Part shown: one piece after another, positions 1 through 64,000 of the stretch | Layout: the number at the start of each line of letters is the position of its first letter | Numbering within the stretch: position 1 is the first letter of the stretch | DNA from: Dicyema japonicum | Lineage: Eukaryota > Animalia > Dicyemida | Length of the DNA stretch: 64,000 nucleotides | Direction: 5' to 3' | NCBI GenBank assembly: GCA_011109175.1 | Contig: RDEW01000045.1 | Location: 239,417 to 303,416, forward strand | Program-made: the position numbers and the translations under genes | The notes under the pieces: generated by a model | The model's input: only the letters and a program-made list of their open reading frames with translations | The model's database searches: none | Told to the model about the DNA's origin: nothing

Positions 1-690
1 GCGTTGGAATTGTGGAGTTCACCGAACCGACGCCTCTGGAGGCCGTTATGAGACTAGACTCCTGATTACGGAAATGCGGCCCCGAAAAATCAGTCTGTCC
101 TGTACGTTTATGTGCGGGCACGGGGAAAAGATGAGGTAGCTGTTAGAATGCATCCGGATCATGTAATAATTAGTTTGGTTTTTATTCATATTCGCTGGGG
201 TCTTCTGGATGAGGGCCCGTGTGACATTCAATTTCTGTAGTCCTTTTGTGAGGACTAAGAAAGCAGTAGGAAGTTCTTGTCAATGTCTGCTGCCAGGTAG
301 TGAGGAAATGGTTAAATAGAGTGGATGACAAAGGCGAACCTTGGGCACTACGTTCGGTAGTAAACGTGATCGTGGTCTAAGGTGGCCCACAGATGACCCT
401 CCCACGTCTTCCAGATAAAAAATTGGCCAACCATAGCTTCAAGTTAGGGTGAATTTTTGAATCAAGATTTTTCCAATTAAATGTTTCATCGGTTCCGAGT
501 CAAACGCCTTGTTGATGTCAATCGAGACCATTGTTGTCATATGTTTGGGTGGTGTTGAAACCATCCGCAATGAACTGCGAAAGCGTTGATAAGAAAGTCG
601 TGGTTGATCCTCTAGAACGGAATGCGTGTTGGAAATTCGGTTGAGTAAGGGAAGGAGTTGTTTGGTTTAAAAAACTAGAATAACAAGTAC
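1..690 (-). mobile_element. Jockey/I-like LINE RT remnant
   Basis: Positions 230-520 align by eye with the RT-coding LINE copy at 39700-40260; degenerate RT motifs on the minus strand. Confidence 0.75.
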
Positions 691-1046
691 GTTTTAATTT
701 AAATCAAAAAAATTATGACGATATTTTTAAATGACAAAGTTTTCAGAGTATCCCTTTGGACCTAAGGTCAGATAAATCTATACTTCCGAAGATGCGGGAA
801 AAATACCCCTTCAAAACCAAATGTAATATAGAGACAGACGAGAGTGATTCGTATTTTAATGAATGTTGTGATTAAATCACTATTATTATTGTCAGCATTG
901 GATAATCCTCTGGCAGAGCCGAGGGGGCTTTTAATGCTCGCAAAAAATGCAACTAGACTAGCAAGCACGTTTTATTTATTTATTATTTATTTTATTTTTG
1001 ATATTAAAAAATATTAATATAATAATTTAGTATCTAGGAAACAGAA

Positions 1047-4000
1047 ATGCATTCATATTTGTTTAAAAAAGTAATAAAAATATATAGCAAAGTACGTATC
1101 CCCCAATAATGAAAGAATTATGTTTGTGTGGAATAAATGTTCTGGTTATTTAGCAATGTGGTGGTGAGGAGGGACTATTAAAAGTATTTCAAATTGATAT
1201 GCAAGGTTTATATTATTACTGTTTGATAGGTTTGAATGATAGGAAACAATTATATTTCCTGAATGTTAATAGAATTCATGAAAGTAGTTATGTAATAATT
1301 AATTAGCAAATATTACTTGTCTCGCATGGTCAGAGAAAACAAAAAAGTTATCCTCAGCTGATGAAAGTGGTATTATTATTATTTGGAGACATTTTGGGGG
1401 TTTAAATTGATGATGACAATAGACTCAATGAAGGAAGAACTAATAAATGATAATAATTTACATAAAATTATTGATATGAAGTGGGATAATTCTGGTAAAC
1501 AAATATGTATAATATATTCTAATGGTATTGATTATCGATTATATAGGGAATATTAATGTGATCACGAATGAGGGTGCCTTAGTTTGGAGTAACGAACAAT
1601 ATAGCAATATTATATCACTACAAGTTGTTATTATAATTTATCAAAGTGGTTCCCAAATTGTGATTCCATTTTGATTGGAAGGAAATCCCAAATTATTATT
1701 TTAGACAAGCGTGGTAATAAAATAGTAATAAATTTAATAAACTAAGGGGAATATTGCAAATGACTCTGAAATATCCTCAATTGTTTGGTATAATGGAGAG
1801 AATGGATGGAGATTTAATATGTGTCCAACATTGGCTATTTGTCTAGAAGATGGAATTTGTAAATTAATGAGGGATGTGAATGACACAGGTTATATGCTTA
1901 ATCTCAGTTAGAATTTATTACAATTAAAACTGAAATGTCAATTTTATGTGCGAAATGGAATAGAGACGGATCAGTTATAGCAATTGGGGGAACTTTCTTG
2001 AATATTAATAAGATTGTCAATATTATCAATTTTTATTCTTTAAATGGGAAAGTAATGTGAATTTGTAGTCATTAGCATTTAAACTCAATCAAATTAAGAG
2101 ATGGTAATTTTAGTTCATAGAGTGGAACAACTCAATGATTGCAGCTTCCATTGACAATGAAATATCATTTATTTCCACCAAACATGATCACAATGTAATT
2201 TTATATTTTATTTAATAGTGGAGTCAATGTTCTGATTCTATGATATATGCTTATCCTCTTCCTTACTCTTCATCCTTCGTTGTTAGATTTTGGAACAAAA
2301 AATTTGTATATTTAATGTGATAATAAGATTGTTAAAAAACTGGTTAATAATTTAGAGTTTTTGGAGGGATGTCACCAGAATTGTTGTATTATTGTCAAAA
2401 ATGAAATTGATGTAAGCTAATACTAATATAAAAGCATTTAGTTACAATATATAATTCTATTGGCAATCCTATTGATTCTCGTACAATAAACATTTCTCCC
2501 TGTTTTTGTCAAATCAATAAAACTCACCTTGTGATTGGTTCAACAAATTTATTATATATTTGGGAATATCACAAATCGAGTGACAAAATATTAGAAATGA
2601 ATAAAGTTATGATTACTATAATATTAGTCAAATGAAATATCATCAATTTGTTTGTTCGATGACCTTTGCATTGTGACTATTGGTTTATATTATAGGGATG
2701 GACAAATGGAGATATTATAATTTACAAAATGCCAGCTGTTTCACTATTAAACAAATTCAATATATGTGGAATTCCTACTACATTACAATTTAACATAAAT
2801 TCAGAGTTATGATTAAATTAACATTTAGCAAAGTATCAATTATTGATTCTTGTGGAATTTTGGCAATAATAAACATCAAGGAGACAACAAAAATGGAAAA
2901 TATAAGAAGGGATGTGAGGGATTTAAAATGGGCAGAGGTATAACGTTTTACTGAATTAAGGATAACCCAAATTTGATGGCAGTAATGGAAAAGTCAAAAT
3001 TATATATTCTTAAAGACGGAGAGCCACAAGTTGATAAATATTAATTTCAGGAGGTTTTGACTGTGTGGACTATATTTATTCGTTCAGTGACTTACGCGTG
3101 AGAACCATAAATATCGATAATTGTCAGTAATGCCGGATTACCAAATGAAGTTTATATTTAATATTTATGAATTAATAAAAGTAAATAATATTAATAATTC
3201 AAGTCAATAAGAATTGTAAAGTGTTTGATAGAATGTAGTGATTTTGAAGGGGCAAAGAGGTATATAATGGATAATTCGCACAAATATTTATGGTATATTG
3301 ATGTGTTATTAAAGGGATATTCTTGGTGAAGCATCTTTAATTAATTTAAACTTAGACATTGGAGAATTGTCATATACAGTTTGTCAAAACTATCCATATA
3401 TTCAGTTTATCAAAAGTCTTAGGAATATCAATGTTATTATTCTCATTAATTTAGGATAATCACATCAAATTAGCCAAGGTTATGACTTTGTTCAAGAATT
3501 ATAAAAAGGCACAGAATATTTACTTGTCAATAAATAGAAAAGATTTGTTAATCCAATTGTTGAGAAAAACTGGTAATTATTTTCAAGTAAATAAATTATT
3601 GGAAAATGATAACCCAGAAATCATAATAAATAATAATTTTATTGGAAACTATTATGCTGACTTTAACAAATGGAAGGAAGCATTAACTTACCTATCAGAT
3701 GATCCTAGAATTATTGACTGCTGTTATGCAATTGAGGACTATGAGGCTCTCAAAAGACATGTTCATCATCTTCCTCAGACCTTTATTTACAAAATAGCTC
3801 ATATTTTTAAAAAGTCAGGAATGTATTTCGAGTCCATTGAAACATACCAAAAATTACAAAATTACGACAAAGCCATTGATGTCTGCATACAAGGAAACTA
3901 TTGGGACATGCCTTGAGTACTAATTTAATTTCTCAAAATATTGACAATCTCGTTAATTCTGGTCAACTGTTTGAGGCCATCACTTTATGTAAAGAAGCTG

Positions 4001-4672
4001 GTAATTATATTGATGCTTGTAAATTTGTTATTGAATTTGCTGATAAATACAAATGCCATTCTTTGGTTACAAAAAAGAAATTATATGTTTTGGGTGGATT
4101 ACTCTTTGAGCAACAACATAATAATATTGATAATCCATGGAAAGGGGCAGAAGCATATCACTTTTTAATATTAACCAATCATTTCATTAGACAACGTTTG
4201 TTTTATGATTATTACAGGTAATTATGAAAATGCTTTTTGGTGCTCATATAGATTGCTGAATTATCAGAATATATTAAAGTCACATAATATTCATGCTTTG
4301 ATAGGTTTTATTGTTTTATTATTTATAGCTCTTTCTGCCCTCTTTACTAATCGATTTAAGATATCTTCCAAACAATTCATATCTCTGGAACAATTGGGAG
4401 TTGAGTACAAACACCTATCTTTCAAAATATTCTCATCGTTTTGATATTTTAATATTATTAGTGAAAAGGGAAAGATAATACTCAATTCTGACACAACTGA
4501 TTTGTATTTTATTATTTTACTATACAGAAATGAAGACTTGACTAAACCAGTTTGTTATTCAACAGGAAAGCCAATTAATATTCAATCATCTTGGCAATGT
4601 AATGTTTGTAAACATTTTGCCAACCAAATTAAAAGATTTTGTCCTCTCTGTCATCACAAAATTGATCTTTGA
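1047..4672 (+). CDS. WDR35: WD repeat protein 35 / IFT121 (IFT-A complex), 25 exons, about six 1-nt indels
   Basis: Spliced translation gives MHSYLFKK, GGEEGLLKV, RRDVRDLKWAEDNPNLMAVMEK, KKKLYVLGGLL, NPWKGAEAYHFLIL and C-terminal CNVCKH...FCPLCH, all matching recalled WDR35 motifs. 24 GT-AG introns of 21-24 nt (e.g. 1206-1229, 1284-1306, 2938-2960, 4504-4527). Confidence 0.93.
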
Positions 4673-4749
4673 AATTGTCTTTTAATAAAATGCCTTGGTA
4701 CTTTTATAAGACATCATTGAATTTGAAATTAAGTTTAAATATGAGGGAC

Positions 4750-7700
4750 ACCGGAAATAACTTCAGTAACACCTCGAATGACCTTAACTCTTTGCTAGGA
4801 TCTCTTCAATAAATAATCCACAGTAGGTTGGACACACAAAAGCAAATCACAGTCCTTCATACGGAAGTTCTCATTCTAAATTCACTTTCACTAATCTCAG
4901 TAATTTATACTGGTTTTCGTTTAACTTAAGACCTCACCGGAGAGCAAACTTTATCTCCTTGTCTTTTCAGCATCAAAATAATTCCCACTTCAGAGAGGAT
5001 AACCAAATCTCTAATCCATATAAGAGTAATGTCTGAACGGTTCTTAGAAAGACAGAGAAAAATTTCCCATCGAATCTTGAGCTGCAATAAAGCCATGAAA
5101 ATATTGAAAGAAGAGTGCTAATGAGGGAAATCTATTTAAGACATTCTTTTCCAAACTTAATAGACAATTTTCTTACACAGTGAAGCTTTTATCCAATCCT
5201 GCAGACAACCTGGAGAATTTGGTCGCCAAAACTGTTTCACTAGAACCTCATGTTGCCAAAATTCTGCAAATATGTCACATGGGCGGCGAGTAACGCATGG
5301 GCAGCCTGTTACATTTTTTACGCCTTGAAAAGGTCTTTTGATTATTTGACATTTAATTTTGTATATCCGATTTATATCGTGATTTAATCCTGTTAAATTA
5401 GTTTTTTATTCATAAATGTTATGATTATAAAGATTTTATTTTTTATAGCGGTAAACCTAGATTTCTAGCGTGATTTATAGCATGGAAGATTATTTTGTTG
5501 CAATGGCTTCTTACAAGGGTTTTGTGAAAGATTGCGTTGAATATCAAACTTTAAAAGATGCTTTGCATGATAAATTTCCCGAAAATCTTCCGAGGCACCG
5601 AAAATATAGGCTTTTAAAGAAGAAGAGAATTTTTCCATTATCAATGACAGGTATTGTAAATTTTCAATAATTTTAGACTGTATCTTAAATCAACTGATCT
5701 CAAGTTAGTCATATCCCTGGATAATGAAACCGAAATGGAGCATGTTGCGAAATCGTTGCACGAGTTTTCACACGGAGGAGTAAATAAAATTAAGTATGAA
5801 TGTCGACAAAGATACTTCACTGTAAAAAATGAGATTATCAGAAAAGTCATTCGAAATTGTGAAGTCTGCAAATTTTCGCGTCCTTTAAAAGTTCGTGATT
5901 TTTTATAATTGTAGATTGGAGATATAAATCACCATGTGTTTGCTTCTCCAAATGAACGTTTTCAGGTAGATCTAATAGACCTGAAAAAATTTTCAACATT
6001 AAATAAAAATTTCAAATGGATTTTAACGGTCATTGACATATATAGTAGGTTGGTTTTTTTTAATTTATAGATTCGCTTTTGTACGACCACTCTATAATAA
6101 GTCTGGTAAAGAAGTATGTGAAAACTTAAGATCTTTGTTCCGCCTGAATGTGCCATGTAAATTTCTTCAGTCGGACAATGGTTCTGAATTTAAAAATCAA
6201 GAAATAACAAAACTTTGCGAAGATTTTAACATTAAGCAAATTCACTGAAGGCCTAACAATCCACGAGCACAAGGAATTGTCGAAAGATTTAATCAGACGA
6301 TTACGAGGAAGTTGTCAAAAATGCTGGATAACAGTGAAAAAAAGTGGCTTGATAAATTAGAAAGTGCTGTCTACAGTTATAACATATCGGTCCATTCATT
6401 TTCCAACGAAAGTCCTTTCGAAAGATATCGAGGAATTAAGGGAATAAATTCAATAATTCATGGTTATACTTAACATTATGACTTAGATAATTTAAGTGAT
6501 GAGTGTGCGATTCCAGAACAAATTGACGATTTGGTTAATTGTTTGACTCCAGAAAATATTGTAAATTCACGTAATTTGATTTAAAAAATTTATATTTAGA
6601 TAATTCCCAGTCAGATAATTTGTGTCCGAATGCGAACAGATTCAATTCGAAATTAAATCGATTGAAGAAAATTCAATTATTACAAAGCTATGAACAGGAA
6701 AATAAATGTTCATAATAGTAAATATACTTTCAACATGGGAGATAAAGTATGAATTAAAAACATTAATAAATAGGTTCGGGCTAAAAAGAACTTTGGAACA
6801 AATCCCACGTTGCGACTGGATAAGTTTGAGTCTCAGTATTATCCAGTTGCAGAAATAATTAATATTTTATCGAATAATCGCGTGGAGGTAGTTTTAAATA
6901 GTTTAATTTGATAGATAAAAAATTCGAAAGGAGAAATATCGACTGTATTAATGAGTAGACTTTTTTTGTGGTTAATAAATCATTTATAAAATCAATTGAA
7001 GTTAATCTTGGTTCAAGGTTAATGTAACAGGCATAGGTATCGCTTGCCCATGTGACAAAATATTAAAAGGCAAATGGTCAAGGATGATATTTGAGATGCC
7101 TAAATCCGTCTTTTTAGATTTTCATTTTAGCGGCAGGACTGATCTGAAGAACGGAAATCTTAGACAAGTCATCAAGAACCCCTGAAAGTACTAAAATTTC
7201 AATCGAACTAAGTTTGGCGTTCTTTCCGTCTTTCAAGGCCAAGAATCAAAAACTAGATTTACTCTGTAGAAAATTATAGCGGGAGATATTCGAGGCTTGC
7301 TATGGAGCTTTATAGTAATGACAAGATGCCTCCCATATTTCAGAGACACTCAAAGAAACCTACCCTAAACACCTAACAGGCCCAGAAGCATAATAAAAAT
7401 AGACAGACGTATCTCCAACCATGATTAACATGCGATCAATTATTTCATCTTTTCTACAACCAGCTATATTGGTGAACATCTTATCAAATCTATGAAGGTT
7501 CTCACCGAACAAATCCCACGAACCATTGATGTTTTCAGAAAACTTGTGGTAAAATCCAGTTAATTGGAAAAGTATTCATATGCCTATCTGACAAAGCTGC
7601 TTGTGACTTCATAAGTTCTGAGCTGGATGTAGGGATTCCGCGAGTATACAAGATCGTTATTCATTCGCTTCTTAGAATCATAATCATCCCACATAACACC

Positions 7701-7850
7701 TTGTGTAAATTTAATTTGAACTTTGGGATTTTCCCGACCTCCGCCTTGTCTGCCGCGTCTCTAGGTGAATGTGTCACCGTCAGCGATCTTGTCCCAGAAA
7801 AAAATGTCCATGTTCCAAACAAGTGATTTTCTGTGAGAGTATGTAAATAA
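4750..7850 (-). other. Degenerate, probably LINE-derived sequence (4750-5272 and 7058-7850) split by the Ginger insertion
   Basis: The two flanks join across the AAATA target duplication; only stop-riddled frames remain and the family is unresolved. Confidence 0.3.
5273..7057 (+). mobile_element. Ginger-like DNA transposon (Gypsy-type integrase) with six miniature introns, degenerate
   Basis: Inverted ends TGTCACATGGGC...GCCCATGTGACA; AAATA on both flanks (5268-5272, 7058-7062); HHCC finger (LHEFSHGG...CEVC); DDE motifs QVDLID, LQSDNGSEF and GIVERFNQT; premature TGA near 6246. Confidence 0.85.
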
Positions 7851-7859
7851 TGATTTTTT

Positions 7860-8010
7860 CATATGGCCTCTTCCCATCGAATCTGTTTCCATATGGCCTC
7901 TTCCCAAGCCTAAGAGTTCCAGTTGAGCTGAGAACCTTGCAAATCTGAGGTCCCGTATAACAACGTCATTAAGAGCTGCGTGACGTGAGGCACGTTCTGC
8001 GCTCAGTCAG
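7860..8010 (-). mobile_element. CRE-like endonuclease-region fragment
   Basis: Minus frame RHAALNDVVIRDLRFARFSAQLE matches RHKAINEVVKRALELAG of the CRE copy at about 62550-62620. Confidence 0.55.
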
Positions 8011-8199
8011 CAAGACTTTACTTATTTTTCAAAAAATTGATAGTTAAAAAAAATTTAAGCATTGAATAGGTCATCAATTTATTTATATGCATCAAGTCTA
8101 GACAGCATCTTATCCTAGAACGGAATTTATTTCTATCAATGATTTTCCATTTGATGTGGAATCGTCACTATCTTTTATGTAGTATTAACTCAACTAGCA

Positions 8200-9400
8200 A
8201 TGTTTTTTTACAGGGCAGCATGAACCACCTGAAATTAGTGGTGGACCACAATGGCCTTTACCTGACCGTCTACTACCTCTGAGGGAAGTGATCTCCAGTG
8301 TTTATAACAATGAAAGTGCCAGTGGACGAGAGGTTGTCGGTTGTTCCAAAGCAAAATTCCCGAGGATTCTTCGTGCTGCTAGCAATTGATTGCCGACACT
8401 TTTGATGAGAGGTTTTCAACAAGCAAGAGCATTTCAAATCTCAACAAATTACTTATGAAAGGGATTCCTAAGAAAAATAGTGTTGAATTTGGGATGTTTC
8501 CTAGAAAGGAAATTGATAGTTCTACAAAATAAATATGGAATGTGCATGGAGGAGTTGAAGATTCAAATCAAAATTATTCGCATGATTCCACAGGATGCGA
8601 GGCTCCGAACCAGATAATTCCTTTCAGGCTGGTCAAAACGGATGTGTTTACTGCATTGAATGCAGCTATTGCAAATTACATGGCTATTCAACCGCCTATG
8701 GATCTAATTGAAATGACGGATCTTATCTACGCAGGACACTGGCATATGACGTTCTAACATGGAAGTTACCTACATAAAGTAAATGGAAGGAAAATACTGA
8801 AAAAATAGCCATACTTAAAGAAAATCTGTTGCTCCTTAATGGTTTGAAGGTAAATTTAGTAAGGAGGATAAAAAGAGAATGTTAAATACTTCTATGGTTT
8901 ATTTACTTCTTATGGATATAAGAAATCACGATGGGGAGAATTTATCAGAGTAGTTGCAGTCACTATAACAAAATTAGAGTACTGGAAAAAAGACTCACAA
9001 TTCATCAATCGAAAAGAGCATTCAGGAAAGATAATTATGGTTTCAATTTAACAGAATGAGATTTTATCGAAGTCTTATCGATGATGCTCATCGTAGTGTG
9101 TGTGGATAGGAAAAGATGAGTGTTTATCTTTTTGGGTAACTATGTGGGAGAAAGTTTAAAGTCAAAAATCTTTTAACGTTGTCGGAAAATGTATACTGGG
9201 TGGATGAGTCTTCACTGGATATACACGTGAACATAATTGAATGTTCACCAAAATGGAAATAATCTGTGTGCGATGTTCTATTGTTTTTTGCCAATAAATT
9301 TGGGCCCTTCACGATATTTTGTGTGATGAGCTATTGAAAATTGTGAGTAAAGGATACACACTGGACAAGTGGTTTTCCATCTGAGTAACCTATCTAATTA
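8200..9400 (+). mobile_element. R4/NeSL-like non-LTR element, 5' part, degenerate
   Basis: IPFRLVKTDVFTALNAAIANY...EMTDLIYA is homologous to IPYKLLKKDVLITLNAVISNY...EITDIIYA at 57868-58119. Confidence 0.65.
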
Positions 9401-11520
9401 TTTAAAAATAACCAGATGATTGAGTTGACAATTGTGTTTTTAAAACAACAGTTAAAAATCAGCATATGAAGTTTTTTGGAGGTAGAGTTGTCATTTGGAA
9501 CTGTTCTTCCTATTCTACTGGGCAATCTTGTATTCCCTTTCATCTATATTCATCTGTGTCTAAATACTACTCAAATGACCTTCGCGTTGGTATGAATGGT
9601 GATATTTCTAGGATAGGCTAATCAAACTTGTTATTTTCACTATTGGCCATCTCAAACATTGGTTCTGGAATATAAAAACTTAATCCAATGTCTTCTATAT
9701 AATATATATTATTTTGGAAGTTTAAAACTGAATTATCTACATACTATTATATTGTTTCTGAATAAATAAACCCATGAAGACTGCGAGTAAAGCATTGAAT
9801 GAAAAATTTAATCAGATGTAGTTATTTTAATTGTTCTCTTTATTATATGGCTTAGTATACGATTTTTTACTCTCGACCAAAATTACCCTCTTCCTCTAAG
9901 ATGCTTTCCAAAAATAATTTCACTATAGTTAATATTATTTATGTACATTGATAATTTATGGTTTGACATATATTGTTTACTGTAGACTTGGATGAACAAC
10001 TACTATTCAAAGAAATTTACATAAATTTTTTATCTCTTATCCTAACAAATGTCAAGTTAAATCAATTAATAATATTCATAGTTATTATTAAATTTGTCAA
10101 AAAAAATAAAAATGCCATAACTCCATCAATCAAAAAAATCGAAAAATAAGGGCTTTGAATTTCAGAATAGGTTAGAAAAAAACATTAATAAAATTCTGAA
10201 ATAACCCGTAGCTTGACACTTGTCCAGTACTCACTACCAAACAAACTATTTGTTAGTTGCTTGAGAAGAGAGAAGTTGGGTCTAACCACTACATGTGTAG
10301 TCGGTTTTCTTTACGAGCAGATAACCTACGTGCAAACCAATAAAATTTTTCAAATGTTAATGTAAAAATAATTTTCATTGTAATGAATTTAAACCCCAGA
10401 ACTTTGAAATACATAAACAAACACAAGTAAAATTAAATTCACAATATTTTTCAATTCGAAATATGTATGTCAAAATATTTTCTAGTAAATAATGTTGAAA
10501 TTTCTTTAAATAAATTGAATTCTATTAATTCTTTCGTGCATTTAAAGAGTAAATTAGATATAATGGTGCTGATAAAAAAGATTTACAGTTTCAACGACTA
10601 AATATGAGTCTACCCACTAAATGTTACAAATCATTGTTCTACACATGGGAATATTTAATGATTAGGCTTTTTTGGCGTAAACATTATTAGTTGATTCCTC
10701 TATTGTACATACAGTTTGAATATATAATTAAATTTTATTATCTGTATTCTGTTCTGTATAAATTACAGTTAATCTTGTATATATTTTAAATTATTATTGC
10801 GGGACAAGCTTAACGGCAGCAAATGCATAATAAAATCGAAGATAAACACAAGATGCCGAGATTCGTTTTTTATGCTTTGCATCTTCCACTGAGTGAACAT
10901 TAGTTTTCGTTATTTAAAACTTCAAGTGGGAGAAACAGTTTAGTAATTGATTTTATGTACAAATCTTCAGTTTTATGACAAAAATATGAAAATTTGGTTC
11001 TTTCTATGAATTATTTGATTTTTCCAAAATAGTCCGCAAAATTTTTACTTGCATAAAATCAAAACAATTCTCGAATATTTGAGTAAATTATAATTTTTTA
11101 TTTTCGTCAAAATATTTATTGGAAAATAATTTTGAAGAAATTTTCTACAAATATTCAAGAATTTAAATAAATTGACTATTCATGCACATTCCAACACTTA
11201 AATATAGAAAAAACACGTGCATGAATAATTATAACTCCTTCAAAAAAAACAATTGTAGTATTGATTAGTTTAAAGTTTAACTTCAAATTCAGCATTCGAG
11301 TATTCATGTTATATAAAATAAGGATTTTTAAACTTGAACTACTACAGCATAATAATATGGATGTGAATGTAGACTTGCACGTGCAGAATTCTCTACTAGC
11401 CAGTGCAGATCACAATTAAAAAAATTGAATTAGAACATTGATGTGCCAATTGACAAGAAGTGTGTTTAATAATCTGTTTTGATATCAATTCGTTATTTAT
11501 AGTAATTTGATATCATAATT

Positions 11521-14140
11521 TTTTTGGTTGAGGTGGTGACGTCCCTCTACTTGCACTATGTCTTCTTCGTATTGCTTACCAGTTTCTCCCCTCACTCTTG
11601 GATCCCTCAACTGCCGAGGCCTCAATCAGTGCTACAAGAAACAACAATTGGCGCGTGATCTGAGTAAATACAACATCTCTGTCTGTTGTTTGCAAGAGAC
11701 GAAAATAACCGAACAATCTGCAGAACTGTTTCAGAATTTTTACCTTTTGACCCTCACACCAGACTGCAGGCACTATGGGCTCGGATTTGCTGTTCATCGG
11801 CACTTGTTTCACTGTGTCTCAAGAGTATGGGCAGTATCTGACCGTGTCGCGGTGTTACAAATCAAATGCGGAAACAAACTCAACTCAGTGATCTCCATCA
11901 TAAATGTATATGCCCCAACCGGAGCACGTGTATCAACGAATATCGAAGAACTGGATACGTTTTACTCTACTCTCACAAGTGTGTACAACTCACTTTCATC
12001 CTCTTACTTTCTTTTTATCGCCGGGGACTGGAACGCCAGGGCCGGAAAAGCAAGACCTGGTGAAACGTGTATTGGATCCCACGGTAGAAACCGCCGTAAC
12101 ATCCCCGGAGAGGCATTAATACAATTTTGCACGGCATTCAACCTACTCATATGCAACACTTGTTTCAAGCACCCGGCAAGACACAGGACCACGTGGGTTG
12201 GTACCAGAAAAGGCAAATCTGGAAACACAGTCAATATATACAATCAGATCGACTATATTATCTGCAAGCAACATCAGAAGGCCCTCCTACAGGACTCGAG
12301 ATCTTACGGTGGACTTGAAACAAGTAGCGATCATAAACTTGTGGTCGCCCGGCTAGTACTTAAAAGAATCCATGGAATACACGGGAAACACAAAGGCCTT
12401 ACCTCAGTACGTTTCGACACTGAGAGGTTACGCTACGAAGAATCCACCAAATGTCGTTATAGTGCAGTTCTGAGAGATAGCATCAACAGTATTAACCAAA
12501 ATCAGCCGACAAACAGCTTATGGGATGAAATAGTGGTTGCTATCCAAAACACAGCCTTTAGTGTGCTTGGTCACATCACCAAATCTCGTCACAAACAATG
12601 TAATCCGGATATCGGACAACTCTCTGTAACACAGAAAGAGCTCAGACTCCGGATGGAAAACACAAACGCTCCGGAAGATATCAAAGTACTGCGCACCCAG
12701 AGAGGGAGAGTCTTAACGAAGATCAAACAAATACAAAGATTCCTTGCCAAAAATGAAGCTGAGGAGAAAATCTCAGACATATTAAAGTACAAGAACGGAC
12801 CAAGAATGTTCAAAGCAATCCGGCTTCTTAGCAGAGAAAACTGTCCAATTTCGTTAACTGTCCATGACAACCTTGGTCACGACGTTATCGGGACCATTAA
12901 CAAAGCAAACGTTCTGGCATCCCATTTTGACCTTATGTTCAACAAACAGGACGCGGCTGACCAAGCAATGAAATCTCGGAAGTCTTACAAGTACACTCTA
13001 ACTAGCCCTATTACCATATCCGAAACTCAACAAGCTATTAAAAAATTAAATACCGGAAGATCTGCCGGACCAGACTTCATTACTGCAGAACTTTTACAAT
13101 ACGGCCCGGAGGAGCTAATTGAAATGATTACTAACATTTTCAACCGGTCTCTCGAGGGTGCAGATGAACTGGAACTGGGAAAAGGGTGGCTAATTCCACT
13201 ACAAAAACCGGGAAAAAGTAAAGGCCCCCCACAACTTCAGACCTATTATACTCCTAACCTCCATACGAAAAACATTATCCCTCATTGCTTTAAACCGAAT
13301 AAAGGAGAGGGTGAACATATTTCTTTCGGACGGCCAAAGTGGATTCCGGACGGGCAGGTCCACGGCTGACGTGGTATGGGGGCACAGGTGGTATTGTGCC
13401 CTGTGCCAAATATGGTTCTTAACCGTTAACACCGATAAAACAGAGTTCACAACACTTACACGCAATGATCGAAGATCGGACGAGTCTTGGAGAAAGCAAA
13501 AGAAGGTGGGTTCGCTTCTCGGGGACTCAGAAGATGTTTCTCGGAGGAAAATCCTCGCAATGTGTGCACTAAAGAAAGTATCGAATATGTGGGGTCATAA
13601 GAAGAGGATGGGATTAAACAACAAACTCAGAATATATAAGGCTTTTGTCATCCCCGTCCTGACCTACAATTCAGGCACTTGGGGAATCTCTAAACAAGAG
13701 ATGGACCGTCTTGACGCTTTCCACAGGACACAATTGAAATCAGTAATCAAGATCAAGTGGCCTAAGAAGATCTCAAACAATGACCTCTACTCGAAGTGCA
13801 AATCTGGTATACTATCCGAGGAGATCTTCAGATCAAGATGGAGTCTCTTTGGACATATCTTACGTCTAAATGCTCAAGTACCCGCGAATATCGCCATGGA
13901 AAACTACTTAATGCATACGGGAGCCGGTTTCCGTGGAAGACCAAGAGTCACACTCCCAACTATTTTGAATGGAGACCTGTCGGCTGTGGGACTGAAGCTC
14001 ACTTCCGCAGACGACCTAGATACCTTAAGGGAACTGGGCACGAAGTAGAGGGTCCTGGAAAAGGCTGATAGAGAGGATGGCTAGAAATACGGCACAAGGG
14101 AGGCTTGACTTCTCGGGAGTGCTTTAAATAATAATAAATA
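11521..14140 (+). mobile_element. RTE-like LINE with both ends and an 11-bp TSD; RT core deleted
   Basis: TSD ATATCATAATT at 11510-11520 and 14141-14151; (TAA)n-like tail; APE endonuclease motifs (LNCRGL, CCLQET, NVYAP, GDWNA, QIDYI, SDH) followed by a partial RT. Confidence 0.92.
11558..14048 (+). CDS. RTE APE-RT polyprotein with one frameshift (about 13225) and in-frame loss of the central RT motifs
   Basis: ORFs 11558-13369 and 13311-14048; HRWYCALCQ is joined directly to WFLTVN, with no LSRAFD, PQGD or YADD. Confidence 0.85.
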
Positions 14141-14399
14141 ATATCATAATTGATAAGATTAGTTATCAAAATATGCATAAACAGAGTTTATTAAGGATAG
14201 ATAAAGTTGTTTGTAAATAATCAAATTTATAAAACGATTGATAGGATGTTTGATAAACTAGAGTCAATTAAGGTTTTTTGAGTTCACTTAAGCCTCTAAT
14301 CTCACTACAAATGTAATTCCCATTCTTCATAATTTAGAGACTGCACAATCTCTGTCAAAACGTTTGATATGCTGTAGTTTGATTAATAAAAGTCCTGAA

Positions 14400-15600
14400 A
14401 AAATTTGAGAAGTCAGACGAATCTAATTTGAATAGGAAAATTATTATTATAATTCACATTCGCAATAAGAAGGTTATGTACTACATTCATTTTAAGATCA
14501 ATGTTCATTATTGGCTTCTTTCTAAAAGCTCCTGAGAAGAGGAAGTATGATTCCATAATATCGCAAGCAAGAACGGCATGATTCATCCGTAATATGTGCC
14601 TAAATAACCCCCATCGGGTAATTATTGTATCCAAGTGCTCCGATTTGCAGATTATGTATGTTCTCGGTTTTCGATCACCATAGTGTATCCTCAATAGAGT
14701 CCTTTGTTTTCTGTGAAAAGCATTCAAGTTATATGTCCGAGTTAGTCCACACGTTCCCAAATTGTAGAGCAGTATTGGTAGAACGAAAGAATTGTATAAT
14801 CGTACATTTGCTGGTCTTGAGACATGCACGTATCTTAGCCATGTCGATTATAGTTTCTTCAGTGCTATTGTTGACAACATATTTCTTCCAAGTCGCCAAG
14901 CAAAGACCTGACTTTTTTTGCTCTTATACGAATTCCATTGGTAAGTTTGCTTCATCGTTTGATTGTAATAAGGTCGGTATTTTGTTCGTTCATTTTCAGA
15001 AACCACTTTTCAAATACTACAGGAGCATGATTAAGAGCAATTCTGATATGATTGATTGTCCTCGGAAATAACATTCATGTCATCGTCATCTGCATATATT
15101 ATTTCCAACAAATTTTTGCTTTCGAGTAAAGAGTAGCTTTTAGATAAACAACAAAAAGAATTGGTGATAGTGAGTCACCTTTTGGAGTTGCAAGATACGT
15201 TTTAAATTTGCAAGAGCGTATGCGTTTTCATTTGCGAAACTTCCGTGTTTGAAAGTAGAACCATGGTTAAACTGTTTAGCAACGTTTCTAGTAGTCACAC
15301 GAGCTTTCCTCTACGAACAGTATCAAAAGTTCTCGTTGAATCAATCCCCAGAATATAACTGCCTTTTGAACCTTTGCGTCATAGCGTACATCCATCTATG
15401 TGACCACACAATATCCAAAGTAGACTTCCCTCTTCTGAATCTACTTTGTCCCAGCAACAAGGACTCATCTGCAGTAGGTTTTGTGAAACAAATACAGTCC
15501 GACCTCGTTTCGGAGCATTCTTCATTGGGAGTCTTTTTTCCAGCATTACTTTCCAAATATAAAAATTTTCTGGAGCCCCAAACCGGGCAAATATAATAAA
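14400..15600 (-). mobile_element. RTE-like LINE remnant
   Basis: RRGKSTLDIVWSHRW, YADD-like motif, YNSFVLPILLYN and RWGLFRHILR on the minus strand. Confidence 0.8.
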
Positions 15601-15639
15601 CCTCGCTGTTTCGAAAATTTCGATTTTGAAGATTTTGGT

Positions 15640-16473
15640 GTTTTATATTCAGCTTTCCAAAAGTGCATGGATGACTGGGAACAATTTTAAAAGCTTGTTA
15701 TGCAAGCTAAATGAGAAATTGGTTACTCAACAAAGAAAAAATATTATGCAGAATGTCATAAAACTATTGAATGCTCCAATATTGAATTCTTTTTTTGCAT
15801 AAAAATACGACACCATATACACAGTCATTAGATATGAGGATCATATACTCAAATTTGTTAATCGAATTTTTATGTCTTCAGGACATCGAAAGTGATCTTA
15901 AAAAAACGTCTTTTAAAACTAAACCTTCGTCAGGTTGTAATGCTGATTTCAAAAAGTTAGAATGAAGAAACAGAAATTTTAATCACAGATTGTTGGAAAC
16001 AAATTGAAAAAAATCGTGACTTTTTAAATATTGATGATCGCCTAGCTGATGAAATAATGACCGAAGCTACAAATGAAATATTAACCGAGGCTGATGATGA
16101 AGAAACTATTGAATGCGACACTTTTATCTATAATAAAGATATAGCTGAAAACGAGGACGTGACAGAGAAACAAATTCTGGAAACTTTGAATAGTCTGGAA
16201 CAGAATATTTCCTGCATAACACTAAAGTCATTAAAAAAATCTACGAATTCCGAATGACAGTAATGAGAAACATCCGAAATGGTTACAAAATTGGAGGAAA
16301 AATAACCAATTACTTCGTTAAAGAGCAACTTGATAGATACTATTAATCAGATAATTAAATTTCTTACCTTTTTACATTTATATGGTTTAAATTAAAAGAT
16401 TTTAGAATGGAAAAAACAATAACCTTTGTTTCGGGGCACCCCTGCACAAAGTTCCCAAACCGGGGTTACACTG
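15640..16473 (+). mobile_element. pogo/Tigger transposase 3' remnant with right TIR
   Basis: KSAWMTGNNF and LNLRQVVMLISKS*NE...DCWKQ resemble DDE_1-type motifs; the end reads GGGGTTACACTG followed by TA. Confidence 0.65.
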
Positions 16474-16689
16474 TACATAGACATTCTCATTGACTCTCTT
16501 GCGTGTAGCAGTGTTCACAATTAAGTCACTAGATAAGAGTCTGTAACTGTAAATTTAAGATTACAGATTATGTAATCTATCTCATTGTAGATGGGAACTG
16601 TCTCCCCATTCTGATTTTCCTTAGTCTCACCCAATTAGACATATGTTTTGTCGAATGTTTGAATGCCATGTTACACATAATTTAATTTA

Positions 16690-17060
16690 TTAACCCCGGA
16701 TGTTACACATAAGAATATCAAATGCACAGAACAAGTCAACCAGAGCTGCACCATAAGGATTTTCATTCCTTTGCTATGAATAAAATTTACATCTCTACCA
16801 CACGTTCCCACTTTTGCGTTCCAATCGCCTGCAAATAAAGTAAGGGGGAAGCATATCTCCCAAGATTCTAGTATAAATTTTCAATTTCTTAAGAACATTT
16901 CATTGCTATAACCATTCTCGTTTTCCGGTTGTTAATTGTAAATCTTCTATCCTGTTACTTACACTCCAGCACTTTTGAATCGAGTTGGCATATCATTTAT
17001 GGATCACAAACCCATAGTATTGTCGACATTCTGGGTTTAGGAAGATTTACCTGTATGATC
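16690..17060 (-). mobile_element. RTE APE-domain fragment
   Basis: LFAGDWNAKVG...YGAALVDLFCAFDILMCN on the minus strand. Confidence 0.6.
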
Positions 17061-17149
17061 CTACTTAGTCCTTTAGCTTAGTCTCTTAGAGGCAATCTAC
17101 TGAAACTCCATAACGGACGAAACTCCATAACTCAGATAAGTTCTTCGAA

Positions 17150-17480
17150 GAGAAAAGGATATTCCTCCAACGCTGAGAGTCACAAGTAAAATTTCTTCAG
17201 GGTGTTTTGTAGACATTGGTGCAGTTTAGAACAGATTATTCGGCATGTGTGAAAAATAAATAATTTAAGTACCACGTCATCAGTTCGACCAAAAAGAGGA
17301 AGGCCTAGAGTCACCCTCCCTGTGGCTCTAGACAAGCATCTTAATGGAAATAAAGAAAACTTAAATCTGCAGAAGACCTAGAAGATCTACGGGAAGATGC
17401 GCAAAGCAGAGGGCGAAGTAGACGCCTAGTGAAGCAAATTTCGAAACGTGTGACACAAACGGGAACTTAGTTAATGTAAC
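17150..17480 (+). mobile_element. RTE 3' fragment
   Basis: RGRPRVTLPVALDKHL...AEDLEDLR matches the other RTE C-termini in the window. Confidence 0.6.
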
Positions 17481-17899
17481 GTTCTTTGGTTCCTGATGTG
17501 TTAAACAGTGACTTCATCTTTTTCTCGGCGTTGCTCCCTCGTGCCCGCGCATAATTGTTACAAAACGGGCTGACTGAATTTACGAGCACATTATGGAGTC
17601 TAGTCTCATAAGAACATTCAGAGTCGTCGTTCCGGTTCGGCGATTTCTAACGCTCCGTTATTCTGATAGCCCTAAATTTATAATTTGATGATGATTAATA
17701 GATTCTTGAAATTTATAATCTCAAAATAATTATTCAACTTTTTTGAAATAATATAATTTAAATAAATGGAGGAAAAAGGGTAATTTTAATTTGAATATTC
17801 TATTTTCAAAAATTTGATTGTTGTTAATTTCGATTTTCAGACCTGGAGGAGATCGATGCTTCCCTCAGAGACATCCTCGGGAAATACATGCGGACAATC

Positions 17900-19400
17900 T
17901 TTCGTTTCCGTATGGGGAAGGTCATCCGCGCATGACAAGTCTGATTTTGAGTAAAATAATGCATAGAAAAAGTTTATGCGATGTCGAGCGAAGTGTAGGT
18001 ACTAGGAAAATCGTACCTACTACAATCGGAAAATCAATGCTCTCCAGCGAGTAATTAAGAAGGGATTTGTGGAACCGGAGAGTGAAAGATAGAAGAGGGC
18101 AGCGAAAGGGTGAATCCCGACTTTTGGATGAGCTGAAGAGCTTGTCGGGTAGAGGGAAGGATTCTTCTACCCGTACCTTGTGTCGCTCGGATGGTTCTAA
18201 AACTTCGGATTCAGCCAAAATTGCTGAGATATCTGCAGCAAATTTTGGTTCCATTTCGATAATTCTTCCAAGTGAATTGGTCTAGAAGTCTGCCTGTCAG
18301 TGCATAATAAAAGACACCCTATCAGACCTTCAGATGGGGTTTCTAGAGGGGCCATCCTGTGGTGATTGCCTTTGTGGGTTGACCATTCATATCCGACTGG
18401 TGTAGTTAAGGTGGTGTTTAAGTACAGATAGTGATCTCGCATCCAATATAGTGCGGTTTACATAAGCGACTACTTTGTCCATGGAAGTAATACCATCCAG
18501 GTGCTGCAATAGATTGTCATTAAGTGTACGGTGAAGTCTCCAATCTGCGCGTTTGTAGTTGAATTGTTCTGGGGATCTCCTCCTAGTTGACGTTTCTCTC
18601 TTGATCTCCAAAAAAATGGAATTATGGTCGCTTCTTGAGTTGTAGGTGACTGACCAAGTCGATATTGCCGCCAGGGGGAGAACAAAGCGTGATGTCTGGA
18701 GAAGTTAGTTGGTCTGACTCCCTGAAGGAAGTTCTCGTATGTTTCCTTTGAAATCTGTTGAGATATAGGCCTTCTTTAACTTAACTTTCTTCTTAATCTT
18801 ATGTGTGGTAAAATAAATGTGCTCGACTTTTCTGGATTTACCACGAGCCCGTTCTTTAGAAGTCGAACAGGTCCAGGTTAATTTCAACGATATTATACTC
18901 CGAGCTCGCAAAAGATACATTCGTTTCGAGATATCACTATCTTTTTCCAATCCCTGGCTGTCTAACAAAGTTATTGTGGTTTGAAGTTCATCAGGATCTT
19001 CTCGACTACCTCAAGCAGATCCTTATAGTCCTTGTGTCCACTTTCCGATAACGACATTCTATAAGACATTCACAAAGAATATTATATTGCGCGCATGACC
19101 TTTCTAAGATATTCAAGGCACTTTTTGCATTACTCACTGATACAAGGCGTGCGCACCATAGGTGATCATAGGCAACACCATGTTGTTTAACACTTTGGCC
19201 CAGACATCAAGGCTTAGCTGAAAAGCCTTCAACGCTTCTAATCTCTGCTCATCTAACATCTTAACGAGGGCAATGTGATCCAGGAAACTAAATTGGAGTT
19301 GCAAGTCACTCCAAGGTAGCTCATTTGCCCTATGACCTCTATTTCAATATTTGCCGAATTGGAAGGCTCCAGGTTGTGATGGGATCTATAATTTCTTCAT
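17900..19400. mobile_element. Mosaic of Jockey/I-like LINE fragments on both strands
   Basis: APE-RT linker-like LKSLSG...DG...IAEISA (+); NYKRADW (-); RT-thumb-like VLPMITYG (-). Confidence 0.5.
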
Positions 19401-20600
19401 TAAGAAATTTAATCATCTTTTATTTATTGACGATTTAAAACTTATTTCGACTAGTGAAGATGTTATTAGATGATGGAAATGTTAATTTGTACTTCAATGC
19501 TGTGGGGCTGGAAAGGAATCTAGAAAAGTCCGCTACAAATGTCTTGTTGTTATCAGATGAAGCCAAGGTGCTAGAGGGAATAAATGGATATAAATACATC
19601 GGTGTATTGGAAGGTCCTTCCGGACAAATTCAAAAGCCAGAAATGTTAAAAATAATTTCTTCGCAAGTAAACCAGAGAATTGAGAAATTGGTGAATACAA
19701 AACTAAATGCAGTGAATTTGTTTAGGGCTATTAACGAGCATGCTCTGTCTTTATATAACTATTATATTGGACTCATTAATGTGGAACCCTGTGAATACGA
19801 TTTGAATGACTCAGCTATCCGCACCATATTGATTAAACATCGAGTCAATCTCAAACCTGCATGCAAGCAGAGGCTTTATTTAACGAGGAATTACCTTGGG
19901 AGAGGGCTACGCTCAATTTCTCTTCTAAGTGAGAAGATGTTATATGGATTTTTTCATGATTTGAAACTCAGAAGTACTGTTTGCAGTTGAAGTGCCGCAA
20001 TTCTTCAAGCCGAAATTTCAGAGAAAACACATTTGGCATTAATTGAAGAATTTCTAAGGCACAAGTATTCTGTTTGCGACACTTCTGAGTTGGATACAAA
20101 ATTGATATAGAACATGCAAAAAGAAGGTTTAATGAATCAAATAAGATTGAAGAGTCTTCATTCCGTTATTTATAAGAATCATTCAGTGCAATCCATTGTA
20201 ATGAATGACTCAGTTGAAATCAGAGTTGACACCTTCATCAAAACGGACATAATTATTGAGCATAACAAGCCAGACTCGTTCGTTTTTGATTAAAAGAGAT
20301 ACAAAATTATCTTGGTCGAAGTGGGAATAACATCTTCCCAAAATCTGCAGCAGGTGGAATGCGAAAAGCTGAGGAAATATGACCTTCTTTCCAAAGAGCT
20401 GGAGTTGATACACCACACAGAGGTCAAGATTGTCCCGATTGTACTCACTTGGGATGGCCTAGTGACTTCGCATTCGTGGAAGTATGCCAGATCTCTGAAT
20501 ATAAGTGAAAGAACGTATGCGTATGTCCAATCGCTGGTAATCAAGAAGACTTTGGAGAGTATGATTGTATCATATAGAAAAGCTTTTATTTAATTTTAAT
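19400..20600 (+). mobile_element. R4/NeSL-like non-LTR element: RT C-terminus and restriction-like endonuclease
   Basis: HLLFIDDLK, LNAVNLFRAINEHA, KPD...ILVEVGITS...EKLRKY. Confidence 0.8.
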
Positions 20601-20653
20601 TAAAATTTTAGGAGGAATAAGCAGGAATTTAATATTATCATCGTATGCTCCCA

Positions 20654-21393
20654 TGTTCCGGAATTCGCTCCTTAACAGGTATGGAGTCGTATGTATCTAC
20701 CCGTTAAGGGGCAAATTCCTATACTTTGCTTCCATACTCCCCGTATACCTAATATGAAGTGTGGAAAAATAATATTTATTACATGTTATTTCTAAGAGAG
20801 TGTCTGATAAATTCCAAAGAGTATCGTGGTATTCCTGTATTTAACTCTTTCGTGGAATCATGTTCACGATAATCCTGAAAGTTTTAATATAGAAGAATTG
20901 GATTCCAAAAAGTATTTAGGTATTCTTGGATTCTACACAGTTGTGGATTTAGATTTTCAAGAAAATCCAAATAGTTTTAATATGGAAGAATTGGAAGTTG
21001 TAGAAAATTCCGACATTTATAATAAAGGTTTTTTATTGTTATTTATTAGTAAAGATGATGAGTACCAGGTTAACTTTGAGAGGGTGATTTTGCAGTCTTC
21101 ATATCATAGAAGAATGAATAGGAAGATGGGAGTGCATCGATCAAATATGAGTTAGACGTTGGAGATATTTTATTCTATTTTTAATTACTTAAAGGTTCGT
21201 ATTCAAAAAGATTATGGGACAAATCCCTCACAATTTTGTCAAAGTCGAAGATAGTGCTGGGTCTATTAAGAAAGTTTATTCACGACGACTAAAAAATTCA
21301 AGACGACTTGAAATAATAGTAATTATCACTTGTTAATTCCTAATAATTGGTCTTAGTTAACTTTGATGTAATATATTATTTTTATTTTTGACG
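20654..21393 (+). repeat. Unclassified dispersed repeat, copy 1, with modular ORF 20826-21155
   Basis: Long near-identity to 34709-35105; internal ENPxSFNxEEL module. Confidence 0.75.
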
Positions 21394-21399
21394 ATGATT

Positions 21400-22170
21400 G
21401 ACAGGCTTTCGACTATGTGTCAAGGCGGATTCTTACTTGGAAAATTTATCTAACAAAGATCCCCGGAAAACTCAAACTCTGGCTAGCTAACTTCTTTAGT
21501 GGTCGGAGGGGACGCGTCTGCATTGGCCAGTCAAGGTCTACTTCACGGCTTCTCCCTAACGGGGTTTCCCAAGGATCCCCTTTGTCTCCAGTTTTATTCA
21601 ACCTATTCATGGCGGACCTTTTCACTCCAGACTCCGAAAATGATATTATTCTAACTTATGCCGACGACATCGTCATTGCCTCACGCGATCAGGACATCCA
21701 AATTGCCACTTCGAAATTGCAAGAAAATCTGGACCGACTTGACAAATGGCTATCGAAGAATCGTTTAACTAGGGGGTCCTTACGGACATATACCATGTGT
21801 CTATTAATTTAGATTTTGTGCATATGCTCTGAAAAACAATCGACAATAATCCTTACTTTAAAACCCAACAAGGACCCGCGTAACCTAGGATCCTTGTGAC
21901 CAATTTCATTCCTCTGGGCTGCATCAAAGATCTTCAAGAGATGGACATACCCACATCTAAATTTCTTCAAATCTCAGCACAGCTTCAGCAGCAAATATTC
22001 AATCTCAACTCACATAATCGAGCTAACTGACTTTATTGCGGTTGGATTCAACAATCACAAATTACCACTCCGTACTATCCCGGCCTTTATCGACATTTGT
22101 AAGACGTTTTATAGGATCTCCCGGCACGTTGTTTGCAACAAGATAACTTCATCGAGTATTCCTTAATTTA
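21400..22170 (+). mobile_element. Jockey/I-like RT fragments
   Basis: GVSQGSPLSPVLFNLFM and TYADDIVI. Confidence 0.78.
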
Positions 22171-23450
22171 TAAGATATAGTTGAAACCGCAGTGGACTCT
22201 GCTCAGATGGTAACATGCACAAGATTTTTGACATCACCAGATTGCGTCCCTGTTTTCCAGGCAGAAAGGAAGTTGCCATTTATGAATCATTGAAAGAATA
22301 TTCAATGAAGTTTCTAAAACATGACAGGAAATACTGCAAAAGTTTAGCTTGTGTCAATAGAGGCTAGGTTTGTGGTGGTTTAATCTTTTCATAATTAAGT
22401 GGTTCAATTCAGGTTCCATTTCTACGACATGATACATGCAAGAAGGTGTTGATTGGCTACTGTTTTCGAATTTATGTAATAAATCCAAACTTCCCTTATT
22501 AGTAGTTCAATGCTCGTATCCCCACAACATTCAAACTCTGTCGAGCACTGCGCCCAAGGTAAGTCCAGTTTCGTTACGTAGGATTCTTAGACCAAGCGAC
22601 TATTGTTCGAAAGCAATGAGAGGCAAACAGACAGTACAGCTTTCATAAGGGACCTTAGCCCAATGTAGGGGATTTCAGTAAAACCAAGACTGCTAGACAC
22701 GGTTGTACGAGTGTTTCGTAACAGACATAACCCTTACAGCAGCACTGACTCCCCTTCCATCAGATTTCGATTCATCCTCTCTTTTAGTTTTTTAGAATTT
22801 TCATGTTTTTTTACGTGCTTCACAATTGTTTCTCCCCCTCTTCCTTTAGGTAATTGCTCAGCCTCAATTTTTAGTAACCGTAACCCAGAGGTGTGGTCAT
22901 TAATACTGATGGAATCATCGATTAATGACGTGAAACATTCCGCTGCAGAAATATGGGCACCTTAAGTATCTTTAGTGAAATCAGTCTAGTTTTCGGGGTC
23001 TCATATAATGTAGAAAATAGGTTTAGATGCTTCCAGAATACGGGAAATCATTTACTTATACAAATTGGTGGTTCTGGTTGTGATCAACATGCATGCAACA
23101 CGCACTGTCCCATTTGTAATGGGATCCATCGTCGGTTTAGACACTAACGTACCCAAGATGGAAACATCTCCCACAAGACGTACAGTTCAAGCCTTACTTC
23201 CTTCGTTGCAATGTAAACGAGATACGCACACCTCCTCGGATCTCACAGGTAAAATATGACCTAATACGTCTCCTGATACTCTGTTAATTGATCCTTCATT
23301 GATTTTCGGTATCCTTTCATTTTATTTTCTTCTTTCTTTCCTCATTGCAGAGAATTCACTCCACATTACTAATTAAACTATCTTGAACTGTCTACATATT
23401 TACCTCCGGTTAGGCTATGACCCAAATCGCTACGTACCACCAGATATCAA
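22170..23450 (-). mobile_element. Highly degenerate LINE-like segment, possibly ORF1 with a zinc knuckle
   Basis: CGRCFHLG motif near 23150-23175 on the minus strand; the rest is stop-riddled. Confidence 0.3.
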
Positions 23451-23612
23451 AAAGGGGAGGATTGCGAGAAGGATTACCGACTGAGCGCATTTCCATAAAA
23501 ATCTGGAGTTAGGCAAATAAAATGCCTAAAAAATCGTTGGGAGTGGTTCTCTTCAAATGACTCAGATAGGTTGTCTCACAACTGTTATTTATTCACAAGT
23601 AAACTGAAAATC

Positions 23613-23858
23613 CGGTGTCCAGACATTTGGCCGACAGATATTAGGCCGACAGGAAATTCTGGTTTTAAAATTCAGAGATAAAATTCAAGATAAAAACATT
23701 TACTTAAATTAAAAAGCGCAGTCAAAAATGGTTTGTAAAAATTCCATTTTTTACCGTTATTAAAATACATAGTGTATTTATTGATCATTTATGCTTAATT
23801 GAATTGTCGGCTAATGTCCTGTCGGCTAAATATCTGTCGGCCAAATGTCCTAGTACCG
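23613..23858. mobile_element. MITE with about 35-bp terminal inverted repeats
   Basis: GACATTTGGCCGACAGATATTAGGCCGACAGGA (from 23622) is inverted at 23817-23849; the core is AT-rich and non-coding. Confidence 0.75.
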
Positions 23859-23859
23859 A

Positions 23860-25650
23860 ATATCCCGTGGCAGTTCAAGAATTTTCACGACCTTCTGGAA
23901 TTTTTGAGAATAATCTAGAAGCATGTAGACTATCGTGGAAAATATATCCTCACTGTTGATATTTTTAACGAAAATGAAAATATTCCTGTCCAGTAGGTTT
24001 GCAGAGAAGTTGTCCCCGATATTCCACACGAGGGATACGATACAGAGTGTCTTCAAATCGTCGGTTTCAGTCGACTTATCCTCTGAGGTGGCAATTTGGT
24101 TACATTTCCTCTGCAGAATTGCCTTGTTCTGAGTGAACATGAAGCTATGTCTTTTTCGACAAATTGGGAAAAAGGTCGTATAGTTGGGTCAATTGCTGAG
24201 TTTTTATGAAGAGGCCCATCTGTATGTTTGGGAGAATCCCTGAGTAACCGAATAGTCTCACTGTTTGGTAATATCATCACTAAACTGTGTTTTGGATCAT
24301 CATGAGAGTTATAAGCGGGCTTTTCTGTCAAAAAACTCCCTTATAAAAGTATTCGTATAAAGGGAGATAGCCAAATCCACGTTAAAAATACCATGGATTC
24401 AGCCAAGTTTAGAACATTCTGGAAAGACCCATTAATTCCTTCTGGATTGATTCCAAAATTAAGGACAAACTTGAGGAAAAATATCCGTTCAAAGTCGTCA
24501 TTGTTGAGGGAAAAGTCAATTCGGTTAAGTATCGGGACATCGGAGTACAGTATTTGCAGCTAAGTGTGCCAGATATGTCAAGTCCTAGGTTTCTTCGATG
24601 TAGCATAGGACTGTCTCCACATCATTGAATGAACAGATCCTGTCGATGCCCTCACACTCATCAACAATGTCTTAGTCTCTGAGAGGGATCCACCGATTGT
24701 AATCTTTCCATCTTTCGAGGTAAATCTACAATTTTAACTTAGTCTGTATTGCTTCGATTCTCATATTGAAAACCTCTTTCCTCCTCTCGATCACGTACTT
24801 GTTTTTATGAGTTTATATTCTTCCTCAGTTAATTCGTCCTTTAGCCTTCTTCCTAAGCCCAACTTGATTGCTGCTCTCCTTGTCTTTTCTAGTAAGGATA
24901 TAATTTTGTTCTTATCTTTGGAGAAAAAACATCCCTCACTCCTTACAGAGAGAATATGTTGGCAGCTGAACCACCTCAGTGGCCTCTTCTGTACCATTCA
25001 ATGTGATAGCCACGTGGGTCCTATCTCCTTTGGAATTAGAACTTTTGGAACAGGGAGTTTCCTATTTCCCTTGAAGGAACGACATGTACTCTTGGTAAAG
25101 AGGGTCAATTCCTTAATTTCATATTGTTATCATCAACCCAAAAGGGCAAGTTCTTCAAACACAATTTTGGACGATCTCACTAGGATTTCATTTAAGTAAT
25201 GGTTTCCAAGACAGAAATGTGAGGTAGCATTAACGTGATCACAAAAGTTCCTTTAATCCTCGACGGAAAATCTCAGAGCCTTTGTGGCTCAATCTGATAG
25301 ATCCCATCAAGTCGAAGAAGTATAATACGTTAGAGATTCTGATGGCTCCCAAATTAGATGTTACAGAGATCTGTATAAATATATTCCCTAAGTATTCAGA
25401 AGCTGAAGGATCATGAGGGATAGTGGAATTCTCAACATTGACTCCGTCTTATTTTTTTCCAATAATTGTTGCTATAGAATTTCCAGCGTTCGCCATGCCC
25501 TCCTGGAATGCGCATGCAAAAGCAACTCCATGTGGCTTCCTCGCTACAACACTACACATTGTAACTTTTTCCTTCATAGTCTTTTCTACTTTAGTATTTT
25601 ATACACGAGACACTTGAAAATTAAACGATTCGTATTTAGATCAACTATCA
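23860..25650 (-). mobile_element. I/Jockey-group LINE 3' part, possibly with an RNase H-like remnant
   Basis: 24800-24950 is homologous to 36800-36900; HTDG and MFTQNKAILQ resemble RNase H motifs only weakly. Confidence 0.5.
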
Positions 25651-25900
25651 GTTATCTTCACAAACCCAATATATCTCTCCCAAAACAAGTTGGCTGATCA
25701 GAGTCAACAACAACTGGTCTTGCTGTCTCTGAACTGTCATGTGGTCTTCTATCTGCTGAAACAGACAGAGTCGTTCACGGACAAGCATCAAATATTCACG
25801 GTTAAACTCGATAACACGTGATAATATTGCCAGTTTTCTTTCCACGAGGCATCTATATTGCATCCTCGGTGTTCAGAGGAGTCAACGAGATTCACAAACT
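25650..25900 (-). mobile_element. RTE 3' fragment
   Basis: Degenerate counterpart of the RW.LFGH..RL...RP.TL region. Confidence 0.45.
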
Positions 25901-26168
25901 CATCGTCCAGTAGTTTAAGCAGTCAGAGCACTTTTTCACACTCTTGGGGACTTTCGAGGCAGGATTTGATCATTTCGACTGTTTTGGGACTTAATGAAGG
26001 CTAAGCTGATGAGTCGTCAATTTTGTATAATATTCGCAGATGATTATCATAGATTTTTTAAATATATTATTAATTAATTTTATTATAAATGTTTTCTATT
26101 AATTAATATTTATATTGGGAAACCAAAATCTGATAAAATATTACTCAATAGATATATTTGGAAATTTT

Positions 26169-26938
26169 ATGATGCTACCTCAATTTGATTTCAATACTTT
26201 AAAAAAACCAGAGATTGTGTTCAGAACCATTATTTTTGTATTATAATTAAATTATCAAAATAGATATTCTCTACTTTTATGTTCCTCGCAGTTCTCTCCA
26301 CCAAGGACGTTGTCTTGTTTAATCTAAAATGCGACAATGTGACACAGATAGTCTCAATCCCAGTCGAATACCCTTTCAGGTAATATTGTTCGTTTATGTA
26401 TAGATTTGGAAATACTAAAGTTATCCAAAATTGTTCTTCAGTATTGTACCCGAGTTATCGATAGCTTCTGTGTCTTTCTACGTGTCTTGTCTCGTTCTTT
26501 GTGGGATCTATTCCCTGTCCAGTGTTCTCTTTATGCTATTCCGCCAAGATATTGTGGAAGGGAATGAAAATGTTAGAAAAATTGTATTATTACAATTTAA
26601 TAAATTTAGGATGCGATTTTTTCTTTATTTTTTGTTTGTTACTGTGGGATAAGCTTTGCCTCATGGGCCCCCAGTCTCATGGAACTGCGAAGCATGCTTA
26701 GAAGCGATTACTTCTGCCATGAATTCAAAGGCCAGTGTATGGTTATCGAATTCCCTCCCCTCAATCATTTGATGTTCTCATTGGTCAGTTTTTGAGTTAT
26801 TTCTAGGTGATTCTGTTTCTTACTATATTTTGTTGGATTGTTGTGTTCTCCCTCGCCTTTAAGAAGACGTCTTGGATTGATGCCATTAAAAGAAAACATG
26901 ACAGAAGACAATCCTTCTATATCAGCGGAAAATTTTAG
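26169..26938 (+). CDS. SYP: Synaptophysin/physin-family MARVEL protein, 5 exons
   Basis: Spliced: FDFNTLKKPEIVFRTIIF|IFSTF...VEYPFR|F...RKI|DAIFSLFF...SWAPSLMELRS...C...C...FSL|VILFLTIFCWIVVFSLAFKKTSW. Introns 26238-26263, 26380-26403, 26584-26609 and 26784-26806. One homopolymer indel near 26450. Orthology is at family level only. Confidence 0.85.
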
Positions 26939-27860
26939 TTTAAACTGATTATTGTCTTAGTTTGTCAAATGATATAATCACAGTTTTCAATTGATATAAT
27001 AATTTAATTATAAGGCTAGTTTTGAGATTTTTTGAGATGAGCGATAAGCAGAAAGTCTTTCTTCAAGATCCTGGGAATTGGTCATGCTCAAAAGCATGTC
27101 TGCAAAATTAAGTGACCTCAAGTTACCATCTGAAAGACAACACGGCGTGCATTATATCGACAAGAATAAATAACAAAAGGGTGTTCTGTTTTCCATTTAT
27201 TGGCTTTATTTTGTTATTCGTGGAATTTCAAATTAGTTCTTTTTAGCAGACATCAAGGATAGAGTCAAGTTAAAAACTGACAAATTAGTTCCTTCCTAAT
27301 TGCATATTTTTTTGGAAATAACTCTCCATTTTGGAGAAGCCAGGTCATCTTTATTTTGTTTGGATTCAGCGATACTTTCTTAAACGCGAATCTGCTAAAG
27401 TCATCGCTGTGCACGGGTTAGTGTAATGCTGAAGATTCGAAAAGGAGAAATGAAGATGCTGTCCACTCGAGTGGTTGAGAGCAATCGAAAACTCGGTAGA
27501 TCAGAACTATTTACTACGAATACTATCTTCTAAGTGAACCTAACATGAATACAAAAGCATAGAGACAAATCCTTTTAAAATCCATTTATTATTAATTCAA
27601 GAACACCAATACTTAATTTAATTACTAAATTAATTAAGTGATCTCGACAATCTCAACCAGATTTCTCATCCTTTTTTGTGCTCCTTATGGGATCCAACGC
27701 AGCTTCTCTGTGGGGGGATGATTTTGAGAATAGAAGTTGGAGAGGGATGATATATACTCTTCTTTTAAGACACGTCCTAGATTTGTACTTTTGGAGCCTG
27801 CATAGGACTGAGTAGTTTTTCTAAATATTTTACATTTCTTGATTCGTTGTTCTTGTACCA

Positions 27861-29020
27861 ATGACAAGAAAAAATTCAAAAATGTTAGAAGATACGAGAA
27901 GAGCACTTATAAATAAGGATGAAGAGGGTGGCGATTATATACAGCATGCTCGAGATCTTGGAGTCAAGAGGACAACAGCTATAGCCATCGTAAAAAATGG
28001 AAATCCGTATGATGTAAACGTGGAGGTAGAAGGGAAGCTACGATTAAACTTACGGATGATAATATGAATTTGATAATTGAAAAAATTGAGAATAATCCAT
28101 CGATAACATTGAAGGAAATACGAAAATTGGTAAATAATAAAGTTTGTATTGCGACAATATATAACCGACTTGATGGCCGATTGATTACCTACAAAATGCT
28201 GTGAAGAGAACCAATTTCAGGAATGGAAAATATAGAAAAAAAATATTTTCATTGGATTATCAACTAATACAAATAGAAAAATACATTTGGACGAAACAAA
28301 ATTCAATCTCTTTACATTAAAAAATTCAGCCGATCCCATATAGGATCACGTGCGATAGTTCCAGTAAGGACAAGCAAAGGGGTGAATCTCAACGTTATTT
28401 TAGCAAATGATGACAACGGAACAATTGTGAGAATTGAATCACACATTGGATCTATAAAATCGAGAATTATCAATTTTATGACGGTATTATCTGACAGTTT
28501 AGCTGGAGAGGAACTTATTATTTATATAAATAAAGCTCCAATCCATAAAAAACAAGAAATTTTGAAGGTATACGAGTAGAACATACTATACGAAGATTTG
28601 ATGCACCATATTCTCCTAACTTAATCCATGCGAAGGCTGTTTTTCTATTCTTATTTATCACAACAATCCCCATAATGATGTTATTGCACCAGGAAATGGA
28701 ACCCTGACCGAATTTCGAGCTCAATTACTACAAAATGCTTTGGACTATTTTATAACATCTAACACGGGAGAAAATACGACATTTTTACAGGAATGTTGAA
28801 ATAAATGGAAATTGTACGATTAGGATTCCATTATATGATTTTGTTAATTAATATTGTTAATTGTCAAATTATATTGTTAAAATAGATTTAAAAATGTTAA
28901 AATTGAATATCGCATTGTTAAAATTGATGCAAAATATGTCAATATTGCTTATTGTCAATGATGAATATTGCTTTGTCAAAATAGATATAAAAAATGTCAG
29001 AATTGAACTGAAAATGGTAT
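27861..29020 (+). mobile_element. Tc1/IS630-like transposase remnant with subterminal repeats
   Basis: HTH region, NPSITLKEIR, LDETKFNL, IYINKAPIH and PYSPNL; repeated TTGT(T/C)AAAAT(T/A)GA at 28850-29010. Confidence 0.7.
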
Positions 29021-29399
29021 AGTTTTCCGAAATTACTAATAGTAGTTACTGTCAGGGACTGAATTTCACTGACTTTCTGTTTATTTGTCCAGGATAGATT
29101 GATTCCCTACAATACTCTGACAGATGGCCAAGTGAATTTTTTTACAATAATTTTAACGCGGGGAAAGGGGTTTAATGTCACAAAATAGAGTTTCTTATCT
29201 CTAGCTTCCTTGAACAGCTTTTGAAATGCCTTCGACATGAGATGAAAAAGATATGTATCGATGGTGATACCAAAGATTTTCAGTTTCTTAGTGAAAGGTA
29301 TTTAAGTCTGGTTGATAAAATATCCACGGTCATTTTTCCAAGTAGTTTGTCTAAGGTAAATAAGGATGTAAATGATTTTTCAGGAGATCTGTCAAGTCA

Positions 29400-29900
29400 A
29401 TTAGAATTTAGCCAACTTTGAATCTTGTGAAGTTATTCTTGTAGTTTTTTAAATGCTTTGGGATCTTTGTATAGGTGACTAACATTTGATAGGGGAAATC
29501 GTCTTTATTATCGGGTCGTGGTAAATCAGACATATACAAGTTAAATAAGCTAGTGAAACACCATTGGGCGTTTAATCTTGAAACTGACTTGGTCTGATCC
29601 ATGTATACCCTGACCCTTCTATTGATGAAATTAGTAAGCCAGAGTTTTATATTGGGCTTAACGGAGAGATTAAACATTTATTGGGTTAGGATTTTTCTGG
29701 AGACAAATTCAAGGCCTTTTCCAAAATCGCCGAGTAAACGACGGTTTTGAGGTGACAAGGATTTGTGTTAAACCTTCAAGGATAAGTTGATTGACGGCAG
29801 TGAGGCGAGTAGAGCTTGAATAATCCCTTCTGAATCCATTTTGTGAAGACAGGAAGGGGTTATAAGATTAATTTTTTCAAATTATTTTGATAAGGTGCAA
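29400..29900 (-). mobile_element. Jockey/I-like RT fragment
   Basis: IKLWLTNFINRR...LFNLYMSDLP; same family as 21400-21800. Confidence 0.7.
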
Positions 29901-30639
29901 AGTAAAAAAGATTGGAGAAATGATGCAGGATTGTCCTTATGTTTTCCAGGTTCAAGGATTGGGCGTATATAGGACAATTTCCAGATACAGTAATCTCAGA
30001 TTTGCCATTTTTAAAAAATTTTTCCAATTTTAGTAGAAATTTGCCAGAATTTTTTATTGTTTAAAAAAATTACTGAAAATTAAAACAATAAAACTTTATT
30101 CAACTATCATGCCTCGTTGTTATTCTATTGGTCAATATACAAAACTCACTATCGAACAAAAAGTGCAAATACTGCGTTATAAGGACGACAACGACTTATT
30201 ATCAAGCCAGAAAATTGCTGATAACTTATCCTTTTTGTTTAAAGTGAACATTTGCCAGAGGACAGTTAACGCTATCTTAAAGAGCCGTGAGTCAATTTTG
30301 GAACAATTAAAAACTAAAAATTCCTCGACAAAAACAGTCAAAAAGTTAAAGTTCCCGCAACTTGATGAAAAGCTTGTTGAGTGGATGGATTCGATGGAAT
30401 CAAAAGGTATTCTAATTGTTTTTAAATTTTAAGGTGCATTGTTGAACGATGCATTAATATTTAGTAAGAAGAATTCTTCGCTAAGCAATTTTCTCGTGAC
30501 TATTTCAAAAACTTATAAATTTTTATCCAAATTTAAGAAAAGGCATGGATTTCGGATGAGGAAATTACACGGACAAATGTGCACTGACAAAAGTGTCGAT
30601 ATTGAAGGGTTTCTCAAAGAATTTCAAAAAGTTTCAAAG

Positions 30640-33600
30640 TACAATCAGGCCATGGAATCATATTATTTTTTATTATTTAAGCACTTCACGAGAGCCATAC
30701 TTATTATAGCCCCGCATGTGCAGCAAAAGAAACAAGGTTAGATGTCATACTTTTCCATGCTCCCCTGTTCCTAGCCAAAGCTCTCATGTTGTCCAGGTCG
30801 TCGGTATTTTTTAGATTTCTTTTGATATTGACCAGGTCTTTTTGTAAAACTATTGGCAGTGTGCTCTAGGTCTTCCACGATAGCGGCCTTCTTGACTAAC
30901 ATAGTATGTTTCCATATATATATATTTGGTGGGATGTTAATTCCATCCTCAGCACGTGTCCGAAGAGCTTCCATCGGGATTCCAGTACTTCTAAGCTGAT
31001 AGGTCTAGTGCTGCATCTCTTATGTAAAGCATTTCTCGATATTCTCGTAGGCCAAGTAGTTCCTGTTATTTTTTCTCAGCTGACCTCTGTGGAACGATAT
31101 AGTCTTTCCATACCCGCTGATGAGGTCACCCAAGTTCCAGCGTTATACAAAAGTACGGGTTTTATGAATGAGTCGAATAATAGGATTCTCATTTTCGTGT
31201 CGATACCTCTTTGATTGAGCCATAGATTCTTCAGTTTATATACGCAGCATTGGCTAGAGTTTTCATACGTAAGATATCTTTGCTATCTACCATAAGTGAA
31301 CCGAGTTTCTTTACTTGTCGCCACTTCTCATCTAGGACGTTACTTCATATCTGTGAGTTCTGTTTTCTCTCTGTTCACAGTAAGAAACCATCTGGTGCTT
31401 TTTCTAATAGGTTTTCCATGACCTCTTTGTCTTCATAAATTAGGTCTACATCGTCCGCGTAGATCACTTCTTCCGTCTTTCCTTGGTATAACGGTAAGTT
31501 CCCTCATTGTGGCTTCCAAATAAATTATGAATAGTAGAGGAGAAAGAGAGTCTCCTTGTGGAGTGCCCGTGTTTGTTTCAAATTTTCTTGAATAGGTCTT
31601 TCCGACTCTCACAAGGAGCTCAGTGTTGGAAAGTAGAATTCCGGTCATCCTTAGACTCGACTCATCAAGAAATCCGCTCAGTACCCCATTAACTTGTTCC
31701 TGTTAACCGTATTAAAAGCTCTTGATAGGTCAATTCCCAGAATATTGGTGACGTTACGGTATCTTTAATATGTTGCACACCTCCATCTGTGACTCCATAC
31801 CGCATCAGCTGTGGATCTCCCTTCTCGAAAACCACTTTGACTATCTGGTAGGTATTTGTAAGCAGATCCTTTTATTCGTTCAAGCACAATGTTTGCCAAG
31901 ACTTTGCGTAATGAATTTAGTAGTATGATGGGTCGAAAATTTTCGAGCGGTCTTCTGGTTTTGTTGATTTTTTGTATGGGGATTAGTAGTCCCGTACCCA
32001 GAGGTAGAGTTGAGTTGTTGAAAACATTTCATTTAGTAGTGTAGCGATTTTTTCAAAAAGGAGGTCAGGGCCGTATTTCAGTAGTTCTGGATCGCATTGG
32101 TCCGGGGCTTCTGTTATTCTTGAGTTTTCGGCAGGCCGTTTTGATTTCCTCGGCCGTGATTGGTATCTCAAGGGGTCTTGGCCTTCCATCAAATGGGTGG
32201 ATTTCTATGGTTTTGATGTTGAAAAGCTTCTCAAAGTGAGCCGCGATGGCTTCAGTTTGTTCTTTGGTGTTCAGTATCAGCTTACCGTTCTCGTCTTTTA
32301 TGGTTAGTCGACTTCGGTTTGTTCGCCGCAGCAAACGGGCAGCGACGTACACCTGTGCGTTGTCTTTCACTTTGTTTACTTCTATATACAGGAAGCTATT
32401 TCTTCTATGAAAAGCTTCTTGTTCAGACCCTTTATTTTTCTGACACGTTGTCTTTCGCCTTGAAGGGCTTTTTCGCATTAGTGTCAGTGGCATTTGATTT
32501 TCTCATATTTATTTCTTTTAGACTTTTCGCAAGCTCAGGAACATCTGGATGAATAGCCTTCAGGTGCATTTTACTATTCTCCCTTTTGCCAAGACATGCC
32601 TCAGCAGCTTCGTTGATGGTATCCTTTGTGCGTTTCCAGGCGTCTTCTAACGAGGTATCCAATACGTCCTGCAATGAGTCTGAATGTATTGTTGATATCT
32701 CTCAGTAGTCTCTGGTTAAGAAATCAGCCTTTCAGTCGCGTAATCACCTCTGACTTTCTCAAATTCGTGATGTTTGGCATTCTTGTATTTGTGGCATGTT
32801 TTTTCAAAATGAAGATCGCAATAACCATCTTGTGGTCGCTGAAAGTCGTCGAACCTTCAAATGAACTTGCGTTTACTAGAAGGTGTTTGTCTTTACTCCG
32901 GCTTATGACATAATCTATTTGGTTGTATATTGGGACCAGCTTTCCCTCTGAGTTCATTCGCTTCCCCATCCACGTAGTTTTGTGGCAGGATGCGTAAATG
33001 CAGTATTGCATAGGAAAAGGTTGTTTGCCATACAAAATGACCAAGTATTGTCCCGGGTAGGTTTCTTATTTCACGTCCATGTTCTCCCAAGAAAACATCA
33101 TCCGGGTTATTCTTCATCCCGATTTTCGCATTCAAATCCCCAGAATGAGTATTAGTGATGACGACTCATATTCGTTGTACGTCCGTAATGTTGAATAGAA
33201 GTTGTCTAGTTCTGTCGGATCTTTCGCTACTCTCCCGCAGTGTGACGCATAAACATTTACAATTGTCAGAAAGCTCTTCGAAGGAGTAAGTCGTTTAGAC
33301 GGATTTGTATAACACAGATCCTGTCATTCACACTCCATATACTGTGGACTGCACTTGTCAACTTTGAATGGATGGCAAATCCAAGTCCATAATATTTTGA
33401 GTCGCTTGGTAGACATATAATTCGATATTCTTCATAGTCCTCATCAAGGCTACAAGTAACTTTCGTCTCTTGTAGACCCAATAGATACGTCGTATCTCTC
33501 CAGGTCGTCACAGAGAATCTTCCTCGACCAGGTCGTAGATAAGCCTCTAGTATTGAACGTAAGGAGCTTTGACGAGATGCATCCCTTTGTACCCCTTGCT

Positions 33601-33850
33601 TTTTAGACATTTTTCTCAACTGTGATCCAATTAATAAACGAGGAACGTCACCACCTCACCAAAAAAATCATACTTTTCTGTGTTAAACAAAACAACGTAT
33701 CGACAACGTTGCCGTCGACGCTCGACATAGAACTCACTTGCATAGGAAAAAAAACTGAAAACAAAAGAGGATCTGGATGATCTGAGGGCGGTTTTGAAAA
33801 ACAGGGGGATGGAACGAATGCATCCAGAGATGCATGGTAAAAGTGGAATC
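30640..33850 (+). mobile_element. RTE 3' fragment split by the full-length RTE
   Basis: NQAMES (30640-30662) continues as YFSV...TTLPSTLD...KTKEDLDDLR (33670-33810). Confidence 0.6.
30663..33665 (-). mobile_element. Full-length RTE-like LINE with frameshifts and a 7-bp TSD
   Basis: AATCATA at 30656-30662 and 33666-33672; APE motifs (GLQET, NVYA, QIDYV, SDH); RT motifs (GTPQGDSLSP, YADD); TAA-rich tail. Confidence 0.9.
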
Positions 33851-33939
33851 TCAAATTAGTTAACTTTTCTGGTTCCGCGGACATTGCTATTAATAATAAG
33901 TGCACTTTTAGTAACTACATTGTCCCTAAGGAAAGAATA

Positions 33940-34066
33940 GTGGATCCTCTTGGTGGCGGCCAGGCATTGGGCGTCTCCTCAGTAAGGTGGATCCAATTAC
34001 ACCATCAGAGGGAGGGAAAATAATTTTTGACATACTAACCACATAGCACAACATGACGCCACGCGG
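33940..34066 (-). repeat. SINE-like element, 5' part
   Basis: Matches 44985-45120 and ends at the same CCACGCGG boundary. Confidence 0.6.
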
Positions 34067-34392
34067 CTGTTCAAAATTCAATAAAATCAATTTAGTTATT
34101 TTCATCGATGAGAAGTTTCCCAATAACTATTTAAAATTATTCTAAAATTTGCCATTTTTCAAATTTGCCGCAAAAAATGCTAGAACCAAAAATGGCAAAT
34201 TTGGGAGTTTACTGTACTTGGATTCATGTTTTTTGAATTAGATAATTTATTCGTGTTACTTTATTTCCACCTTATTATTTTTACAAATTTATTAAAATAT
34301 TTTCTAATCATAGGGATGATAGTAAATTTATGTTAATCCACAGTCAACAATCACATAATAAAAAACGTGTTTTTGATAATATAATTTTAAAG

Positions 34393-34595
34393 TAATTTAA
34401 TTTATTAACCCCGTATACACAGAGAAAGTAGTTAAGTGTATTAAGTCAACTGCTACACTAACAGAGTTAATCGGAACCAGCATAAAAGGTAAAATATGTC
34501 TATTACTTGCAGTTGTGGAAATTCCTCCAGTGAAGTGGGGAGAAGAAATGATCTTTTTTTGTGCAATCCTGGCACTAAGCGCCACCTGAGATGCT
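34393..34595 (-). repeat. SINE-like element, 3' part with tail
   Basis: Matches 44793-45010. Confidence 0.65.
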
Positions 34596-34708
34596 CTGCA
34601 AAATCTGAACAAAAATAAGAGTCTGGGCATTACGGAACTTCTGACACATTCGTCGCCTTCACTGGCCTACCAACTATTCAGCATGTTAAACAACATTTTT
34701 ATGAGACA

Positions 34709-35105
34709 CGTTCCGGAATATGCCCCCTAACGGGTAGGGGGTGTATTCCTATACTTTGTTATTTCTAAGAGAGTGTCTGATCGATTCCAAAGAGTATCGT
34801 GGTATTCCTGTATTTAACTCTTTCGTGGAATCATGTTCACGATAATCCAGAAAGTTTTAATTTAGAAGAATTGGAAGTTGTTGAAAATCTCTACACTTAT
34901 GCAAAAGGTTTTTTAATGTTATTTATTTGTAAGGATTATGAGTTCCAGTTTAACTTTGAGAGGGTAAATTTGCAGTCTTCGTATTATAAATAAATGAAAA
35001 TGGGAGTGGTTTTTCACAACGACTAAAAAATCAATACCAATGAAAATAATAGTTAATTAGCACTTTTATAAAAATTGTTATAATAGATTATTTTTATTTT
35101 TGACA
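34709..35105 (+). repeat. Unclassified dispersed repeat, copy 2, with ORF 34799-34993
   Basis: Aligns with 20654-21393 apart from several deletions. Confidence 0.75.
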
Positions 35106-35109
35106 TTGA

Positions 35110-35800
35110 TGGATCACTCTCAGCGATCGATCACCCTCAGCGCTCCCGACATATTAAATTTTCCCACTCTTCCTTCCGTCAAACAATTAGTGAAATGGTT
35201 AAACTCCACCTTTAACGCTGCGAAAAGGAAGTACATTCTTATGGGGAGGCAACCTACGTCATCAAAACGATTCAACACAACGACGAAACATCTGATCCGA
35301 GAAAGAAATAATCTAAAGATGGTAAAATCGCCTCAGAAGAAGACATCAGGAAAATACGAGAAGGCTTCCTACTATCACCCCAACTCTTCAATCTCTACAT
35401 AAACGACATGCCACAAACCTGTAATTAAAACTGCCTAATTTTCTCATATGTCGAGGATATCATTCTTGCCTCTAAGAACAGAAGCATTCAATTAGCGACT
35501 CAGTCCGCTCGACAAATGCTTGACAAGCTAAAACTATGGCTCTCGAAACGGAGACTCGACACATCAGCAACAAAGTCCTCTGTCATGCTTTTTACCACTT
35601 AAAAAAGATAGCTCTCCAAAAATCTTTATGAAGAACGAGATTATTCCTATTAAAAAAACTAAGATTCTGGGAATCATCTTTGATCAGGGACTCACCTTTA
35701 TCCAACTTGTTCAGAACAAAGAAACTTCTGCTCTGAAGAAAATGAGAATTTTAAAAGTGCTCTCAAAAACAGAATTGTTTCCCGGATTTTCTATTATTAA
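35110..35800 (+). mobile_element. Jockey/I-like LINE fragment
   Basis: Linker (KHLIRERNNL) followed by LLSPTLFNLYINDMP and a degenerate YADD. Confidence 0.7.
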
Positions 35801-37140
35801 CTCTTGAATTCTCGAATACTAATGACCGTAACGCTTTTACTACGGAGCTAGAAAAAAGTTTCCGTTTGGTGTGAATGGCCACAGAGTTTCAACAATGAGG
35901 TTACGCCCAGCTGAAGTGGTTCTGAAAAGGATCCCCTCATGGGTTACAGAAGAAGATCTTCGTGAGTTCTTGTTGGAGAATTGATGATCCCAAAACCAGG
36001 AAAATCAAGCATGGATCTCTCTAATAAACTCAATTGGAGAGGCTGATCAATAAAAGTTTAAACGTCATATTGAATCACGGAATCAAGGAACAATGGGGCT
36101 TTCGCCCAGGGAGATCACGTGGAGATTGTTTTTTCATCTTGAACTCTGAGATTGAGAAGGCCAGGAACTTCAAATATCAGCTGAGTGTAGTCTGCCTGGA
36201 TATATCGAAGGCCTTCGATAGTGACATGACTCACTGTTTTGTCAGCTAGTCGCAGCTGGAATCCCAAAACTTTTACTTAATTGGTTAAGAAATCTTCTGA
36301 CAGTGAAAAGATCATTTGTGAGATGTGGAGGATTTACTTCTGAAGAGATTGTTGTGAAAAGGGGAGTGTCACAAGGTTTAGTCTTGAGTCCTCTGCTATT
36401 TAATATATTTATGAGAGATTTTCCGGCTCTCAGGAATCCTAGTACTAATGTGATTATTTACGCGGAAGACATACTGATGTCTGACATCTGGAACAGTCCG
36501 GTGGTGTGAGGGAAGATTACAGGATTTTTAGAAGAAATTCTCTGGTGTTGTAAATTTCGTGGCTAAAGTATCTCAATGGAAAAGTCAAAAGCCATGAGAA
36601 TTTCACTTATATAAAGTTTTTTCGACAGGAGTACACACTGAGTATTTGCGTTATTTGGGTGTCTGTTTTGGATGCAGAGGAGACTACTTTGAAGGTTTCA
36701 AAATGAAAAATAAAAAGGACTTACCAAGCATTTCTGTGTCTACGAATACTAAATTTGAAGAAGGAGACCTTTATCTTTATTTTTGAAGGAATTATTCTAC
36801 CCTCTCTCGTCTACGAATGTGAAGGATGGTGATTTTCTCCAAAAGAGAAAGAGTAATCAATCTTTTGGATAAAACGAGGAAATAGGCAATCAAGCTGGCC
36901 CTTTCATAAAAAGGGTGAGGAACCACTAGATGAGGAGGAAACCCTGATCAAGTCAGTAAGGAGCGTAATAGTGGAACGGATTGAGGGTTTTCTTCTGAGG
37001 ACCAAAGTGGATGACACGCTCATTCAGAAGATACTGTGAATGCTAAAGAGGTGTAAAACTGCAAAAGAATCCAGGTCTCACGGCAGGATTTTTAATAACG
37101 TAATCCCCCATAACTATCGCTATGTCTTGGTATTTAATAA
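35800..37140 (+). mobile_element. I/CR1-group LINE remnant (ORF1 scrap and RT)
   Basis: QWGFRPGRS, CLDISKAFDS, GVSQGLVLSPLLFNIFM and IIYAED. Confidence 0.75.
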
Positions 37141-37599
37141 AAAAGGTTATGTTATGTTAATTTCAGATTGAAAAGCTATATAAATATTTTGCGGAAAATG
37201 TATAAGTTTAGATACGAAAAATTGGCCGCGTATATCAATAGACTAGAGAAATTGATATGTAAAACAGTTATGACACCTTTTCTTTTTATGATGCAAACGA
37301 TGAATATACTTTACGAGTATAGCATCATCTATTCGAATACGCGGCCATTAAATTTTTACTATTTTAACATAAAGCATAACTTTACACTAAAAAAATTCTT
37401 AAGAATTTCAATAGCTCACACTTTTAGTTAAATGATGAAATTCCATTCACAATAAAACTTGTTTCTACAAAATTGAGATTGCCAGTTTGAGTTTATTTGT
37501 AGATCATATTCCAATTATTGCATATGGACACTACAAATTGTATGAAAATAAATGATTGCACTTTTATGCTTCCACTTAGTGTACGTGTTTCGAACTTTG

Positions 37600-39600
37600 G
37601 TTCAAAATAGTAGCATGGCGTTATGTGGTCCACCAATTCAAAAAATTCAAAAGATTTGGCAACGCCCAGAGGGCTTCTAATACCCTCTCGAAAAGGACCA
37701 TTAGACCCCTTCCCCCCGGGGGTCATTATCGACCCCCGGCGATGTGCTTCAAGAAAGTCCAAACATTCCCGGCGAAAACCCTCAGCCCAGAAAAAAAATT
37801 TACTGCTCTCCAATTGAAAATCAACGGAATTAAAGGCAAGGTCAGGGAACTCCGTTCAATCCTGGCAAATCAGAATATCGACGTGGCCATGATTCAAGAA
37901 ACTATGATTCCACTCCTTCATTCCCTGGATACGAGGCAATCAGGATAGACCGTAAAAAGAGAAGAGGGGGTGGACTACTTACTCTATTCAAAAAAAAAGC
38001 CTGAAATGTAGAGACATTACTTCGGAAGTGAGGAAACTTGTTGGAAATGACGAGGTTACTGAGGCAATTGGAATCTCGCTTGGGACAACGAAAGGAAGTA
38101 TGCCTCTTGAATATCTACTTGCCTCCTCCGGCTCCTGCCCAAAGGACTATGTTATTCCAAACCTATAAGATTGGCTATCTACGATTAATAAGCATATGTG
38201 GAGATTTAAACGCAAAGCACCCATTATTGTTGTCAACCCGACAAGCCGACACGAGAGGAAAGCTATTGTTATTGAAATCGGACTCCCTAACGATACTGAA
38301 CGATCCAGCGAAAAATACAAGGACCCCACTCAGAGAGACGGATCAGCTTACCTCACTGGATGTAACACTCTGCTCTTCGTCGCTTTCATCAAAAATTGAT
38401 TGGTCAGTCCTCTACGAAACAAGAAGCGACCAATATCCAATTGTGATGAAGGTCATGAGAGAAGTCAGAGTGAAGAGAACACCTGCTAGTTATAACTATA
38501 AAGCTGCTAATTGGGAATCTCTGATGATAGACTGAAGAATTGTTATCTGGTCAGCTTCAAATCGCTAGAAAAAGCGATCAAATATTTTACTTGCATTATC
38601 CTAGAAGCAAGATCATTGGCTATTCCCAAGCATCCTCTAAACTCCTCTAATGGTCGAGGGAAGTCGGCATTGATCAAAGAAAGAAATCACTTAAAAAATC
38701 TAATTGGATCACATTAGAAACGAAACTCCGGATCAGAGCTCTAAACAACGAAATAAAGGCCAGAGAGTTCAAGGCCAAGAAATAGAAGTGGAATCGGATT
38801 CTTACAAAGGTAACTCGCAACCGTAGTACCAGAGAAGAGTGGAAAGCCATCCGAAATGTTGCAAAGGGAGAAGAAACTTCCCCCGAGGATGAGTATACTC
38901 AACGAGAGGTTAACAAATTGATAAAATTCTACACAAAATTTTTGTACAAGAACACAGGAAGTCGGAAATGCTTCTCTCTTCATTGAGAAAACAGAAGAAG
39001 GATTCTAACCCAGTTTACTTTTCGGATGAAGACGAGAAGAATGCGCTGCGTTTTACAAGAACAACGTACTCTGCCGGTCCCGACAACATTCCAGTAGTGT
39101 TCTTGAAGAACCTTGGAGATATTGGAGTCGGTTTCTAACGTCGGTGTATAACTATTCAATTAATTGTAATGTAATACCGTTGTTATTGAAGCAAGCCAAC
39201 ATCCGACCTATACTGAAACCTGGAAAACCTAAGGAAGATCCGGCATCATTTAGACCTGTGTCATTGCTATGTTCCATATTGAAAATCCTGGAGAGGCTTG
39301 TGATTGGGAGAATCAAGGTTTTCTTACCAGAAAAGGATTTTCAACACGGATTCAAGAGCGATTGTTCTACATCAACGTACCTACAGAAATTAATCAACTT
39401 CATTAGAGATGAATTTTCAAACAAACCAAGGCATTTGAAAACAGTCTTATGTTCCATTGATATTAACAAGGCCTTTGATTCTATTTCAATAAAAATATTA
39501 TCAAAGAAAATTTTCCAGTCGAGATCCTTGGGAAGCTTAAACTTTGGATAACAAATTTTTTAAGTGGACGAAGGGACCTATATGCCTCGGAAGACTGAAA
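37600..39600 (+). mobile_element. Jockey/I-like LINE (APE and RT N-half)
   Basis: INGIKGK, AMIQET, CGDLNAKH, LDVTL, SDQ, PILKPGKP...SFRPVSLL and DINKAFDS. Confidence 0.85.
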
Positions 39601-40780
39601 TCAGGCATATTCCACGGCGATTGTCTGACGATATATAATTCCGATTGCTTCAGTAATATTCACTGGGGTCTTCTGGATAAGATCCCATGTGGCATTCATT
39701 TTCTGTAGTCTTTTGGTGAGGACTTTTGCATGGTAGGTAAAATTAAGCAGCCTATCGTATGTCACTACCAGGATTGAGGGGTTTCTTGTGACAGGTATCC
39801 GAGTATGGTCCTTCATTAGAATGAAGGTCTGAAGTGAATAGAGTACATGTTGATTTTGGAGCCGATACCGATAGACTGTTATCTATCAACAAATCGTGGA
39901 TACAATCCACTTTCTTCTGTGCGAGTGAGACTGCTTCTGATGTCAAACGGCTTCTTGTTGCATTGATGATATCGTCAGCATATAAAAGCAGTAGGAAGTT
40001 CTTGTCAGTGTCTGCTGCCAGGTCGTGGAGGAAATGGTTGAATAGAGTGGCGGACAAAGTCGAACCTTAGGGCACTACGTTCGGTAATAAACGTGATCGT
40101 GATCTGAGGTCGCCACAGATGACCTTCCCACCTCTTCCAGATAAAAAAAATGGCCAGCCATAGCTTCAAGTTAGGGTGAATTTTTGAATCAAAGAGTTTT
40201 CAATTAAATGTTTCCCCGGTACCGAGTTAAACTCCTTGTTGATGTCAATAGAGATTATTGTTGTCCGGATGTGTCTTGGGGTGAACCGAAGATACTTTGT
40301 CAGGGCCCGTGAGTTTTTTGATCAGGCGATAACCCCAGATACCTGCTTGTCTGAAAATAGTTTTTGGTAAGGTTACTTCTTCGATTTATAGAAACGTACT
40401 TTGATATACAAGTGTTTCGAGAAAAGCTGAGGTCAGCTGACTTACGTTCATTAAGGGTATACTGTTATTTACAATTGTGAGTAGGGCTCAACCTGATGTT
40501 CCCTGACGTTCCTTACGGATCACTTTGTATCCTGGAAAAGAAGGTGTTTGAGTGGAGGATGAGAGCTTGGATTCCTTGATAAGGAGAGGAGAGCTCTTAG
40601 CTCAAAATTCTTCCTTCTAATTCCATTTATATTTAGTAATAAAATTATTGTCTCCACATGGACCAAGGTTTGTTGCAATGTCGCCTCATCAATCACCAAT
40701 CCATAAATTCCACTCATTTAAGCTTTTTGTGAACTATATTTAGAGAAAAAAGTATCTATAGTCATAATTTTGAAAACATC
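39600..40780 (-). mobile_element. Second Jockey/I-like RT copy, tail-to-tail with the previous one
   Basis: LSATLFNHFL, LLYADDII and VTYDRLLNF. Confidence 0.8.
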
Positions 40781-41717
40781 GAGGCATTTTTGTTCTTGAA
40801 ATCATCACTGGTTTCAACGTATAGAGACACGGTCTCTTTTAGAATCTAGCATAATAGAGACACGGTATTTTAGAATCTTCAAAAATAGTGTAATTCTTTA
40901 GTATTGATTATTTATTGTTTTTCTCGATATCGTCTTTCGCTAAATGTGAGAATTTATCAGCTAACTGATAACACGAAATAGCATCATTTTCTTATTTATA
41001 ATTTAAGTTTTTTAATTAAAAGTAAGGCGACTATAGCGTCCACAAAGAGATCAAAGATTAAACCTCATTTGTCACCATCACTCTCTAATTTGATTTGTTT
41101 AATGTTTTCGCAAACAAAAACTATTTATTGAACTAATTATGTAGAATGATATAAGGTTAACCATTTCATAATATACAATTCTTCAACTAATCTTACCCCT
41201 GAGGCTTCGAGTTTTCTCAGGCACAAGCAGAAAATTTTCTAACCCTCTCTTTTTCGACTTTCTTTATCCAGGTGTGTTGTAATGGAGAAAACATTCCTGA
41301 ATTCATGTGGAATAGTATCGCTCGAAGGCACTGACGAATAATATCAAGTTTGTTCAGTATTTTTTTCTTCAGAACAAAGAAGTGATATTATTAGCACTTT
41401 CACGAGAGCCATAATATTTATAGCCCCGCATGTGCAGCAAAATATATAAGAGAATTAGTTAGGTTGCTCCAAGTTCTTCTGTTCTTTGCTAGGTCCCTCA
41501 GTGAGTCCAGATCGTCACCAGATGCCAATGTTTCTTCACGGCTTTCAGATCTTTTTGTAGAACGACCGGGAGGGTAGTTCTTGGTCTTCCACGAAAGCGT
41601 TTTACATTGGAGGAGTAGTAATCTTCCATTGCGATATTCGGGGGATATCGGGTCCAACCTCTGGAAGTGTCCAAAAAATTTCCAACGAGAATGATCTTGT
41701 GACTTAATGGTGTACAG

Positions 41718-43913
41718 CAGAGGTTGTCAAACGGTGTGCCGCGAGACAATTTCTAGTGTGCCGCCTGCCAAATACAAATTTGAATAAATTTATATACATT
41801 TTTTGACCTAATTAATTTAAAAAGATAAATAAATTAAAATAATCATTTTTTATTATATATTAAATGACATTTACATTGGTTAACCATTATTTAATAATTT
41901 TTTAATAACGTGCGCATCAACGTGGTTATGGGTAAATCAGTTCGTAGTTCTTATAAAGATTCTTATTTGTCATTTGGATTTATATGCATAGATAAAAATA
42001 AACTACCTCAATGTCTAATTTGCATGGAAGTCTTGGCAAATGATGCTATGGTTCCTAGCAAACTAAAGAGACATTTTACTTCCAAGCATCCGGAGTATTC
42101 CGGAAAAATCTGTGGATTATTTTATCCATTTGAAAAAACAACACAAGTATTATTTAGTTTTTACTATTAATCGTAGATCTAGTCAAATGATGTTCAGTGA
42201 AACTTTTGTAAACACAAAGGAATCATTGAAATGTTCATACCTGATCTCAGAATTGATAGCAAAACAACTAAAACCTCACACTATTGGCGAAAACTTGATA
42301 ATCCCTGCTTGTCGTGTTATTGCTCGGACAATGTTTGGTCATAAATATGAACAAAAAATAATGAAGATACCTTTGTCAGATAACACTGTTTCTCGTCGGA
42401 TTTGTGCTTTGTCGGAGAATATTGAAAATAATGTCTCATTTTCTATTAAAGAAACTCGGTTTTCATTACAACTTGATGAATCCACGGATATTTCGGGAAT
42501 GGCACATTTGTTGGCATATATACGATTTGTTTATTTTGGGAAAATTACAGAACAATTCTTGTTTTGTAAGCCTCTTTTAACTACTACTCGAGCAATTGAC
42601 ATGTTCACGATATTAAAGTATTATTTCAATATCAATAATATTTCATTTGCAAATTGTATTGGTGTATGTACAGATGGAGCCCCGTCAATGTCTGGTCGTA
42701 TTAATGGACTTGTTTCATTAGTAAAATCTAAAAATAATGAGATAATATCAACACATTGTTTTTTGCATCGAGAAGTATTGGTTGTAAAAACATTACCTAT
42801 GAATTTGAAATCTGTCTTGGATGATATTATCCGAATGATTAATAATATAAAAAGTCGACCCAAAAAGTCTCGCATTTTTACTACTATTTGCGATGAAATT
42901 GGGGCAAACTTTACAAATTTGTTACTTCATACCGAAATTCGATGGCTATCAAGGGGTAAAGCATTAACGAGGGTTTTTGAATTAAAGGACGAAATGTGTG
43001 AGTTTTTTAAATTGGAAGGGCATTCTGAATTTGTTGAAAAAATTCAGAATCCAATGTGGTCTATAAAACTTGCGTATTTATCTGACATTTTACAAATATT
43101 AAACGAGGTTAATGCAAGTATGCAAGGAGGTTCTGAGACTATTTTATCGTCGACGGACAAATTAAATTCTTTGAAAATGAAAATCAGTTTTTGGAGAAAA
43201 AGGGTTTTAGATGGCGATTATACTATGTTTCCTAATACGAATGGTTTATTTTATATTTTAATTATAATAAGGATATAATGGTGAATCGATAAAGGGACTG
43301 ATTAATGAACATTTAATAATTTTGGAAAACAAAATGGATGCTTATTTTCCAGACTTAGAAATTGAAAAATTCGATTGGGTTATTATTTTTTAAATATTTT
43401 TTAGATACGAAATCCTTTTCTTGTGTCAGAATCAAAACACTTATCTGTTAAAGAAAATGAAGAACTTATTGCACTGTTTAATGATCGATCTTTAAGATTA
43501 ATGATGACGGAGTTAGACATTGGAGAATTCTGGATATATATTCGAAACATATATCCCAGTTTATCAAAACAAGCACTGACCATAATTTTACAGTTTTCAA
43601 CGACCTATTTATTCGAAACAGGTTTTTCTACGCTGCATAATATGAAATATAACAAACGCGAAAGTTTGAGAAACATTGATGCTGAAATGCGGGTGGCTTT
43701 GTCAACCATTCGACCTGATATTGATGATATATGCAAAAACAATAATAATTAAGATTTTATTTCTATTATTAATAAAAATTTGGGCATTAAATTACCAATT
43801 TTTGTACTTAGTTTTACACATCTTAAAAATTTATTTTTTTTATTTTTAATGTGTGCCGTGAATTATTTTTTTACGATTAGTGTGCCGCGGGAATTATTTT
43901 TTGAAAAGCTCTG
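41718..43913 (+). mobile_element. Buster/Charlie-type hAT DNA transposon, nearly intact
   Basis: TIRs CAGAGGTTGTCAAA / TTTGAAAAGCTCTG (12/14 match); 8-bp TSD GTGTACAG / GTGTATAG; subterminal GTGTGCCG x4. Confidence 0.92.
41928..43752 (+). CDS. hAT transposase (ZBED5/SCAND3-like) with three miniature introns
   Basis: BED finger (PQCLIC...LKRHFTSKH), LQLDESTD, CTDGAP, HCFLHRE, RWLSRG and ETGFS. Introns 42147-42176, 43244-43271 and 43379-43404; splicing the last restores W|IRNPF. One extra A near 42107. Confidence 0.88.
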
Positions 43914-44792
43914 GTGTATAGTCACACTTATTGTACAGTCCATTCCGCAAAATCTTGGATTGCCATGACATTCCAGTTATGTTTCTTAGATGATTCCTAT
44001 GAAATGAGTCTAGCCTCTCCAATTCCTTTTTAGAGGTGGCCCAGGTCCCAGAGTTGTATAATAGGATTGGTTTGATGAAGGTGTCGTATAACATAATCCT
44101 ATGTTTTATGTTATACCCTTTCCGTTTTAGTCAAAGATTTTTCAGCCTGTGTAATGCCGCATTTGCCAATGTTTTTCTCCGTATGATGTCTTCGCTATCT
44201 CCTAGTAGAGAACCAAGTTTCCTTATGTGTCTCCATTTTTCTTCGAGTGAGTTGTTCATTCTTCTTATCTCTGTCTGTTCTGTTTTTTCCTTGTTCACGG
44301 TGAGAAACAATTTCCCAAGTATATCTGGTGCTTTTTCTAGTACATGTTCCAGGAGTTCTTTGTCTTCAGAAATTAGGTCGACATCATCAGCATAAATCAC
44401 TTCTTCTATTTTTCCTTGGTTAATGGTCTCAGTTCCCTCATAGCGGCCTCCAAGTATATTGTGAATAGTAGAGGAGAGAGGGAGTCTCCTTTAGGAGTGC
44501 CTGTGTTGGTTTCAAATTTTCTTGAGTAGGTTTTTCCAACTCTCACAAGGAGCTCTGTGTTAGATAGAAGGATTTGAATCATTCTTAGACTCGATTCGTC
44601 AATAAACCCTTCCAGCACTGTCATTAATTTGTCCCTGTTATCGAGTCAAAGGCTTTTGATAGATCTATTCCCAGAATGTTGGTGGCATTGCAATATCTTT
44701 GATGTGTTGCACATCTCCACCTGTTACTCCAGACTGCATCAGCTGTTGATCTTCCTTCTCTGAACCCACTTTGACTTTCGGGTAGGTATCTC

Positions 44793-45120
44793 ATTATTTA
44801 TTTATTTATTAACCCCGGATACACCGAGAAAGAAGTTAAAGTAAACAACTATTTAAGTGTATCAAGTTTCCACTTCTACAGAAACAGAGTCCATCCGGAA
44901 TCAGCATAAAAGGTAAGACGTCCACTACATGCAGTTGTGGAAACCCCTCCAGTGGAGTGGGGGAGAGCAAATGATCCTTTTTCGTGCCGGCCTGGCACTG
45001 GGCGTCACCTAGACAGGTGGATCACATGACGCCACTCTAATAGGAAGAGAGAGGAGGAACAGACAAGCAAGCAGAAAACTTCAACCAATTAACCACGCAG
45101 CACCACATGGCGCCACGCGG
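44793..45120 (-). repeat. SINE-like non-coding element, about 330 nt, with (AATA)n tail
   Basis: Partial copies at 33940-34066 and 34393-34595; tail stub at about 16680-16700. Confidence 0.65.
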
Positions 45121-45181
45121 ATATAGCTTAATGTTTAATTTAAAATTGAAAAATGATAATTTTATAAATTAATTAATTCAA

Positions 45182-47115
45182 ATGTATGAATGGTTGGATA
45201 TGCAGGACGTGGAGTTTAATCCACCAAAATCAAATCAGAATGAAAGCTCATTTTCACCAAGAATTGCCAATTACACGGCTGATGGAGTTATCAACTTCAT
45301 TGAATCAGAGTTTACTAATCATAAAATGAATGAACTAAAGTGGGACCTTGAGAGAGCAGAATATAATGTTATATGATAAATATATGTTTAGGCAAAAATA
45401 GCTTATTTGAAGGATTTATGTGAAAAGGACAAATTGGTAATACGAGAATTGGTCAATCGTATTAAAATTCTTGAAAATTCTTTGATTTCTGTTAATAATA
45501 AAGACCCGAAATTGTTCGAACGTAATTTTATTTACTTTTATAGATAATTTGATTAATAACACTGATAATTCTAAATGGAGGGATGGAAGAGATTAACTTA
45601 AGCGGTTTTAGTTATTATAATATTTAGGTATTTAGAGGAAATCGGAGTTGATGACTTTTTAGTTGACTTACGGGATTCACATGTCCGTCTTAAATTAGGC
45701 CTTCCACAGCATAAAGAGCTTACTAAGAACAATTTTGACAGGATTGAGGAAAATAAGAAAATTGATAATCCCATTCTTATAGAAGAGAATACACTAAGTG
45801 AAACAGAAATTGATGATAAATTCATAATCAGTCTCAATTCCCAGTATTCACATCACTATGTAAATTAACATATCCTGCCGTTAAGGCAAAAGCTTGATGA
45901 AATCAAAAACTCAAATGTTCGTCTTTTATAGTAAACTTTAGCCTAATTTTCCCGCTAAAACTATCGAAATTTGTTATGGGTTTGTTATCATAATATAACT
46001 AAGTCATCTTCTGCCTGCTAGATCTACTGCTTTCCACCCTAAACTCCCTCTATTAGCTACTGGATCAGATGACCACCTTGTTAGACTCTGGTATTTGGAT
46101 TTAGATAACGAAAAGTATTATTTTTGAATAACTAAGTGAACTATTCGTACCAAGTCTCACATACTATGGAAGTCTGTCCCCAGTTCTTTGCATTGTATTC
46201 ACAGAGGATGGTTGTAAACTTGTCGCAGGCACCTTAACTGGGAATTTTATGATCTGGAATTGTCCTCGTGATCCTTTGATTGAAAACTTTAATAATTTAT
46301 ATTATTCAGAATTAACAAAAAGTGTGGAGATTTGCACACATTTGGATGCAGTATGGAATATTTGTATGAATTCTAATTTTGTGATATCTCTGTCTGCTGA
46401 TGGTTGGATTAAGATGACCAGTTTGACAACTTTGAGTCTTGATAAGTCCTTTCAGTTGATAGGAGGTATTACAGTCATTAATTCAAAGACAGGAGGGCGG
46501 TTTCGATGACTGTGGCTGATGGAAGATTGTTGATTGGGTACAACACATCGACTGTTGAAATAAGGTCAATGGATACCTTTGATGTTGTTTTTGAGTTGAA
46601 ATTATGTATTTAATGATTTTAATTAAAGGTTCTTCTGTTTGTCAGGTCATTTCTACAAAATTTTATCCTTTTTATGTTGTGACTTGTTTAGATGGGATAG
46701 TTCACTTTTTAAACATGAATGGAGGTTTTTTATGTTTGACCATCTTAGAGACTCAAATGATTGAGGCACATGATTGTCCAATTACATCAGCAGTGTTGGA
46801 TGGTTGTAGACTTATAATGCAGGTTATTCATTGTAAGGGACCGATGGTTGTGTGAAAATATGGAATATAGAAACATCTGAATGTGTCTATGAATTTAAAT
46901 TTGAACGGAGTAATTTTGATGAATGTGTTGTTTCTGTGGGATTTGATAGACTGAGAGATCTCAATGCTGTTTCCTTTGGTGATGGCTCAATTGTAATGTT
47001 ACATGGAAATTATTGTTGACTATGTTATGGTTAATCAGTGTTTTTTGTAGTTGTCATCCCTAAAGTTTGGAATTTAACAAATGAAACCAAATTTTATTTA
47101 ACTAGTCCCAATTAA
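45182..47115 (+). CDS. STRN: Striatin family protein (coiled coil and WD40), many miniature introns, several lesions
   Basis: YTADGVINFIESEF...KWDLERAEYN|AKIAYL...ELVNRIKILE; WRDGRD*LKRYLEEIG; AFHPKLPLLATGSDDHLVRLW; HLDAVW...SLSADG. The 3' end is approximate. Confidence 0.87.
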
Positions 47116-47819
47116 TCCTCTTAGCGAATAATTATATAATTTCGCATTACCACTCATGGACATCCCTTAAGTGACAGAACAAGTCTTACATATTAAAAGC
47201 ATCCTATTATTAATTAACTTAATACACAATCAAGTTACCACCACATTTACTCAGTTCCTACAATCACAAAGACAAGGCCTTCCTGCACACAAGTCCATTT
47301 ATAATCATTGTGGGGGCTTCCAATACAAACTCCATTGTAATGAAAAGTACTAATGATTTTTGATACCGTCCTTGCACTGGCTACTTCATGAGACAGGTGT
47401 ATCACCTGATTAACCATGAAGAAAGTTTCCGATCCATGCTTGAGATTCAATTTGGAATAAGTTACCGATCTTAAATCTCCAAAACAATCACTCCCTTCAG
47501 AGCCCCAAGAAAGTTGACTAACCAGAAGGCGTCCAGTAATATCAGACTGAATATTTTTCAAGTAAGTTTTTCGGAGTCAAACGTTTAATGAATATCTACA
47601 AAATAGATGACAGCCTTCATATGTCTGAGTTTATTTGAGAATCCAGTACTGACGAAATCCTTCAACGTTGTTAAATGGATGGAAGAAGAGCGTTCAGTTA
47701 TGGATACGGCAAAAATTACATGTTGGTACAAAGTTCTTAATTTTTGAAAGGAATATTTTTTTTGAACATTTTTAACATTATACAGAGAAATTTTATTATC
47801 AAATGAATAAAAATTAAAT

Positions 47820-50760
47820 TAAGGCATCTGAATGGCCATGCTATTTCCCCTAACAATAGCCAACGAGATACGTTCTCGGAACCAACCAGTCTCTCGCGGA
47901 TCCATGGTCACAGCTTGAATCATTGAGCCGATCTTACGAACCAACTCATCTGCTTGGGGGCCAAGGATTCCTGACGTTTCCACCGCGAATGGAACAAAAA
48001 GATACTCCTCCGAAATTCTCTGGTACTTCCTCCTCTTTCGTTCCTCGGCCTGCTTTGAAGCATGTCCTGGGTCTGAAGCAGAAGCAACCAAATTAGACGG
48101 GGAATAAGTATCAACACACGTCGCGTCCCAGATCAGGTTTCGTCCGTTGGCGAATGGAAAAGTCGTCATCCCATCAGGGCGTTTTCCATCGTTTCGGAAA
48201 GACCAGCAGGTTCTAACAGGCAATGGTGTCAGCAGAGGCAAGGGAATTCTTTAATGTCATGTTAAGACAGGAGTGCCTGGGGAAACGACCCGCACTCATC
48301 TTGCATGACAAGGGATGATAACCAAAAGGATCGATCCAACGTCCACAGCGGCATTTTCTTTCGGCACACAATTTAAGACCAAGACGAAGCGAGGTAGCTA
48401 TTCTCACAGCCTCATCATCCAACAAGTTTCCAATTTTGGCAGATGGATAAGCGTTCATCCAGGCCCTCGTCGAGTGACAACTGGCTGTTTTGAGGCAGGC
48501 AAGCCTTCTTACATCTTCCGTCTTTTCAAGGGACTCTTTCTTCTTTTCGAAGACACAAAACAAATAGGACTTTTGCTTATCACAATTGGCCGAAGCATTC
48601 AGGTACAAATTCATCCCAGGCTCCCGACGGCGTCAGCGGTACGTTTAGTCCGGAAGTAGAGTGAAGGACCGTATCCACTAAACGCCTTGACGAGCCGAAC
48701 GAATATAAATAGGCGCCCAAAGCAACGTCCGAAGGAAGAGAAAGACCCAAACCACCGTAGGCTACAGGGAGTGAGGCCTGTAACCATCCGAAATCATCAA
48801 AACAAACATTAAGAATGGACCCCATCGTTGACCGGATATCCATATCAATTAACGATAGAAGGTCTTTTTCGGCGTAGCATGGGGATCCCCGTAGAATAAA
48901 AAGGAGTTTTGGGAGGAGACAATTCTTCAGCATAAAAAAGGCGACATGACGGTCCAAAAAACTCATCCTGTCGGCATACTGACGTAAATTAGTCCTCTTG
49001 CCTTCCAATAACTCCCTCACCCGGTTTACCAAAATCCCACACCCAAGGAAGTCGAGAGAATCAATATGAGTCTCCCTAACCCCTGGGATGATATCGCAGA
49101 GTTTTCTATGAAAAAGGTAGAATGAATCGGAACTCAAATTCAGATTAATTGCTTCGCACTTTTCATTGTTAAATTCCAGACCGATTTTTCCACACAAACG
49201 TCTGATCGATGCAACTTTGGAGAGAATATCATCGGGACTTCCACCGAGAATACAATCGTCCAGATACCAGACGTTTAGTGGAGTGCAACGGTCCTGGGCA
49301 ATATGGTCGATAGACAAGGAAAATAGAAGAGGACCGAGTGGGTCCCCCTGTTGAACTCCGGATCCGGATGAAATAATTCCGCTGCCAAAAACAAGAGGGG
49401 ATGGATCCGAATACGCGAGATATACAAAGGGATAAATCTGAGGAATCCTCCTACAGGTATCAAGAACGGTGTCCCTTTGACTGAATTGAAGGCATTCCGG
49501 AGGTCCAATTTGAATAAAACTCTGTCCTCAACATTCAATTCAGCTGATTGTGATGCAAATTCTCTCACTGCGTGGAACCCCAGCTTCACACACCAAGCTG
49601 CGAAGGACAAAATTCGGCTGAAATTCGGGAGATAACAAAACGACAAGCCATTTTTGCGGATAAACGTCGAAATACGTTTCCAATTGCAATGGGGCGAATA
49701 CCACCATCTTTTTTTCCAAGGCTCGTTAGATTCGCTGAAAAGAGGAGATTCCGACCAAAATCGGAAACGTTTCCGGAAAGCATGCGAGCTACGAGATCCC
49801 GGGTTCGCTCCAAGAGTAGCGATCCAGGCCTGCCGACAAAGTGGGACACCAAGTCTGACAGATGGCCAGGTTTGAGACCGTCAACTTTTCCACTGCTACT
49901 TCTTCGGAAAGAACAAAGAGAATTGTAAATGGCTGAAGTGGAAATATCATGCATAGATTGTTCTGGACGAACAGGTTTACAAAAGTCTTCTGGTTCTGGA
50001 AAATGTTTCTGTCCCAATATACAGAATGTCTCCTGAGTGGTTTTCACTGGGTCAAAATCCGTACAAACAGTTCGAACTGCAGCAGTAAGATCGCCTCCAG
50101 CAATTTCCTCCTGACACGAGAGCGATGCCTCTCAGGAGCCATACTGGATTGTTTGGAATTGGACTTTGGGAAGTAATCAACTGGGGAAACAAATAATTCT
50201 TCAGCCAGGGACTCCCATTAATCCATAAAGGCACTCACGCGCTTCTTCAGGACATGGGATAGAGAGGGTTTCCGAGAAGATGGGGCAGGCTTACGCTCTA
50301 ACCCCATAGCCAGGACAGGGAAAGAGAAAAGAATTATCCAATCCTTTTTCGAGTCATTGGACACAGCTTTCTCAATGCAAGAAGAAAGGGCAGAAGCAAT
50401 TGAGATCCGGGAAGCTTTGGGGATCCTGACAGGGATAATCTTCCTTTGTCGCGTGTTTGATAATAAAACCAGAAATTCCTCCGGAGACATGGCTTCCAGA
50501 AGATCTGATACAGATGATGATGACACAAAATGATCATGAGGTTCAATTTTAGTGAGTTCCAGTCGGCACGACCAGCACGACCACGAGGGAAGTGATCGAG
50601 CAATTTTCTTGGATAGTTTTTCACAACCTATGTGGTAGTAACCAACACATACAGAACATCGAATCCCGCACTTGCGAGAATTGGATACTCTGCACCCTTT
50701 GAGGTGTCTTGGTGTAGTACATCATAAAAAACAGACATGAATAGATAATAGGAGAGAGAA
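47820..50760 (-). mobile_element. CRE-clade non-LTR retrotransposon, near full length: PHD-like finger, RT, restriction-like endonuclease
   Basis: GGIRPIAIG, QLGV, DLRNAFNS, WYLDD, LPVAYGGLG, CRCG...HPLSC...RH and KRPDG...WDAT; frameshifted. Confidence 0.9.
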
Positions 50761-51229
50761 CTGTATATATTAATGAATTGGTAATTTCCAAAAGAATTTG
50801 TGGCCTTGTGGAAAGTATTATCTCCATTTTGATTACTCGTGGAAGATAAGGCATAACTAAAATGAAGTAATATTTGAATTTTGTAGATTTATTCAAATAA
50901 TCGTATTAACTTTCATTTACACGTGGAGGTTCTTGCTCAGATGGAAGGCAGTCATTATGAATCTAAGTAGACACTGCAACCAACTAGCCAATGCACTTGA
51001 TTATTGTCACACAACCCATCCCAAACCACAATAAAAGGTGGAAACGTCTATTCCATCAAGTTGTGGGAACCTCTCCATTGTATTGGGGAAGAGAATTTGG
51101 GCAGAAAATTTCATATTGCTACCAATAGTAGTTCGCATTCGTTGTTCTTATGTCTCTGTCTCCAACCAACTGTCATATGCAGGACACACACTTTATTTAA
51201 GTAAAGAACAGTTAATTTTAACTAATCGT

Positions 51230-52120
51230 AGAACCAAGGAATGATCTTAACTTCTTTTTTCTTTTTCTTGTGTGTGGGTTTTTTTAACTATCCAGTTCCG
51301 CAGTGAGGTCCACTGATGACGGAGTCACTCGTCAAACCTTTTCAAGAGAGATACGATTAGTATACATTCAAACTTAGGAACTTTTTTTGGGGGAGTCAAT
51401 CTCTGCTTACTTTGAAGTCGGGTTCTTTAATTTTAGTTTACATTGTCGATTTTAGACGTGTCTCTTTCAAATAACAAATTAAATCATATCCATAATTATT
51501 GGAACCCGTTCGGTGAAATATGGAAGAGATATCCTTTAAAGATACTGTCCGATCACTTTGCTTCTCCCGAGACAGGCGGTTCCCTTGACGCTTCATGATT
51601 TGGCGAAAAGCAGTAAGAAAATCTTCCTTGTATTTTTATTTTTGAATTATTTAACACGTAAAAATTGCCAAGTAAGTCAAACACAACTGTCCAAGAAATG
51701 ACTGCCAATTTTCTACCTTTACCCCTAAAAGTAATAGGTAAACCAAATGTAAGACTAATAGATAGGCCTTTAGCTATATTCTCAAGAAAAATTCAAAAAA
51801 ATAACTTGCATCCTATTGGTGATACTCGTCCCAGTTCCTAAGGTTGTCGTGATGGGAGGAATTTGATTTTTAGTGTTAAGCATTTGACTTTTTTTTAGTT
51901 CTGAAATATCGCGTATCTGATGTCTACTGAGTAACTTATTTTGCCTGTGTATATTATTATTAACTTACCAATATGACCCCAGCACGAACAGTCATAGCTA
52001 ATTAATCCAATGAAAAAACCAAAGGAGGAACATCTGCTTGTGCCGAGTGTATTTGATGAGAGAAGTGCTGATGCCACATTGAGATATTTCATAGTAACAG
52101 TTCACAAAATCACTGTGTTA
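51230..52120 (-). pseudogene. Decayed spliced gene, tentatively MAU2/Scc4-like
   Basis: Miniature intron at 51945-51968; fragments SYWQNKLL, TLGTG, LKAYLLVL, VENWQ and YLKET resemble recalled MAU2 segments; stops and large gaps are present. Confidence 0.35.
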
Positions 52121-52211
52121 TTATTATTATTTATCAAACTTAAATTAATAAAATTACTTTCATTATAAATTTAAATAAATAAATTGAGTTAACGTGCATT
52201 TCTTGTGGATT

Positions 52212-52720
52212 ATGGTATTTTCCTATCATAATTGTCTTTAGCAAAGAAGATAAGTGCGTTTGAGAGGTGAATATATTTATCGTAAGTCAATTGAACAACG
52301 AGACCAACAAATAGCTGAAAATAAACAAAAAAATGCGGAAAGCAGTTGAAAACAACGCGCAGATTTCTCACGTGAATCACTGTGACTACGAATATCGCTG
52401 GACAGGGGTGACGGATCCGAAAAAAATCATCACCACCTCTCGAGACCCCAGTTCTCGTCTTCGCCAATTCGCGCAGGAAATGCGACTGGTATTTCCCAAT
52501 TCGCACCGAATAAACCGTGGTAACTGCCAAGAACAGGAACTCATCAACGCTGTACGTGGCAATGATACTACCGACGTAATAATTTTGATGGAAATACGTG
52601 GAAAACCTGGTAACTTTAAAATTAAATCCAGATGGGTTTGTTGTCTCCCATTTTCCTTTTGGTTTAACAGCCTACTTTACTTTGTACAACTGTGTGCTAA
52701 GGTACGATATTGTGAGTGGA
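52212..52720 (+). pseudogene. IMP4: IMP4 (U3 snoRNP, Brix domain), N-half only, with in-frame TAA
   Basis: M|QRR*VRLRGEYIYRK...EYRWTGVTDPK...ITTSRDPSSRL...RINRG...RGKP|DGFVVSHFPFG; introns 52215-52241 and 52610-52631; similarity fades after VLRYDI. Confidence 0.85.
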
Positions 52721-53163
52721 TGGACACACTATATTACTGAATTTAGATTGGTTGTGTCCATTACTCCCCGCTGATCTACAAACTGACTTGAAGTTCTCTT
52801 GACGGTATTTGTTTACATAACTCCAGTTTCACGAAGCCATCTACGTTAATGTACGCGACAGTTTGTTTCCTAAACACGTGACTGATTATTTATTTTATGA
52901 ATTTCGCGCTAGTACCAAGTTGACGACTCTGTTGGTGAGAGAAGACATCTAATGTTTGGATAGAATGTGCATTTTGTCCATGTTTGATATAATAATCTCT
53001 ACAACACGTCCTATTATTCATAGCTTGGATGACTTCGGGACAATTATTGGATTAAAAAGATGTGTCAGAATGGTTATTGGTTGTGTTGTAGTTCGGGTTA
53101 TCCCTGATCACATTCCTTACAATATTTGTATTTTTGGCTCTTTTGGTTGAGGAATTATCTCAG

Positions 53164-53254
53164 TTTATGGGGGATTTTATTTGTGAGGACATTTCGATGT
53201 GATTATCTGTTTATGGGGAATTCTATTTGTGAGGACATTTCGATCCGATTATCT
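53164..53254. repeat. Two-copy tandem repeat, about 46 bp
   Basis: TTTATGGGG..TT.TATTTGTGAGGACATTTCGAT..GATTATCT occurs twice. Confidence 0.8.
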
Positions 53255-54209
53255 TATTGTTGAGGGAGGTTGACCAAAAATACTACGATAGATAATGCCA
53301 CCCAAGGGAGTTATGAAATCGATGAAAATATTTCGGTTTGTGGATGTGGAAACTTGCTCACTAAGGATTATTGGTGGAAGATTAAAAGTTTTAGTCTGTT
53401 TCGGTAAGAAATACTCATGAAATTTATTGAATTTTAGGCGGAAGACTCACTGAGAGTGTTTGTTGAATCCAACTATGCTGACGGACTAATGTCTGTGTTC
53501 GTATAGTCAAATTATTATTTCCTCGTTTGACCAACAGCAGTCTCATTACCTCTCTGATGATATATCATGTGAGCATACTCCCTCCACTGACATTCCATTA
53601 ATAGCGGTCTGTCTACTTATGAATGAAAACCTCGCAGAAATGTTGGCAAATTATTATGACAAACTACAAGACTGTCTAACCAAATACACGTGTCAACTTG
53701 TTATTGTCGAATACTCTCAATCACAAAACTCCCATTAATGATTTATACAAGCAATTTCCGTCGATAAAATTGGAATTAAATAAATTTGTGATGATTTGTA
53801 GTATATGTGTATTCGTGTTAGTGGGAATTATATTCCCTTTGATTAGGAGTTTTGGGGGTCATACAGTCCGTTGATGAGGTCAAACAGAAGTGGAGTATAT
53901 TTTGAATGATATGGAGGATTTGTCAATGGTTATTTGGGGGAGACTAATCTATATATTTATTAAAACTCAATGTTGATGTTTATGACACTATAACTCGCGG
54001 ATAAATGGACTTATTTTAATTTAAAAAAACTTTCGAATAGATAAAAACATTTCCAAAAAAGTGAGTGAGTTTCTGAAAACATTATCCTGTCAAATGGCGT
54101 GACCTCAATGTTAATTTCACTTAATTATTTTAGGCACTAATACAAGATCCCATGGATCCAGGAGATGGTAGACAATAGGAGATAGCTTACGTGGGTAAAA
54201 ATTATTAAA

Positions 54210-54420
54210 GGCAATCGAGGATACATGCACAAAAATGCGGGATGAAGAATCAGAAGAACAGCAGAAACGTCATATAACTGAATTGAGAACACATGCAAAA
54301 CAATGGGGGATGATGAATCAGCAGAACATCATAGCAGTCGGTTCCCAGAATTGAGAACACAAGTCTGAATGTGTTCATCCTCTCATTATTTTGCATGTGT
54401 TGAGAACACATTCCTGCAAG
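54210..54420 (+). repeat. About 69-bp coding-like repeat, STPR-like (possible Helitron remnant)
   Basis: RDEESEEQQKRHITELRTHAKQW (23 aa) is followed by DDESAEHHSSRFPELRTQ; unit spacing is 68 nt. Confidence 0.4.
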
Positions 54421-54764
54421 TCTGAAGTCTGAGGTGTAGAGGTCCCAGAAGAGTGTGACGTCCTTTATCAAATAATCGAAGCTCCCGACAGGCCATTTCC
54501 AGTATTGTAATAATTACTATGGACTTTCTCATTGACAAACTACCGTAATTAACTGACTTGTAACTATCAGATGCTTTCTTACTTTATGTCCTCTACCACG
54601 TTGTCTTTAAAAGTTATGACTGTAATTTAATCTTTTAGATCAAAGAATTGTGAGAATACTGAATATTTATATGTCATTTGAGATTATTTCGTTCAGATTT
54701 TGCCTGTTGTTATAATACAATGTCTTATCAAAGATTGTTGTGAAAATTAGAAAATTATAACAAA

Positions 54765-55080
54765 ACAAAAGACATTCCCAATTCCAAACATTTTTGGTAT
54801 CGACAATTATTTCTGTTCTCTTCGTCGACCATACATGTCACATACTTTAAACACTTGTAGGTCGCATTGGCTATATGAGACCCTCTGTAAAAGTTCTATA
54901 GTTATAATGATTTAGTTACTTTGCATCCTTCGCCTGAATGCTGGTGAAGTTGTGTTTGTCATGGCCACTCAAAAAATGGAGGATTGCCATCCGGGTCTTT
55001 CGGATAGAACGCGAAACGGTCGCGTAGCGCTTCGTATTTCTTCTCCTTTGCCCTTGTCGTTTTTTCCGCGGCATACAGTG
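54765..55080 (-). pseudogene. Degenerate nuclear-receptor DNA-binding domain
   Basis: GEGCK|NFYRGS...YKCLKYVTCMVDEENRNNCRYQKCLELGMS, with a 24-nt intron (54896-54919) directly after EGCK. Confidence 0.68.
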
Positions 55081-55749
55081 TGTCTACCGCGCTCCCGCCA
55101 ATGTTGGACAGACAAAGTATTATTTAAATTTAATTCTGCAACATTAATTATGGAATAATAATAAATTTAATTCAAATCATTGATTTGTTGTTCAGATGAT
55201 TTTTTAACATACTTATAACTGGGTAACCTATGTTCGTTCAACTAGTGTTCACATGGATCCTTTCTCCACATAGGCCACTGATGTTCCTATTTATTAAGAC
55301 TATTTTTGTCATTAAAATCAAAAATTCATATGTTCTTTAAAATCGTTAAAACTCTCAAAAATATTTTTTTTTCTAATAATATAAATAGAGTCAAAAATTT
55401 GTCAAATTTGATTGTAATTTAAATTTTAAGTCAATAAAATCTGTTTTTTATTAACCGCGGACTCAGAATCGATCTAACTTCTCATCATCACGGACTATTC
55501 CGGTGAAAATCATCATTGTCGCTCTCACAGTCGCTGCGGAGGACCTTTCTAGTACAATCGAGGATGCCTTCCTGACAAATTCAATACAAGACTTGGTTCG
55601 TCATGCTGAGACTTAATCGCAAGGGTAACTGAAATGAGTCTCTCGCTGTCACCATGAAGACAACCATTCGTTTTTATTAAAGGAACCCATTCCTCGGTTA
55701 ACCAACACCTTAACAAAATGCGGGAAACGTATAGTCAGAACAAGGAAGT

Positions 55750-56440
55750 AGAAGTGTTTCCTCTCAAGAAAACTGATCGCTCGATCGGACGCTGAACTAG
55801 TGGCATGCATGGCTTGGGAAGTCGAGTGTTGGATTCCTGAAGAACGCTGATAAACAACGAGAATGGGACAAGCTTTTATGATCATAGAAGAGATAAATCC
55901 TGTGCTTGATCAGTATCGTCTAGCTTGTCTGGCTTCTGCATCGACAAACAAGAGTGGAGCATAACTCAGAGCTTCATCATGTACCTCACTTGTGACACTA
56001 TTGGATGACGACGCAATGAGGATTGAGGTTTCAGTCGCCTCGGAATAGATGTTTGCACGATTCATCTCTGTAGATGTGAGGAATGGTCGGTGCGAAAGGT
56101 CTTCATGCTCTTTCCTGTCGGAGGATTTCTGAAAAAAGTCAAAGACACGCCTCAATAAACGAAGTTATTGGTAAGGTTAGATTTCCTGTCCAATTGGAGC
56201 TGCTTGGACTTGCTCGAGCCAACCGTAGACTGGACGTAACTACTCGACAGTTCATTTTTGAACCAGTCGCAGTGGAACCGTCAGGAATCATTGAAACAGG
56301 TCACTGGTCCTGCTAAACAGAATCGGATCGCTCATCGGGTGGAAAAAATGATAGGAGAGAAAGGAGATAACTCATTGAGCACATTTCCTTGCAAATCGTC
56401 AGGGGAAATGCCTTCTCAATTATGCGTTATATAAAAAAGT
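55750..56440 (+). mobile_element. CRE-like 3' fragment
   Basis: TLLDDDAMRI, HALSCRR...RHASINEVI and PVAVEPSG. Confidence 0.72.
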
Positions 56441-56513
56441 TTTTTTTTTTTTTAATTTTTTTTTATAAAAAAGTTGATATAATTATTATTAATCGTAAAT
56501 TTTTTTTGTTCTA

Positions 56514-57560
56514 GTGGTTTGGCGGATCTTACCAGCTAGTCAAAGTGTGTTCCGAGAAGGGAGGTCTACGGCAGACATTGTATGGAGCCACAGATGGCGC
56601 TGCGCAACGCACCAAAGATTCAAGAGCGCAACGACCGTGTTGGGAATAGATCTCTCCAGAGCTTTCGATTCAATAAACAGACAGAAACTGATGAATGTGC
56701 TTGAGCAAATATTGGATGAATCGTCGGTTAAGATAATCAGACTACTACTTGCGAACACAAGACTATCTGTGAGGACAGAAGGAGCAACTTCACGCAGTTT
56801 CAAAACAACGATTGGGACACCCCAAGGTGATTCCCTCTCCCCTTTACTATTCACCATATACCTTGAATCTGTACTCCGCGACCTCCGTAAATGCTATATA
56901 GGAGACATAGAAGAGACATCTTATGCGGATGATGTGGATTTCGTATCACTGGACGTGACAGCACTCCAACACCTACTAGAAAATGCACCTGCGGAGCTTG
57001 AGAAATGGTTTTTAGCGTAAATGTAAACAAAACTGAAATTACGGAAATCAAAAGAGAAGACGATATTACTCATGAAAGATGGAGACGTACTAATAAGCTC
57101 GGCTCTCTAGACGTACTAATAAGCTCAGCTCTAGGAGACGCTGAAGATGTACTAAGGAGGAAAACACTGGCAAATGCGGCAACGGCTAAACTGAAGAAAG
57201 GATGGCTAAAAGCCAAAGACTTGGAATTGACATCAGATGCAGGCTTTACAACGCGTTTGTGAAACCGATCCTACTGTATAACGCTGGGACATGGGGAAGT
57301 TCCTTCAACGAACTATTGAAACTGGATTCTTCCATAGAAGGCAACTAAGAAGCTTACTCGGAATGGAGTGGCCACGTAGAATATCAACCACTGGTATCTA
57401 CAACAAGTGTATGTGTTCTTACATCAGCAAGGATGTGATAGATGCCCGGTGGAGGCTATTTGGGCATGTACTAAAATTGAACCCGGACGCACCCGCTAAC
57501 AAAGCGATGGAAGATTACTTTGACAGTTGCGACAAACCCTTCTTACAAAAAAATATTGAA
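56514..57560 (+). mobile_element. RTE-like RT and 3' region, 5'-truncated
   Basis: GIDLSRAFDSI, GTPQGDSLSP, YADDVDF and RWRLFGH. Confidence 0.88.
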
Positions 57561-59950
57561 GATATAAACCAATTAGAAGTGAGAAGTGTGTCTTCAGGAC
57601 TACATGATGCCAATGGAACTAGCATACGATGTGGGAAATGTTCCTGCTCATCTGCTGTCCCTAAAAGCATTAGTCACTGAGATTCGATCAGGTGACAGGA
57701 TCAAGTGGATCTCAATGGTTGTCAACTCTGCGAAAAGGAGATTCGGGAGAATCCCTCGTGGTGGATGGAGTCTCATCGTCCAGCAACTCAATGCTCGTTT
57801 CTCCACTCATAAAAGTGTACTGGTGTTAGAAAATTATTGAATGTAAAGCCTAATAAAAAGACGCCCGTTGACCAGAAAAGTCGAGATGCTTGTTCAAATT
57901 GAGAGAGTTAAATTAGTTTCCCGAGATGGAAGGAAACCCACACAAAAGATTCCATACAAGTTGCTTAAAAAGGATGTTCTTATTACATTAAATGCAGTGA
58001 TTTCAAATTATGTGTCATCATCTGCGCCAATGGACATGAATGAGATAACCGACATAATTTATGCTGCACAATGCGTATATGAAAATTTGACAAAGAAGCA
58101 ATCAGTAAAAAGCTGTTAGAGGAAAAATGTGGAGAAGAGAATTGCAAAATTCAAAGAAAATTGCGCCTTAGTTTATGGGTTTACTGGGAAGCAGTCAAGG
58201 GAAGAAAGGAAAAAAACGCTTGATTTTTTATGCTCGCTTGGATACAAGAAATCAAAGAAGGGAGAACTGAAAAGGATATCTAGCCTAATTGAAGACAAAA
58301 TCAAGATCATGGAGAAAAATCTCAATTCATGAATCAAGAAAATCCTTTAGACGAGATAATTTTTATTTTGAGCTGAACAAGAGGAGGTTTTATCGGAGGC
58401 TCAATGATGACGTCAATAATAGTGACTGTAAAGTTACAGAAAATGAGTGCGTGTCATTTTGGAAAGATGTGTGGGAAAAGGATCAGAATTATTTTCACAG
58501 AAATATTGTTGGGAGGCGAATAACAGGAGCAGAGGAGTTACCTGTTAGATATGACAGTTGAGTTCGTTAAGAACATTATTCACTATACGCCGAATTGGAA
58601 GAGCTCTTGCTGTGAGTATATGGATTATTTGTCAAGAAAGTTGATTTTTTTTATAGTTGGAGAGATTATCAAGATAGTGAGTGGTGAATATTGCCTGGAA
58701 GAATGGTTCTATACTGGGATTACGTACCTCATTCCGAATAAAGAAGACTGCTTTTCTCCGAATGACTTACGACCAATTACGTGCATGCCTATATTGTACA
58801 AACTTGTCACAAAATGTGTTAATACAAAACTTACGGATTATATTGAAGGTTTTAATCTTATCTCGGATAATCAGTTTGGAGCAAGAAGGCAGTGCAAAGG
58901 AGCAGGCTTTAATAAATAAGTGTGTTAATGCTGAACATGGAAATAGCTTATTCACAACATGGATTGTGAAGTTTATCAAAAATTTAATAAGCAAGTTGAA
59001 TGTTATTTTGAACCTTAACAAAAAAAGAATTGGAAAGGTCAAACTCGGGAGAGGAATCTTGCAAGGAGACTCACTCTCCCTCCAGCTGTTTACTCTGGAA
59101 ATGGACCCACTAAGCCGAATATTAAATATAAAATTCCCGAACATATGTATTGATCAGAGTGATCGGTCTATTGTGACATGTGCGACTAACCATTTTCTTT
59201 TTATTGACGACCTGAAAATAATTGCCGAATATGAAGATACTTTTCTAAAAATGATGGAGGATATTGATGCTATCTAAAAAAGTCTGCAACTAATCTGAAA
59301 TGTGCCAAAGATACAAGTTATCTGGATGGTTGTGAGGGATATAGCTATCTTGGAGTGTTAGAAGATAAAGGGAGTAAGGTTATGAAAGACAAAGTTATGG
59401 AAAAAATTGCTGAAACTGTGAAGAAAAGGATAGAGATGCTGGCGAATTCGAAATTAAACGCTGTAAACTTGTTTAAAGCGATAAATGAATTCGCACTCTC
59501 GCTATATAATTATTATATTGGGCTTATTGAACCACGTGAATTCGAAGCTATTGATTTAGAAATCCGGTGTATACTTTCTAACTTACGAGTGCACAACCTT
59601 CTAACAAAGAAAGATTGTATCTCAACAGGAATAGTTTTGGAGGAGGATTAACCTCAATAAGAGTGAATGCATGTTATTTCAATTTTTGACTGACCTTGAG
59701 AGGAAATCTTCCATGTGTCTTTGAAGGGCAGGAATCTTGCGGGTCCTAAAACAAAGGAAAACACATATGACAACTATCGCAAGATTTATTTCACTCAAAT
59801 ACAATGTGGATGACCTATCTAACTTGAATACTAACATTATAAAGGAATATCAAAAAAGAATTATTTGCATACACCTACAACTATGTCATCAATTTGGAAT
59901 AAACTAAAAAAACTTTAGAGAGCATGATAATCGAGCATAGAAATGGGTTG
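57560..59950 (+). mobile_element. R4/NeSL-like non-LTR element, frameshifted
   Basis: LRPITCMPILYK, GILQGDSLS, FLFIDDLK and LNAVNLFKAINE. Confidence 0.85.
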
Positions 59951-60264
59951 AAAGTTGATAACTATGATGATCATCTTATCTCAAGAGGCTTATAACTCGG
60001 AGGTGACGACGAAGAGGAACCATGAGAAACAACTGTTTTGTCTAGAGATTTGCTTTTTCAAGTTGTATCTGAAAGAAACAGTGAGGGTGATACAAAGGGC
60101 CAATGCCCAAAAAAGAGAAGAATGCATAGTGTTAATTAATTACAATTGATTTTCTTTGGTTTTAGTTAATTTATTATAAGAATCGTAATAAAACTACTAA
60201 TTATAACCATTTAAGCTTTAATCTTAATTTGTGTAAAATCCTTGTTTTACCCTAATATTGATTA

Positions 60265-61288
60265 TTATGAGATTACATGAATATACTCTGTTGGGTTAAA
60301 CGATTTGTCTCTAATTGCCTGTAAATTCAAATTCTGTATAATAACAAAAATTATACTTTGAAAAACGGATGATCCAACACATCACTATCCTTTAAGGACC
60401 CAAGTCGTTTGTTTGGGTTTTTAACAAGTAACTGAGATTCACAAAGTGTAATACCTTCGAGATTATATCCTTGCACATTTTATTTGTTCCAATGGGGAAG
60501 TAAGGGTAGAGTCCGAGAATATCCGAGCATAGTTTTAGAATATCCATTTTTAAGTAAGGAAACAAAATATAAATAAAACAATAATACTTTTCGAAAGTAC
60601 ATGTAATAAATGACAATCCCTAAACACCACCAATCCACACTATAGTTGAATTGATGGTAGATTATCAGTTCAGGTGAGGCATAAACCGGGGACCCAGCCA
60701 TTGATTTGCAAGATTCATCTCGACTAACTTTCATTTCGCTGATACCAAAGTCAGTAATTTTAACGTAACCATCCGACCCCAACAACAAATTTTCTAATTT
60801 AAGGTCCCCAAGGTGGGCAAAAAGAACGAACCTATGAATGATCATGTTATCATGAAGGAACTCCAATCCAAGTGCTACGCAGGCGGAATAAAACTTTACT
60901 TGGCGCAAACTAAAACGATGTCTTCTCTGCAGATATTCTAAATCTCCCAAATCAAAGTACTCTAGAGCGAAACAAATATTGGACTAAAGTTAGACCGAAC
61001 TAAACCTCATCATAAAAGTAGGAATTTATGTGAACAAATAAGTGACTGTCCGATCTTGTTACCAAATCAAAAATCACCAATTCATTTCGTATTCTTTTTA
61101 ATTCTACGGATTCGTCAATATTTTGACTTTTCACTGCGGCTTTATTTTGACTCCTATCTTCGAACAAGGCAACCTATTATTTTAGTCAAACTACCTTTCC
61201 AAATCCCCCAATTGCTATTGTCCCTATTTTAGTATAATCAGTTGGGGAGGACCTAATCAATATATCACATGTTGTACATTTTAACCAT
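60265..61288 (-). CDS. AGC-family (PKC/PKN-like) Ser/Thr kinase, catalytic domain only, 8 exons; two introns lack AG
   Basis: GGFGK|V, AAVK, HR|DLKLEN, DFG, GSPVYASPE, VDWWCLG, LLVKNPNKRLG and HPFFK; seven introns of 21-25 nt. Confidence 0.87.
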
Positions 61289-61854
61289 CAAATTTAGAGT
61301 ATTCAACAAATTTTTTAATTTTTCAATATTTTTGTCACTCATTGAATATTTTATCGGTTTTTTATTTATAATTGGGGAATTAATTTTCTTAAAAATAATT
61401 TTTGTAGTTATTAAACTTTAATTTTATTTCATTTTCCGATTTATGATTTATTTTATGAAAATTAATAAAAAGTTAATTTGTTGTCTAAGTAAAGCTATTC
61501 TACCAAAAACCAGATATGGACTGAAGGAATTCACTTCCTTATCCATCCTCGTTATACGGTACATGTGACACAAATTACTGGGGCGAGATCACCGCTTATG
61601 AAAGACCATCTTTTTGTTAAAGACAAGTTCGAGATCTCTTTGCTTCCTTAGAAGCGAAGGATCTCTGTGAGCGATCTGACTTAAAATTCAATTTAAAACT
61701 ATTTTCTTAGAATATAAACTATAATGCAGATAACTTGTTACATTATGAGGCAGGTTAAATTTTCAACTCTAAACTTTATCTAATTCGGCAATTCTCTTTG
61801 AATAATTCTATCAATGTCAAAAATCAATCAATCTTATTGGTACTATATAAAAAA

Positions 61855-62030
61855 AACGTCCGGATGGAATGACCATCTTTCAGTTTGTCGGTGAAAAGCT
61901 TATTGTCTGGATTGTCACATTCACGAATACCTTCGCCTTAAACAACGTCCATCAGAGTGCTGTCAAAACCTGTTCAGTCACTGGAACAGCTGAGACATTG
62001 AAGCCTCTGAATTTTTGCTGATGCAATGTT
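61855..62030 (+). mobile_element. CRE-like endonuclease fragment
   Basis: KRPDGMTIFQF...LIVWIVTFTNTFA. Confidence 0.65.
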
Positions 62031-62194
62031 TGTTTTCATAATTATAAATCTCTAGAGATCTCTCACTCTTTTCCTAGGATTTTTTAAAATACTCGGAAAC
62101 AAATGTTCTGGCTGGCGTAGTGTATTCTTTTTAGATACTTTTCATACAACAGGCAAACCAAAACAAAACCACATTTTTCATAGGAATCCTAGTA

Positions 62195-62390
62195 CCGTCC
62201 GACCCCGAATTGGGGCAGACCCCAGGGGTGGGGCACCCTCGGATTTTGGGGCATTTTTTTTGGCCAACATTTTGGCAGAGTAAAATGGAAAATCGATAAA
62301 AAATATGGAAATTTTGGGGCACTATAAAATTGTGGGGAATGAAATTATAAGTAAATAAAATTATATTTTATTAATAAATATATAATTTTA
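62195..62390 (+). mobile_element. pogo-like terminal segment truncated by the CRE insertion
   Basis: TA|CCGTCCGACCCCGAATTGGGG resembles the TIR ending at 16473 (CAGTGTAACCCCGGTTTGGG). Confidence 0.4.
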
Positions 62391-64000
62391 ATTTACACGT
62401 TTTCTCCCGCTTTCATTGCCGACCTCAAAAGTTTCGACTGGGAAAAGCTGTCAGTACAGGCAGCATCCCAAATTAAGCATTTGCCCCGAGAGAAGGGGAA
62501 GACAGTTAATTCCATCGGTCGCTTCCCATCATCCCTACTCAAGCCCGTTGGCTATAGAATGGATGGGTATCCCGCCAACTCGAGGGCGCGCTTCACCACT
62601 TCATTTATAGCCTTGTGTCTAGCGAATCGGCCTGCGCTTTTTCGACAAGAAAGGGCATGATGTCCATAGCAGTTGACCTTCCGGCCGCATCGGCACTCAT
62701 GTGGTTGACAAACTTTCAATCCAAGTCTGATGGAGACTCCGGTGCGGACCGTTTCATCGTCTAGGTGAGTTCCCACGTTTCCAATGGGTAGGGCATTGAT
62801 CCAAGCCCCGCTCCACTCGCATCTTGCAGTTAAAAGAAAGGCTCGTCGGTGTTGGTTAGATATTTTCAAAAGCCTCTCGTATTTATCCTCGCAAACAGAC
62901 TCATAAAGGTCTCTCTGCCCGAGTTGTTTGACTTTATGGTGTACCAAATCTTCGATCTTTGACGACTCTGATGGGAGCTGGAGAATCATCATGATCAAAT
63001 TCTGATTGGAGTCCAATGAGGATTGATATGCCGGGTGTGCTAAATCAGATGGTGAGACAATTTTGAGTCCACCAAAGCGAACGGGCAAGGTTGCTTGTCC
63101 CAATCCTTGTTCGTCGAATTCGACATTAGTAATACGTTCGGTCGTAGACCGGAATAGGGAGTCAATTCGCCCCAAGTTGTTGCATTTTCAGGTAACATGG
63201 AGCTCCTCGAAGGACGTAATTTAATTTCTGCGTGGATAAAGCGTTTTTCACGAGAAAAAGAGAGGTATGTGCATCCAGCATCCCAAGGCGTAAAAAAGTT
63301 TTTCTTAGTTGCTGTTCTTTAGCCAACAGAGTGTCGTTAATTCCAGTTTCAGCCAGAGGGCATCCAAGTATTTCCAAATGATCCGGCTCGATTTCCGATA
63401 TTTTAGGAATAATCCCCCGAAACATTAATAGGATCCGATTCCATTCATATCGGGAGAATCCATAATTAACAATTTCGCATTTGGATGCGTTTAGCTTTAA
63501 ACCAAGCGTATCCAATTGGTTGTAATCTCTGTAGACAGTCATATACATTGTTAGGATGACCTCCCAGGGTGCAATCATCCAAATACCACACGTTCAGCGG
63601 AGTAGTAAGGCATCTCATGACACGGTCGACACCGAGGCAGAACAATGCCGGTCCTAGTGGGTCTCCTTGTTGAACCCCACACGACGAGGGAATGAAGTAT
63701 TTCCCATGTACAAGACTGGACGGTTTTCCATACGAACAATGAACATAATTATATATAGACGGGTAATGGGTAAGACAATCTTCCAAAATTACATCGCGCC
63801 GTATGGTATTGAAGGCGTTTTTTATGTCAATCTTGAGGACCACACAAGGCATGTTCGTTCTGTTTCCAGTAAACATCCGAACGGCATGAACCGCCGCCTC
63901 ACATCCACCAGGAGTACCGACCCCTACTTGGGTTGGTCGCAGTTGTTTGACAAGCATCGGAAGGATTGCTCTGCTAGCAAGTTTAGAAGCCAGTCGACGA
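62390..64000 (-). mobile_element. CRE-clade retrotransposon (RT and endonuclease), runs off the window
   Basis: QVGVGTPGGCEAAVH, DIKNAFN, VQQGDPLG, WYLDD and HHALSC...RH. Confidence 0.9.

Follow-up and report, generated by a model that had tools for sequence, protein, structure and literature searches.

A Buster-clade hAT transposon in a dicyemid genome with three putative ultra-short introns, probably gained relative to intron-free ancestors

We found a complete hAT element of ~2.2 kb at positions 41718-43913 of the window, which is the whole 64,000-nt stretch of dicyemid DNA analyzed here, most likely from Dicyema japonicum. Dicyemids are tiny parasites of octopus kidneys. The element is likely a copy of a young Buster-clade family that inserted into the remnant of a LINE, and its three introns of 26–30 nt were probably gained relative to intron-free ancestors. 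The features of the element and of its insertion locus are collected in Table 1.

Table 1. Features of the hAT element and its insertion site (positions in the window)
Feature	Position	Strand	Remarks
Degenerate non-LTR retrotransposon, host of the hAT insertion	41418-44624	-	RT with YADD motif, RVT_1 match
Left TSD copy, GTGTACAG	41710-41717	none	8 bp, fits Buster target nnnTAnnn
Left TIR, CAGAGGTTGTCAAA	41718-41731	+	14 bp, starts with CAGAG
Subterminal GTGTGCCG, two copies	41734-41741 and 41756-41763	+	left end; putative transposase-binding sites
Exon 1, putative BED-type zinc finger	41928-42146	+	carries the 1-nt frameshift at 42102-42103
Intron 1	42147-42176	+	30 nt, GT-AG, 20% GC, phase 2, in frame without stop
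Exon 2, catalytic core	42177-43243	+	motifs LDESTD, CTDGAPSM, CFLHRE, RWLSRG
Intron 2	43244-43271	+	28 nt, GT-AG, 7% GC, phase 1, removal needed for frame
Exon 3, ends with ...EKFDW	43272-43378	+	colinear with relatives
Intron 3	43379-43404	+	26 nt, GT-AG, 8% GC, phase 0, splits W|IRNPF
Exon 4, hAT C-terminal dimerisation region, catalytic E (YLFETGFS)	43405-43752	+	TAA stop at 43750-43752
Subterminal GTGTGCCG, two copies	43851-43858 and 43880-43887	+	orientation as at the left end
Right TIR, reverse complement CAGAGCTTTTCAAA	43900-43913	-	14 bp
Right TSD copy, GTGTATAG	43914-43921	none	1 mismatch to the left copy

Elements of the hAT superfamily have short TIRs of ~10–25 bp that start with YARNG, and they are flanked by an 8-bp TSD. 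The two TIRs of the window copy match at 12 of 14 positions, and a degenerate pattern made from them occurs twice in the 64 kb, at both element ends, where 0.24 matches are expected by chance. This 14-bp pair is absent from the 25 longest inverted-repeat pairs of the window, which are AT-rich chance pairs, and was confirmed by direct comparison. The subterminal repeat has five matches in the window compared to 0.36 expected, four of them within the element ends. Both TSD copies are identical at 7 of 8 positions, and the sequence GTG-TA-CAG agrees with the target-site consensus nnnTAnnn of Buster elements (PMC3499496). The reading frame of the LINE resumes on the far side of the insertion, and a diverged paralogous LINE copy in the reads, with a single 8-mer and without the hAT element, passes straight from 41717 to the counterpart of the sequence from 43922 onward and represents the empty site. 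Together, the matching TIRs, the TSD and this empty site confirm the inverted repeats and the 8-bp duplication described in an earlier note on this DNA.

The spliced model of the transposase comprises 579 residues in four exons. In exon 1 the zf-BED match (E=9e-4, 19.7 bits) lies just below the curated cut-off of 20.6; in alignment with the relatives the CxxC...HxxxH spacing and the KLKRH motif agree. Exon 4 matches Dimer_Tnp_hAT (PF05699) with 22.4 bits at a cut-off of 21.4, the domain DUF4371 was also matched, and the relatives carry PF14291, PF27073 and PF27046. In the RNase-H-like DDE core the blocks of the D, D and E motifs are conserved, and 104 of the 111 columns that are near-invariant among the relatives are preserved in the spliced product. 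Two positions that are invariant in the relatives differ throughout the family: residue 230 has F in place of W, and YLCE has F in place of C. Beyond one 1-nt lesion the spliced transposase of the window copy contains neither stops nor frameshifts, and with its ends, TSD and domains the element is indeed the nearly intact Buster-type hAT that had been proposed. When looked up by exact identity, the ORF of the window was not on record, and the transposase had no match in a PDB sequence search or in NCBIfam. For exon 2 we obtained 13,446 homologous proteins, of which 722 reach E<=1e-30. The best-named ones are ZBED5/SCAND3/FAM200-like, i.e. Buster-derived, and on this ground the element would group with Buster rather than with Ac or Tip.

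The three segments interrupting the gene are AT-rich (7–20% GC compared to 32% in exon 2), and their lengths of 30, 28 and 26 nt and their GT-AG boundaries are as the earlier note had given them. Each GT-AG segment sits one base away from the position obtained by a naive count. The dinucleotide frequencies within the element are 0.046 for GT and 0.035 for AG, and as the chance of finding both boundaries is ~0.0016 per segment, their presence at all three segments far exceeds what chance would give. Upon removal of the segments the product becomes colinear with 19 relatives, without gaps at two of the sites and within a variable linker at the third. For intron 1 the alignment against the 19 relatives is then gap-free, and at intron 3 the end of exon 3 and the start of exon 4 align to neighbouring residues in over 10 relatives. 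The claim that removal restores the frame and the W|IRNPF motif holds for the segments of 28 and 26 nt, while the 30-nt segment is already in frame. Because intron 1 is in frame and free of stops, colinearity alone argues for its removal, and it may instead stay in the transcript and add 10 residues to the protein. To obtain an in-frame C-terminal third of the transposase, including the catalytic glutamate, the segments would have to be removed from the mRNA. From these sequence features we infer that the segments are spliceosomal introns of the ultra-short type of the host and that they are spliced. Introns of this size are found in host genes: cDNA-verified Dicyema introns measure 26.2 +/- 1.9 nt (PMC2222250), and the striatin gene neighbouring the element has GT-AG introns of 22–24 nt.

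Five sequencing runs (X1–X5) from one 2019 sample, whose library kind is not stated and which was matched by the element as well as by the neighbouring striatin gene, were compared over 41450-47400. We treated them as DNA because introns and intergenic sequence are covered at even depth, and among the joints listed for these DNA-like runs over this region none skips an intron. No spliced transposase product was found in protein databases, and exon 4, used as a query, revealed neither additional copies nor spliced products.

The 1-nt frameshift is real in the window sequence. The earlier note was right in counting one single-nucleotide lesion besides the introns, yet the letter is a G and not an extra A in a homopolymer: the read pile-up it had proposed near 42107 located the difference at 42102 instead, as an extra G in CCGG outside the A run. 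Both forms occur among the family copies (e.g. a depth of 11,487/21,114 in X1), and about half of the family read depth lacks the extra G, so other copies may have an uninterrupted ORF after splicing, which the window copy does not have owing to the frameshift at 42102-42103. The window copy is disabled by a single exon 1 lesion that many sister copies do not share. Since it carries this frameshift, a TSD matching at 7/8 and TIRs matching at 12/14 positions, it is neither brand new nor autonomous.

Comparison with other copies and with relatives, which had been suggested as a check on the introns, showed that diverged copies retain them and that relatives outside the dicyemids are uninterrupted. 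Intron 1 is present in the copy L003 with 2 differences, the 5' part of intron 2 is kept in L001, whose ORF ends inside the intron, and intron 3 is kept in a copy of ~94% identity that the reads contain. The introns are common to family copies that are 4–6% diverged, and no presence/absence polymorphism of introns was seen among the family copies compared; the earlier suggestion that miniature introns may still be forming finds no support in these copies. L001 and L003, which are 4–5.5% diverged from the window copy, already carry introns 1 and 2. Between the window copy and these two copies dN/dS is 0.33–0.36, with an excess of third-position changes, and as all of them bear introns the gene has been selected for the function of its protein while carrying them. 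Read depth reaches ~100–280x the single-copy level at the ends compared to ~3x in the core, many internal-deletion joints of the family are found in the reads, and core contigs differ from the window copy at ~1 position per 150–430 nt (~99.5% identical). In the family a few full-length copies stand beside a great number of internally deleted derivatives, a pattern that hAT activity usually leaves behind. Neither a polymorphic insertion nor an excision was seen in the family data; the family may be active at present.

The closest copies are RefSeq proteins assigned to 'Octopus sinensis'. On the 854-kb contig of this name the best non-self matches of DDX46 are ~50–52% identical (Capitella, fishes) and no cephalopod match to it was found, and the 116-kb contig is dense with other Buster elements bearing mini-introns. 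Judged by these contents, the contigs holding the closest copies look like dicyemid contamination, in favour of which a horizontal transfer between octopus and dicyemid was rejected. Users of octopus reference assemblies and RefSeq proteins should therefore be cautious, as these appear to include dicyemid sequence. Other Buster elements on dicyemid contigs have a different intron pattern. Element D runs through the sites of introns 2 and 3 without a break, in element B a GT-AG segment of 27 nt that includes an in-frame TAG lies six codons upstream of the site-3 equivalent, and element E (L007) has a 26-nt GT-AG segment at another site. At a second frame change in element E canonical GT-AG boundaries were not found, and it was not counted as an intron.

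The 19 aligned relatives come from fish, amphibians, arthropods, a tunicate and environmental assemblies, and all of them are colinear and uninterrupted. In P0176, on a genomic contig of 1.09 Mb, one ORF spans 617 codons, and three more are single ORFs (P0002, P0004 and P0006), in keeping with the earlier statement that Buster/Charlie-type transposases usually have a single exon. The introns would accordingly be insertions relative to intron-free Buster ancestors, and they would predate the split of the sampled copies, being already present in their common ancestor. A gain in the lineage is supported because the non-dicyemid relatives are uninterrupted and the dicyemid Buster families have mini-introns at other sites, and from these alignments a gain inside the lineage appears the better reading than a shrinkage of ancestral introns. 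The origin of the introns is not tightly bracketed to one lineage, since the dicyemid copies are 93% identical and the nearest non-dicyemid relatives 46–55%. Given this gap between 93% and 55%, an unsampled donor may have gained them. The earlier proposal of a gain after entry of the element is backed by the intron-free relatives and the family-specific sites and weakened by the gap. We consider it unlikely that the introns are older than the residence in dicyemids, i.e. that they were gained in an unsampled donor with ordinary introns and later shrunk to host size. The large sampling gap would allow for this, and dicyemid host introns at conserved positions are known to be shrunken (PMC2222250), but none of the 19 aligned relatives is interrupted, several being proven single ORFs on DNA contigs, and the other Buster families on dicyemid contigs either lack introns here or have them elsewhere.

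Three further explanations are far less probable still. The segments might be short insertions of the usual kind in a pseudogene copy that is decaying, with coincidental GT-AG ends, the family making no functional protein. This would fit the frameshift of the window copy and a splicing that is predicted rather than seen in RNA; it is nevertheless very unlikely given the chance of both boundaries calculated above, the exact colinearity regained three times on excision, the sharing of the segments by diverged copies, a dN/dS of ~0.35 between intron-bearing copies that indicates protein-level selection, and a segment size and composition that fit host introns. Dicyemids are reported to eliminate DNA in somatic cells. 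Excision of the segments at the DNA level, as germline-limited sequences like the IESs of ciliates and without RNA splicing, would nonetheless be surprising in the extreme: only the size class of 26–30 nt and the AT-richness resemble short ciliate IESs, whereas the boundaries are GT...AG rather than TA...TA, no joint listed for the DNA runs skips exactly these segments, and host genes have spliceosomal introns of equal size verified by cDNA (PMC2222250). Hardly any weight can likewise be given to a domesticated, immobile transposase gene co-opted by the host that acquired introns as host genes do. Intron acquisition goes along with domestication elsewhere, e.g. in the hypothesis on the Tc1-like TLEWI (bioRxiv 10.1101/656579), but here the element has kept its TIRs, TSD and subterminal repeats, a paralogous empty site is present, multiple diverged copies lie on different contigs, and end sequences with internal-deletion joints are in hundreds-fold excess.

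Intron gains in animals are rarely documented, and their polarity is usually arguable. For this family the ancestral state is unambiguous because many transposase homologues are single ORFs. With a gain inside the lineage as the preferred reading, three introns of the shortest class in a mobile element selected at the protein level would show that the dicyemid spliceosome accepts new introns of ~26 nt, and that intron gain continues in a lineage known for genome reduction. The many families and copies would offer a handle for dating the gains and for seeking their mechanism. It is conceivable, and we put it forward tentatively, that minimal splice signals (GT, AG, ~20–30 nt, AT-rich) let AT-rich insertions become introns, so that family-specific mini-introns accumulate. 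If so, the differing intron positions of the Buster families and of a Ginger-like element in the window would document de novo gain that is still going on, at an appreciable rate in transposon genes, in an animal whose genome otherwise shrinks.

The closest known systems are the Buster-clade hATs (TcBuster, AeBuster, SPIN and AnBuster, and the domesticated ZBED5, SCAND3/ZBED9 and FAM200). The dicyemid family shares with them the 8-bp nnnTAnnn TSD, 14-bp TIRs starting with CAG, a length of ~2.2–2.5 kb and a transposase of ~580–640 aa with a BED finger (putative in the dicyemid family), DDE core, W-I/V-R-N/D-P-F motif and hAT dimerisation domain. Described active Buster elements have a single uninterrupted ORF (PMC12637253), whereas the dicyemid family has three introns of 26–30 nt, is at most 55% identical outside dicyemid-type contigs and is changed at two otherwise invariant residues. 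The intron-bearing DNA transposons Ac, Tol2 and BuT2 (hAT), the P element and the bivalve TLEWI likewise need host splicing for their transposase; BuT2 is a hAT with five exons (PMC3942097), and the Tc1-like TLEWI acquired introns in a superfamily that is normally intron-free (bioRxiv 10.1101/656579). These elements belong to other clades and have introns of ordinary size, while those of the dicyemid family are of the shortest animal class and have a clear polarity of gain from intron-free close homologues. The P element is under tissue-specific splicing control, of which the dicyemid family has no sign, and the splicing regulation suggested in the earlier note finds no support. The ultra-short introns of dicyemids and myxobolid myxozoans have the same GT...AG ends, a length of 22–30 nt and AT-richness, together with a 5' signal reduced to GTa/GTt and A residues shortly before the AG (PMC13644364, PMC2222250); the introns of the neighbouring striatin gene agree with this. 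Those reports concern host genes, with many introns at anciently conserved positions, which implies shrinkage, whereas the introns of the hAT family lie in a mobile element at positions without counterpart in its relatives, which points to gain.

The element measures 2,196 bp (positions 41500-44200 were read, with coordinates checked by script), and its ends are those of a Buster-type hAT, as the earlier note had claimed. The two 14-bp TIRs agree at 12 of 14 positions, and a degenerate TIR pattern matched twice in the 64-kb window, at both element ends, compared to 0.24 matches expected. For the 8-bp TSD, the TA at the centre of the octamers fits the Buster target consensus nnnTAnnn, which was described for TcBuster (PMC3499496). 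The element sits in a degenerate non-LTR retrotransposon of minus-strand orientation; the reverse-transcriptase frame of the latter runs on across the insertion. In one read contig, 41717 is linked to 43956 by 34 letters, a diverged form of 43922-43955; by its sequence this contig is a paralogous copy of the LINE that has a single GTGTACAG and lacks the hAT, and this empty site confirms the TSD and the exact element boundaries. The repeat GTGTGCCG was found twice at each end, so that 4 of its 5 occurrences in the window lie in element ends (0.36 expected in the window). These repeats, which have direct and not inverted orientation at both ends, are plausible subterminal binding sites.

Features of the transposon and of the neighbouring gene (window positions)
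Feature	Position	Strand	Remarks
Left flanking octamer	41710-41717		GTGTACAG
Left TIR	41718-41731		CAGAGGTTGTCAAA
Subterminal repeats	41734-41763 and 43851-43887		GTGTGCCG
Exon 1	41928-42146		BED finger; frameshift 42102-42103
Intron 1	42147-42176		30 nt, phase 2
Exon 2	42177-43243		catalytic core
Intron 2	43244-43271		28 nt, phase 1
Exon 3	43272-43378		C-terminal end of piece ...EKFDW
Intron 3	43379-43404		26 nt, phase 0; W and IRNPF on either side
Exon 4	43405-43752		dimerisation domain; TAA stop
Right TIR	43900-43913	opposite	CAGAGCTTTTCAAA
Right flanking octamer	43914-43921		GTGTATAG
Striatin gene	about 45182-47016	+	compact; Striatin domain and WD repeats

Next, we defined four transposase exons by three-frame and piecewise translation. 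The three interrupting segments seen earlier were borne out with corrected coordinates: all three start with GT and end with AG, and their GC content is 7-20%, compared to 32% in exon 2. Their removal had been said to restore the frame. This holds for the 28- and 26-nt segments, which both change the frame, so that the C-terminal third is unreadable unless they are removed, whereas the 30-nt segment is already in frame and contains no stop. A working hAT transposase requires the downstream catalytic glutamate and the dimerisation domain. Pfam searches on the separate pieces placed zf-BED just below the cut-off, DUF4371 as a weak match and Dimer_Tnp_hAT above the cut-off. In exon 1 the window reads CAT CCG GAG TAT TCC GGA AAA ATC, and the SVDYF... 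block further downstream is in another frame. One letter at 42102 is absent from a large share of the family depth (11,487 of 21,114 in sequencing run X1, 1,806 of 5,579 in X3 and 2,634 of 5,178 in X4), and a loose end in X2 reads ...TATTCC immediately before 42103. From this gap and loose end it follows that the differing letter is one G of CCGG and does not belong to the A run behind it; the earlier note, which described an extra A in a homopolymer, was wrong here. The extra G is copy-specific and no family property; at this multi-copy locus it may be genuine or an assembly error.

Indirect evidence points to the three segments as putative spliceosomal introns that would be removed from the transcript. 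At dinucleotide frequencies of 0.046 (GT) and 0.035 (AG), the chance of both boundaries is about 0.0016 per segment. The segments agree with host introns in size, composition and boundary style, and they are kept in copies that are 4-6% diverged; a read contig at ~94% runs from exon 3 through intron 3 into the beginning of exon 4, with no 26-nt stretch left out. For exon 2, we calculated dN/dS values of 0.33 and 0.36 between the window copy and two sister copies (differences by codon position 12/6/21 and 16/7/22). These values indicate that the divergence took place under protein selection while introns 1 and 2 were already present.

Concerning the host, the introns of seven Dicyema genes, compared between genomic DNA and cDNA, measured 26.2 +/- 1.9 nt (PMC2222250), and among animals such tiny introns were reported solely for myxobolid myxozoans and Dicyema japonicum (PMC13644364). 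The D. japonicum genome (67.5 Mb, 36.7% GC, 48.9% repeats) was sequenced in 2019 from pooled parasites in many MiSeq runs (PMC6736024); the GC content of the window is about 36%. ORF pieces of the neighbouring striatin gene can be joined through GT-AG segments of 22-24 nt, and for its junctions 45544/45602 and 45865/45999 a simple search found no canonical GT-AG solution. An integrase-like gene at 5180-6473 (+), with an HHCC finger and a D..D..SDNGSEF core, is likewise split into many ORFs of 35-70 codons. From intron size, GC content and sequencing date, the host is taken to be a dicyemid, probably D. japonicum. In the reads of one sample we observed two versions of the single-copy striatin region (45101-47400), one identical to the window and the other ~7-10% different (15-22 letters per ~200 nt). 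Co-infection by two dicyemid lineages or species, both present in the pooled sample, could explain this, as could very high heterozygosity.

We searched a representative library with exon 2 alone and obtained 13,446 protein matches at E<=0.001. Named relatives are ZBED5-like, SCAND3-like and FAM200-like proteins of fishes, amphibians, arthropods and one tunicate, names that are used for Buster-derived sequences. A 'ZBED5/7/8/9' protein of Buster type, 48% identical to the window transposase, is also annotated in the microsporidian Enteropsectra breve (P0210), an unusual host for this clade. When the separate exon pieces were compared with 40 full-length relatives by BLASTP, exon 3 ended and exon 4 began on adjacent residues in more than 10 of them (residues 513 and 514 in the relative P0002). 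When the conceptual spliced product, with X kept at the frameshift, was aligned with 19 relatives by MAFFT, the sites of introns 1 and 3 were gap-free; the intron-2 site lies in a length-variable linker and shows zero offset compared to the closest relatives. Of 111 near-invariant columns, the product shares 104 with the relatives. Among the departures are C to F in the YLCE motif and W to F at residue 230, the latter being family-wide and not decay of the window copy, since it is also found in the sister-copy protein P0001.

Close relatives were limited to RefSeq entries under the name Octopus sinensis, with protein identities of 93% and 87-88%. They are located on contigs of 116 kb (VCDQ01013367.1) and 854 kb (VCDQ01000570.1) of assembly GCA_006345805.1, on which XP_029656088.1, XP_029654477.1 and a 'DDX46' are annotated; at DNA level the copies are fragments that share 95.6% and 93.5% identity with the one in the window. 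Other copies keep introns wholly or in part: intron 1 is retained on L003, a piece of the 854-kb contig, the first 22 nt of intron 2 on L001, a piece of the 116-kb contig, and intron 3 in the ~94% contig. The labels would suggest the same introns in another taxon, or transfer between host and parasite. We rejected this reading. The 854-kb contig bears a DDX46 gene (L007:15061-17844, -; 928 uninterrupted codons) whose best non-self matches, from Capitella, fishes and birds, are only about 50-52% identical; not one cephalopod sequence was found among its 120 best matches; and the 116-kb contig contains at least three more Buster-type elements in 20 kb, some with mini-intron-like interruptions. 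A true octopus gene is expected to match near-identical orthologues in other annotated octopuses. Both contigs are, judged by their gene and repeat content, probably dicyemid DNA co-assembled with the octopus host, i.e. parasite contamination, and the labelled copies then count as sisters of the window copy that may come from a different dicyemid strain or species. Two side observations concern the 854-kb contig. DDX46/PRP5, a spliceosomal helicase, is an intronless single ORF; the average for the genome is about 6 introns per gene. Furthermore, a 2.6-kb element with TIRs CAGTGAAACCTCTCGAATCC... (L003:872-3481), enclosing retroelement-tail ORFs, is inserted at a TA inside the 30-nt intron 1 of the sister hAT copy.

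Beyond the Octopus-labelled contigs, protein identity to the window transposase is at most 55%. The relatives examined at DNA level are uninterrupted (P0176, with 617 codons, from a genomic contig of 1.09 Mb; P0002 637, P0004 521 and P0006 463), and all four ORFs cover the sites of introns 2 and 3. Among the other Buster families on the dicyemid-type contigs, element D (L008 3039-3929) is continuous through ...DMFPLLNTF... and ...FEWIQNPF..., and element B is uninterrupted at sites 2 and 3. Element B has a 27-nt GT-AG segment with an in-frame TAG at its end, situated six codons upstream of the position that corresponds to site 3; a probable 23-nt segment lies about 13 codons downstream of site 1. 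Element E carries a 26-nt GT-AG segment at CIQG|N, where the window element has none. As intron positions are family-specific, independent gains are favoured over inheritance. The lineage-specific gain proposed earlier is therefore supported by uninterrupted relatives and family-specific positions, although it is not tightly bracketed, with the interval from 93% to 55% identity unsampled. The further suggestions of the earlier note, that miniature introns are still forming, that this copy may be active and that it may be splicing-regulated, found no support in the analysis.

We then investigated the family by word depth in the runs containing the window (one sample, 2019; ~400-700 word depth per single-copy contig). 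In X1, summed depth was about 1,400-3,600 for the single-copy striatin gene, compared to about 6,400-6,900 for the transposase core (42644-43041) and 270,000-560,000 for the element ends. More than 10 joints jump 870-1,760 nt of the interior (e.g. 42074>43836, 42377>43727 and 42475>43785). With the reservation that word depth does not equal copy number, the family shows the usual hAT picture, a small number of full-length copies beside a great many derivatives with internal deletions. Core contigs (five records) show one difference per 152-431 nt to the window copy, which places it near the family majority.

Our literature search turned up no account of introns carried by transposons in dicyemids, and 'transpos' and 'hAT' are absent from the text of the genome paper (PMC6736024). 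The window element matters chiefly for intron-gain biology. TLEWI elements have been discussed as a case of introns acquired within a superfamily that usually lacks them (bioRxiv 10.1101/656579). Intron-bearing transposases are already well known in other clades, an example being BuT2 with its five exons (PMC3942097). Active Buster elements are described as 2.5-3.0 kb long, encoding 597-677 aa in a single ORF and having TIRs of 14-16 bp and TSDs of 8 bp (PMC12637253); the window family is alike except for its introns and its slightly smaller size.
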